From Bilabrum cf. latius (Eukaryota), in NCBI GenBank assembly GCA_965178125.1, contig OZ237759.1:868001-932000 (forward strand): a DNA stretch of 64,000 nt, in the 5' to 3' direction. A program made the translations under genes and the position numbers. The stretch's first letter is position 1. Each line of letters starts with the position of its first letter. The notes beneath the pieces are model-generated. The model saw only the letters and a list, made by a program, of their open reading frames with translations. It was not told the origin of the DNA and did not search any database. This document shows, in pieces, positions 1 to 64,000 of this stretch.

Positions 1-62
1 GCAAGGGCAAGGGCAAGGGCAAGGGCAAGGGCAAGGGCAAGGGCAAGGGCAAGGGCAAGGGC
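1..62 (+). repeat. (GCAAGG)n hexamer tandem repeat, ~10 copies, truncated by window edge; encodes Lys-Gly repeats
   Basis: Perfect GCAAGG units from base 1. Frame aag-ggc (K-G) runs through TAG(63-65) into the ORF 75..296. Confidence 0.9.
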
Positions 63-296
63 TAGGACGCTGAGATGGAGCAAGGGGGGAGCCGCACAGG
101 CAGCTCTGGGTCTGGCAGGTACCAGGAGTATGAGCTAGAGTACGATGGAGTAGGGCTGTTCATGGAGTTCACAGAGGCTGCCAAGAGGACAGGCGGGGAG
201 AGCAGACCGCTGGTACGGGTGCAACAGGTGCTGCCGAGAGGACTCCCGCGCTCGGACGGAGCAGCCACTGGCGGTGCAGCGCGGGGGACCCTGTGA
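3..296 (+). CDS. 3' end of a hypothetical protein with a (KG)n tract; partial
   Basis: With TAG=Gln: (KG)n-Q-DAEMEQGGSR...GAARGTL-TGA(294-296). The start lies outside the window. Confidence 0.55.
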
Positions 297-680
297 GATG
301 AAGTGCCTTGCTGGCCGAGAGTGAGAGCGCAACACCACCTTCTCTCAGATCATCTGCACCGCATAAGCATCGCAACAAAGGCGATTATGTAAGAGCACCC
401 AAACGGTGTAGCTTCGAGCTTCGGCCGCATGATCTGGCCGAGCACCGCCACGGCAGCTCCGAGAATTGTCGCAGAATGTCGCCGACAGATGCGAATTACT
501 TTTTTTAGTTTTGCAAGTAGCTTGAGAGTTCAGGTTCTGAAACGGCAGGATCAGCATGCATACCTCTACACGTGAGTGCTTGTATTAAAAAACGCGGCGT
601 GATCAATAGGGTTAATGGTCTATCGAAGGTGCATACGGTTGCCGGAATGAACTGGACCGCCTGAGTCAGTGGCTTGATTG

Positions 681-3600
681 ATGCTCGTGAGAAGACACTT
701 TTCGATCGATCATGCAGCACCACCTTGTCTTGCAGCAACAGTAAATTAGCGAAGGGCGCAGTAGGACCGAGTTCGACTTGCACAGGCAGGACCGCCAACA
801 GGACGTGGACACGGGCAAGCTGTCGTGTTTGCAAATGCTATTCACGGCCTGGACCGAGGCGACGCACCGGGGCCACACCATGGGGGGATTATTGAAGCAT
901 TTGGACAGGCATCGAAGGTTCCTACAACAACGGCGAATGACAAGACGCGGGTACGGATGCTTGCCAGTGGGATTCAATGGTGGCTTGTTGCCGTTGGGGC
1001 TATCGTCACTGTTGCGGTGCTCGCCGGCGTTTTGGGATGGTACTTTTCGAAGGATGATCCAAATGATTCAATCAATAGCATCATAGGCGCACGCCAGCAG
1101 CCAGTGACGCTAGAGGGGAGTATTGTCGCGGCGGGACTGGCCTCTCGCCAGCAAGACATTTCCGCGAATAGCGATCTTGCTCTGGATGCGTGCAGTGGTA
1201 TGGAGGAGGGGCTCGTTGTACCTGCCGGGTCATGCAGTATCCTTCTGATTGAAAAGATAGCCAGTCGCGATGAAGGCTCTGCATCCACCCGCAGGCGGGC
1301 CTTGCAGGTTGGTGAGGCTCAGACCAACGGCAGCCGCCATCGATTCACCTTCTAGTTGCGACTGCTGCCGCTGCACAGACCCGAGCTGGACGATGTTGAG
1401 CTTCATGCACTGCTGTGGGAGGCCTTATAGCGGGCAGTTGTATCCGGAGAGCTACTGGAAACGTTTCGCACCGCGGGCTCCGGCTCCCTCCAGGCACTCG
1501 AGGGCATCGCGGCACCGGCGCTACTCCTCGCAGTGCGGCAGCCATCGCCGACACCGGGTGCTGCAACCGGTTCCTCATCGCCAACAGCGTCATAGGGGGT
1601 ATCACCAGCGGTAACGCCCTCCAACACGCCTGTTGCAACGTTTGTAGCGGCATCGCAGTCGCCGGAGACATCCGTGCAGCCTCCAGAGCCGACCGCAGTG
1701 CCCCTCCCATCGGGGGATACCCAGCCCATACAAGTGACGCAGCCGCAAGTGCAGCTGGCCCTGAGCACAGAAGATAGCATCACTAGGCTGATTCGCACAT
1801 CATCCGGCCGCACCCCGCGGCCCGCTGGAGTCGCAGTCCCTGTGCCGTGCGGTAGGTCATACGACGGCCACGACTGGGAGTCGCAGCACCCGTGTCTGGT
1901 GCGCTTCAACTGCACCGGGGCCGGTAATGACCGCCTGTGTGGCGCTGAGCTTCCCATGATGGCAAACTACTCCTATTGGCTCGAGACGAGCGAGCTGGGG
2001 CGCACGCCGTCGCATGCTGCGCAAGCGTCTCGGTTTCTCATGCACGGCGCCTTCGGTCCGACCTAGGCAGGCATCGATCGATTCCCGGCCTCTGGTGCCA
2101 ACTTTGCCGACGATGCACGCGCTTGGATGCAGCACCAGCTGCAAGTGCCGTACACCCTGCATCGAGCCCACTACCGGCGGCTTGCGAATCCGCGATCGCC
2201 GGGCAATACCGTCGCTGGCCGGCCTAGGGAGGCATGCGAGTCTGGGTCACGCTGGATGGGCTTTGCTGTGACGCAGTTCGATCAGGGGGCGACATTTGAG
2301 TTCGTGAATGATACGCTCATAGTCAACGGTTACCCGCGCACCTACGTGGAGGGTGCGCAGATGCCCCCGGAGGCAGGGGACGGGCCTTGGCGAGTGTGCT
2401 ACGTGCAGGAGAGGGTAGGGGGGTACATTCAATACGCAACCATGACGTCCCCGTGCCAGTTTGCTGGCACCAATCCGCCCATGATATTCCAGGAAGGCAG
2501 CGAGCCCGTAGAGTACATGTCTACGACAGAGCTAGGCGTCACGGTGGTGCCCGTGGCACGGCCTGCCAGTGACGTTTTTGTGCTGGAGAGCCCCCCTTCC
2601 TCTTGTCGGGCTCGCCGAGCGGGGCCGGTGTTCATGCGAGCTGCGGTGGAACCAGCAGGACCTGGTGCGCCACTCGTGTGGCTTCAGCTGCAACGGCGCC
2701 TGCGGATCGTGGACAATACGCCTGAGAATCCAGCCAACCACCGAGCCGTGGACGGCCTTGCGTGTCCGACGGCACCCAAGACCCCACTCAATGCACACCT
2801 TTGCGTGATCGCTCCCGGCTGTGGCAAGCCGACCATTGAGCCCGAGAATGCCTTGCTTACGTTGAATGCGAGTGTTATTCGCAGCTTGTACGAAGAATCT
2901 GGGATTTACGTCTACTACGTCACAGGACTCAAGATGGATTCCACGGTAGCGCCGTGCGGTGGGACATCGGGGCAAGTGAAATCTCGGTGGTATCGAGTGC
3001 AGCCAAGCGCCTGCAGTAATGCAGCAGCTCCTGGTAGTGCATCTTTGGATAATAGCACGCATGCGCTTCTGTCCAATGCGATCATGGCAGCGGATGACGG
3101 CGCAGACGTGATCGATGTATCGGTCGAGGTGGGAGGAGACAGTGCATGCACGCGAGCAGCCAAGGGTGTCCGCATCAACGTCCAGAGCGGGTCAGGCAGC
3201 AGTGCTGCCACAATGTGCTGGCAGCACGTGCACCAAGACGAGCGATCGGTACTGGACTTCACCTACTGGACAAGGTCACACCCAGGCAATCAGAACGCAC
3301 GCAACCAGGCTCGCCGGAACCCAATTACCGCAGTGGCAGAGCGTGGCGAGGTCAGGATATAGTTTCCTTCCTACCACGCAGCCAGCTAGTGGGAGGAGCG
3401 GAGGGCTCACCACCCCGTCATTGGGCGCTTGAATGGCCCCCTCCGTATCGCTGACCTTCCACCTGACCTGCGCACCCCTTAGCTGCTGCGCCGCGTGGGG
3501 GTCACGCAATCGTCCTCGGCGGATGCCCTGGATGACACTGTGGAGGTGTGCGGGTCGTACGGTGAGGTTGGCAATGACCCGTAGGCAGGTGACAAGTACA

Positions 3601-6600
3601 CGATGGCCCTCGATGGCAACGTAGATGTGGTATACTATGACTTAGACTAGTACGCGGAGGGCATCAAGGGGCAGAACACCAAGAGCAACGTTTGGGTAAA
3701 CGCCGTGCTCGATGCGCCCGACCAGCTTAGGCAGCGAGTGGCTTGGGCGCTGGAGCAACTGCTGGTGGTCAATGAAGGAGGCGCTAATCGTGAGCTTGAC
3801 ACAGAGGTGTTCGCCGCCTACCACGACATAATGGTCAGGCACTCGCTTGGCAGCTTCCGGGAGTTGCTGCGCGAGGTGGCACTCTCGCCCATCATGGGCA
3901 CGATGCTCACGTATCAAGGAAGTAACTCGCTGTACGTCACCCAGGAGCTGTTGCAGTAGCCGCCTGCCTTCCCCGATGAGAACTTTGCTCGCGAGATCCT
4001 GTAGCTCTTCACGATCGGGCTGTGGGAGTTGAATGCGGACGGCACGCGGAAGGTCGATGCTAGTGGTGGTTTCATTCCGACGTACTCGAATGCCGACATC
4101 TTGGAATACTCGAGGCTGTGGACTGGGCTTGGATACCAGCCGGTGGAGATCGAGCGCGCTAACATTGAGACTGTCGCGGCAAAGTTCACTCCAACTGGCG
4201 TAGACCCCATGCGTATCTTCTTCCCACAGTCGCGCGACTCTTTCCCGAAGCTAGGCCTTCGTGGAAGATTCATCGGAGATCATTACCCAGCTTGCTGGGA
4301 CCTTCCAAATCAGCATTTCCTGCGGCCTGGAGCTCGATACCACTACCTCGGCAACAGTCCGGTGCCGCGCCTCCAGACAGACCCCGAGGAGATCGCCATC
4401 GATGGCACCAAGCGAATGGTGCTGGATGCTGAGGACTCGGAGCTTTATGCGCTCCTCTGTGGCGAGCGCGGCCTCAACACAACCTGCTCCGGTACGTTGC
4501 GTTCGCTGGTGGTATTAAATCGCTCGATTTCCTGCCACGGCGCCGAGTGCTTGGCTGATACCTTGCGGGTAGTGTAGATTAGCCGGGGCCCGGGTCGCAA
4601 GCCAGTGTACTTTGAATACGAACGGCCGCCTTGCGTGGAGTTTGCCTTTGTCGAGAATGGTCACGGACGCCCGACTTCATGGTACACGATCCAAGCAATG
4701 TGCGTCGACCAACGCGCGGAGGCCGCAGCTGGGGCGTGCTGCCCCCTTGACGGCAGTAACCCAGCGGGCCGAGTTGCGTGCGGCCTGTACCAGGGCGAGC
4801 GAATACGATACGCAACAGCAGAAGCCCGCTGCAACGCAGCCGGCCAGACGCTGTGCCAGACATAGTACCCTGCCACTGAGTGCGGCAACTGGGGTGACCG
4901 CAGGCAGTGGGGCACATCAAGGTGCACCACACGTGTGCGTGTATTCCCTGATGGTCGAGTACAAGCCCTTCATGAAATGACAGGCCACTTCTAGGGGTCG
5001 CGCGAGGCTCGTGTAAGTGACGTGAGGGACAACTACAAGTTTCGCGTTGGTTGGAGTAATGGGTTCCCGCGTAATTCCGCGGATCCGCTTGCGAATGGAA
5101 GGTGTGTCCCTGCATCCGGTGGGACTGTATCATGCGAGGTCGACGTTGTAGCGGAAGTCGCCTTCGATTATGTGCCGGAAAACTACACCGTTATAGCTGA
5201 GGCACTTCATGTAGGTGCAAACGATCCATTGACCACAGGCGATGCAGCGGAGTATTCGCTGTGCACGACACCCGCGTGCTCACTGCTGGGCTAGAATCAC
5301 GGCGTGGAGGTCTTCCTTCGTCGAGACAGCAACGGCACACTCGATTCTACTACAATCTTCCGCGCAACCGTTGGTGGTCGACCACGCTTCTTGGCAAATG
5401 TTCACCACCAGGTGCGTGTCTCTGATAGATACAGCTTCCGTAACCCGCCAGTGATGATGACTGTGTGGGAGGACGCTGCACGCAATGCCTATCAGGAGAC
5501 TGATGCGGCGATCGACCACTACCTTTAGCACGAAAATGTCCCTCCGTTCCTGGCAACTTTCCTGATCAAGCGACTCACCGTTTCGAATCCATCGCCGCGG
5601 TACGTGTAGGTAGTCGCGGATGCCTTCCGGTCGGGACTGTACCAGGGGGTCGGCACCGGAGAGTTCGGTGACCTGGCTGCGACTGCAGCTGCTGTCCTGT
5701 TGGATCGAGAGGCGCTGTCGCCTACTCTTGAGGCAGATCCATCCCACGGCAAGTTGCGAGAACCGCTGCTAAAGGTAATGCACCTGTTCCGTGCGCTGGG
5801 GCTCCAGGCTGCTGACGGCCATGTTATAGAACTCTTCGAGATGGAGCGCAGGCTGGGCCAGCTGCCCTTTAAGTCACCATCAGTGTTTAATTTCTACCAG
5901 GATGACTTCCAACCACCAGGTGCACTTGTAGATGCGCAGCTTACAGCGCCAGAGGCGTAGATCCTCAATACACCAACGATAATGGGCTGGCTCAACGGCG
6001 TTCTGAGTCTGCTCGAATTCGGCCTGACAAGCTGTGAGGGGGGCTTCGGGTCTCGAACGTGGGCTCAGGTGGGTACTGGCGTCTAGTGCGACCACATTGG
6101 CGAGGGATTGGTGCAGCCAGACCCTTACTGGGCGGCTAACCTGACATGGATGCCAGGGAGCGCTGCTCCGTCGGATGTAGCTGAGGAACTCGACCTTCTT
6201 CTGACAGGTGGCCGCATGAGCCCATGGACGAAGAGCGTCATTGCATCGGCTATCCGGTCAGTCCGGGATACTCCTGGTAGCAGCACGTTAGATGAGCGTA
6301 CCGCTGCGGTTCATCTTGCAACATCGGCTCCAGAGTTTCACACCTTAGGTGTTGGCCATACCCCAACTCAAAGTAAGGTGTCGCCTACGGAGTCCCCTGA
6401 TGGTGCTGATGCACCCACGACCGCCTCGGTGGGTGGCACAGAGGCAGACGGATACCACCTAGTCGTGTTTCTTAACTTTAATGGTGGATGTGACTCGTAC
6501 AACATGCTCGTGCCACTGAGTGGCTGTCAGAACGACATGGACCTGTACGCCCACTACCAGCAGGTTCGCGGAGATGTCGCCCTTCCCACCAGTTAGTTGC

Positions 6601-7742
6601 TCGAAGTTGATGTGCCAACGGGCTCACAGCCTTGCGACCGGTTCGGAATCCACCACCGACTCCCGATTCTACAGCAACTGTACGACGATGGTGATGCAGT
6701 ATTCATCGCGAACATAGGGCCGCTCGTGGAGCCTGTGACGCGGGATGAGGTGGAGAGAGGCACGGCCCCTGTTCCGGATGGCTTGTTTGCTCACAATCTG
6801 CAGACCAAGGTGACCTAGAGCGTGTACGCTCAGGACCCCTCGAATGTTGGCGTGCTTGGCAGAATTCGGGACGCATTGTATCGACAGGGGCAGGCGGCAA
6901 CCGCGTACTCGATCAATGGCAACAGCATTGCCGTGCAGGGCGAGCCTGGACAAGGTCCATCCCCGGATATAGTGGATTCACTGGCCGGGGTGGTCCCATT
7001 CGATGCCAGAGGAAGGGTAGCAACTCTGTCAGGAGCACTTGAGTCCCTGGTGCGAAACGGGTCACGGTCTTTCATGGCTGACTCGTGGTCGAGGCAGCTC
7101 GCGTCGGCACTTGAGAGGTCGAGGATGCTGGCCGCCTCTGTAGAGCGGAACGGCACTCTATAGCAGCCCTTTGCCGCGGCTGTACCCGCGCCCAATACAG
7201 CTCCGAGTCAGATCGCCTTGCAGCTTGAGCAAGCGGCGCGGCTAGTTTCTGCTCGCAAGGCGCTGGGGTCTACTCGCGACATGGTATTTGTAGAATTAGG
7301 CGGCTTTGATAGCCACAGCGATCTTTTCCAGACGCACGACGGGCTATTCCAGCAGATCAACGAGGCCCTTGATAGTTTCATACAGGAAATGAGGCTGCAA
7401 GGTGTGTGGGAGAATGTGACGATCGTGCAGACAAGTGAGTTCGGGCGCACGCTCACCAGCAACGGTGCTGGCACGGATCATGGGTGGGCGGGAAACACCT
7501 TTGTGGTAGGCGGCTCGGTGCGTGGGGGTCGTGTGCACGGCCAGTACCCAACTGACTTGTCGGAGGATGGGTCGCTTAACCTGGGACGAGGCAGACTCAT
7601 CCCAACGACCGGGTGGGAAGCTGTGTGGAATGCAGTAGCCCAGCGCTTCGGTGTGGACAAGAACCAAATGTCGGCAGTTCTACCCAACCTGAGTAGGTTC
7701 CCTGCAGGGTCTCTTCTAGAGCCTGAGGACCTGTTTGTGTGA
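681..7742 (+). CDS. DUF1800-DUF1501 fusion protein (~2350 aa) with an N-terminal TM segment, intronless
   Basis: Thirteen listed ORF pieces share one frame and are separated only by TAG (~24 in total; no TAA or TGA until 7740). DUF1800 motifs: DQLRQRVAWAL, PDENFAREIL[TAG]LFTIGL, VSNPSPRYV, GKLREPLL, SPSVFNFY, APEA[TAG]I. DUF1501 motifs: NGGCDSYNMLVP, LGGFDSHS, SEFGRTLTSNGAGTDHGW, GRLIPTT. The start ATG (681) is the first in frame after TGA 675 and is uncertain. Confidence 0.88.
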
Positions 7743-7990
7743 TGCCACGGGGTCCTTCGGGGCATCTGGGATGCGGCAGCGACCGTTCGGATTTGGGTGG
7801 GGGAGGGTTCTAGATTAGTGGCGTTAGGCAGGCCTGGTCATGAGAAACACCACAAGCTGTGTAGTGATACGCTTTGCTTTCGAAATTCGGAATTTTGAAA
7901 GAACTCTAGGCCCTAGATCTAGATCACGACGCTCCGAATTGCAGCTCCGAATCAACACCGCAGCCTGATCCCTTGAAGTGATACGGAACG

Positions 7991-9368
7991 TCACTTCTTG
8001 GGCTACGCTACCCTCTTTACCAAGACCCGGAGCGCCTTTTCAAGTCTTTGCACGCGCCTCTCTAGCGCGCTGACGCGAGAGTCGCTGCATGCGCACTCGG
8101 CACTGCGCTGCAAGCCGGAGCCCAGCTCCGTGCCGGTATTGGCAGGGTCTCTTGACTTGGTCACCTACTCCGAACTAGAGCCCTCATCTCCTGTTCGCGA
8201 TGCAGCGGCGGTTTCCTCGGCAGTACCCAGTGCGGGCGGGTGCAAGCCCCCCTCTGGTTCAGTGCCATCGAGTTGGAACACAGAGAGCTGGGTCGGCTTG
8301 CCGATGGGGGACCCTGACCCTGCCCCCTCCTGCAGCGGATCCTGCAACGGGGGTACCACGTCCTACTCGCTGTCTCCGGAGCCTCTGGCTTCTTCCCCCG
8401 CGGGGAAGAGCATGCCTCTGTGCACGTGGAAGAACAACTCCCACGCAGCCAGCGCACGGTTGCCTTGGTAGTCCAGCTGCCAACCCTGCCCGTCCTGCCC
8501 CGGGGCATACAGCCGCAGCTATGGGTATTTTGTGATTTTCTCTGCGTCACAAAATGCAGTTGCAGGGTTGCTGGCCCCGCAGTCCACGAGGACGAACTGG
8601 ACCCTGCCTCGGAAAAAAGTGGCGCCGGCCTCGAAGGTGCTCCGCAGCCGGTAGCAGTGTGCACACCAGGGCTCCATGAAGGCAGCGAACACGGGCATGG
8701 AGCGGCCGCTGCCAGCGTTATACAGCCCATGAAACCAATCCGCATCTTTGAACTGCAGTACATCAGCAGGGTTACCGACCACTCCACGTAGATGCAGGTA
8801 CCGAAGCAATCGCTGGGAGCTTAGGGGCAGTCGGTACTCCTCTAGCCCGTCCTCCGGGGTCCGCACGAACACATGAATACCGCTCCGACCCAAAGTATCG
8901 GAATCATTCCTGTCTCCTCCTTGCGAATCCGAAGAAGTCCACGAAGGCGCAGATGCAGCGCCGCTGTCTTCGTCCGGCGACGGCAACAGCCCCAACTCAG
9001 TTGCTAGCCTCCTGTTCACAGGATTGCGGGCGTCGGCGTAGAAAAACTAAAATTGCGGCATTCTCGACTCAGTTTTTTCCATGACATCAATGGCATGTGA
9101 TACCAATGGCGGATACCCTGTCACAGCTCCATCACCGCCGGTATCTACTTCCAAGCTTGCAATTCCCTCAGCAACTTTAGCAGCTTGAACAGAATCAAAC
9201 ACTAACGCCACCTGCAGTCAAGATTTCTCTGAGGCTGAGTAATTCCATTGACTCAGAATAATAAATTTCTGTGATGCGTGCAACTGCATGTATTATGAGA
9301 CTCACCATTGCAGTTGTCCTTGTGCGCATTCTGGCGATGCTAAGTTCTTCGACGGCCCTAGAATTCAT
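7991..9368 (-). CDS. Thioredoxin/PDI-like protein (WCAHC active site) with a C-terminal coiled coil
   Basis: FAAFMEPWCAHCYRL...VLVDC...ITKYP[TAG]LRLY thioredoxin fold. The frame stays open through TAGs to TGA at 7991-7993. Likely intron 9305..9212 (GTGAGT...CTGCAG). The true start is uncertain. Confidence 0.72.
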
Positions 9369-9723
9369 AGTGAGTATATAAATGACCGACAACAAGCAAT
9401 CATATCGCATGAAACGCGAAATAGCGCACCAAGTATCTGATTCTAACTGTGCCCATAAGTTGTTGTGGTTCCGTAATTCGCGCGGCGCCACGAAGGCAGC
9501 GGAACAGGGGAGAAAACCGAGCAACAACAGTTCACTTCATTGAACATCACGACTAGTGAGAGTTTTTCCAAACGAAGAATAATTTTCTTGCGGTCTATAA
9601 GCTTGATTTAGAGCAATTAGACCCGACGCGCACCTGTACAATTGGTTGATTGGCATTGAAGGTCGATTGATAGGACTAGGCGACTGCCATATCAACTTGG
9701 AATCTCCATAACTCCTCCAAAGG

Positions 9724-10572
9724 ATGAACGAATCTAGCAAGACAGGCGCGTTTCAGCAAATAGGGCCGAGCACTGGGCGTCGGAGTACTGCTGAGCGAAA
9801 CGAAGCTCGACGAAGTCGAACCAAACGGGTCTCGAGGTCAAAGTCTGGGGGTGGACACATCCTCTCCCCGGATTTACTTCCTGATGGCAGCCCAGAGAAG
9901 AAGTGTGATGCAGTTGGTTTGGTGGCGCCGCTTGGGGGTGGCGATGCTCGCCCGTTGTACTCATCTGAGGTTGCTGCAGGTGGCAGCGCGAGACGAGATT
10001 CGGAGGATGCATCAGATAGCGATTCGGAGGTCCGACACTCCCAGCACAAAGTCGTGGGCTTTGCAAAAGATCAAGGTGCTAAGTCCTGCCCGCCGGAACT
10101 TCCTGCTGTTGGCAGCCCGGCAGAGGGGTCTCCCGGCGAGCCTGGCTCTTGCGGCGCAGTCGGGGATGGAATCGGAGCTAGCGTTGCGAAATCTCCTGCG
10201 CAATAGGACGCAAATGCAAGCCAAAGCATTGAATCAAGAGCAGGGGAAGGTGGAGGCCTTGCTAGCAGCACAGCTGCGGCAGTCTCATCGGCCTGCCGCA
10301 TGATGGGCCCCGGCGCCGCTGAGCAGTTCAGTTGGGATGAGGTGCGCAAGCACAGGTACAGCGACAGCTGCTGGCTTGTGGCGCGAGGGGTCGTGTATGA
10401 CGTGACGAGTTTCCTGGACGAGCACCCCGTGGGCGCAGAGGCCATCCTGCGGCGTGCTGGGCGAGACAACACGGAGGACCTGGACTTTCATTCGCGTGGG
10501 GCCCAGGCCATGTGGAACAAGTACAGGATCGGCGTCATCGAGGGCCAGGCGGGGGGCTGTGTGGTAGCGTGA
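9724..10572 (+). CDS. Cytochrome b5-like heme-binding domain protein with a disordered N-terminus and a C-terminal CaaX (CVVA)
   Basis: FSWDEVRKH...CWLVARGVVYDVTSFLDEHPVG...AGRDNTEDLDFHS. Joined to ORF 9724..10206 through one TAG; ends GGCVVA-TGA. Confidence 0.85.
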
Positions 10573-10706
10573 TTACAGCTCGACTCTTGGTGCCCAGGGC
10601 TATTTATTTGTTCCCCGTTTGAAAACAGTGTATGCTACATCGATGCAGCGCGCTGTGCATTCAGTGCGATACCACGCAGTCACGAGGAACGCATACATCT
10701 CCTCTA

Positions 10707-11759
10707 TCATTTCCACCGGACGTTCTCAGCCCCAACTCCTAGCCCAAGCAAGCTGTGAGCGATAGGCCGCACCGCTTCGTAGGCTGCAAGCGTCACCGCA
10801 GAGCTGGGCACCACCCGGACCAGCCCGGGGAGAAACCCTCGGTACAGCCCACGGAGGCCCTCTCCCGCCCATGTCTTTCTAAAACAATCAATGTACCCCG
10901 AGTACAGCCGCTCCGCCCCCTGCTGCTGCAGCCGCGCCTTGAGCACGGCGTGAGGGAAGGTCGCGCAGGAGGCAGCCACCTTGCTGGCTGCACCCATGCA
11001 CAGGTGCACAGCATGGCTCCACTGGGTGTCCCTGTAGCTGGCGAACATTCGTTTCAGCTCCTCGTAGGCTGCAAACTGCACCATGCCGTGCGAGGTTAGC
11101 AGCAGGGCGGGGACTAGTCCCCGGTACAAGGCGAGCGGGCCCTCCTCGCGCACGATGCGCCGGAATGCGTCGCCTATGCCGCGGTAATTTCCTGTGCTTG
11201 CCCCCGTTACCTACTCTCGAGGCCCATCCTGCAACTGCAGCCGTATTTTGACCAACCAGACAGGGTTCGTCATCAGCACAGTAGCTGTGCCAGCCATCCA
11301 TGCGGCGAGGCTGTGTTGCCACCACGCCAGCTGCCCACGACCATCACCACCTTTCCGGCTAGTTTGGCCAACATTAGACATTAATTGCTTTGAATGCTCG
11401 TAAAAGTAGAAGTACAGTCCCCAGGAAAGGCTAGATCCCAGCATGGCGGGCGCCGCACCTCGATAAAAGCCGCGGAGTCCGTCACTGGTCCAGATCCGGC
11501 CAGCCGCCCCTCGTACAGACGCGTCCGTTGCTCTAAAAGTTTTTCCATCGCTAACCTACATCCTAGTTTTCACAAGGTCAATCGGGTACAGCAGAATAGT
11601 GGAGGCAAGTCCAGCTGAGAAACCTGCAATCATGTGTTCGACTTGGGCCGAACCACTTCTTGCATCAGGTACTGCCCGCTTGTCCATGGAGTCAGTTTTT
11701 GTGGATGACATTACGTCTGACCTATTTTGCGGCGTTCCAGACGCGCCTCCATCGTTCAT
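10707..11759 (-). CDS. Mitochondrial carrier family protein (folate/FAD/NAD carrier-like, SLC25A32 type)
   Basis: Three carrier repeats: YPIDLVKTRM[TAG]V, NPVWLVKIRLQLQ, FPHAVLKARLQ. Also GLRGFYRG, SWGLYFYFYE, HGMVQFAAYEELK. Two in-frame TAGs; TGA stop at 10707. Confidence 0.9.
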
Positions 11760-12008
11760 GGGAAGAAGAACAGCCAATTTTCCAGGCAAAATAACTTGAA
11801 TCAGTTGCAGGTTGACTGCTCGATCGCGTACACCATATAGCTGGAGGTATAGGTCGATCGATCGATTCCAACTGATACTGGCGCGATAGTAGCTGCAAGC
11901 CTTTGCGTTTTCATCATGCTTGACGTGGCCTGCGCCTGGCGCCGCGCAGTTCTTGCAACTGGTTCCGCCACGTTCAGCCGTTCAGAGTTACACGAGTTTT
12001 AGCCAAGC

Positions 12009-12627
12009 ATGGCTGCTGCAGGCAGTACAACAGTCCCTGGAATTGATTCATCGAATCCAATTGCTAATACAAGTAAACTTGTCCCTGTTTCGTTGGACTT
12101 GGACGGAAAGAAGGCCAAGTTCATCGACGGGAAGTGGGTAGTGGAGGGAGTAGAATCGAAGACGGATGGTGCATCTAAGGAATAGGTGGACAGGCTAATG
12201 CAGCGAATTCGGACGCTTGAAGATCAAGGCTCGGAGTACGAACGCAGGTTGAAAGGTGGGCTTTTTACTGTCCTACAACAGTGTGGATTGGGAGGTCTGC
12301 TGCATTCTCTCCTCTCGACAATTTCTTGTCCATTCTATCCTCTCAGAGCTAGCCGATGCAAATGCAATGCTAGCCTTTAAGCATAAATTGATGCTCGAGA
12401 TGCTTGCAGTTGCTCAACTGGATGGCGAGACAGCGGCACGTATGCTCCGAGATGAGCGACTTCGTACAGAGGCTCTCAAGTGGGAGCTAGCTAGGACGGC
12501 ACTTACTGATGCCCGAGTCATGGCAGAGGGACCCGGCCTCGTTAATACAAGTACAGAAGCTGATGGGGCTGCTCGGACGGGAAACGATGTTGGGAAGGGC
12601 GTTTCAGGGCACCGAAGTGGTGTCTAA
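12009..12627 (+). CDS. CBY1: Chibby-family basal body protein, 2 exons (12009-12255, 12347-12627)
   Basis: LDLDGKKAKFIDGKWVV followed by coiled coil ...E|LADANAMLAFKHKLMLEMLAV matches the Chibby pattern. 91-nt GTGGGC...CTCAG intron, one TAG, ends at TAA. Confidence 0.7.
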
Positions 12628-13406
12628 CTGAATCCACCAGTGGACTGCCAGGCTAGCCGGAATTCGCTTCCAATACGGCGAGATCTGCGAGTTGCCAGGC
12701 TTCTATGGGGTGTTTCGGCTGTGTCGGTACCTACGTGCTTGGACCAAGCGTCGAGTGGGTCATCAGGCCCGGCAGCAGAGCCAACCGCAGATGGGGCTGC
12801 TAATACGGATTAATCGTGTAGGGAAACCAGCAACTGGCAAGTAGGTAGCAGGACTCGTGCTGCGGAGAGTGCTTCCTTCTGAGTCGACTTGCAGCAGCCG
12901 GCAGATTAAGAGGTGCGAGCTCAGCTGGACAGGCTTGGTCTGCTAGAGGCTGCGGGTGGGTGCCATGCAGCCCATGAACGGCTCGCTGCTGTCAGCCACA
13001 TTCAAAACCCGGGCAGCAATGAAAGGAGCTGCGCGGGTAGACACCCGCGGTGCCACAGGCAGCATACGATATCTAGACCTGGTGCTGTGGCTGGAAGTTG
13101 TGGCCTGTCTGCACATTGCGCGATGCAACTTGGTTTAGGCGTGTGTGCTGCCATCTTGAATCAACACAATTCTTCGATTCTGTGCAGGAATGGCTTTTCT
13201 GCAGCGCGCTTCACGGTATCCATCTATTTGTTGAGCAGCTTGCAGCCTGCCTGCCAGCCCAATGTTATCCGATGTGTGCAGCACTGCTGGTATGCATGCA
13301 GCAGCGTTGGCGTGCGAAAAAGCTCGTCGTCACACGGTGTCGGGAATGCGGCCGCGCTGCGTCCGTTCGAACCGAACTGAATTCAACACGTTACGAAGGC
13401 TACACA

Positions 13407-16319
13407 ATGGTAAATCCCGGTGCCGACCTACCATCGCTCTCAGCATTATTAGGGGAGTTCACCGGTGAAGCACCGAAAGACGGAATTGAGGGCGCAGTCT
13501 CTGAACTACGTGGGGCCAGCCAGCTTCGGATCGAGGCCGACATGCTCGATTACAGTTACGTTGAAAAGTGTTCAAGCCCCAGGGAATTGTATGCCATACT
13601 GTTGGCTTTGCGCAATGGAACGTACGGAAAGTACGAGCACCTGGAGAAGTTTGTAGAGGACAAGCTAATAGCGCACATGTCACCTCCCCAGAGGTCAAAG
13701 TACATTAGTCTCACCAGAGGTCCAACCACGCAAGAATAGAGCGAAGCTGCGTGCGATATCGATGCCTGGTTGCGATCCCAGCAGGCTCGCAAATCAATAT
13801 CATCCTTCGGAATAGACCCAAGTGCAACCCCTCAGGCTCCGTCGGCAGCCATGCACAGCCAACGGCCTAACTTGCCGCCTCCACGGAACCAGCGAGCGGC
13901 TGCACCAAAGGGTACATCGACGGCCCGGGTTACAGTTGAGCCGCAGCCCGTGGTAGCGTTGAAACGAGGCCCTTCGGCTGGCCCTTCGACAGCTCCCACG
14001 GACGCCAGAGTGGTGGGGTTCGACGAGTACCACAAGCGATGGGAGCAGTTCGATCCGGAGACGGCCATCAGCAGCGAAGAAGCTTTGGCAGGCGAACAGA
14101 GGTCGAAGGACGAAGACAGGCTGCGGGCCGAGCGGCTGGGCCAGGCCAGCGCGACAAGTGGGGCGGGCCCGCAGGTGGCCCAGCAGGAGCGCATCAAGGG
14201 CAACGAGGCGTTCAAGGCAGGAGACCTGAGGGAGGCGCAGGCCTACTACTCGAGGGCCATTGAGGCGGACCCTTTGTGCAAGGAAGCCCTCAGCAACCGG
14301 TCTGCCGCTCGGCTCAAGCTGGGGCTTACTCGCGGTGCTGAGGAGGACGCCGCTAGGTGCATCGAGGTGGACCCGGGCTTCCCCAAGGGCTGGCTGAGGA
14401 GGGCGAGGGCGAGGCGGGCGAGGGGCAACCTGGAGGGTGCCATGCAAGATGCAGCGAGGGGGCGAGAGGCGGCCGCTGCGCTGGCCAAGGACCTGCAGGC
14501 GCGGGGGCAGGGCGATGAGGCGGTCCGTGCAAGGTCGCTGGTGGTGAGCGCAGGGCAATTGCGGCGAGACCTGTAGGAGGAGGAGACGAAGAGAAGGGGT
14601 GCTGAGTCCACCGTGAGCCCGCCCCCGGTGCCTCTTGCCTCGAGCGGGGCCAGCGGTAACAAAGGAGCCAGCGGGAGCAAGAAGCGGGTAGCCATCCAGG
14701 TCGTGGACGAGGAGGAGGACAACGAGGAGGACGACGCCATCGCAGCACTGGCCGCGATGGGGGCGGAGGGCAGTAGGGAAGAGCAAGGGCCTGCACGGGA
14801 CGACCGCAGCGATGCACCGGGAGGTGCACCAGCAGGTACCTTCAGGCGTGTGCCGATCCAGATTGATGATGATGATGATGATGACGACGACGACGACGAC
14901 AGCGATGGCGATGGCGATAATCCTTCGCCCGTCGGTAGAGCACGCGCGGAAGACCCGTCCCTTGCTCGCCAGCAAGGGAACGACCAGGCCGCCGCGACTC
15001 AAGACTCGCTCTTCCAACCCACTCTGGGCTACACTCGTCCCTCTAACGCAAGCACCGCTGCCGCCCGCGACGATGCCTCTCTCCTCAAAGTGGCGGGCAG
15101 CGCGGCCCTGCAGCGCGGCGCCGTACAGGAGGCGCGCACCGACTACCAAGACGCGTTGGCCATGCACGGAGGTCTCGTGGCGGCGCGCACCAACCTCGCG
15201 CTGGTGTATCTCCGCATCGAGCAGCCGGCGCACGCCAGGGAACAAGCCGCCCTTGCGCTGCTATCACTGGGCTGGCACGCTGAGCACTTGCCTCCGAGCA
15301 GCGCAGCCGACGCGCTGCATCGGATCGGCGAGGTAGGAGCTGCACGAGGGGCGGAGTGGCGGAAATAGGCTGGCTCGTGCGTGGACGCGGGGGCCTGCAA
15401 GGATGCGGGCGTCGCAGAGGAGGAGGCCGGGGAGGGCGGGCAGTCTACCGCGGCGGCAGAGTCGGTTGGTGCGAAGCTAGCGTGCCGTGCCCTGGTCCGC
15501 AGGGCGCATGCCTTGGAGCAGGAGGGCGAGGCAGTCGCTGCTGCGTGGGCTGCTGCACAGGCGTGTGGGGTGCGTGGCGCGCCCGACGCAGTGCTGGGCA
15601 AAGCGGAGCAGGAGGCCAGTCGGCTAGCCTCGGTGGCTCTCGCCGCTGCCCGACGGGCAGGTGGATAGACGGGTCGAATGACCAGTGGGAGAGAAAAAAA
15701 GCGGGTTGCTGTCGTGGAGGAGATGGGGCACGGGCAGGATGAAGGAGAAGTTGAGGCTGCCAGTGGCACAGGCAGCTCCTCGCCACCGGGTAGGGCTGGC
15801 ACTGCAGCGGCGGATATGGAGGCAGTGCGGGCTGCATCTTTAGCTGCGGCGGCGCAGGCGGATGCAGCGATCCCCCCTGTCCCTAAGACTGCCCTAGACC
15901 TGGAGAGGGCGCTGCTGGCCGTGGGCAAGGACGCTGAGCCTGACAGGAGGGTGGCTTTCATTCGCGCACTGGCTGAGGCATCCGCGAAGGCGAAGCGCGG
16001 CAAGGGTAAGTGTAAGAAAAAGAGCAAAGGCGGGGTTATCAAGCAGCTGCACGCAATGCGGCCGATCGAGTCTGATTCCGCCCGGGGCCTCATCCAGTGC
16101 GCCGCCGAAGCCGCCAGCCAGAAGGGCCAGTCAGTCGACGCTGTTCGGTCCGTGCTGCAAGTCGCTGTAGAGGGCACAACGTGCAAGGGGGGCAGCATGG
16201 CAGCGATGATGATGGGCACCGAGGCCAAATCACGGGCATCTGGGCTATTGGAGGCGGCTCGGGCTGCAGGCGTCGACGAAGACTTTTTGACCAAGGCTGC
16301 GAGGTCGTTCGGACTATGA
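13407..16319 (+). CDS. SPAG1: SPAG1-like TPR co-chaperone (dynein arm assembly factor), ~970 aa
   Basis: N-terminal MLDYSYVEKCSSPRELYAILLALRNGTYGKYEHLEKFVEDKL is SPAG1-like. TPRs: ERIKGNEAFKAGDLREAQAYYSRAI, SNRSAARLKLG, PKGWLRRARAR. Poly-Asp tract. Four TAG joins in one frame. Confidence 0.78.
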
Positions 16320-16516
16320 GGCATGGCTGGCAGAGACTTGCCGCATGATTTCATTACCGTGAGTAGTACGGAATTCTAGGTCTAAAATTGTCTGTGCGTT
16401 GCACCAGAGGCAGTTGACGCTGGATCCTGCGATCCGGATAGGTATAGAAAATCAGCCGACAAGAATCCACCTGTGCCTCTCCACAGAACCCTGCCTGAAC
16501 ACCACATCCGGATGAT

Positions 16517-18517
16517 TCACGACCCAGCTGCCCTGCCCCGCCCGCTGCTGGCGCGCTCGCCCCCGCTCTCGATCACCTGATCCACGGCCCTGAGCCACAC
16601 AGGTGTGGTGCTGTGCATGGGATTTGGCACCGCCTGCTGGCCCGTCTGCACTTCCTGCGCCGCATGTCTCGATACTCCCTCCACCATGCGCTCGAACGCG
16701 CGCACGAACCGGCCCACCTCATCCGTCGTGTCTTCCCCGTACGACCGCAGCCGCTCCTGCGCATCCTTGAGCTTCTGGTGCTTCTGCCTAGAGACGTACT
16801 CCCCCACGACGCCCCCGACCCGCTGCCCCGCCTGCTGGTCCGTCAGTCGCCTGGCCACGAAGGTCATGTCGTTCAGCGGGGCCGTAACACTGACAGCCAG
16901 CCGCCAAACCAGGCAGTTCGCGACTGCCACTGAGAGCACCATCCCAACGATCACGGCGATGAGCAGAGGCACAGACGTCTGCTAGATGCGGTCCTCCAGG
17001 TCCTACAGGGGCGCCAAAGCCTCGCGTCGGTCCGCGTGCACTATCACAACAAACCTTGGCCTATGGACGGCATTCAAAAACTGCTGGCTCCCGCCCTGGG
17101 CTATGTCCGAGGACACGGCCGGGTCCGTGGACGAGGTCCGGAGGGCATCCGCCGCGGTGGGCCTGTCCGCGGGGTGCAGCGGGACTGACGCAGCGGCCAC
17201 CAGCCACTGATCGCGTACCCTACCCTCGCCTTCCGTCCTGGCAGTCGCGGCAGGCGGGGCTGTCCCGTCCCTGTTGATGGCCAGTGAGAAAAACTCGTCC
17301 TCAGTAACTGGGCTGTCAGGTAAATCCCACAGCAAGGGAGCTTGTGCGGCATTCACAGCCTCTGCATCACCCTCCACGGCCCGCAACTGCGCGTCTGCCT
17401 CCCAATAGGGGCTGGCCACCACGCGGCCATCGGGTGTGGTGAGGTGCGCCGCAGGAGATCCCCTGAAGGTCACGTTGAGCACCGCCTCCGAGAGGGTATC
17501 CACCTTAATATCGGCTCCCAGCACGCCTGCCAGGCGGGGATGCACGCCGGGGGCGCGCTAGAAAATTCCTTGAACGAACGAGATGAGCCAGCCGTTCCCA
17601 AAAGCGTCGACGTACGGGCTGGTCACGGCCTGCTCCCCCTCGAGCCCAACTGACTGCCGGTACCAGCCGCGCACTCGAGGATCATAGGTCGGGCTGATCG
17701 GTGCCCCGGGGAATAAGCGGGTGAGGCCCTGGTGTGCCATGCCCAGGAACACCTGCAGCACCACGTCGTACTGCTGGAGGATGCGGCCCACGACGACGTC
17801 CACGCTACGGAGCGCTCGCCTCTGACGGTTCGTCTCGGCCTCCAGGATGGACACGTCGGGGCCGGGAGACAGGGCTTGACCGGGCACATACCATGAGCTT
17901 CGGTCATCCACACCTTGTTGCCCTGTTCTAGACGAAATGGAATCAGCAGCGACGTCCCCGTGCCACAAGTCGCCGTCGGATGAGAGCCGAGCTGCCAGAC
18001 TAGAGTTTCCCGCCCGTGGTGTACCTGGCACAGGTACAGCAATAGCGTAGGGTAGTCCCTCCACATTCAAGAGTGATTGCTTTGCCTGTGTTGCATTTGC
18101 CGACTATTCTGGCTCGAACGTGCTATAGGCCTCCGAGTATACGTTGGACAAATATGCCGTCACGGCATCCTCCACGCCCCGCAGTTGCACTTCCACGCGA
18201 GCTCCAAGCTCACGAGCAGTATCACCCACCTATCGGTCAGTTTGATCGTTCAATCCATTCCTCGTAATTGCGAGTGTCCTGTCCGACGTCACAGACACGC
18301 TCACGGCCAGAACAATTCCAATCAATACGATGGAGATGGTCACTGTCAGCCCAAAGTAGCGCAACATTTGCACAAGCAATGATGGAAGCTTATCCTTTGA
18401 CGTCGTCGAGCAGCACGGGCATGCACATTGCGATAGTACCTGCAGGCACCCGGGAGAGGATGCAGAACCGCTAGTAGACAAGCTCTTCTCGTCGTTACGC
18501 ACCTGGCCATCGCGCAT
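16517..18517 (-). CDS. Membrane sensor: TM - dCache_1 (amino-acid-binding motif) - TM - HAMP, no output domain (~666 aa)
   Basis: TM1 YFGLTVTISIVLIGIVLAVSV; YDPRVRGWY...VTSPYVDAFGNGWLISF...GVLGADI; TM2 LLIAVIVGMVLSVAVANCLVW; HAMP TAPLNDMTFVARRL...DEVGRFVRAFERMV. Five TAGs, TGA stop. Confidence 0.8.
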
Positions 18518-18733
18518 ATTTCGCCAGTGGCGCGGTCAGATGTTTTATAATACGTGCTGCTAGATGCTGAATATCTGCCAGTGTGCAACGAATGCGCCAG
18601 TTATCAGGGGCGAAAAGGTGCACCGTGTGGTCGCAAGTCCCACCGTACACCAGAATCCAAGCCGAGCGTCACCCGTCGTTGAAGCTGCAACATAGTAATG
18701 ATCGAGATGTCAGAATGCAACAACATGGTCCAG

Positions 18734-21700
18734 TCATGACCGATTGCCCCAGATGCCACCCGCACCAAGCCGCACCGCGGTATTGCTTGGCCCCGCACGA
18801 GAGCTGGCACCACCCCCAGCTGGCTCGGCACTAGTAGTGACAGCACCACTCTGCGGAGCTCGAACCACAGAGCGCATAGCATGTCTTGTCCGAGGCCCTT
18901 CGTGAGCCCCGGGCCAGATGCCCCGATCGGTCAAGCCATCTGTATCCGGGCCTGCCACCGTCTGCGCCAGCCGCACCGCCATGGCGACGCCTGATGCCTT
19001 CTCTGCTTCGCTCCGTGGGTAGGCTGGCTGCATTCCCAGGATCTAGGACGCGGTCTGATGTGCGCTAGACACATTCCTTGACTAGGCCTCTATGCCGCTG
19101 CCCCTCCCACTCAAGCTAGACCAGCCTGGGGCGCTGGGAGAGGAGGGCGCGGGCTCGTGAGCTGGGGCCAGGGCCAACTCAACGGCCTCCTCCTCTGGCA
19201 TACCCCCAGAGGGCCCCAGGACTTGCAGTCCAGGCGATCGAGGGGCCTTCGGGGCGCGTCTACGCGGTGACCTGCCGGTGGCTACTAGCGCAAGCCCCGG
19301 GGTAGAGGCGCTGCCTGGAGATGTGCTGCCTCTGCTGCTGCCGAGCGGGCTGGCAGACTGCCGTAGGGCCGCCTTGAGCTGCATAGGCGAGGCAGGTTGG
19401 GAACCTGCGCCAGCCTGACCTGGGGAGCTATCGGCACCCAGTGACTCTGGCGGGCTGCAGCCCATGGGCATGGCAGGCAGCGCAGCCTATTCCCTCCTGT
19501 CTCGCTGCCCCGCACCCCCTCCTACCGACCCTTCCGCCAGCCTTGTTTCGGCTGCTTCGAGCATTGCCAGCTGCCGGGCAATGTCATCGCGCGCCTGCCT
19601 CCACCTTGACAACAGCCGCTTCTCGCCCGTCTCCACGGCTCGTTCTCTGGGTCCAAGTGAGGCCTCGATGGAACTCACCCGCTGTTCCCTCAGCCGCAGC
19701 TACTCGCCCGCCTCTCTCTCCGCCTCCTCGGCCGTGACCAGCGCCGCCTCCGCCGCGGCGAGCCTCCGCTGCAGCTCTGCTGCCGCCTCCCGCTCCACCT
19801 CTACCGTGCGATCCCTCAAGCGCCGTGTCTCTTGCTGCACATCTTCCTTGGCGCGCAGCAGCTCTCGCTGTTCGTGTAGCAGGGCCCGTGCAATCCTCTG
19901 CTCAGCTTCTTTCTCCTTGTCCCTAAGGGCCTCCTCTCTCTACCTGAGAGCGGCCTCCCGCTGCTGCAGCCGGAGCTCTGCCTCCGCCGCGAGACTGGCC
20001 TCACGACTTGGGCTGGACCCTCTCGAGTCTAGTCCAGGCATGCCCAACCCGGGCGAGAAAGCAAAGGAATGAGGCTCACCGGCGGCGTCGCCCTTGCCTA
20101 TTCCAGCGACCGCATGGGACGTGCCCTGGCGCCAGCTCCCGCCCGCAAGCAGCTAGATGCAGAGTGGATCATCGCAGTGCTCAGGGCTGGTGCTGCCGAG
20201 TGTCTCCTCTGCATTCTAGCTCGCGCGCTGCAGCTGTTCTGCGGCACGCGCCATTGCACCGAATGATCGATACCCTGCGATAGCTGCAGCAGCTGCTCTA
20301 GTGGCCTGGGCCAGCTGGCCGAGCATCTGAAGCGTGGCCTGCACCTGCTCCGAGGTTCCGTCCTCCCTCTCAATCGTTCCATCTGTCCCTCGCAATGCGA
20401 CAAGCTCCGATGGACCCTGGCGAATGCCGCCGAACATGCGAGCCGCTGACACCACGCGAGGGTCCTGGTGAGACCCCAAGTCATCCAACAGCACATCTGC
20501 GTGGCCGTCACCAGGCTCCTGTACCCTTCGCAGCTGCGCTTGCCCCGCCCTGGCCACATCCAGCAGCCGGTCTCCGGCCGCTGTGAGCAGAGTGCCGGTG
20601 GAGGACGCCCCGATTGCCGCCGCTTGCAACACAAGCGGGTTCCTACCGGCTCCCCCGCCCGACCCCTGTGCCTGAAGCAAGCCTCCATGCCTTTCCACGG
20701 CCGGTTGCCCCTGGCCACTAAATGTTGCTTGATCGGCTAGCATACCAGCCAGCCGAGCCTCCAGCTCGTCCACGGCCAGCTCGCCGGGTGAGTCTGTGCT
20801 GGCAGCCCCACTTGACAGCCCGCTGTCCCCCTGGTGCCGCGCAAGCTCCTCTGCCAGACCATGCCGCTCAAACTGCGCCCTCAGTCGCTGCTCCGTGGGA
20901 CCTTCTCCCGTCTCTAGGCCCATCCCCAGGCCATCCGCTTCGCCCTCCTGCTCGCTGGCATCCCCACTGGGCCCACCCTCGTCCTCGAGCACTCCGCCCA
21001 GGTTACCGCCCTCCTTGCTTTCAGAGGCACCCGCACCACCGGTGGCAGCGTCATTCCTTCTCTCCCTCTGTTTTCCTCTCTCTTGCCTCCTCTTCCTCCT
21101 CCGCATCCTCCGCACGAACTTGATCATCACCTTGCGGGCCAGCTGCTCTGGGGAGAGCTTCTCAGCAGACCGCAAGCCTCCTCGCACGAACCGAAGCAGT
21201 CGCATGAAGGCACGCACACTCGCCACTGTTTGTGGTGATAGAGCGGACTGCAGCCTTGACTGAGCCACGCGCCCACCCCCAGTCGCCCGATTCTCGGCCG
21301 ATGCGTCCAAAACAGCCGTGGTGCTTCGTCGGATAGCGCCCCCAGGGCTATCAGCCCCTGCCCCCGACGCAGGGGGCAGGCCCATCCCCTCTTGTCCCAA
21401 GGCAGACGTAGGGTGAAGGTCCGCTGCGCCCGTCGGCCCCCTGCCCATGAGTCGAAGGAAGTCGCTGGGCTGCGCCTGGAATCGAGCCAGGGAAGCCCTC
21501 CGGTGGCACGGGCTGGAGGCACGCAGGCACCACGCGCCCACTGGGTGCGCAAACACGCCCAGCGATTGAAGGTGCCGAGGCCATCGCCTGCAGTCGTCCA
21601 TTAACCACTCCTTGCGGACGGGGGGTAGAGGCTCGCCGGGCCTCCCCAGCGCCGCTGTTGGAAGTGGCGGCGGTCGCAAGGCGCGCAGGCGAGCTTCACC

Positions 21701-22303
21701 CCGGGCGCCTTCCAGCAGCAGTAGTTGGCGCGCTTCTTTACTGGCCAGTCTTCGAGTGCTTCCAAATGCCATGCGATCCCTCCAGTCCCCGACGTGCTCG
21801 CCCCGGACGACAAGTGGGCCAGCCGAACGGGCCGAACAGGCTCGCTCGGGCTGGATATCCTCTCTGCTTGCAACAGAAACTCGTCTGGACGATGCGGGTG
21901 TCGTTGTACGCGATGCTGATTGCAGCACAGCAAATGGCATTGCAGAACTATTGCGCCGCTTTCTCCGCTTTGGCTGCGTGACCTTGTTGGAATATGTGGA
22001 TTGCCAAAGCTTTGTCGCATCCTCAGGTTCCTGAGCCGCGCCATTTGGGGCTACCTGAACGCTGGATATGGCCGATGAAATGCGTGTCCTGCCTGCTTCA
22101 GGTAGCACGGAGGGCGAGATTGCTGGCGTTTCCTCGTCATGAGCAAGCCCGCTGCGAAACTCCGTCGCGTCTGTGGCATCTGGCCCTAATCGGCGATTCA
22201 CCATTGAATCGCCCGCTTTATAATTAACACCAGGTAGCACATTGGTTCCACTTTCGACATGTATCGCTGATTCGCTGGCCAACGGGCTCTGGTCAGACTC
22301 CAT
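18734..22303 (-). CDS. Hypothetical low-complexity/coiled-coil protein (~1190 aa)
   Basis: ORFs 20216..22303, 19487..19678, 19082..19471 and 18734..19033 share one frame joined by TAGs. E/R/Q/A-rich heptads at ~19500-20000 and a basic cluster RRMRRRKRR. Confidence 0.65.
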
Positions 22304-22655
22304 TACGGTAGCCTATCGTTGCCTGACACCAAGGAGCTCCAGTCAAAAATTTAGGCGCAATTTTGTTGAACGATGATTATATATATGGAATGCTGGCTAC
22401 AAATCGAGCGAAAAATCGTCCAGAATTGAAGCAAAGACGCTCCCCATTCGGTGCGACGCTGACCCGTGCACGGTGTGACGAGGGTGTGCAGCCCGTCCAG
22501 TTGCTGCATGCATGCTGCATGCTGGCCAAGACCACCAACACGAAATCTACATTCACTAGAGTAGACTACCTCTAGTCACATAAACCCTGCTAGCACGCAA
22601 GCTGGCAGCCCCAACCCATGCTACGACGACAGTGATACCATGGAACCTTTCCATC

Positions 22656-24002
22656 TCACGCGGAATCGGCCTGCGGGTTGAATCGATCGGCCTCTCCCAC
22701 GCCCTCACCCACTTCCGGCTTGCCGCAGAGCACCCCCGCCAGGCTCTGCACCTTGCCATAGCCCATGTCCCCGTCCAGCATGGCCCGCACCCGCTTGGGA
22801 CCGTACAAGTTGGACACCAGGTAAGCGGTCCACGCAGGGGGCAGGTACACGGACAGATAGGTGAAGAACAGCAGCGGCTGCGGGGACATCCAGGCCTCCT
22901 GCAGTCCGTTGAACTCGGCACGGATCATCAGCTGGGCACACCTGTCTGCCGACATGCGGGCCGTGCTGTCCTGGTCCTCCTGCTGCCGGCTCACCTTGGC
23001 ACCGGGGGCGCCCAGCATCGCGTTCTTCGTGATTGAGGTTGCAACTGGCCCCGGGCATCCAAGCGCCACCCGGACACCCCTGAACTGCCCCTCCGCCCGC
23101 AAAGCGTTCATGTACCCCTGCACCGCGTACTTGGAGGCAGAGTAGGTGGCAGCACACGCAGACCCCACCTTGCCCGCCAGGCTAGAAGTGACGAGGAAGG
23201 AGCCGCCTCCGCACCTAAGCATGTCACGGTAGAAGGGCAGCTGCAGCTCCGCGGCCGATAGAAAGTTGAGGTCCAGCATGGAGCGGGTCTGGCCAGGGGC
23301 TGTCTCTTCGGCGAGCGCGCGCTGCGACCGCCCCGCATTGGTCACAAACACGTCGACCAGCGGGGCCCGCTGCACCCGGGAGCGCACTGGCCCCCTGTGC
23401 CCGCCCTCGCCCGCCAATTTGTCCTCGTCTGGCTCCTCCTCCAGACCAGCCGGGGCCCCTCGTCCGAATCGTGCGGCAACCCGAGCAACAATACGATTTC
23501 TATCAGTTTCGCGCGTCACGTCTGCTCCGATGCAAACGATGTCGATGCTCGGCTTGCTGCGCCTAGGCCGCACATCGTCTTGCTGAGTCCACTTGGTACA
23601 CGCGGAGGCATCAGACGCCCTCTCCTCTTCATCGCCGGCCGCTAGGCCAAATTTATTATCTAATATACCAGACCAAGTACGCTTGCCTTCCTTAGCAGAC
23701 TGTTCCGCAGCTTGTGAGGCTGACTGAGCAGTATCCTACAGCCTCCGAGTATCCCGCCCCACCAGGACCAAGCCGGACGCCCCAGCCCTCGCATACCTCT
23801 CGGCAAGTGCTTTCCCTATTCCAGAGCTAGCCCCGGTGATAAGAACTATCTTGCCTCTGTAGTCGTTTGGCTTGGGATCAGCAGCGAAACGCGCAGCAAG
23901 ATCCGCGTCACCAGTAAAAAGCACTGCTATGAATCCCACAACAATCAGTGCAAGAGCTACAAGCCCACCAAAGAGATAAAAAATCACGTTTATAACATCC
24001 AT
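22656..24002 (-). CDS. Short-chain dehydrogenase/reductase (DHRS7-like) with an N-terminal membrane anchor
   Basis: VLITGASSGIG, TNAGRSQR, TSSLAGK, YSASK, CPGPVAT. One TAG (23736) joins the two ORFs in frame. Confidence 0.88.
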
Positions 24003-24128
24003 TGGGACAGTACTTTGATCACGGGCGGCTTACGAATCTGTTCTTGGTTGGAATCGATCGGAGTATCCGGGCCATCATGCCTCACTAGCGTTCAGGACCG
24101 GAACGGCACTCATTTGTATTGATCTAGG

Positions 24129-26011
24129 ATGGCAAGTGCAACCGGAGAGCAAAAGATCGGCACCGTTGATGCCCCACTGCGTAAAGACACCATAACTGAT
24201 GATGGCGGCGTTGTCAAGCTCGTGCTGCAAGAAGGAGAGGGAGAACAGCCCCAGACTGGATATTCTATCAAGAGTGAGGAGGCTAATGCAGCATGCCCGG
24301 TAGTCTCTCGTGCCAGTGTGGTTTGATTTAGTGTGTACATGCATGTGTCAACCTTTCGGGTAGATCCCAGCCCGGGCGATGCTGTAGTGTTGGCTATTTT
24401 AGCAAGGTGCTCGCCGCTCGAGCCACGTGGCTGGCAGTCCTACCCGTCCCCATACACCCTTTGTGCGCAGTGCACTATCGCGGCACCTTGAAGTCGAATG
24501 GCAAGGAGTTTGACTCATCGTACAAGCGCGGCAAGCCGTTCGCTTTCAAACTCGGCCAAGGCCAGGTCATCAAGGCGTGGGACAAGGCGGTCGCCACCAT
24601 GCGGGTAGGAGAGAAGGCAGTCATCCAGGCCAGATCGGACTACGCGTATGGTAGCTCTGGCATGGGAGACATCCCACCGGACTCGGACCTGAACTTTGAG
24701 GTGGAGTTTGTGGGGGCCGAGGAGGCCAAGAAGCAGCTGTGGGAGATGACCGCCAGCGAGAAGATCGAGGAGGCCAGCAAGGCCAAGACCGCGGGGGATG
24801 GTGCCTTCAGGGAGGGCAAGGGCGACTTGGCCCTGGATAAGTGGTAGGAGGCCATCCGCATGCTGGAGGACGTCAGCAACCCGGACCTGCCCTCCTCCGA
24901 CGGGGCCGACGAGAGGCCGGGGGTGGATGCGGCCTGCGCGCGGTGCTACAGCAACTGCGCCGTGGTCTGTATGCGCGCCTCTCGCTGGAAGGAGGCAGTG
25001 GAGCACGCCGAGAAGGCCATCGCAAGGCACTCAGAGACTGCAGGGGTCAAGGCGCGCTTCCGTGCCGCGCAGGCGTGCCGTCACCTAGGCCAGCTGGACC
25101 GGGCCAAGGAGCACCTCACCGAGGCCCTGGCCATGTCTCCTGGGAATGAATCGATCCTAAAGGAGCAGGCTGAGCTGAAGAAGGCCTCCACTGCCGTAAA
25201 GGCCAAGAAGAAGAAGGCATACGGGGGCATCTTCTCAGTCAAAGGAAGAGAGAAGCTGAAGAAGGCAGGCGGGGCCCTGTACGCCGACCTCATCCCGGTG
25301 ACCGAGCACGACGACTGCCCGCGGGTGTTTTTCGATGTCAGCATCGGGAGCAAGCGAAGGGAGCGCATCGAGATCGCCCTCTTCACGGACACGACCCCCA
25401 AAACAGCAGAGAACTTCAGGGCCCTGTGCACTGGCGAGAAGGGCACCGGTGCTTCGGGCAAGCCCTTGCACTTCAAGGGCAGCAAGTTCCACCGCATCAT
25501 CGATAACTTCATGGCGCAGGGTGGGGACTTCACCAGCGGAGACGGGCGCGGGGGGGAGTCCATTTACGGGTCGCGGTTCGAAGACGAGAATTTCCGGTGC
25601 CTGCACGACCGGCCCTGCCTGCTCTCCATGGCCAACGCGGGCAAGGATACGAACGGGTCGCAGTTCTTCCTGACCTTCGTGCCAACGCCCCACCTTGACG
25701 GCAAGCACGTGGTGTTCGGTGAGGTGGTCAAGGGCAAGAAGACTGTCTACGAACTGGAGCTGGTAGGCAGCGGGGGCGGCGAGCCCAAGACGGACGTGGT
25801 CATCGAGGACTGCGGCGTGGTCGATGAGTACAAGCCCCAGCCCGTGCCCAAGCAGGGCCAGGAGGGGTTTGAGTCGCCGGACGAGGCCAAGAAGCAAGCT
25901 GTGGAGAGCAAAGAGGAGCTCTTGGCCGCTGCGAGTGGGGGGAGTGGGGCGGGGGAGGGGGGGGGAGATGCCGTAGATCCCCTGGAATCCAACAAGGAGG
26001 AGGAAAGCTGA
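24129..26011 (+). CDS. Dual-family immunophilin FKBP-TPR-cyclophilin (FCBP), 2 exons (24129-24273, 24471-26011)
   Basis: [18 protein letters not shown]...HYRGTL...[25 protein letters not shown]...YAYG...LNFEVE. Three TPR-like helices. Cyclophilin: [63 protein letters not shown]...GCAG intron; one TAG at 24845. Confidence 0.92.
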
Positions 26012-26155
26012 GCCAGCACCAGCAGAGTGATTTTGATTCGGGGCGATCCATGGTCTCAGTTCCATTTTGCAATATAACCAGCCTACGGACAGGGGGCTTC
26101 AATTCAGCATCCGCTGCTATCTGTGGGCACAGTCCACTTGCCCGCACCCGTGGGT

Positions 26156-27694
26156 TCAACTGCCACCAGCTCCTCCCGCAGGCGCGGACTCTGTGCCTGC
26201 TCCGCCAAAGAAAGCTTTCTTGTGCTTCTCGAAGCCCAACCACCTGTCCACCCCGTACTATGCGAAGTCAAAGTCAATGGGTGAGTGCCTGGCCTGCAGC
26301 ACCGACCATAGACCCCAGAACGCATTGGAGGCCAGTGCGAATTGGTCGATCGCGTGGCACAGGGCGTCATAGTCTGCATCTCCTCGAGGAAGCATGCCTG
26401 CCACCTTTGACACAAAATCGCTGGGCGAGTCCTCCTTGGCAGCCGCACGGACGGCCTCGCAGTACGCGCGCACAGTCGGCAGCTTCCGCAGCCCGGCTGG
26501 GTAGTCCTTGTCCACGCATGCCGCGAAATCGAAGCCAGCGTACTCGCAGAAATGGTTCGCCAGGTCGAATCCGAGAAAGTTGAACCACCCGTACTCGAAG
26601 TCGATGAGCTGCAGCCGACGCACCGTGCCGCCTCGGAGTGTATCGCCGCCCACCACCTCTCTCTTCGCTTCCATCCCTGCCCCCGCCTCCGCCTTGTCCT
26701 GCAACACGAGCATGTTGGCGCCCAAAAGGTCGTTGTGCGAGAACACGCGCTGCGACAGCAAAGCCCATGCTCGGCCTGCGCTGGCATCAAGCCCACCACA
26801 TGACTCCACCAAAGCCGCGCCAAGGCCGTTGTCAGGGCTGGGGAGCACGGTTCGCAGCCATTCGAGCTACTTGCGACAGGCCCCTACCCCAGTCCCGCTG
26901 AGCACCTCCTTGAGCTTGCTCGCCTTGGCGGCCTCGGCGGGGTCGCCCAGGTCAAACGTGACTTCCTCGGCCAGCTTGAGCCACAACTCCAGCGTATTCC
27001 ACAGGCCCGGCTCGAAAGTAGATTTTGGCAGCTTGGACCCCTGTTCTGATTCCTGTGCAGGGAGCGGGTGGAGCTGGTGCATGCTCAGGATGGCAGGGCC
27101 GAGGAACGGGACCACCGCCGGGTGACCCATCTCAGTGGGCTCCAGGGGCCGAGCTGGTACAAACCCTTCCAGCCTACCGTTAGCAAATCTGCCCCAATAC
27201 TTGGGGCCTACGCCCTTATCGCTCAGATAATGGAAGATTGCTGCGACAGAGGATGGGTACAAAATTTGGTCTGCGAGCTTGGAAAGATGGGAACCGTGCA
27301 ATGCAACGATGACATCACACGACTCACCATTATCTTGCTTTCTGTCTATTAATAGCTCGGTTTTAGCTCCAAATACTCGTGCCAAAACCTGTGTGACACG
27401 ATCACCAACAACAGGGGCTAACTCTACCAGGAATAGCATGTTCGTGATACCTCCTGATATCTGTTTCACCGCCATTCCCTCGGGCATAACGTCACATGTT
27501 GTTCCTTCTTCCCAACCAGGCATCAGATCTCTGCACACTTTCCAAAGACTTCCCAGCAGTTTGTGGGGCAACTCAGACTCTTTGCTAGAAGCAGCCACGT
27601 CCTCCGATAAGCAGGCTACATCTACAGCCAGATCACTGGCCACATCCTTAGTTAAGCACTGCGATTCGACTGCATCTGGCACCAAAGCTTGCAT
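26156..27694 (-). CDS. Choline/ethanolamine kinase; intron 27327..27241
   Basis: ISGGITNML, LARVFG...LIDR, GPKYWGRFANGRLEGF, Brenner motif FSHNDLLGANML, IDFEYG..N...FDLANHFCEYAG, FWGLWSVLQ. Two TAGs, TGA at 26156. Confidence 0.9.
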
Positions 27695-27896
27695 TTGTAA
27701 CCTTGGGTGGCCCGGAGATCGTTTACATGTTATATCGTTTTTTGTACCGTAACATTTTGATAACTGGTTAAAAAACGGATACAACACATATCTGGCCTTA
27801 TATACCTTTACAGATTCGGCAGTGCGCATCATTTTCTTGTGCAAGTATAGTCTGACTTGAGGTCGTTGGTTTACTAGCTTGGCTTGTCGCACGAGC

Positions 27897-30800
27897 ATGG
27901 CAGCTGTTGCAGCCGCTGGCGGCAACAGCGGCGCCTTGGGAAGCACAAAATCTGGAATCACCGCGAGAGGTGCCGGTTGGTTCTATGGGTTGCTTTGGAA
28001 ACAAGATGATATGAGATGCAGGGCGCCTCTTGTTCACACAGTGAGCCATGCCAAACTGGAGCTTCGAGAATTCTGGCTGACCTCGGCGGTATTTACGCCT
28101 CACACTTCTCTCTGCGCCTTTTCGCTCGCCGGCTCCCCTTTTCGTAGATAACTTTTTCGAACGGGAGGGCGCGCACATGGCTGTGTTCCGATGATACTGG
28201 CATGGTGCACCGGAGACCGCGGCTAAACGATCCGATCGAGGTGCAAGATCGTATTCATAGCCAAGCTATGATCAGCAAATCGAACATGGACGGCGCGGTT
28301 GCTGTGCTGCGAATGAGAGATGGCAGCTCTCGTACGGTTGGAGGGGACGAGCTGGAGCGAACCATGGCCTCCTGGCCAGATTGCCCTTCGCTGCTCGCAA
28401 TCCACGTTAGTAGCTTTTCCGACTGCGCCATGCACTGCATAGCTAGACATTATAATCGCTGTAATTCTGTGAATTGATCCTCTTAATGAGTGCTACCGCA
28501 GTCGTATATCCATTCACGGGGTGGTGATGGCACCGTATACCGGTGCAGGTTCAGTATGGTGCCAGGGCCCGATGGGCAGCTCCAGCCTGAGTTCGAAACC
28601 ACTCGAAGGCAGAGATACTTCGATTTCCTCCCTCCTGCGGATGCCGATGAGCATACGTCCGCGTCTCGGCACACCGACATCAATCGCCAGCTGCAGGAGT
28701 TGACAGTGGGTGTTGCCAGGCACCTTGAGATGGCCAGCGCAGGCCCGGGGGGCAGCCTGAAGGTGGCATCGATCGAGCTGGACTGGGCGTTCGACCAGGG
28801 ACAGGGCGGGGGCAACTGCTGGCTGCTGTGGCCCCACAGCATAGAGACCCGGGCGGGGCTGGGGCCCGTCCGAGGGGGGCGTGGCTCTCTGTCTGGGATG
28901 CAAGAGGGCAAGTCAGGGGCTGGGGCGGGTCGCGAGGGCAAGGAGGCAGAGGATATCGGCGGCTTGGATTCGGCTCTGTATGCCCGGGCGCGGGCTGCAG
29001 AGGCCTCAAAACAGCAGGAGGATTCTCTCAATGCGAGGTATTCGTCTTTGTGCCGGAGGGCAGAGGGCGACGGGTGGCGGGGGCGGGTGCTGGTGGCAGA
29101 TGCAGACATGGCGCTGGTGCTGCAGGTGACTGATGCTCTGGCCGCCGAGGGATACAGGGTGATGGTGTGCGCAAGCGGACCCAAGGCGCTCGAGCTGACG
29201 AGGCACCAGCCCTTCGACGCTCTGCTGCTGTCCACTGAGGTGGAGGGCCTCTCGGGGGTGGATGTGACTCGGGTGCTGCGGGAGCGAGAGTAGGGCATGC
29301 AGGGGGCAGGGCAGGACGGTTTGCCAGTTTTGCGACTGCCTGTGCTGGCCTTCACTGCTGCAACTGCCCCTGAAGACCTGCGGTCGTACATGGAGTGTGG
29401 CATGGACGGCTGCGTGGTAAAACCTCTCGAGATGGATACGCTGCTTTCTACCATCGCAGCAGCTGTGCCACCTCCGGAAGGTGGCCCCCCTCCCGCAGCA
29501 AGGGGTCCCCGTGCCAGAGGCAGGGACGCGGAGCGGCGGGCTGCCGCCTCTCAGCGGTCTATGGCCGAGGAAGAGACGAGGGCTTCGCTGCCGCCTGGAA
29601 TGGGCGGGCCCAGCGGCACTGCCATCACCCCGTTCCGAGGATCGGGGCCCCAGGAACAGGTCCCTGTGTCTCCCATGCAGGCTCCATCTGCGGGTGTCAG
29701 CTTTGCCTCCAGGGAACCGCAAGGCAGCGGTCGTAAGACTCCTGTGGGCGGCCGCCTGCAGCCCATCCGAGGGCAGGCCGGGGCTTCTACCGGTCCCAGG
29801 GGCGCCCTATCGCTACCTGTCGCTGGCGGCGGTGGGGCACGCGGAGCCACCGGTGGAGGGGGCGGAGTGAGCACGGACGAGACCCACGGGGTGTTCCAAC
29901 TGGATGCGGAGACCGCCATTCCGTACACTGTCCTTGGCAAGGTACGAGACGATGCCCCATTGTTTCACTTCGTGGTATGCCAGGACCTCTTCGACACGTG
30001 CGAGAGCTACTAGATCTTCTTCCGGGCCATCTGCTCCAAGTACCCGGGCCTGAGGGTGCTCATGTTCAACTACCCGGGACAGGCATTTACGGAATGGAGG
30101 CGGGACGCCCTGCTTAACAACGAGTACTTAGCAGGAGTCATGCAGGCGCTGCTGGTGCACACGTCAGCTGGAGGCACCAATGAATTCGGTCTGGACGGGG
30201 GCAATTCCCCGTTCTATGTCCTGGGATATGGGTTTGGTGGCTCTGTGGCTAGTTTCTTTGCCTCTAGATACCACGGAGCTCACCCCAATCTGAGGGGTCT
30301 GCTGCTGGTGAACGGGGCGACGTACGTGGATGCCCACCTGGCCGGTGTGCTGCACGACTGCATGAACGTGTTCGCATGCTCGCCGCCATCGAGGCCAGAC
30401 CTGCCCGTGTACTTCTTCTCTCGGTTTCTCTTCAGCCCTCAGTATCTAGGCAAGGTTGGTGCGCCGCTCGCCCTCAACCTGTACACGGCCGTCAATAATC
30501 CCATCTCGCTCGAGGGTAGGGTTTAGCTGTGCCAGGGTGCTCTGTCTGCCATCGACTGCCGCGATGCACTCGAGGCTATGCCGGTGCCTGTGGTTGCAGT
30601 GGCGTGCTCTAGGGATGCTCTTGTGAAGCCAACTCAGGTGCAGGCGCTCGTGGCGGCCCGCGGAGGCGAGGAGCGATCGCTCAAGCGAGCCCTCAAAGCT
30701 CGGAAACGAGTGTGCGTGATTTGGCTGCGTTCTGGTCACGAGGTGTGGCAGGAGGCGCGCCGCCCCATGACTCACCTAATCGAGTAGCTCGCCACGGGGT

Positions 30801-33800
30801 ACCACGAGAAGCACGACGTGGCCTTCCTGCCGCTGGCGGCAGACCATGACGACACGAAGGGCGGAGGCTCCTTGGCCGTGGCTGCTGCAGAGCAGGGGTC
30901 CCACTACGCTGCCCGAAGGCAGGAAGCTGGACTCGCGGGAAATGCCGCAGATCGCGCGCGGGCGAGGGCCGCCGCCCTTGGCGCCGAAGTTCAAGGAGCC
31001 GGAGGGCTGGGGGCCACCGAGGAGTCCACGGGCCAGATTGGAGGCGTGCCAGGCTAGCCTCGAATGTACGAAGACAGGTACATTGACTCGGTGGTGGGTG
31101 CCGTACGCGCGGCGAGGGGCTAGGACGGCACCGTTACGGGGGCGCCATCGGGTGCGATGCAGTTGGAGGACGCCCCGGCTGCGCTTGCAGCCCCACCTGC
31201 CGTGCCCACGGGGCTACTCAAGGGCACCTCTAGAGCCAAACCGATCGGAGAAACCGGAACAGGAGGACCAGCAGGCGGCACTCGCAGGGGATCTGTGTCT
31301 GGTGGCATGTCACCATCGAAGCGGAGGCGCGAGGAGGCTCAATCAATGGCCCTGAGCCTGAGTTTGGACCCGGAGATGGCTGCTTTCGATAGGAAGGACA
31401 AAGCGCAGGTGATGGCAGAGGGAGGGGCTCAGACCGCCAAGGGTGAGAAGGCTCCGGTGGTGAAGGAGTTCATGCAGTGGAGGGTGCGCAGGAACAGGAA
31501 GCGGCTGCTTAGGATTGAGGCGTGCGCTGTGCAGATCTAGAGGTGCTGGCGTGCCTACCTAGCCCGCACGCTGGTTGCGCGGATGCGGCAGCAGCGCGCT
31601 GCGATGACTGTGCAGCGGTTCTGGAGGGGTTGCCTTGGTCGGTTTGCTGCCGAAGAGAGGCGCCGCGAGATTTGGGCCGCACGCGTGGTACAGAAGTACT
31701 GGCGAGGCTTCCAAGGCCGCACTATGGCGTGGAGGATGCGGACAGAGGAGCAGGCAGCTAGGCAGATCCAGCGTGTGTGGCGTGGGTGGCGCGCCATGCG
31801 ATTCGTGCGAATGCTTCAGGAGACCCGCCGGCAGTCCGCAATCAAGGTCCAAGCGATGTGGAGACGGCGGGCTGCGGTTCGGCGTGCGTGGTAGATGCGG
31901 GACCAGAACAACGCGGCTGTCAACATCCAGAGAGTATTCCGCGGGTATCTCGGGAGGTGCCGCGCCCGACGCGAAAGAGACCGATTTCTGTTTTCAAAAA
32001 GTCAGGCGCAAGGCATCGAGTTTGGGCGGCAGATGCTGCTTGAGCACCGGCTGCACGGCACCAAGCTGCAAAGCGAAGTGGCTCTCTTGACCAAAGAGAA
32101 GCTCGAGACGGAAGAGCAGGTGGAGGCGGTGCTCGCAGAGATCGCCACCTTCGAGAGCGGGGTCCGAGCCCTCGAGAAAGAGATGACAGAGCTGTCTAGG
32201 GCAGAGGCGGAGGCTGCGGGAACGCTTGACGAGGAGAGCAAGGCAGAGCTGCGAGAGAACAAGATGCGCCTGGATCGGGAGTTTGGTCAGATGCTGGTGC
32301 GAATCGCAGACCGGAGAGAGAAACTACAGTCGCTGGAGCGGAAGCTACAGGCACTCGACCGCGCTCGCCAAGGCAAGAAGGAGGAGCTGGCTGACTTGGA
32401 GAGGAAGCTGGTAGTGCTTCTGGAAGAGCAGCAGCGAGAGCTTCGCGCCATCAAACAGCGGCAGGCCAAGCGAGGCGAGCAGCTGGTGGATGATGCCGTA
32501 GATGCAGTGACGTCTGAGTTTGCGAAGGGCAAGGCAGGGGCCCCGAGACTCGAGAACGGACAGGCAGCTGGTGGGGGGTAGCTCGCCCTCGCGAATGGTC
32601 GTGGCGTTGGAGATGGCGAGGTGCCCACGCTGGTGCCAATGTCTGGCGGCAGTGGGGGGGCGACTAGCGGCGCCGGTGGTCCGACGCCGCAGCAGCGGGC
32701 GGAGGCTAATGCGCTCATGGCGTCAACTGAGACGATGATGAAGTTTGGTTTCATGAGCATGAGCCTGACGTACTTTAGCTCGCTGAACATGATCCGGGCC
32801 ATGAGGAAGGTGGGCGCAGCTAACACGGTGCTGTCAGCCCCGTCCATGGGGGGAGGCGGGGCCGCTGGCCTGCTCGCAGCGATGGCAAGCGGGGGCGGAG
32901 GAGCCGGGCCCAACCCCCTGGCAGCGCTGGCTGCCGGTGGATAGCTGCCGCAGCTGCCTCCTGCAGCGTTGGGAGCGACGAGCAGCACGTTCCAGCCCCC
33001 CAGCGCGCTAACTGCCGCTGGAGCAGGAAGGATGGGCGGAGGTGATGTCTCGCTGTGGACGGTCAGCGATGTGAGCTCGTGGCTGGACACGCTGGCCCTG
33101 GGCCAGTATAGGGATGCATTTGCAGATGCAGCCGTGGATGGGGCCTTCCTCTTCGACCTGACGGACGACGACTTGCGGTCCACTCTGGGCATCGAGCACG
33201 CGCTGCACCGCAAGAAGATCCTGGGAGCAGTGCGTCGGCTCAAGGAGGAGCACGACACCAGCAAGGCAGGGCTGGGTGGGGCGGGGGGTGCACCGGCCGG
33301 GCATGGACACGGTCATGGAGGCCCGTCCCACATGCCTGCAACCAGCACTGGCCCTTCCACGGGATAGGCATCTTCCGGGGGACAGCCTCCACCTAGTGCT
33401 GGCGGGGCCAGACCTGGCACTAGGGCAGGCGACGGTGCAGGGTCTGGCGCAGGCGATGCAGGCGCCCTGCGCTTACCTGACCTGATGAGCTGGGTGCGAC
33501 ACAACAAGGGAAGGAAGCTCAGCGAGGCGCTTCGGCCCTTGAGAGACCAGCGGTTCGAGAAATCGACGGTGAAGCACGCCTACGTTCCTGGATTCGGCAC
33601 CCAGTACGATGACGCCGTGGCCCAGCAGCCCTTCCACGTGAACCAGGCCGACGACCACGGCAACTCGCTGCTGCTGGTCGCAGCGCAAAATGGGAACCAA
33701 AGGCTCGCTCAGCTGCTTGTGCGAAAGGGGGCCAACGTAGATCACTAGAACAACGCGGGCAACACGGCGTTGCACTACGCCATGGCATACGATTACCACG

Positions 33801-33895
33801 AGCTGGGAGAGTGGTTGGCAGATCCGGATGGAGGGGGGGCGGATGACACGGTTCTGAATTCTGACGGCCAAGGGCCATACGATGGTATTGCATGA
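27897..33895 (+). CDS. Multidomain signalling protein: pseudo-receiver (REC) + alpha/beta-hydrolase fold + 6 IQ motifs + coiled coil + SAM + ankyrin (~1930 aa); exons 27897-28040, 28148-28405, 28502-33895
   Basis: REC: RVLVAD...GYRV...SGPKALE...FDALLLS...GLSGVDV...PVLAFTA...GMDGCVVKP. Hydrolase: FNYPGQ, LGYGFGG, SGHEV. IQ: QI[TAG]RCWRAYLAR and five more. SAM: WTVSDVSSWL...GQYRDAF...VDGAFL...HRKKIL. Ankyrin: GNSLLLVAAQNG, GANVDH[TAG]NNAGNTALHYA. 12 TAG joins. Confidence 0.85.
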
Positions 33896-34268
33896 TATCG
33901 ACTTTCTCTTCGTGCTTTTGTCTTACCGAGTTCGACATGGCATGCACCCTGGCATTAACCGGTGCCTCAATTGTTGTGATACCCCGCGTAGCAAGCGTGG
34001 CGCTCCCAGTGGCACCAGCACACACTAAGCATTCTAGCCGATCGGTCCATCAGTAGCAAATAGAGGGGTGCGGTAGAGGGATGAGGTCTGGCCCAGCTTT
34101 GTAGTCTGGTATCCCCGCATTTTCGATTCAGTTTTGGATCTCCTTCTCCACGCGAACGAAGGTCGAATGATAATAATAAATATGCACTTCTGTGAAGCAA
34201 TAAATCGTGTTTTGGTCGCCAGCAACCTGAAGGTACTTTTCAAATATTTCCTGCCACGCCAGTAATTG

Positions 34269-37200
34269 ATGGACCGTTTGGCAGTAACAATGCAGTAGAA
34301 GTAGTAGTAGCAGATTGCACGAGCTGTGGCGAGACGGCAAGCCGGTCCCAGCCGTCCACCCCGTCCGATACAACACCCTGCACGATATTAGAGTAATCAA
34401 AACTAGTAGCTACTGGACACACCAATCCTAAGGGCTCGGCGGCGGCGCCAGCTGGCAGCTGTAAGGGAGGCCATTGACAGCTGCCAGCTGAAGGCGAAGA
34501 TGACAGATTCCGCAGATCGCTTGCGCGAATCAAGTGGATCCATATCATACTTTGATGCAGTGGAAACGTGCAGTGCATGGTTGCGATGTGCTGAAGCAGC
34601 TGGAACTAAGGATTTCGGTATTTGGAGCGAAGCTTTGGGTGCTGACCGCCGAGACCTTGCAGCCATGGATCTTGCGCATCGGTCATTCGATTCGCTGAGT
34701 GCATATTTTCTGGAGCAATTTACTGCCTATGGGCTTGTCTTCTAGCCGGCAAGCAAACTGTCCGGTGGTGCAACCCCAACCCAGCGGTAGCTCGAACCAC
34801 GTGATGAGGAGCAATCCATCCACAGTGCGCTGCTGGAGCTCTAGCGATGTGATGCGCTACGAAAATTCAGCCAAAGTTCGTTGAAGACTCTTGCTGTTGC
34901 AATTCATTCCTCCTTGAGGCTGATTCGTGTTTGCAGATGGGCTGCCGGGACCCTAGATGCCGGCACAAGGATCGCTGCGGTGCTGCCCTGGCTCGCCGAT
35001 CCTGCTGCACATCGGAGAACCCCTCCCCTTGGTGCCGCAGGTGCGATTTCAGCAGATGCTCCAAAATCCAAATATGCATTGTAGACTCGATTGGCATCGG
35101 TTGGAAGTGCCGCCAGATTGCTTCGATCTGCCATCAAGGCCAAGCGCCCATCAGAACTGTTGGCGCTTTCTCCATTGGGGCAAGCGTTGTGGGACATGAT
35201 TGCCCCAGGAAGCGAAGAGAGTACTCAATTCGACACCTGGGAAGGAGCTGTAGTCAGTGAGCTGCTTCCCCATGCCGATGCGCTGGCCAGCTACGACTGG
35301 AAGGCTGCCGCGTCCGGCCACCGACTCGCGGGAAGAAGCTCGCGGGCTGGAGAGCCTGGCAGGAGAATGACGTGGATGGATATGATACAAGCGCATGGTC
35401 GTCCATTGGTCCGGCTGGCTGAGGCAATGAGTCATGCAAGCAAAAGCCGAGCTGAACATGACATTGTCGCCAGCGTGAGTTCGCCAGCAGATAACCAGGC
35501 AGTGATGGACGATATGCGTGGCTTGCTGGAAGTCATAGGTGCTGCTTGGGGCTTAGATTCGTTCGTTTAGAGCATAGCCTCCAGGCGTTCAGGTGGGCCA
35601 GAGGCGTCCAGCGGCACCTCGTCTGTGGCGCATCCAGCGGGTCCCGCAGCCCATTCCATGCCGGTTGCACTATGGGACTCTATGTACAGTCGTTCGGTAG
35701 ATTTGATGCGCGCTTTCAACAGCATTGTGCGGAGTGCACCAATTGCAGGCAGCGGCAGCCCAGGCGCGCATCGAGAATCCGTAGAGAACCCTGAGACTTC
35801 ATCGACGAAACTGGCCTTGTAGCTGCGACAAGTTCTCAGCCACCAAATGGATGGAGTCTGCATTGACGACATGCCCATCCTACGCGTGAAGGAATTAGTC
35901 ATCTCAATTATTTCGAGCCATCGGTCCTCTGGCGATGCGGCCTCGTCAGGGGCTGCCAGTACTGTTCCAATACAAGACGAGGTCTGTGCGAGCTGGGTGC
36001 AAGTCAGGGATGATGACGGCGATGAGTTTTTCTTCAAAGAAGACGATGGCAGGTCGGAGTGGGTTCTTCCGGCTGGCGAGCTTGGTCAAGCGCTCGATGG
36101 CTCCTACCAGATAGGAGACTACATTGACATGCCCCAGGCAGCTTGCGTTTGTTTGCTCCTCGGCCTTGCTGGATCCTTGCTGCAGCAGGGGCTCCCATAC
36201 GCAGATAGGGACCAGTTGCTCAACCTACTCTTCGTTCGATCCAGTGCTGATGTGATCACAAACGCCCTTAAGCGGGACCAGTTCGTTGCAGATGAGGCTA
36301 TAGCCCGGATGCTCCTTGAGGCTCGCCGCGGTGCGCATGCAGCAAAGGCGGTTGCCTCAACTGCAGCAGCTGGCAGCAGCGGTGCAGTCAGCACGGAAAA
36401 TGATAGTGCATATGCACTGGTAGCCTCTCGTTGGGTGCTTCATCCTGCATGCAAGTGGTCGAGTCTGCAGCAAGCGTTAGATTTCGCGTCCAGTTGCAGC
36501 ACGACTGACGTGACTGCAACAGGATCTGCCGCTGCATTGATTCTTGGAATGGCTTGCAACGAGCTGGTCTGCGCACAAGGTCCAGCGAACCGCCGTTTCA
36601 TCGCTGAGCGCTGTATCTGGATGCTGCTGCATGTAGATGGTAGCATGCTCATGCCGAGTGTGCAACCTGCAGTACTCGCGAAGCTCTGCAGAATCTGCCG
36701 AGCTCAAGTAGCCAAGACGGGCAGCCCTGTACTGTCAAAGACAGTCATGTCCCTGCAAAAAGCTAGAGATGCCTCACTTGGCACGGGGAGGGGAGATGCA
36801 TGCCCAGTTGTAGATTGCCTTGCGCAATACTCTCGCCTAGCGTCCCCTGGCGCACCTACTGGTTCGAATGCTGCTGTTGCAGGGGATATGCAAAGGGGCC
36901 AAACTTTGCCTGGAATGATGCGCTACTTCCTATCACCAGATCACTCTGACTTCACTATCATTTGTAGGCCAAACCAGCCAAGTTTCGATCAGGCCAGCGG
37001 GCATGCAAGCGGGTCCTCAGCAATCGCATCTGACTCTGCGGCGCCATACTCAGCCCCTACTAGGATTCCCTGCCATCGGATAGTGCTCGGATCTGCCTCT
37101 CCTTACTTCGATGCTATGCTAGACTCGGAATTTCAAGAAGTTGCAAGTAAGGAATCGGTGTTGCGAGGCACAGACAGAGCAGTGCGGGTGCTGTTGGCTG

Positions 37201-37766
37201 CGGTCTACACAGGCACCGGCTCCTGTCGCAGGCCTGAGAACCGAAGTGACCTGCAAGACGCGGTGGTGCATGCACTCATTGCTGAGTCGATTTCACCGGA
37301 TGGTTCGTTACACAGTGACAAGATACGGTGTTCTACGTATGACTTGTCCGTCGCAGTCCTGCTCGAGGTGATCGAGCTGGCTCACATGCTGCAGGCACCA
37401 GCAGTGAGCCTGGCAGCAAGCTCGGTGCTACGGGCAATATGTGTGCCTACGCGAGCAAAGCAGGTTGTCGATTCCGTGTGGTACATTTGCGAGGCAATAG
37501 CAAGTCGGTGCGGATCATCGCCCCCGACTACTTCATCCGAATCCGAAGAATCTGGATTTGGAGATGCATCACCACGACTGATCGGAACGCAGAAGCAGGT
37601 GCGTGACGTGATCCAAGGCGCAGCAAGCTCGCCATTTTGGGAGTGCTCCATTGAGGCTGCTCTCTTATCCTTGGAGTACCCCTCCTCTACCCCAACAGAT
37701 ACAGAAACGACCGCGCCAAACGTGTTCCAGTCGGTGGGCCTCATGCTGGTAGCGATGGCGACTTGA
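34269..37766 (+). CDS. WW- and BTB/POZ-domain protein (~1165 aa) with an N-terminal poly-Gln
   Basis: WW-like WVQVRDDDGDEFFFKEDDGRSEWVLP; BTB HSDFTII...IPCHRIVLGSASPYFDAMLDSEFQE...LLAAVYTG. The N-terminus reads ATG CAG TAG AAG TAG TAG TAG CAG. Single frame to TGA. Confidence 0.75.
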
Positions 37767-38279
37767 CACTGCGTAAGCGGATCTCCTTCGACAGCAACCG
37801 CCAAAGATTGATTACTAGCCTGCATTTCCGATAGCTGAGCCTCATGCTAATCAATCACCAGCTACATTTAGCTCAGATCCAAGTAGATACGACGAACAGC
37901 AGAACGTGGACGCCTCCACATCAACAGGGAGACATATAGAAGGGTGGTAGGCGGTTCCTAGCTCACACGGAGTGAGTAGAAGGCTGTTTTGACCTATCCG
38001 ACTGGTCAACAGTCACTACGGTACAGACACGGTGCATTACGGCGTGCCTTAAATAATTAGCGAAAGTCCACCGTCTCGGTCATCCTGTGTCTCACCCATC
38101 CGGATTCCGGATTGGTAGGATCCCCAAACATCCGGACTATGCTTTTCCATATAAATAAGATCAGGAATTAGGGGCTGATACCGGGTACCTGTACACACAA
38201 AAGAGTAGCATGATCTGAAGGGCTAGGTCGCGATGCAATCCATACTGATGCCCGAACACTTGCCACCACGCTCAATGCC

Positions 38280-41240
38280 TCACGCTGCACCACCAAAACC
38301 TATGCGACGACCACGACCACGCCTCCGCCGCTGCTACTCGTCCAGACGAGCCAGCATCGTGTTTGCCACGTCCTGAGACACCCATAAGTCATCATGCGCG
38401 CGCTACCCCACGAACACCATGCCCTGTCGAGACAGGATCCCGGCTACAGCTGCTCGCGACTAGTCGAACCCGCTGTGCTCGATCGACGCTGCGCCAATGG
38501 TGTACCGATCGAACGGGAACGACTTGAGCACATCCACCTCGGCCCCCTCCACGTCGAGCGTCAGGAAGTGGATCAGCCGAGGGGCGCCTATCTCGTCCAG
38601 CAGCGAGCCCAACGCCCGGATCGGCGCTTGCTCTACGTATGTGGAGTTGTCAACGCCACGCTGGTACCCCACATCGCTATGAGCCAACACCCCGGTCACA
38701 TCGCTCGCTGAAGTGCCCAAGGACAGAGTTCCACCGTCTGATGTCCCGAGTGCGGCGTGCACGCTGCGCGAGTTCGGCCGGCGCACTCGCAGCCCAGGTA
38801 GCTCTGACCCACGGGCCTCTACAAGTAGCCCAGTCCATCCCAACGCGTGCTCTAAAGCCCATGTGGTACTCAGTTTCCTCCCATCCACCGCCCCGGCCTC
38901 AACGAAAAAACCGCCCTGAAGGCCAGGCCACACCAACTCAGACACCCACTTGTCTTGCTCTAACAAGGCCTACGCAGCAAGTGGCATCGGCTTGCCCCGC
39001 ATCAGCGCCGGGCACAGCATTGTGGCCACCGACTCAGAGGACGGGACCTGGCGAAGCGGCATCTGGCTGGCCAGCCGTGCTGCCGCAATGGAGGCGGAAA
39101 CTAGGCAGTATAGCGAGGCACTGCCTGTCACAGGCGAATCACTCTGACGACTCGGACGAGACCACGTCCCCATCGTCTCAGTGGCCAAATATTGAAACAA
39201 AGTCTTGAACGCACGAGCTTGCGCCACCGGTCTCCACTACATGCCCCTGTCGCCCGTAAGGGACGTGTGCTCTGGCCAGTGGTGCTCAATTCTCAAGGAG
39301 CCTGTCTTGATTGCCACCGACAGCATCGTGTGCGTCCTGCTTGCGCTCCATGCGTCCTGCAGCACACGAACAGTGTCCAGTCCAGGGCCCCGCTGCAGCT
39401 CCAGGCCATCCAAATTCCGAGTGGCAGTTACCCCAACACCAGTCGTAAAGGATCCCGGCAGCTAGCGTGGCTGCACGTGCAGAGGTTTCGCCACCCTTTT
39501 GAAATTTGAAAGTGGCTCATCGCCATCTCCAGGCCACTGTTGAGCGTCTGCCTCCCGATGGTTCCGCATGTATTCCAGCTGCACCTGAGCCTGCAACGAC
39601 AGGCCCGACTCCGATGCAGATCGAGCAGCCACTCGCAGCGCTCGTCGGCGGCTCGAGCGGCCGGCTGGGTCCATGACAGCGGGTAAGCGCCCTGGTGCTG
39701 GCTAATATACCCTCTCAGGGTCCTGCATCCCCACCCCGAGGGTGCTTGCACGGATTTCTTTGGCTACTGTCACGCTGCTCTCCGCGCTGCCGGGCCGTAA
39801 ACGAAGCTCGCTGGGCTGCCGCAGTTGCAGAGGGCGTCCCTACAGGCTCGGGGTATCGGCATGCAGCACGCGTCCTGAGCACAGGGCAGTAATGGAGCGG
39901 GAGGCGCGCTCTGGCCGCATTGTCCAGTCGAGTTGGTCCTGTGCACGGCCACCTCGACTGAGCCACTCAGCTGCTCGCCTGAATCGGCTGCGAGCGACTC
40001 TGTCGGCCACCCAGCCCGATTGTCGCACCACCGCCTCACCGGATAGCCCGTGGGCACGAGACATGATAAAACGTCTCATCTAGGACCAGTTAGACCGGGA
40101 CTATGCTAGCCACACTCGCCCGGCCGACGACAGAGGCAATAGTCGAATCGCAGCTGCAAACGTCTCCTTGCTTGGTGAGTGCATGACCTGTAGCCGCTGG
40201 CATATGGATGGATCTGCGATTCCCCACGCCCTCGATGCGCACGCTCCTGCGGCCACTTGGCCCCACACAGTCCACCAGTCTTCGTCTAGCCTGCAATCCA
40301 ACTGCGGCCCCAGCCAGTCAAACTTTCCGCCACCTGCAGACTCGGCAGCATTGCACTAGATGGCAGAAGCTATCGCAACAAGGCCGGGCTGCTAGGCCAG
40401 CAGCGCAGACCTTGGCATCCACTCCCACGCGAACCTACCAAGGGGGGCGGCGTTGGAATAGCTTGTCCGTATCGATATAACGGCAGATTGCGCGTCACCA
40501 GCATCGTATTTCGTGCTGCAGTAGACTGCTTCCGCTGGCCACGACCACAGGCTCGATGCCCGCGCAGATGCATTGTTGCTTCTTTCGCTGTCTATTGCAC
40601 TGGCACCGATGCGTCCATCACTTCCAACGAAGTTGCGTAAAGCTATGCCGTGGACCGACACGGCGCCAGCAGCTTCGTTGAGCGCCGAGCATTCGTACGG
40701 AAGATCAATAATACCATCTGTGTGGGCCAAACGAGTCTCAGCTGCACTGAACGCCATACCATCCGTTCCCATCGCAGGATCTATCACGACCAGCGGTGGC
40801 ATTGCGGCGCGACATGCTTTCTCTAACTTGCTTGTCTGGATCAAATCAATCGATTGAGGAGATTGACCGTATGGTGGCACCCACTCAGCAACTGTCTTGC
40901 TCGTTTTGGTGGCAGCACCTCTCAAGATGTACGATGCGACGGCGTCGTACACGATCCCAGTCGATTGCTCGGGGCCGAAGACCATCGCAAGCTCTGCTGC
41001 AGCGGCCGCTGGCGTATCCGTGCCCGTTAATACGTCTGGGCAATCCAAGCGGGCCAGCTCAGGCACAACGGAAGGTCTACCGCTCGCATCGATACGATCG
41101 CTGGATAAATCCCAATATCGCATTCCAGTATGCGCATTGAAGTCCAGACGATGCCCGATACTACCATGGAATATCCAAATTAGTATCCAAACCCTATTCG
41201 GTATCGAGTCATTTCGTTCCATCTTCCAGTAAAAGTTCAT
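38280..41240 (-). CDS. Protein with a C-terminal FkbM-family (Methyltransf_21) methyltransferase domain (~985 aa)
   Basis: EQDKWV...GGFFVEAGAVDGRKLSTTWALEHALGWTGLLVEA...IHFLTLDVEGAEVDVLKSFPFDRYTI. Six listed ORFs share one frame joined by ~12 TAGs; TGA at 38280. The N-terminal extent is uncertain. Confidence 0.75.
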
Positions 41241-41424
41241 TTTTATTCCCGCCCGGATGCGGAGTCTAAACTACGGCTCCACTCGAGCGTTGTGCAACCC
41301 TGTCACTATATCTGTTGACATTGATCAAGAGGATGCATGCCACAGTCATACCCACGGACTGGCGCGGTGGGGAGGTGGTCGTCGAGACAATTGAGATCTT
41401 GCGGACTGGTCGCTCGGACAGAAT

Positions 41425-43227
41425 TCAACCAACTCTGGCCCTCTTCGAAGCGGGTTCGTCGTCGCCCCCACTGTCAGAGGCTTCGCCTCCAGAAGCCTAC
41501 CGGGCAGCCTCCACAATTGACTGGCCTTCTTTCCACTTCTGTGGCACCGCGAACGCATGCGTTGGTGCCATGGCCCCTTGCAGCGCCCCCGAGTGCGCCG
41601 AGAGTTTCTGCTCCTCCAGCACAACGAAGGGGGACTCTTTGCGCAAGCTGAGCCCAGGAGTGGGCACTGCTACTGAAGACGCCACGCTGGCCACGCTGGC
41701 GAGCCCTTGCGCGTGGCCAGGCCCCGGGCCTGATACAGTATCAGGCCCGGGTCCTCCGCTAATCGAAGCAGCGGCATGTTTGTCTGCGAGGCCTTTGTCC
41801 AGACCTGCAGCAGAGACTGTGGCAGCTGCAGACTACCCGTGGCTATAACTGGAACCCCCTGCCTAATCTTGCTGGGAGGGCGCTGCCACTCGGGAGGGGG
41901 CCTCCGCCGCTGCTGGCCTGCCCCATAGTGACCTCCTGCCGGCAGAGGGCAGGACAGCCATCTCTGCCCCCTCCCCTGCCACGCTCCCGCCCTGGCCCTG
42001 ATCCACCTCGGCCTCGGTGAAATCGGCAGGATTGGGGGCATCAAATGGATTCCCGTACACGGGCTGGGAGTTATGGTCAACGGGGGGCTTGCCCCACCCA
42101 CCAGCGTGATATCCGTACGTGGTGGCTGGCGGGATGGGCGCATTCACGCCTGGGACTCGCATCTGCTGGTACGACGGAGGTGGACCATACCGCTGCATAC
42201 CCAGTAGCCACGGAGGGGGGTCCAGAGGCCCGCCCATGCCCAGTGCTCGCCTCAGCCTCGCCGAGAGCCGCCCCGGCCTGACCCCCGCCCTCATCTTGAC
42301 GTACTCCCTGCCCTCGAAGTACAGCTCGCCGAACCCGGAGAGCTTGGGCTTGCTCTAGTACCGGAAGAATGCATCGTACAGCTTGTCAGGCTCGATCGCG
42401 AGCTGCCCCGTCTTGGGTCTGACCTGCTCCCGCATCCGCTGCTTGAGCGACTTGCCCTGGTCCGCCTCTGCAAGGGCGTCCCTCAGAGCCCCAATGCCCG
42501 TGTCCGCGATGAACTGCGGCAGCACAAAGGGGCCTCGCTCCACGCCCCGCTTGCCCTGCATGTATTTACGCTTCCTGCTCCAGTGGCGCGGGATGGAGAC
42601 CGTATTGCGGTATGCCTTCAAGAAGGCCAGGAACACGGGGTCTGCTGCGGTCGAGTCATGCGTCTCTATCACCTCGGGGCGCGGGGCCCTGGCTTTGAGA
42701 GAGGCTAGGGACGGAGCCAGCAGGGCTCGCCTCCTGCGATTGGACATCAGCGACAGGGGCGCCTGGCCCTCCCCTATGCGACGCGCTGCCTCGGCAACGC
42801 CAAGCTCGCCCTCGTCGCCCTCCCTCTCGAGCTCTTTCTGCGGACCAGATTGACCATCTCGAGGAATGGCATCTTCTAAGCCCTCATCCACGGCTAACTC
42901 GTGCTGTTTCTGGGCAACCATGCTCTCAAATGCCCGAAATACCTCTTGGAATGCCTCTTGCGTGGGCACTGCTTCCGTCTGCTGGGCACCACCATTCACA
43001 ACCTTGCCGGAGAGATCCCTATCGGAGGGGCTCTAAGCAAAAGCAAACGCTGACTGAATAGTTGTAGACGGCGTAGTGCTGCCAGTGGTGGCTTTCCGCC
43101 GTCTTCGCTTGCGGCCTCGCCGCTTCACGACCGGCTGTTTCGCACCCCCAGATGCGCCTCCACTGTGCTCTAAAGCAACTACAGCCGATTCTTGAGATAT
43201 TTTTGGTCTTTCGTCTGTATTCTGCAT
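41425..43227 (-). CDS. SF3B2: U2 snRNP splicing factor 3B subunit 2 (SAP145/Cus1)
   Basis: RPEVIETHDSTAADPVFLAFLKAYRNTVSIPRHWSRKRKYMQGKRGVER, LKQRMREQVRPK, YDAFFRY[TAG]SKPKLSGFGELYFEGRE, PSP domain PPPWLLGMQRYGPPPSY...GWGKPPVD. Five TAGs, TGA at 41425. Confidence 0.93.
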
Positions 43228-43809
43228 TTCCTTTTCAGGCTATCGCGACGCTGGTGCGCTCGGCTTCGCAGCTGCAACGCTTGGTGTACTTCGTGCCTGC
43301 TGCTCCAGGACTGCAATTAATCTTGCTTGCTGCGACCTTGATCATAGATGGTCAAAACATAACGGCATGGCAAAATCAAGTAGGGTGATGGCATAGAATG
43401 GAAATTAGGCTCACTAGCTCTGCTTTTCGTCCTCGGTGGTTCACGCCCAGATCTTTAAGCCTATCTCTCAAATCAACCACCCGGAGACTGTGCACATCTT
43501 GTACATCAGCCATTTTATAGACTCAATTATACAAGTGGACTCCAGCTGAGTGCTGCGCACAGATTTCAGGTGTCTTTGCGTTGCTGCTGCGGCAGCTCTG
43601 GCAGCAGTGCCCTGCACCTCTCGGTGGGGCAAACATCTGGTGGCAAACCGCTTGACGTGCAACAAACAACACAGCACAAGCAAAAAGATACATGGACTCG
43701 CTTTGAGCGTATCATTGAGCTCAAACGGGTGCTGTGTGCTGTGCAGTACTTGCTCAGGCTTGCCTTGCGATCTTCCGCAGCTGATGCTCGCATCCATTGT
43801 CAGTCATAC

Positions 43810-44657
43810 TCATTTCGCAAACCCAAGCGAGAGCTTCAGACCACCTGTCGCCTCGGTTCCATCAAGGCCCCTGCGCGCAACGTCAGCCTCTGAAATCGAC
43901 GAAAAAGTCACGAAGGCCATTCCCTTGCCCCCGGGCACCAGCCGCACGCTCTCAAACCCCGCGAATTGCCCGAAGATCGCCGTTAGTGACTCCGAGCTGG
44001 CATCTGCACCCAGACCATCCGCAAACAGAACTTTGCTAGGCTCGTTGCTGGTAGCCTCAGAGCCTTGTGGGTCAGTCCTGGCTCTCTTAGAAGCGCGGCC
44101 AGGCTACTCCTCGCCCGGAGCCGCCGCTTCCTGACTGCCGGCCGCATGCCCGCTGCCTTCCGTCGAGGCTGATGCATTTGACCCTGCACCACTAGCTGCT
44201 GGGGCTTCTGATTCGTGTCCAGATTCCAAGTCCTAGCGTGATCGCTTTGCTCCAATACTGCCGCTGCCTGCAGCGGTTAGCTCAGGACTCTGCTCTGCTA
44301 CCTTGTCTTCGCCTTTCTTGGCTGCAAACGCAATCGCCATGGGCTTCCCAAACAGTGGAAACGACTACATTTGCTTCAGGGCGACACTTGATGCCGCTGT
44401 GGTCTCGAAATCTAGCCATGCCTGACCCTTCAACTTGAGTGTTTTCGCGGCCTGCGATGCGATTTTCAGTGCAAACGCCGTGAGAAAGTGTACATTGTCG
44501 AATTTCACAAACGAGTGCAAGCAGTCGGTGCCCTGCTCACGTGGATTCTGGTTATCTTTCCAAACTAGGAGAAGATGGCATACAGAGCCCTCTTCAAAGG
44601 ACCCTTCTTCACCTTCTCGTCAAGATTCCGAACATAAAGGGTCTTGCAAGCCGCCAT
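43810..44657 (-). CDS. SNRPB2: U1A/U2B''/SNF-family two-RRM snRNP protein; exons 44657-44541 and 44451-43810 (absent from the ORF track)
   Basis: Manual translation: MAACKTLYVRNLDEKVKKGPLKRALYAIFS[TAG]FGKITRIH|AAKTLKLKGQAWLDFETTAASSVALKQM[TAG]SFPLFGKPMAIAFA...PSKVLFADGL...FGQFAGFESVRLVPGGKGMAFVTF...LSLGFAK-TGA. 89-nt GTGAGC...GCAG intron. U1A versus U2B'' assignment is tentative. Confidence 0.88.
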
Positions 44658-44862
44658 AAGATGCTACTATGAACGAAACTTACTGCGTGGCGGCTGCAAA
44701 CCGGCCAGGACAATTTTACGCTCTGTGTTCCGCATCATGATGGGCACATGAAGGTTCGGGCGCGGCGCCAACAACAAGAATGCGCCTTCTGGGGACTAGA
44801 ATCAAGTTTTCAAAGAGCGTATTCAGCGAAGCTGCACATTTTACTAAATACTATTGTATATA

Positions 44863-47188
44863 ATGGCTTCTGCGGCTGCTGGAGGTGCCGCTGGTGGAAA
44901 GAGCGCCATGTCGACGGCGAAAAAGGTGAGGTTGCCGTTTGAGCCGGACAATTATCGCCAGGTGTGCACGTCTGTATGCCATCATACTGTATAGACTAAA
45001 TGCGAGTGACTAAATATAAGCTTCTAAAGTGTTGCAGATGGCAAAGACTTTCGCTAAGTCCAGCGAAACAGTGAAAGTCGTAGTTCGAGTTCGACCGCTG
45101 TTCGGGAAAGAGATAGAAGAGAAGCGACAGGTAGCATGCACGGTTGACGAGGACAGTTGCGAAGTTTCATTGAAAGACCCAAAGGGGGGCGAGCATGATT
45201 TGCCGCGGAAGTTTACGTTCGATGCGTGCTTTCCAGCAACAGTCACGCAACGACGTGTGTACGACAGGACGGCAGCTTCGATTGTGGAGAGCGTCATGGA
45301 GGGCTTTAATGGGACCATATTTGCGTATGGACAGACCGGAGCAGGAAAAACCCATACGATGGAAGGGAAAGCGGATCCCCCAGAGATGCGAGGGCTCATG
45401 CCGAACGCATTCTAGCACATTTTCGAGTGCGTTGCAGCCAACGAAGACGAGGAGAAACAGTTCTTGGTGCGAGCCTCATATTTGGAGATTTACAACGAGG
45501 AAATCAGGGACCTGCTGAGCCGAGACCCGAAGAACCGCCTGGAGCTGAAGGAGAGCGTGGACACCGGAGTGTTCGTGAAGGACCTGACCACAGCTGTCGT
45601 CAAGTCCGCGGCCGAGATCGACGCAGTGCTGCAGAGTGGAAAGAAGAATAGGTCCACAGGCGCAACACTCATGAATGCGACTTCCTCCCGCTCTCACTCT
45701 ATCTTCACTGTGACGATTGAGACATCCAGCAAAGGGGTCGACGGCAAGCAGCACTTTAGGGTGGGCAAGCTCAACATGGTCGATTTGGCCGGGTCCGAGA
45801 GGCAGAGCAAGACCGGGGCCACCGGTTAGAGGCTTAAGGAAGCCACAAAAATCAATTTGTCGCTGTCGGCGCTGGGGAACGTCATCTCGGCGCTGGTGGA
45901 CAGCAAGAGCAAGCACATCCCGTACAGGGACTCGAAGCTCACTCGCCTGCTGCAGGACTCGCTGGGAGGCAACACCAAGACCTGCATGATTGCCAATTGC
46001 GGCCCCGCAGACTATAACTACGATGAGACGCTGTCTACGCTCCGGTACGCGGACCGCGCCAAGCAGATCAAGAACAAGCCGCGCATCAACGAGGACCCAA
46101 AGGACGCCATGCTGCGCGAGTACTAGCAGGAGATCGAGAGACTGCGGGCCATGCTCGAGTAGAAGGCCAAACAGGCCTCCTCTGCGCCGCAGGTGACCAT
46201 CGGTGGCGTGGCCGTGCCTGCCTCGGGGGAGACTGCTGCCGCGAGGGAAGCAGCGCAGCAGGCGCATGCAGCTGCGCAAGCAACCGGCTTGTCGGACGCA
46301 GAGCGCCAGCGGCTGGAGGCTGAGGCCGCGAAGAAACAGAAGGAGCTGGAGACGCGGGCGCGCGAGGAGAAGGAGAAGCTGCTGCAGGACAAGGCCAGGA
46401 CCGAGGAGGAGAGGGCCGCGCTGGCTGCCCAGCTCGAGGCGCAGGAGAAGGCGCAGAGGGAGGCGGCGTAGGCTAAGGCCCAGTTGCAGACCCAGCTGGA
46501 GAGCATGTAGAAGAAGCTGATCAAGGGCAGCGAGATGATGGACCTGGCGGCCAAGCAGCAGGAGGACCTGAGGCGGGCGCAGATGGAGCTACAGGAGCGC
46601 AAGCGGCAAGAGGCCAAGCTGAGCCAGGAGCTGGAGGAGGCCAACATCATGATGGAGGAGTAGTACGCAAACATGGCAGAGGAGGTCGAGGCGAAGCGGG
46701 CCAAGCTCAAGAAGCTCTTCGGGAAGTGGCAGAGCGCCAAGGCCGAGATCAGAGACCTCAAGGAGGAATCGCAGAGGGAGAAAGAAGACATGCTGGCCAC
46801 CATCCGGGAGCTGAACAGGGTCATCAAGCTCAAGCAGGTGCTGCTGGACCACTTCGTGCCTCCCCAGGAGGTCGAGCGGCTTGAGACCAGGGCCCAGTGG
46901 GACGATGAGGCGGAGGAGTGGATGGTCATGGGGCACAAAATCACTGGCAACTCGCTCAGGCCGAGAAGGCCCAACTTGGTGCCGGGTGCGCGCAGAGCGG
47001 AGGCCCAGTTTGCGGCTGCCCGGCGAAGCTTCGACCCATCTGCCAGGTGGAGGGGGGAAGACCCTGTGCAGCTGCAGGCCGAGCCCGCCCTGCGGACGGC
47101 AGCGCCGTACAATCCTAGCATGCGGGAGAGAGTGGCTCTGTTGGGTGATTCTGCCGGTGCCTCCAGTGGAGCGGGGGCAGAGGGTTGA
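44863..47188 (+). CDS. KIF3: Kinesin-2 motor subunit (KIF3/FLA8/FLA10-like); exons 44863-44925, 45038-47188
   Basis: [70 protein letters not shown][TAG][59 protein letters not shown][TAG]QEI, coiled-coil stalk. Seven TAGs. Confidence 0.93.
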
Positions 47189-47306
47189 ACGCATGCGACG
47201 TGGTACACAAGTCTACCGTTTCAACTCTGGATCATATCAGTCATTGAGCTCTTGCAACATACGGAGAAAATGCAGATTTAATACCAAATTCATCCATAAG
47301 TACAGC

Positions 47307-47855
47307 TTAATTGGAGTTTGCAGGCTAATGTGTGGGCTCCTTGCTGGTACTGGCCTCCTCTGGGCCAGCGCTGTCCTGGGCCTACGCAGCAGCGGCCCCC
47401 GTGCTAGACCGCGTGCCGAACCACAAAAGGGCAATCAGCATCTCAATGCAGAAGGCCCACACAACAAACATGAAGTTGCTGATTCTTCGAATCGTTACGC
47501 CTCCCCAGCTTTCTGCCTGTGACTCCAACCCTGCAATGCTCGCTTCAACCTGCTCCACGCGAGCCACGAAATCTGAAGTCTCCGAATCTACAAAGTCACA
47601 CGTCTCTTGCATTACTCGACCAGCTGATGACTCAAGCTCTTGATCGATTTCAGACCTCCATGCTTGCTTTGCTCGTTTAAGGTACTCTTGTCGGAGCTGG
47701 GCCGTATCCTCAAGCAAACGACCAGTCGAAACGTTGCTTAGTCGCTGCCTAGATTTCGTGTCTGGATGGGAGTTCCTCCTCTGCAATACGGTAGTCCATT
47801 CCTATCTTAACATGTCCAACTACTGACTTCGCGCGGCATCAGTCTGCTCTGACAT
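47307..47855 (-). CDS. Small coiled-coil protein with a C-terminal hydrophobic segment (~182 aa)
   Basis: ATG 47855 and four in-frame TAGs extend ORF 47382..47786. Hydrophobic FMFVVWAFCIEMLIALLWF. Ends at TAA 47307-47309. Confidence 0.5.
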
Positions 47856-48226
47856 GCCACTAAATCAGCTTGAAAAGACTTAAATTGGCAAACACTAGGC
47901 TCTTAATTCGGCATCAGGCAGTTTCACGCCACCTGTATATAGATTTTAACCATCCCATTGCATTAAACAATAAAGCACAGCAAGCAATAGAATCACTGTC
48001 GTTTGTTAAGGGTGCAGAAATCGAGCTGGAGGGCGCTGAATATGCTAGTTCCGGTTATACTGCCTCGGCAGCAACACGTCTCTAGACACTCTCCTCTGAG
48101 GTATCGACAACAAATATGTCGGCCTGATCATGTGTGTATATCTAATAGTGATGCATTTTCCAAGGTGATACCTGCATAGAAACCTTCACAGCTGCAACGA
48201 GATCCGGATCAGGAACAGGTCAGGTC

Positions 48227-50881
48227 GTGGTTCGTCGTTGGCGATACACCTCCACTATGTGGAGTCTAATACCTGGTGGAATAATTAAGCTTGAGGGTGG
48301 ATTTGTGAGATGCCAGCTGCAGCACGCCTATTCTGCATGGTTCTACGCTCGATCCGTTCACGTGAAAGTGTTTAGTTCGCTAGCCAACGCACATTTTCTC
48401 CTCACGCAGCACTTATCGCGGTACTTTAGCGGTCAGTATAAAGAGACTGCCGATAGCCCACAAGTTGCCGTCGTAGAGGTTCGTGCTGCTCGACCAGACG
48501 GTATGACCAGGCTCCACGTTGCAATCGCACTCGAGCGACCAGGTACCTACCGCGTCATGGCAGTTGCAAGAACTCCAAATAATGTGCTATCAGATTTTGT
48601 TTCTAGATGCGGCGATCTCCAAGGTGGCTTCTTGAGCGGTAATCTTCGGCAGCGCTGGCTCGTCGATACCCAACGGGCCTTCGACCGCGCAGAGCGTGCT
48701 GATCAGTTCGCACGAGCAGTTCCAGAGGCAAATTGGCATTGCCACATGATCAAAATCGCTAGATGTGTTTCTCAGGGAGTCATTAGGGCTCGGATTAGGC
48801 CGGGTGCTCTCAGCCTTCGTGCACCGCTTGATGTGCCAAGTGGCAGCGCCGGTGACAGTGTCCAGGGTGCGCCCTCGAGCTCCCAGTCGAAGCTAAGCCT
48901 TCCGCCACACGAGCCTACTGGCCCCGAACAGCTCATTGAGGGTCCTCGAAGCACGCATTGGCGATCCAAGACGCTGTTAGCATCGCTAGAACCAGGCTCG
49001 TGCGCTGCTCGCCATGCATCGCGACGGCTCAGTGCCATCGACGCTGACTGCGCGGTGCTGCGGGCCATCCTTTGGGGATTCGCGGCCCACTCGCATCGTG
49101 CCGCCGTACTGGCAAACCCTTTCCCGAGTCGGTTTGCGGCTGTATCTGCTGCTGGTGGTGGTTCTGCTGCCGCAGCAGGCCCTAGCCCGTCTTCACGCGG
49201 AATGTCGTCGTCTCTGCTGTCGAGCTATGAGCGGCTGTCCCAAGCCGTGTCAGTCGACCCAATTCTTGGCCCCATTGACATTGCCCGGGCTCGCCGCGCA
49301 ACGATGGCAAGCCTTTCATGCTTGCAGTCCTCGGATAACCAGGCCGTCAGCCCGGCAAAAGTGCCAACGGACGCCCAGATCCTGCTTGAGTTTTTAGCCA
49401 TGGACGTGCCAACTGCATGCGGGTGGACCTGGTGCGAGAGCAGTGACGCTTCTAGTGGATTGGCGCGCCCAACCATACCCTTGGCGAGATGCCCGAAGAG
49501 CATTGGCATTTGCCAGCCCACCCGCTTGTCGGACAAACCCATGCTCGATGACTCCTACCACGAGCAAGAGCTGCTCGGGTCAGTGGCAGGTGCACGGCTC
49601 TTGGAGATAGAGGGTCGGCTTCGGCGGGTGTCGCTGGCACGCTGCTTGCAGACGAATGCACTGATCAACGGAGCGCCTCTTGCTCCGTCGTTGGCCGCCA
49701 CAGGGCTGTTGTCCGACTAGGCTGCTGCCGACGTGTTCGGGGGAACTGCCTCTCGTCCAAGCGGGGGTGCATCATGCACGGGGCTGCCACTTGCATCTAA
49801 ATTTCGAGACCCTGGCTGGCAGTCCATCGTGCAGGTGACTTGGCCCGTCCTCGAGGTGCGAGTACACCAGCACAACGAGTGGGCTGCGGCCCACGAGGCA
49901 CTGGCAGCCCGCCAGGGCAGCCTGCTCTTGTTTCACGGCACCTCACTGGAGGCCGCCCACTCTGTTATGCAGAATGGGCTGCGGAGCATGAGCGGGACAG
50001 CGCACGAGAAAACCGGGGCCGTGCACGGGGACGGCATATACCTGGCTGCACGCCCCCTCATTGCGCTACAGTATGCGAGAGGGCCGGGCATAGATACAAT
50101 GGCAAGCATAGAATCAGCATCGACAAGCGATGGCTTGCCTGCGAGGGATTCTACCCGGAAGCGCTGCACTACCTGGGGTCCCCATGCATACAGCAGCACA
50201 GCTGTTGGTGCTGCACTGGGCGGGGCACCACAAGCAGCAAGTGCACCAAGGGAAGGCTCGTCCCATGGGCCGGCCTCTGGGCGTGATTCGCTACTACAGA
50301 GCCGATGGATGCGCTGCGTATTCGCAGTAGAGGTCGTGCCGGGCACCACGTTGGGATCGGGCGCGCCGCTACACCAAGTGGCCGGGGAGTCCTCCGCACA
50401 GACACAGCTGCCAGGCCTCAAGGCGCCAGACAGGTGTGTACTCGGGACATCAGGTGGTGTGTACGTTCTCAAGGAGCCCCGCCGTGCGAGAGTCACGCAT
50501 CTGCTGGTGTTCCACGGCGGCGAGGCGGATGGACCACGGGCCATGACGCACACACAGGTGCGGCAGGTACCGGTAAAATTGCAATTTTACCGGTTCGCGG
50601 CGACTTAGATAGCAAGCCATGCTGAGCACAAGGATTGTAATGTCGCCACAACCACAGTGGACGTGGTTCAACGCACTAGGGTGCCAAGAAAGCAGGGCAA
50701 GCGGGAGCAAAATGGAGCTCGAAGTGGCAAGCCATCAATGGGTGTTGCAGCCTCAAGCAGACAATACACTGTGGGCCAAGGCATAAGTGCCGCTGTGTAG
50801 GATCTCGGTATGGACCCTATCAGTGCTGTGGCTATCACAATTGCTATCCTCGCCCTGGCGTTGGTATGGCTTGGTATTTGA
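48227..50881 (+). CDS. PARP-family (probably mono-)ADP-ribosyltransferase with a C-terminal TM tail (PARP16/6/8-like); 5' end uncertain
   Basis: LFHGTSLEAAHSVMQNGL...GAVHGDGIYLA...ALQYA...CVFAVEV...VYVL...VTHLLVF. Reading through TAGs at 49718, 50606 and 50798 adds the tail ISAVAITIAILALALVWLGI-TGA(50879). Confidence 0.7.
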
Positions 50882-51433
50882 TACCAAATTAAATGCATTT
50901 CCGCCCACCTGCCACGGCCATAAACTTGCTTATATTGCTATAAGTGTGATTCCTGTGTTTGGTCGTGAAGCACGGCGGGTGAACCTAGAGTGCTACCAAA
51001 GCCAGATCGGTTGGTTCAACGCCGAACTTATTAAAGTCATGATTCAGATTAAGCGGACATCCAGCATGGCCATGCAAACCGCATCCTCGTACGAGTGATC
51101 GCCACCTTTGTGACGGGCATTTGCAATATGATATTTTTAGTAAACAATCAGCACGTCACAATGCTATGCACGGTCGATCAGCACATACGGGCATACACAC
51201 CCCATAGACCAACCGGGGGTTATATACAGTGTGAGATACGGTATCATGACAGAGTTTGGCTTATTGGTTCAGCCGTTTGTGTCGCGGAATCGCTACGCTG
51301 TCCTGATATTGCGTTTGAGATGACCCCGACGTGCTCGTTCAATTTGCTTGCCATCCGTACCGTTGTGCGTAGACAAGCGCTCGTACTGCCGATATATTTC
51401 ATAATGTCTATTGTTTTCCGCAGAGCAAGCACA

Positions 51434-54400
51434 ATGGCTGATCCCTCGAACTAGTTGCGAAAGCAGCGACAAATGGCTGCCATCGCTGTTGAATCCAAGG
51501 ATGCCGAAGAACGCAAAGAAGACGCAATGCTCCCTAGCGAACGGCCAGATGATTGGAAAGAAGATGAAAACATGGTGAGATCCTCAGGCGACTCCCGTAG
51601 TTATGTTTGTTTTCTATTTTGTTGCGTGACGGCCACGTTCGTGTTCTTGTGGCCACGTCGAAATCGCAGGCAGAGGAAGACCGGCTGCTGAAAGAGCGGC
51701 TTGAGACTGCGCTTGATGTGCTTCTGGATGCGGGCGCATCTATTCCCCTGCGGACTGCTGCGCTTCGCATACTCAGATCGGAGGTCAGGTCCTCCACCTC
51801 AAGCATGACGGCAGTGCCGAAGCCTTTGAAGTACTTGGCCCCATTTTACGAGCGAATTAAGTCCAGCTTCCTATCAATCGATGGCCCTCGACTTGGTGAG
51901 CACAGCTTCGCGCTAGGCAGCGACGAGGACCCCGTAGCGGCAGCAAAGCAGGCAGCTCTGGTCGTTGATGGCGAGGCTTGGGAGCCCGGGTCCTCCAAGG
52001 CCGAATCGGGGGGTCAGGCTGCATCGGGGACAGGTGCCGATGCCTCTAGTGATGAAAAGAAGGGGTCATCCAAGTCTGGCCCCGGCAAGAAGGCGCCCAA
52101 GGGGGCAGCCTCGGTGCAGGAGGCCCTCAAGGAGCCCATTGAGGGCGTCACCGAGACGCAGTTCCGTAGGTCCTTCGCTGACCTGCTGTCCGTCCTGGCC
52201 ATGGTGGGTGGGCGGGAAAACAGAGAGTGTCTGCGGTTCAAGATGCTCGGTCACCCCGCGGACGTGGGTCACTGGGGCCACGAGCACACCCGTGCGCTGG
52301 CCGGGGAGATCGCGCATGAGTACCAGGACAGGCTGCAGAAAGCCGAGCAGCAGATGGAGGACGGGGGGGGTGAAGTACCCTCGGACATCGATGTGTCCAG
52401 CCTGGTGGACGCCAGCGACCTGCTGTCCCTCGCAGCCCGCATCGTGCCGTACAACATGGCGCACAATGCCGAGGCTGAGGCTGTGGACCTGCTCCTCGAG
52501 ACGGGGCGGCTCAAGACCCTGCCCTCTTCCGGTTTCATCGACAAGCGGAACGTTGCTAGGGTGTGTTTGTACCTAGTGCGGTGCGCTGACTATACCGGTG
52601 ACGAGGAGGAGCGCATCGAGATCCTCTCGGTGGCATATGCCCTTTACCTGCAGTAGGCCAGGCACGCAGATGCCATGCGAGTCGCCCTGCGCATGGCCGA
52701 CAAGGGCCGGGTGCTGCGCGCATTCCGGGCGTGCCGGGACAAGGGCGTTCGTCTTCAACTCGGCTTTCTGCTCGGCCAGCACGGCTTCCGTGCCGTCGGC
52801 CACGGCGCGGACGAGGACGAGGACGACGTGGAGGAGCCGGACATCGGTGTCATCGGCGAGGGCGACGATGAGCTGGGCGGCAAGGGCTCTGCGCAAGCCA
52901 GGATGTCTGACCAAGGAGAACCCCCGGCAGCGGTGCCGCTGACCATCTCGCTGAGCAAGACGGAGAGCCTGACCTTCGGTGCAGGCGTGCTGGACGACGA
53001 GCAGGCAGGCGAGCTGGAGGACGACGTGAAGGACGCTATCGGGAACTGCATGCGGCACAAGCACTACCGGGCGCTGGCACAAGAGATGGGCGTCGACGAG
53101 CCAAAGAGCTCGGAGCAGGTGTACAAGACAAAACTTACGGATGAGTCGCGCCTTGCCACCCGAGGCAGGGAGGAACAGGTGCGCCTGGACAGCGCCCGCG
53201 GCAATCTGGCTGCTTCCTACGTGAGCGGGTTCGTGAATCTTTCTCTGGGTAAGGACAAGGTCATCACGCAGAAGGACGAGCACGGGCGCGAGTGGTGGCA
53301 GAGACAGAAGGGCAACGGCATGTCTGCAGCTGCCGCTGGGCACGCGCTGCTGCACCTGTGGGACTACGAGGCCTTGAACGAGGCCGAGCGGTTCACCAAT
53401 GCCACCGATGCAGAGGTGCGAGCTGGAGGCGTGCTGGGCTACGGCATCATCCCTTGCTCCATCGCGAGCGAGGATGACGCCAGCATCGGGATGCTCGATG
53501 AGTACATCGCTGGCGAAGCAGCGGCTGGGAAGAGCCACGCCGAACGATGCGCTGCCCTGCAAGCTCTCGGTCTCGCGTATGCTGGCACCGGCAGGATGGA
53601 TGTCGCAGAGATGCTTATCCCATACGTAGAAGACCTTGGCCCCGACATGAAGAACAAGCTAGATTGCGATCTGGTCTGCAACGCGGCCTTCTCCCTGGGC
53701 ATGGTGATGGCAGGCACCGCTGACGAGGACGCCACCATTGCACTGCAATCCATCCTGGTAGAGCCCCCGGAGCCGCTGCTGGAGCACCCTCTCCGGAGGC
53801 ACCTGGCTGTTGCGCTCGGGTTGGTGTACATGCAGCGAGGAGTAGCGGCCGAGGACGCGCTGGAGATCATGGCTGCCGCTGGAGAGGAGTCCCCGCTCGG
53901 ACGCGAGGCTGCACTGCTTCTCCGAGCCTGTGCATTTGCGGGCACCGGCGATGTCCTCCAGGTGCAGCGCATGCTGCATGCTTGCGCCGAGCACCCCATG
54001 AAGGATCGGCTTGCAGCCGTGGCGAAGATGAAGAAGGAGCGCAAGGAGAACCAGGCCGAGCAACAGGCTAGGCAAGCGCAGCGGGGCGCAAGTTCAGGGG
54101 CTGGTGCCGCTGCAGGGGGTGCCGCCGGTGGCGGGCAGGATGACGACGATGAGGAGATGCAGCGTGAGGAGGAGAAGGCTGCAGACCCAGCGAAGTATGC
54201 ATTCTAGACGGTGGCTGCCCTTTGCCTGGGTGTCATTACGATGGGGGAGGGGCTCGGCACTCAGATGCTTGGACGGGTGGTGGATCACCTGCTTCAGTAC
54301 GGCGATCCTGCGGTCAGGAGGGGCGTCCCTCTTGCTCTCGCCATGGCGTATGCTTCCAATGCGGACTACGGCGTGATCGACACGCTCTCCAAGCTGTCCC

Positions 54401-55119
54401 ATGACGGCGATGCAGGCACGGCACGGAATGCAGTCCTCGCCATGGGCATCATTGGAGCAGGCACCAACAACAGCAGGCTGGCCGGCATGCTGCGGCAATT
54501 GTCTGTCTTCAACAAGCAAGATGGAGAGTCGCTTTTCATCGTCCGGCTGGCGCAGGGGCTGCTGGCCATGGGACAGGGCCTCGTCACCGTGAACCCATTC
54601 CACAGCGACGGCATGCTGCTCAAGACGCCGGCAGCTGGTGCGCTGCTAGCTGTGGCCCTTTGCGGGCTGGATCTGGACCGTACCGTGTTGGCGCAGCACC
54701 ACCTGCAGCTGTTCAACATTGTCCCGGCCATCTCTCCCAGGATGGTGGTGACCCTGGACGCCAGAGATGCCGACGAGATGGTGCGCGTGGATGTGCGTGT
54801 TGGTACTGCGGTGGAGACTGTGGGGCAGGCGGGCCGCCCCAAGACAATCACTGGGTTCCAGACCCACCAGACCCCAGTGCTCCTGGCTGCCAAGGACCGC
54901 GCCGAGATCGCCCCCACAGACCAGTGGGTGCCCCTCACCTCAACGCTGGAAGGTGTGGTGCTGCTGAGGCGGGTAGAGGACGCGTCCATGGATGACGCGG
55001 TGAGGGCAGCTGGCGTGGGTGAAGTGGATGAGGACCAGCGGAAGGCGGTGGAGAACAAGGGTAGCCCCAAGCCGAAGCGGAAGGCTAGTGTGGCTACTGG
55101 TACCGATCCGTACGACTGA
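51434..55119 (+). CDS. PSMD2: 26S proteasome regulatory subunit RPN1; exons 51434-51574, 51670-55119
   Basis: AEEDRLLKERLE, RSSTSSMTAVPKPLKYL, WGHEHTRALAGEI, HNAEAEAVDLLLE, DSARGNLAASYVSGFVN, PC repeats, DTLSKLSHD, AGTNNSRLAGMLRQL, VGQAGRPKTITGFQTHQTPVLL. Three TAGs. Confidence 0.95.
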
Positions 55120-55520
55120 GTCTATGTGATGACTTGCTGCTATGCCACATAGATCTAGCCCTACATCCAAATATTATTTTTTTTTATCGCGGGTATCGGT
55201 TGTTAATGGATCAATGCAGCGTTTCACGTGGAACTTACGTAGATGGAGAGAGGGTAGGCCGAGGCCGAAAAAGAATCCGGATCTACGAAGATCTTAAAGT
55301 TAAATAGCCTGAGGCCCGAGAACAGCCCGCGTTTTGCATGCCACTAGGTCCAGAATATCTGGTTAAGGTCATATGCATGGAGAGCTAAGAACAGCAGTAT
55401 GACAAAAGTACAAACATCCACATCAGGATTATGGGCGGCTGCTGCAGACTAAAATCCTTATGTCGACTTGGACAATCAGATTATATCGCATTTCAGATTT
55501 GAATCTCCATTCATGTCCCT

Positions 55521-55724
55521 ATCCATGGCCCTCTCGTCCGATCCACCAAACACCACACTGGCTGGCCCCATCCATAGCCTCTTCCACGTCCCAATCCATG
55601 GCCCTCTCGTCCGATCCACCAAACACCACACTGGCTGGCCCCATCCATAGCCTCTTCCACGTCCCCATCCATGCCCCTCTCGTCCGATCCACCAAACACC
55701 ACACTGGCTGGCCCCATCCATAGC
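55521..55724. repeat. Subtelomere-like tandem repeat, 73-bp unit, ~2.8 copies
   Basis: The unit ATCCATGGCCCTCTCGTCCGATCCACCAAACACCACACTGGCTGGCCCCATCCATAGC... starts at 55521, 55594 and 55667, then runs into the TTAGGG array. Confidence 0.92.
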
Positions 55725-55727
55725 TAC

Positions 55728-56270
55728 GGGTTAGGGTTAGGGTTAGGGTTAGGGTTAGGGTTAGGGTTAGGGTTAGGGTTAGGGTTAGGGTTAGGGTTAG
55801 GGTTAGGGTTAGGGTTAGGGTTAGGGTTAGGGTTAGGGTTAGGGTTAGGGTTAGGGTTAGGGTTAGGGTTAGGGTTAGGGTTAGGGTTAGGGTTAGGGTT
55901 AGGGTTAGGGTTAGGGTTAGGGTTAGGGTTAGGGTTAGGGTTAGGGTTAGGGTTAGGGTTAGGGTTAGGGTTAGGGTTAGGGTTAGGGTTAGGGTTAGGG
56001 TTAGGGTTAGGGTTAGGGTTAGGGTTAGGGTTAGGGTTAGGGTTAGGGTTAGGGTTAGGGTTAGGGTTAGGGTTAGGGTTAGGGTTAGGGTTAGGGTTAG
56101 GGTTAGGGTTAGGGTTAGGGTTAGGGTTAGGGTTAGGGTTAGGGTTAGGGTTAGGGTTAGGGTTAGGGTTAGGGTTAGGGTTAGGGTTAGGGTTAGGGTT
56201 AGGGTTAGGGTTAGGGTTAGGGTTAGGGTTAGGGTTAGGGTTAGGGTTAGGGTTAGGGTTAGGGTTAGGG
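55728..56270 (+). repeat. Telomeric repeat tract (TTAGGG)90, internal to the contig
   Basis: Uninterrupted TTAGGG from 55731 to 56270 (540 bp), G-rich strand on +. Confidence 0.98.
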
Positions 56271-56330
56271 TATCTAATATAAAGTCAGGGACAGGGTCGG
56301 GGAAAAAATATTTTCATCTTCAATATTTGT

Positions 56331-57561
56331 CGAAAAACGACGTGCTACGATCTCGGTAACTACAGGTGATATGAAGACCGTTCAAACTGCATCGGGACGG
56401 CCTGGGGGCACAACATGGGCCAAATGTTCCCCAGGTTCCGTTCTGGCCGCGCGGCGCCGATATGGGTGTATGAAGAATTTCACACCGAAAAACGACGTGC
56501 TACGATCTCGGCAACTACAGGTGATATGAAGACCGTTCAAACTGCATCGGGACGGCCTGGGGGCACAACATGGGCCAAATGTTCCCCAGGTTCCGTTCTG
56601 GCCGCGCGGCGCCGATATGGGTGTATGAAGAATTTCACACCGAAAAACGACGTGCTACGATCTCGGCAACTACAGGTGATATGAAGACCGTTCAAACTGC
56701 ATCGGGACGGCCTGGGGGCACAACATGGGCCAAATGTTCCCCAGGTTCCGTTCTGGCCGCGCGGCGCCGATATGGGTGTATGAAGAATTTCACACCGAAA
56801 AACGACGTGCTACGATCTCGGCAACTACAGGTGATATGAAGACCGTTCAAACTGCATCGGGACGGCCTGGGGGCACAACATGGGCCAAATGTTCCCCAGG
56901 TTCCGTTCTGGCCGCGCGGCGCCGATATGGGTGTATGAAGAATTTCACACCGAAAAACGACGTGCTACGATCTCGGCAACTACAGGTGATATGAAGACCG
57001 TTCAAACTGCATCGGGACGGCCTGGGGGCACAACATGGGCCAAATGTTCCCCAGGTTCCGTTCTGGCCGCGCGGCGCCGATATGGGTGTATGAAGAATTT
57101 CACACCGAAAAACGACGTGCTACGATCTCGGCAACTACAGGTGATATGAAGACCGTTCAAACTGCATCGGGACGGCCTGGGGGCACAACATGGGCCAAAT
57201 GTTCCCCAGGTTCCGTTCTGGCCGCGCGGCGCCGATATGGGTGTATGAAGAATTTCACACCGAAAAACGACGTGCTACGATCTCGGCAACTACAGGTGAT
57301 ATGAAGACCGTTCAAACTGCATCGGGACGGCCTGGGGGCACAACATGGGCCAAATGTTCCCCAGGTTCCGTTCTGGCCGCGCGGCGCCGATATGGGTGTA
57401 TGAAGAATTTCACACCGAAAAACGACGTGCTACGATCTCGGCAACTACAGGTGATATGAAGACCGTTCAAACTGCATCGGGACGGCCTGGGAGCACAACA
57501 TGGGCCAAATGTTCCCCAGGTTCCGTTCTGGCCGCGCGGCGCCGATATGGGTGTATGAAGA
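56331..57561. repeat. 155-bp tandem repeat, ~8 near-identical copies
   Basis: The unit CGAAAAACGACGTGCTACGATCTCGGCAACTACAGG...GTATGAAGAATTTCACAC recurs every 155 bp (56331, 56486, 56641...). I see only two single-base variants, in the first and last copies. Confidence 0.97.
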
Positions 57562-57813
57562 TTTGCATGTTTATTCAATATGCATGGTTTATCTGTCAAT
57601 TGTAGAATGGGTATGGTGTACATGACAGTTGTATTTGCTGTGTGGATTGCTTTGATCTAAGGTATTAACTGGTTGACACGTCAAGACTCAACAGAATGCC
57701 TCCCGGCTCCTAATGCTGCGTCCGAATGGGTCAATGGCAGACACTTTGGCAAACTCCTCTCACAAGCTGGCCCAGCTGCCACTGACCTCAATTGCCGTCC
57801 CCCTGCCTGCCTC

Positions 57814-59352
57814 TCACTCGTCACCGAAAGCTGCTAGGAGCGCTTCCACAGCGTCGACGTCTGCCGCATTGAGATCTCCTTTCGCCGTCTTCTCGAGGGC
57901 CGTCATCAGGTTTGCGAACATTTCCAACTCGCGGTCCCTCTCTTCAATTGTTGCCTCCACGTCCTCGCGCATGTCTTTGAGAGTCCGGCTGACGCCCATC
58001 GCGCTGTCATCGCAGGCAGCAAGGATGCGGTCCACCAGGTGCCGCTGCTAGTCGGTGAAGGCGGTGTCCTCCATTCCACTGTTGTTGTCAGAGTCGTCTT
58101 GCTGGTTCTGGCCGTCGTTTTCTTCTTCCTCAACCAGCTGCTCCTCATCCTCCTCGTCCTGCTGCTCAAACCCCATTGGAGCGTCGTCCTCGTCCTGCTC
58201 TCCAGCTGCGTCTGCGCGGTACCGACCACCGATGTCCTCTTCATCTTCGTCAGAGTCCTGACGAGGCAGTGATGCTGCTGCTCCACTCCTTGCGCCACTT
58301 GCTCCCCTTTTCTCCTGTTCAACGGCGCGGCGTGCTCCTCTGCCATTGCCTGGTTGGACGACTGCCGGTCGCTCGGGCTGCCTCTATGCCCGCGGCTCAG
58401 CCTCAGCCGCCTTCTTGCCCTTTGACTCTGCCGGTTGTGCACCCTTGCCCTTCGCCTTGCCCTTCGACTTGCCCTTCGACTTGCCCTTCGACTTGCCCGC
58501 GGCCTTGGTCCTGGCCTTTGCCTTGGCCTTTGCCTTGGCCTTTCTCTCGGCCTCCGCCTCTCGCTTGGCTCTGAGAAGATCGTTGTTCAGTCGCTCGGTC
58601 GATGAGTCGCTGGACTCTGAGCCGTCTGTATCCGGCTCACCCCGTGCTTTCCGGGCCGTGTAGGCCCTCTGGCCCTTCACATTGTTGTCGGGGTTGTCCT
58701 CGTCCTCATCGTCGTCGTCGTCCATGGCACTCCGTTTGCCCTTCCGAGCACGGGATGCCCCACTCGGCGAGGTAGCAGCGGCTCCCGAAGAGCCACCTTG
58801 ATCTCCTGCTGCAGCCCCGGCAGAGTCCTTGACTGCCATGTCGAACACCTCTATGAATACAGCCTCCATGCCTCCGCGTGCACGTACAGAGGCCGTCCCA
58901 GCTCCATTATCGCAGATGAACTTGAGCACGTTCTTGAAGCGCCTGCGCAAGCCGTCTAAGCCTGCCTTGAAGAATGGGTTTGTGGTGGTGGAGTAGCCAC
59001 ACTCGCGCAGAGCCGTGAGAAGCTGCTTCATCTTCCGAAAGCCTGGCCAGTCGGAGCTGCTGGCTGACGCGTCTGGGCACAGGCGGCTGTTCAGCGCTGT
59101 GAGCACGCCAAATGGCACCTCAAACTCATCCAGCGCCAGCATGGCATCCACGCAGGCCCTGATGCCCTCCCTCTTGGTCCCTTCGTAGTGCTCCGAAGAT
59201 CCGCAGAGCAGCCCGCAATCCTGGTGGAGGCCCACGAGGGAGATAAGCAGGATCTGCTTGGCCGCGGAAGTGTCGACGCCTGAAGCCAGGGAGGCCACGA
59301 CAGGGCGAGATGCCTTGGTGTGCTTGGCGCTGTAGCTCTTTGCGGCGGCCAT
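57814..59352 (-). CDS. Orphan protein (~512 aa) with basic KAK/KSKG repeats, acidic tracts and a C-terminal coiled coil
   Basis: ATG 59352 (MAAAKSYSAK) joins ORF 57814..58035 through two TAGs (58384, 58048); TGA at 57814. Confidence 0.7.
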
Positions 59353-59590
59353 AGTACTCTGCGGTGCCAGGGGAACACGGGTGAGGTCACGAACAGGTGC
59401 TTGGATGCGACAGGGAACACGGGCACGAGACCCAGGGTTACTCCTGGACAAGCTCGAGGGCAAAAAAAAAAAAAAAGGCACCCACATAACCCCGCGCACT
59501 CGGTCTCAGACCTGGGACCCATGATGTTGGGTCGATCCCCCAGTCGTGGGGGGAACGGACCCCAGCCCAGAAAAAAAATTAAAAAAAGAT

Positions 59591-59670
59591 CGCCCCAACG
59601 GGAATCGAACCTCGGGGGTAGGCCGGGGTGCGATTACCAACCGTACGCAATACCACTACACCACCACAGC
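59591..59670 (-). ncRNA. Degenerate tRNA-like Pol III unit (A box + B box + oligo-T terminator)
   Basis: Minus strand GCTGTGG-TGGTGTAGTGG(A box)...GGTTCGATTCC(B box)-CGTTGGGGCG followed by T7 (59581-59587). Acceptor and anticodon stems do not pair properly. Confidence 0.5.
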
Positions 59671-60244
59671 AACCCACGCGAAACCGAAAAAAAATTACAG
59701 ATTCGCATCAAAAGTGCACGCAACTTGCACTTGTCACGCCGAAACCTACCCGTTCACCCAACGAGCAGCGCGAAATCAGAAACACTCATATTGCGCTCCT
59801 TGTATTCAATTGCAGAGGCGCATACTTGGCATATAGCTACTATAGCATATTGTGCATACAACCCTAAAGCAAACGTGAGTCAAATCGATGGGGTATGCGT
59901 GGGGATTGCCTTGCGCAATGCGCTTGCTGCAACGTGGTTCAGACGTTTGCCTCAATTGCGCGACGGCAAGCACTCGTTGGAACTAATCTCGCGCATATTA
60001 TCAAATAATATAACATACTGCAAACAATTGCGCGGCGATATATAGGCTGCGCGCCCAATGCTCACTTTGCTTGCGGTAGGTGTGCTGCGACAACATTTGT
60101 GGTGGCCCGGATCAGGTTGCGGAACCTGATGCGCGGCACCGCCGTGACGAGTGCGCCACCAGGGAACAACGCATCGTACCATCATACTAATCACATCCCA
60201 AGTATATTATATATCCTTGTGGCATCTCTGTCCGCAGTCTGGTC

Positions 60245-63200
60245 ATGGCGCAGTCCACGTACGACGCCACCAAGCATGTGAAGGCTCTCGATTACCTCCG
60301 GGCCTTCCTGGACCGCCGCGCGAAGGGCTACGCCCAGAACCCGCATCGCGTGCGCATCGGAGTCCCAGGGCCACTTCAACCAGGAGGTGCCGCCCTGCCT
60401 GGCCCGCCGGCCGGCGAGGCGCAGGCCCAGATCCCGGCCCAGGTGGGGCCAGCGCCAGGCGGTCATGCCGCCGGGGGGGGCGATGCGGCAGGCCTGCCGG
60501 CCCCCGTCCCAGCCATCGGCGAGCATGCTCCGGAGCCCCAGCACCAGCAGCAAGAGGGCGCCCAACAACCACCACCGGGTGCAGCTCTTGCTGCTGGCCA
60601 GCAGGCGATGCCCGCCGCCCCGCCCCAGCACCCCGCTGGTCCGGGTGCCAACCTGCCGGTCCCAGGAGGCCTGCAGCCCGAGCCGCCAGCTGGCGATGCC
60701 GACGCCTTCCTCCCGATCCCGGAGCCCCAGCAGGAGCCTGCAGGTGGGCCAGCCGGCGTCGGTCCGGCCCCTCCAGCAGCCGAGCAGCAGCCAGCTGCCC
60801 AGGCTGCCCAGCACCAACTCGTCCCTGGGCCCGTGCCTCTCGCCGAGGTGCCCGTCCTGGCCGGGGTCGGCGCAGGGGAGGACGCGATGGAGGACGACGA
60901 GCCCCCAGAAGCGGTCCAGGCCATCTTCCTCGGGCGCCAAGCCGCCCACGCGGCCACCCAGGCAGCTCGGCAGGCCATGGTCTGGGATGCTCAGGGCCAG
61001 CAACCGCTCTTCGGGGCAGAGGGAGGAGCGCCCGAGCTGCCCATCCCCGGAGTCGTGTTCGCTGCCGGTGCAGAGGCAGCCGGCGCCCAAGGCGGTGGCG
61101 CAGGCCCAGACGCCGGAGGGGAGGTCGGTGCGCCACCCGTGCAGGCGTGGAACCTGGTCGTCGGCGACCCTGGGGGAGCGCATGGAGAGGAGGCCCTGGC
61201 CGTCAACCTCCCGCCCGAGTACCGGTTCGGCATGCACGAGGCGACAGACGACCTCGCGCAGCACCCCATGCTGGCCTACCACATATGGGAGGTGGACGAC
61301 GAGGCGGTGCAGGCCCTGCAGGGCCTGCTGACCTGCGTTGGCAGGCAGGAGCTGCCTCCCGAGGTGTGGAGGGCGCTCGCACCTCCAGTGATGGAGACGG
61401 TGACCATGCAAGGCATGCGGCGCTGGTGGGCGTACCAGAGGCGCGCCGTTGTCGTCGTGGACAGCCTCCTGCATGCCGAGACTGATGCTGCCGGCGTGGA
61501 GCAGCGCGCGCAGAGGCGCGGCCGCTTTCTCGTGCAGCTCGTTGGCTGGACTGACATCACCAAGATGCTGGAGAGCGAAGACCTGAACGAGGAAGGGGCT
61601 GCCTTCATTCGGAGCAAGCTGGCTTCGGTGGCGGTCAGCTTCTGGCCGTCTCCGATGCTGGCGGAGCCCGGGCTGCACAGCCACAAGCTCTCTCCGCTCC
61701 GCACGGAGTGGGATCACTACATCGAGTACAACCGCGTGGACGAGACGGTCTTTGACGCGGTCGGGCTCTCCGAGCAGCCTCCAGCGTTCATGTACGAGGA
61801 CGAGGACGAGGACGAGATGGAGGAGGGGCCGGCGGCGCAGCCGGCTGGGGCGGAGGAGCATGCAGAGGGCGACGAAGATGCCGGGTATGAGGCTGGGGAA
61901 GGCGAGTGGGGTAGGGAAGGCCAGTGGGACTCGGACGGAGACCAAGGTGGCGACGAGGAAGCGGATGGTGGAGATCCTGCCGCGGAGGCTTTCGGAGCTG
62001 CGGATGCCGAGCTGGAAGGCGAGCCTGAAGAGGAGCAGGAGGCCGCCCCGGATGTGCTGCGGAACCCACCAGACGGCATGGCGGCCCCCGTGGCGGTCCG
62101 CTCTGAGCTCTCCGATGTCGACGCCATGGAGGTGGTCGGGATCCTATCCGGCGCCGGAGCCTCCCAGGAGGTGCAGACCAGCCCGTTCATGCTGGCGCTT
62201 GGGGGGCCGGTGTCACGGCTCCTGCTGGACGAGCCGCTGGACCAAGCCTACGGCCTCATCGACGTGCTGATTGGAGCCGACTCGGCGACGCAGGATGGGG
62301 TCCTCTGCGGGCGCAGGGGTCTGCAGAGGGACGGGGGGCAGATCAGGGTGCAGTCGGCCACGCAGCAGCACCAGCGCACCGAGGTGGACACGAGCGGCTC
62401 ATCCAGGCCCCGGCTCGGCTACAGCATCGTCTTCAACCGGCACATCCCCACGTAGGAGCGGGACAATCCCGGCACGCCGAGGAGTCACGGCGCGTACTAC
62501 TCACCCCGCATCGACGTCGCGTACCTTGGACCGATGGGGATCCAGAACATGGGCGTGGATTCGGAGCCGCTGCGGCTGCACCGCATCCATCACGCTCTCC
62601 CTGCACCAGCAGGGGACCACGTGACCGTCCAATCCCTGACATCGGACGTTCGAAGTGCAGCTCGTCGCTTCCACCAGAGCAGCGAGGAGGTTGGGGTGCT
62701 AGAGGAAGCTGAAGCGATCCTGGAGGGAAGCACCGGCACAGTGCGAGGCAATGCCAGGGCCGTGAAATCCGCACGTGCCACGCTCCGCAAGTACCTCACG
62801 ATGATGCCCAAACAGCGCGGGGTCGGATCTGGCGACGTCTCGGTCTCTGTCCTCCTGGCGGGGGCGGCTGAGGTGCGAGTCGTGCTACCGGAGGGCGGTG
62901 TGGCTCGGGTGTTTGGCGTTGCTCACGCAGGGTCTGAGGAAGAGCAGGCCTCCTTGCGCACACTCGCGAGGCGCTGGAACATCCGGCGACTGGAGGGAAT
63001 GCGCCTCGTTGGAACGCCGTTCGACCAGGCCGTGCAGTCGCTCCTGATTGGCATCGCAGGTGCCATCAACTACGTGAGAGAGAAGGAGGGGTACCGCGGG
63101 CCCGAGTTCATGGTGCAGTCGACCCCGAGGACTGCCACGACGGCGCAGGGACTCTCCGCATCGTACGCGATTGTAGCAACCGACTCGCCCGTCGGTGTCT

Positions 63201-64000
63201 CTCGCGGAAGCACCCACACCGAGACTTTGAGTCCTGGAGACCGTCACATGGGCGTGCGTGGGACTGCTGAGCCTGATGGCGGGCATCGCATCAGGCCCGG
63301 GTACTTCCTGTGCGAAGTGCTCCGGGTTCTGAGCGAGGACGCGGCCCTGCATCCCACCCAGGTCAGCCATCTGCCCCACAGGCTGAGATATCCTGACGGA
63401 CTGAAGATCCAAGGGGTCCTGGCGTGCTCGATCTACCGAATCCTGGTCGTCGGGGGCCAGAACCAGGCGGCGGTTGCTGTGATGCGATCCCTGATGCTGC
63501 GACAGGCTCCGGCCGCTGGTGAGCCTGAGGAGGACCCTCCGGACCACGGCGGGCACCCTGTAGTGTTCGTCGACCCTCTTGCCGCCGGGAGGGACGCCAT
63601 CCGCATGGCGACGGAGCTCGGGCAACATCGACCAGAGATCCAGTGCCAGGACCCCGTGTTGCTCTCCATGGACCTGGGCTTCATGGCAGGTGGCGGCGAC
63701 ATGCACGCTGCGTTTCCGAGCGTGCTGGGCCTGCGTCATGCCATGGCACTTGCGGGTGATGCCGTGGCCGACATCTCCTCCGTACCGGGCTTCGGACAGG
63801 TGGGGAGCTAGTTCGTCTTCCCAATGCAAGTGGATGAAGAGAACGTGAACTGCCTGCTCATGAGCCCATCTCTGGGCAGTGTGCAGTTCAGGGCTCGTGC
63901 CAGAGGCGATACGCAAGCTGCCATGACTAAGCATGACTTTCAGCACGTGGCTGAGCTGGTATCGCAGGCCACCCGCGAGCGGGACGACGAGTTTGTTCGT
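60245..64000 (+). CDS. Large orphan protein (>1250 aa, runs off the window): Pro/Gln/Ala-rich N-terminus, acidic linker, globular-looking C-terminal part
   Basis: ORFs 60245..62455 and 62534..63811 share one frame, joined by TAG 62453. The frame continues through TAG 63809 to the window end with no TAA or TGA. Confidence 0.75.

Follow-up and report, generated by a model that had tools for sequence, protein, structure and literature searches.

The Y' elements of Saccharomyces cerevisiae are multi-kilobase repeated blocks that contain a large ORF and lack transposition enzymes. Their copies lie at chromosome ends, directly distal to short internal telomere tracts of terminal-type orientation, and they probably spread by recombination or break-induced replication. 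Human subtelomeric duplicons are repeated, transcribed host DNA derived from exchanges between chromosome ends, and are bounded by internal TTAGGG islands that are short and degenerate. The TRAS/SART and Penelope-like Athena/Terminon elements, the latter of which can reach tens of kb, lie distal to telomere repeats and are interspersed with them. Integrated HHV-6 and Marek's disease virus, vertebrate herpesviruses with recognisable genes, come after the host subtelomere and a TTAGGG tract, with imperfect telomere-like repeats at the edge of the insert. In the stramenopile A. limacinum, two sets of subtelomeric elements are reported to flank a 269-kb mirusvirus-like element, whose origin is described as 'endogenization ... 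via sub-telomeric recombination' (10.1101/2023.06.15.545109).

The locus described here lies in a 64-kb stretch of contig OZ237759.1 of Bilabrum cf. latius, which is referred to below as the window. The following features surround the junction and make up the visible 7.7 kb of the block to its right:

55515-55724, no strand: 73-bp subtelomeric repeat, 2.9 copies with 97% matches (TRF)
55728-56271, plus strand: (TTAGGG)n telomere tract, 90.7 units of period 6 with 100% matches (TRF)
56272-56330, no strand: 59-bp junction stretch (sequence inspection)
56331-57561, no strand: 155-bp tandem array, 7.9 near-identical copies with 99% matches (TRF)
57814-59352, minus strand: ORF1, 512 aa, ATG at 59352 and TGA stop (ORF list, translation)
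59588-59680, minus strand: tRNA-derived-looking stretch between ORF1 and ORF2, A- and B-box-like words followed by a T-run (word search, inspection)
59875-60237, plus strand: intron of 363 nt with GT..AG ends, within the ORF2 5' leader (joint 59874 to 60238 in one contig of public run X6)
60245-64000, plus strand: ORF2, more than 1252 aa, still open where the window stops (ORF list, translation)

Our preferred reading, to which we assign a probability of roughly 0.45, is that the block is repeated, host-adapted telomere-associated DNA, analogous to Y' elements and placed by recombination between telomere repeats. It would combine a satellite array with a divergent pair of lineage-specific genes and would itself encode neither transposition nor virion machinery. 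The order seen here is core chromosome, internal telomere tract and repeated block. It is the outcome expected when a chromosome end invades telomere-like repeats on the proximal side of a block of this kind at a different end, and break-induced replication then copies the block onto the invading end. The block would be present at several chromosome ends, with the terminal telomere further to the right.

The likeness to Y' is one of organisation, with no sequence relationship between the two. ORF2 has no helicase domain or motif, unlike Y', which encodes the helicase Y'-Help1. The (TTAGGG)90.7 tract is directly proximal to the block and in terminal-type orientation, as in Y', but Y' internal tracts are short, whereas this one is perfect over 544 bp; its terminal length and perfection also set it apart from the human islands. 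Y' copies lie at chromosome ends; for the present block, repetition is shown by contig pieces, and a location at several chromosome ends is predicted.

Telomere tract and junction

The telomere tract is the sole run with at least two TTAGGG/CCCTAA units in the window. Its G-rich strand reads 5' to 3' rightward, as it would if the tract terminated the left (housekeeping) part. To the left of the tract, the RPN1 gene stops at a distance of about 600 bp, and the third copy of the 73-bp repeat stops short at the tract start. On the other side, within the junction stretch, a trio of degenerate G-rich hexamers (TCAGGG, ACAGGG and TCGGGG, at 56296-56313) is oriented like the tract, as would be expected if the block natively starts with old telomere-like repeats. 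Tract orientation, the cut 73-bp repeat and the degenerate hexamers together form a junction anatomy that favours the preferred reading.

The letters at the joint are TTAGGG followed by TATCTAATA, with no A-run, and sequence inspection of the junction revealed neither a target-site pattern nor poly(A). The junction contains no run of N and hence no scaffolding gap. No terminal inverted or long direct repeats were found in 55100-64000 except for low-complexity matches. The full length and perfection of the tract count against the preferred reading and are more in keeping with an assembly join or a very recent event.

The 155-bp array is highly homogeneous: full 300-nt registers were 100% identical in six cases and 99% in one. 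It gave no Rfam match to an RNA family, and a 36-nt word of its unit had no exact copy in IMG/VR.

The sequence-only reading had proposed a tRNA-like unit between the two ORFs. The stretch has one B-box-like word, GGTTCGATTCC, and 14 of 100 shuffles give one too. A tRNA gene at about 59588-59680 was rejected, as ARAGORN reported 0 tRNAs in the whole window. At E ≤ 1, Rfam reported no tRNA between 55100 and 64000, and no family reached its gathering score anywhere in the 64 kb. The minimum free energy fold was no better than that of shuffles (z +1.43). The unit is thus not a tRNA by either program, and its fold is at shuffle level.

Host-like composition and repeated copies

TAG is a sense codon in the host genes left of the tract, where one ORF of 2353 aa contains 24 TAGs and has Pfam domains in its middle and C-terminal parts. 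Two in-frame TAGs are present in each ORF of the block, at 58048-58050 and 58384-58386 in ORF1 and at 62453-62455 and 63809-63811 in ORF2. ORF1 terminates with TGA, as do all 15 host ORFs examined (15/15). Relative synonymous codon usage in ORF1 and ORF2 correlated with that of pooled host genes at 0.85 and 0.89, respectively (host genes, 0.49-0.93; two antisense frames, 0.52 and 0.65), and the G+C of ORF2 at codon positions 1, 2 and 3 (0.77/0.50/0.77) follows the host-like pattern. The tetranucleotide correlation of the block was 0.930, with 16 host segments spanning 0.878-0.965. In G+C, tetranucleotide signature and codon usage, the block is indistinguishable from the host. The earlier proposal that the DNA past the telomere is host-adapted and not contamination is borne out by the sense use of TAG, the TGA stop of ORF1, and codon-usage and tetranucleotide values within the host range. 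Host-like composition, introns and orphan genes are compatible with a nuclear large DNA virus too.

The change in gene content noted past the telomere, to an array and two divergent orphan ORFs, is real: both genes right of the tract are orphans (2/2), compared with 1 of 15 large ORFs on the left that has no Pfam match. A virus would also explain a change as sharp as this.

ORF1 is helical in its N-terminal part and has a long helix at the C-terminus; it also contains a basic KGKS/KAKA repeat and an acidic tract. This basic/acidic, coiled-coil make-up resembles that of chromatin- or nucleic-acid-binding proteins, and the protein may have such a function. ORF2 has a P/A/Q-rich N-terminus, acidic linkers and no recognised domain; a near-identical public fragment (P0004) prolongs it by at least 191 aa past 64000. 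Both ORFs had been called intronless, which holds for their coding parts but not for the 5' leader of ORF2, where one public contig documents the 363-nt intron with its joint 7 nt upstream of the start codon, a sign of transcript processing that favours the preferred reading.

Neither ORF matched a Pfam family at E ≤ 0.01, or anything meaningful at E ≤ 10, in agreement with the earlier remark that the window holds no hallmark gene. Against PDB sequences, ORF1 had one match at chance level (E 0.98) and ORF2 had 0. Walker A, DEAD/DExH, YxDD, CxxC and HExxH motifs are absent from ORF2 and from its continuation P0004. Word-based searches of 5.8 billion proteins found no relative of either ORF, IMG/VR contained no close relative of either, and JGI metagenomes yielded no relative; the only matches of all searches were near-identical ORF2 fragments. 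HMMER, run with ORF2 only against 1.84 billion representative proteins, returned four matches, all of them its own fragments, 99-100% identical and located on one 12,766-bp public contig. Single-sequence structure models of the ORFs reached pLDDT values of 36 and 52, too poor for fold comparison.

Public data show that the block is repeated. In run X3, 578 contig pieces were placed on 6.4 kb of the block, with identities of ≥99% (138 pieces), 95-99% (152), 90-95% (169) and <90% (119). Placement skipped the telomere tract and the array, neither of which such contigs can bridge. Summed contig depth, which does not equal copy number, was about 5,600-6,700 in four of five bins over ORF1 (57777-58851) and about 3,400 in the fifth, compared with 820-1,000 over 62937-64000. 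Diverged copies were found in public runs X3, X5, X6 and X8, and ORF1 is a member of a multi-copy, diverged family. The ORF2 copies in X3 are near-identical, with 1-3 differences per contig. Seven of the nine listed ORF2 variants are synonymous third-position changes; as judged from the nucleotide variation, purifying selection acts on ORF2. One refuting case named in the sequence-only reading, that of single-copy cellular genes with orthologues in relatives, therefore does not apply: the block is repeated, and searches for orthologues among distant relatives yielded none.

Competing explanations

Of the other explanations, the one that survives best, though we regard it as rather unlikely, is an assembly join. 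In that case the assembler would have connected a true chromosome end on the left to host DNA from elsewhere that begins with a telomere-like tract, through telomere-repeat overlap or a chimeric read; the block would be ordinary repeated host DNA and no insertion at a telomere would have occurred. The 544-bp, 100% perfect tract matches the length of terminal telomeres in the stramenopile A. limacinum, given as about 500 bp in the part of the account dealing with them (10.1101/2023.06.15.545109). The left side resembles a finished end, both in the 73-bp repeat cut by the tract and in the position of RPN1, the block is repeated and assemblers err at repeats, and the overlap may have come from a short native internal tract, represented by the G-rich hexamers at 56296-56313. 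However, a simple end-to-end misjoin predicts TTAGGG followed by CCCTAA, whereas only one orientation is present here. The lack of an N run argues against a scaffolding gap, and even a repeat-mediated join requires real reads in which TTAGGG repeats are followed by the block.

The two explanations differ in consequence. If the junction is an assembly join, the record needs correction and the 'element' is ordinary repeated DNA. If the junction is real, as in the preferred reading, it would represent a recent chromosome-end exchange in a poorly known protist, in which a full-length telomere was buried under a repeated block with expressed, fast-evolving, lineage-specific genes. It would then help to show how chromosome ends are remade, and new gene families dispersed, in lineages other than yeast and mammals.

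It is improbable, to a greater degree than the assembly join, that the block belongs to a large endogenous DNA virus, whether mirusvirus-like or of another kind, or to a giant element attached to the telomere, of which the proximal edge would be visible here. Such an element would have entered by chromosome-end recombination, would follow the TAG-sense host code and carry spliceosomal introns, and would have its hallmark genes beyond 64000. The sharp change of gene content at the tract and the orphan status of both genes suit this explanation, and A. limacinum offers a stramenopile precedent. As described in the relevant parts of that report, LE-Chr15 (AurliV-2) shares with the block a stramenopile host, orphan-rich DNA at a chromosome end and chromosome-end elements made internal (10.1101/2023.06.15.545109). 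The same parts give ORFans as 128 of 177 genes in the episomal mirusvirus-like element of Aurantiochytrium, and place the integrated copy only 3.4 points of G+C from its chromosome (10.1101/2023.06.15.545109). The leader intron is also compatible with mirusviruses, which available descriptions portray as intron-rich, with GT-AG spliceosomal introns. Finally, a language-model search gave a weak lead from residues 1-215 of ORF1 to hypothetical proteins of viruses that have domains of the FEN/5'-3' exonuclease type (score 0.86); its recognition value of 1852 falls short of the 2300 mark.

This lead is below every tool threshold, however, and HMMER shows nothing. LE-Chr15 (AurliV-2) is described as having a major capsid protein (MCP), terminase, portal protein, PolB and further hallmark genes, and a G+C slightly below that of its chromosome (10.1101/2023.06.15.545109), whereas the block has host G+C and, over the 7.7 kb visible, no hallmark. 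Of the genes expected in an integrant from the Mirusviricota, herpes-like viruses or Nucleocytoviricota, no MCP of HK97 or double-jelly-roll fold, portal, terminase/ATPase, protease or PolB was detected in these 7.7 kb and the 191-aa continuation of ORF2, nor any reverse transcriptase (RT), integrase, polymerase, capsid or helicase signal; the herpesviruses, too, have recognisable genes where the block has none. Neither ORF has a close relative in IMG/VR, and composition equals that of the host, although a departure is not strictly required of a virus. The many diverged ORF1-like copies are more readily explained by a host family than by one integrant, and a homogeneous satellite of 1.2 kb and long proteins of low complexity have the character typical of the host genes on the left. 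Hallmark signals, IMG/VR relatives and composition thus give no backing to the suggestion that the block is viral, an autonomous mobile element or a member of an undescribed class. A virus would nevertheless be the most consequential outcome, improbable as we hold it: it would give the first demonstration of a virus-like element obeying the stop-codon reassignment of a eukaryotic host, and a protist counterpart to telomere-integrating herpesviruses.

An autonomous telomere-targeting transposable element (TRAS/SART-like non-LTR, Penelope-like Athena/Terminon or other) with its enzyme outside the window is very unlikely: the position directly distal to telomere repeats, the repeated block with its near-identical ORF2 copies and the tRNA-derived-looking stretch would suit it, but domains and motifs of an RT, endonuclease or transposase are absent from the block, Rfam identified neither a hammerhead nor any other RNA family, and the junction lacks both poly(A) and a target-site pattern. 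Nor are there element-like terminal or direct repeats, and the genes are divergent and share an intergenic region, one of them keeping an intron, whereas retrotransposed copies run in one direction and lose introns. Among specific candidates, TRAS/SART was rejected on the lack of an RT/endonuclease domain or YxDD, the lack of a junction A-run and the divergent ORFs; for Penelope-like elements, no RT or hammerhead motif was found in 55100-64000, and the enzyme could lie outside the window.

Identity of the amino acid at TAG

The sequence-only reading had assigned glutamine to TAG. Its sense use is upheld by the two in-frame TAGs in each ORF, but glutamine is one candidate residue among several: at five TAG positions of host genes aligned to human (KIF3B) orthologues, the human residues are Q, Q, E, D and F, and at the two kinesin TAG positions the KIF3C paralogue carries E.

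Chromosome end and genetic code of the host

The left 55.7 kb of the window carries ordinary eukaryotic genes, namely kinesin-2, RPN1, SF3b2, an FKBP-TPR-cyclophilin fusion and choline kinase. For RPN1, the closest named matches came from stramenopiles, namely Cafeteria roenbergensis (45% identity over 94%), Hondaea fermentalgiana, Mucochytrium and oomycetes, and because of this affinity the host is probably a stramenopile.

TAG is a sense codon in the genes of the left part, with 24 occurrences in a 2353-aa ORF and 12 in a 1779-aa ORF. Its density in 15 host ORFs (large ORFs, window positions 1–55119) ranged from 1.8 to 13.8 per 1000 codons. TGA served as the stop in 15/15 of these ORFs and in ORF1, and no TAA was found inside or at the end of any of the 16. 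The sequence-only reading had translated TAG as Gln. Its use as a sense codon was borne out, but the choice of amino acid was not settled by the five TAG positions alignable to solved orthologues. At these positions the residues of the human proteins are Q, Q, E, D and F (KIF3B being used for kinesin), and in the KIF3C paralogue both kinesin positions are E, so Gln is possible and Glu may be as well. Literature listings contained no report of nuclear TAG reassignment in any stramenopile and none on this organism; the accessible part of a 2024 list of known nuclear TAG-only cases includes no stramenopile (PMC11687900).

The features of the junction and of the block beyond it are as follows.

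55119: end of RPN1, some 600 bp short of the telomere tract
55515–55724: 73-bp repeat, 2.9 copies, the third truncated exactly at the TTAGGG start
55728–56271: telomere tract, perfect, 90.7 TTAGGG units, G-rich strand towards the right
59 bp after the tract: stretch holding three degenerate G-rich hexamers in the orientation of the tract
56331–57561: 155-bp array, 7.9 almost identical copies
57814–59352, minus strand: ORF1, 512 aa, two in-frame TAGs, TGA stop
890 bp between ORF1 and ORF2: intergenic stretch shared by both genes
59875–60237: intron upstream of the ORF2 start, GT..AG, 363 nt, from one public contig
60245 to beyond the window end, plus strand: ORF2, 1252 aa, open, two in-frame TAGs

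The telomere, the 155-bp array and the two ORFs had been described largely correctly, and all are seen in the sequence. The tract has the orientation expected if it ends the left part and is the sole such run within the window; G+C content does not change across it. This chromosome end is gene-dense, the 73-bp repeat being the sole feature between RPN1 and the tract (55119–55728). Comparison of the block with the left part of the window returned low-complexity matches only, and a 36-nt word of the 155-bp unit had no match in viral contigs (IMG/VR) or prokaryote genome contigs.

Two host-like genes and their searches

By every compositional measure ORF1 and ORF2 look like host genes. Their relative synonymous codon usage (RSCU) correlated with that of pooled host genes at 0.85 and 0.89, respectively (host genes themselves, 0.49–0.93), G+C by codon position followed the host pattern, and the tetranucleotide signature of 57562–64000 agreed with that of the left part at r 0.930 (0.878–0.965 for 16 left segments). 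Two long antisense frames lie over ORF2, at 60191–61861 (minus strand, 556 aa) and 62501–63934 (minus strand, 477 aa). They fitted host codon usage less well (RSCU correlation 0.52 and 0.65) and are a by-product of high G+C.

Apart from fragments of ORF2 itself, neither ORF appears to have a recognisable relative, and their description as orphans holds across the Pfam, PDB, word-indexed and, for ORF2, HMMER searches. Pfam returned no family for either; at E ≤ 10 the only matches were FATC (E 0.13) and EBNA2_Core (E 4.1), both treated as noise. Neither had a relative among PDB sequences. The word-indexed search of 5.8 billion proteins, covering near-length proteins only and with candidates perhaps crowded by low-complexity words, gave no relative of ORF1 or of ORF2 residues 320–1251. 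No close relative was found in IMG/VR viral contigs (pieces of both ORFs), JGI metagenome contigs (both ORFs) or prokaryote genome contigs (protein P0001), and exact look-up of 10 table-11 ORFs of the right part in the protein collection gave 0/10.

HMMER comparison of ORF2 residues 321–1251 with 1.84 billion representatives returned four proteins, all 99–100% identical fragments and all located on one 12,766-bp public contig. Both ORF2 TAG positions are stop-type codons on this contig too, and the frame continues behind them. Its copy of ORF2 (fragment protein P0003) is frameshifted close to residue 369 (window position about 61350) and restarts some 35 codons further on; either this member of the family is a pseudogene or the contig was misassembled there. 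A public contig copy extends ORF2 by at least 191 aa past the window end. Walker A, DEAD/DExH, YxDD, CxxC and HExxH motifs were absent from ORF2 and this continuation.

AlphaFold2 models made without an alignment were too poor for fold comparison, with a pLDDT of 35.9 for part of ORF2 and 52.2 for ORF1. The ORF1 model is helical in its N-terminal part and has one long helix at the C-terminus. A language-model search of the ESM Atlas with ORF1 residues 1–215 yielded sub-threshold leads only, to virus proteins that carry FEN-type domains (score 0.86, recognition 1852).

Repetition of the block and its possible origin

Public runs from four studies, among them perhaps the study from which the window came, carry parts of the block at ≥99% identity. 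Run X3 contributed 578 contig pieces to the 6.4 kb compared (57562–64000), with identities spread evenly from ≥99% to <90% (138/152/169/119). Such grading shows that the block, and ORF1 in particular, belongs to a family whose copies have diverged. Summed contig depth in X3, which is not equivalent to copy number, was several-fold higher over ORF1 than over the 3′ part of ORF2. Run X5, a second strain or species, contributed a contig of 3916 nt that covers 60578–64000 with 22 differences.

Among the best-supported 40 of 267 differences between the window and the public runs, 19 lie in ORF1 and nine in ORF2. Synonymous third-position changes made up seven of the nine in ORF2, which supports both its reading frame and purifying selection. 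Three of the 19 in ORF1 were synonymous, so its copies are diverging freely as proteins. These listed ORF1 variants lie mostly in the acidic, low-complexity C-terminal half (57814–58400), and many are N/D, K/E or S/G swaps in an acidic tract; since 16 of the 19 change amino acids, evolution of this half is relaxed or diversifying.

As a whole, the positive evidence points to DNA that is native to this genome and repeated in it. The earlier view of the block as host-adapted DNA was thus upheld, with codon usage, tetranucleotides and G+C all host-like. Yeast Y′ elements, which are subtelomeric repeats, are thought to spread by break-induced replication at chromosome ends. Of the readings considered, we tentatively regard repeated host DNA placed at a chromosome end in the same way as the most likely (probability roughly 0.45), because the order along the window is core chromosome, truncated subtelomeric repeat, telomere tract, degenerate hexamers and repeated block; both the location at multiple ends and the mechanism are inferred. 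One chromosome end would have invaded telomere-like repeats on the proximal side of a block of this kind at a different end, and break-induced replication would have copied the block onto the invading end. Since the block encodes no counterpart of the Y′ helicase, it does not itself belong to the Y′ family.

The main rival is a join made in assembly. A perfect tract of terminal length (about 500 bp for the A. limacinum telomere, as given in the accessible part of 10.1101/2023.06.15.545109) and the repeated nature of the block would both suit such a join; however, the repeats have a single orientation and the sequence has no gap, and we consider it the less likely of the two.

That the block is part of a large DNA virus is less probable still. 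An intron would be compatible with this, mirusviruses being described as rich in introns in the available text of PMC12768974, as would orphan genes of host-like composition. The consulted part of 10.1101/2023.06.15.545109 describes an integrated mirusvirus-like element of A. limacinum that subtelomeric recombination had brought to a chromosome end. Of the 177 genes of its episomal relative, 128 are ORFans, and the integrant differs from its chromosome by only 3.4 G+C points (same source). Against the virus reading, the block has so far yielded no hallmark gene, ORF1 exists in many diverged copies, and compositional contrast with the host is wholly lacking.

An autonomous telomere-targeting retroelement is the least likely reading and very improbable, with no RT, no ribozyme, no poly(A) joint and two divergent ORFs, one of which keeps an intron.

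No sign of machinery for transposition or virion formation was found in the examined block. The sequence-only reading had suggested a telomere-inserted mobile element or endogenous virus, perhaps of an undescribed class; nothing found supports this, and it is improbable. The underlying observation was real except for its tRNA and "intronless" details.

Intergenic stretch and upstream introns

The ORF2 transcript is not intronless. In one public contig, 59874 is joined to 60238 over 363 nt that start with GT and end with AG, 7 nt before the ORF2 start codon. Runs X6 and X8 do not cover intergenic positions 59497–59711; X3 and X5 do. None of the runs carrying the block is listed as RNA; we guess X6 and X8 to be RNA runs, and this gap in cover is suggestive but unusable as evidence.

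Between ORF1 and ORF2, 59588–59680 (minus strand) looks tRNA-derived: it contains A- and B-box-like words as well as an extended T-arm hairpin, and T/A runs flank it. Its B-box-like word and T-run are present. The unit, previously called tRNA-like, is not a tRNA: ARAGORN predicted none, Rfam gave no match even at E ≤ 1, and the fold was no better than those of shuffles. A SINE-like remnant is one possible identity, a Pol III-type element another.

In the left part, the 2353-aa ORF with 24 TAGs (681–7742, plus strand) has a long N-terminal region followed by a fusion of bacterial-type DUF1800 and DUF1501. A single ORF at 24293–26011 (plus strand) combines FKBP, TPR and cyclophilin domains, and an upstream intron is likely for it because the first ~60 residues look non-coding. 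The RPN1 ORF is similar, its start corresponding to residue 89 in human RPN1.
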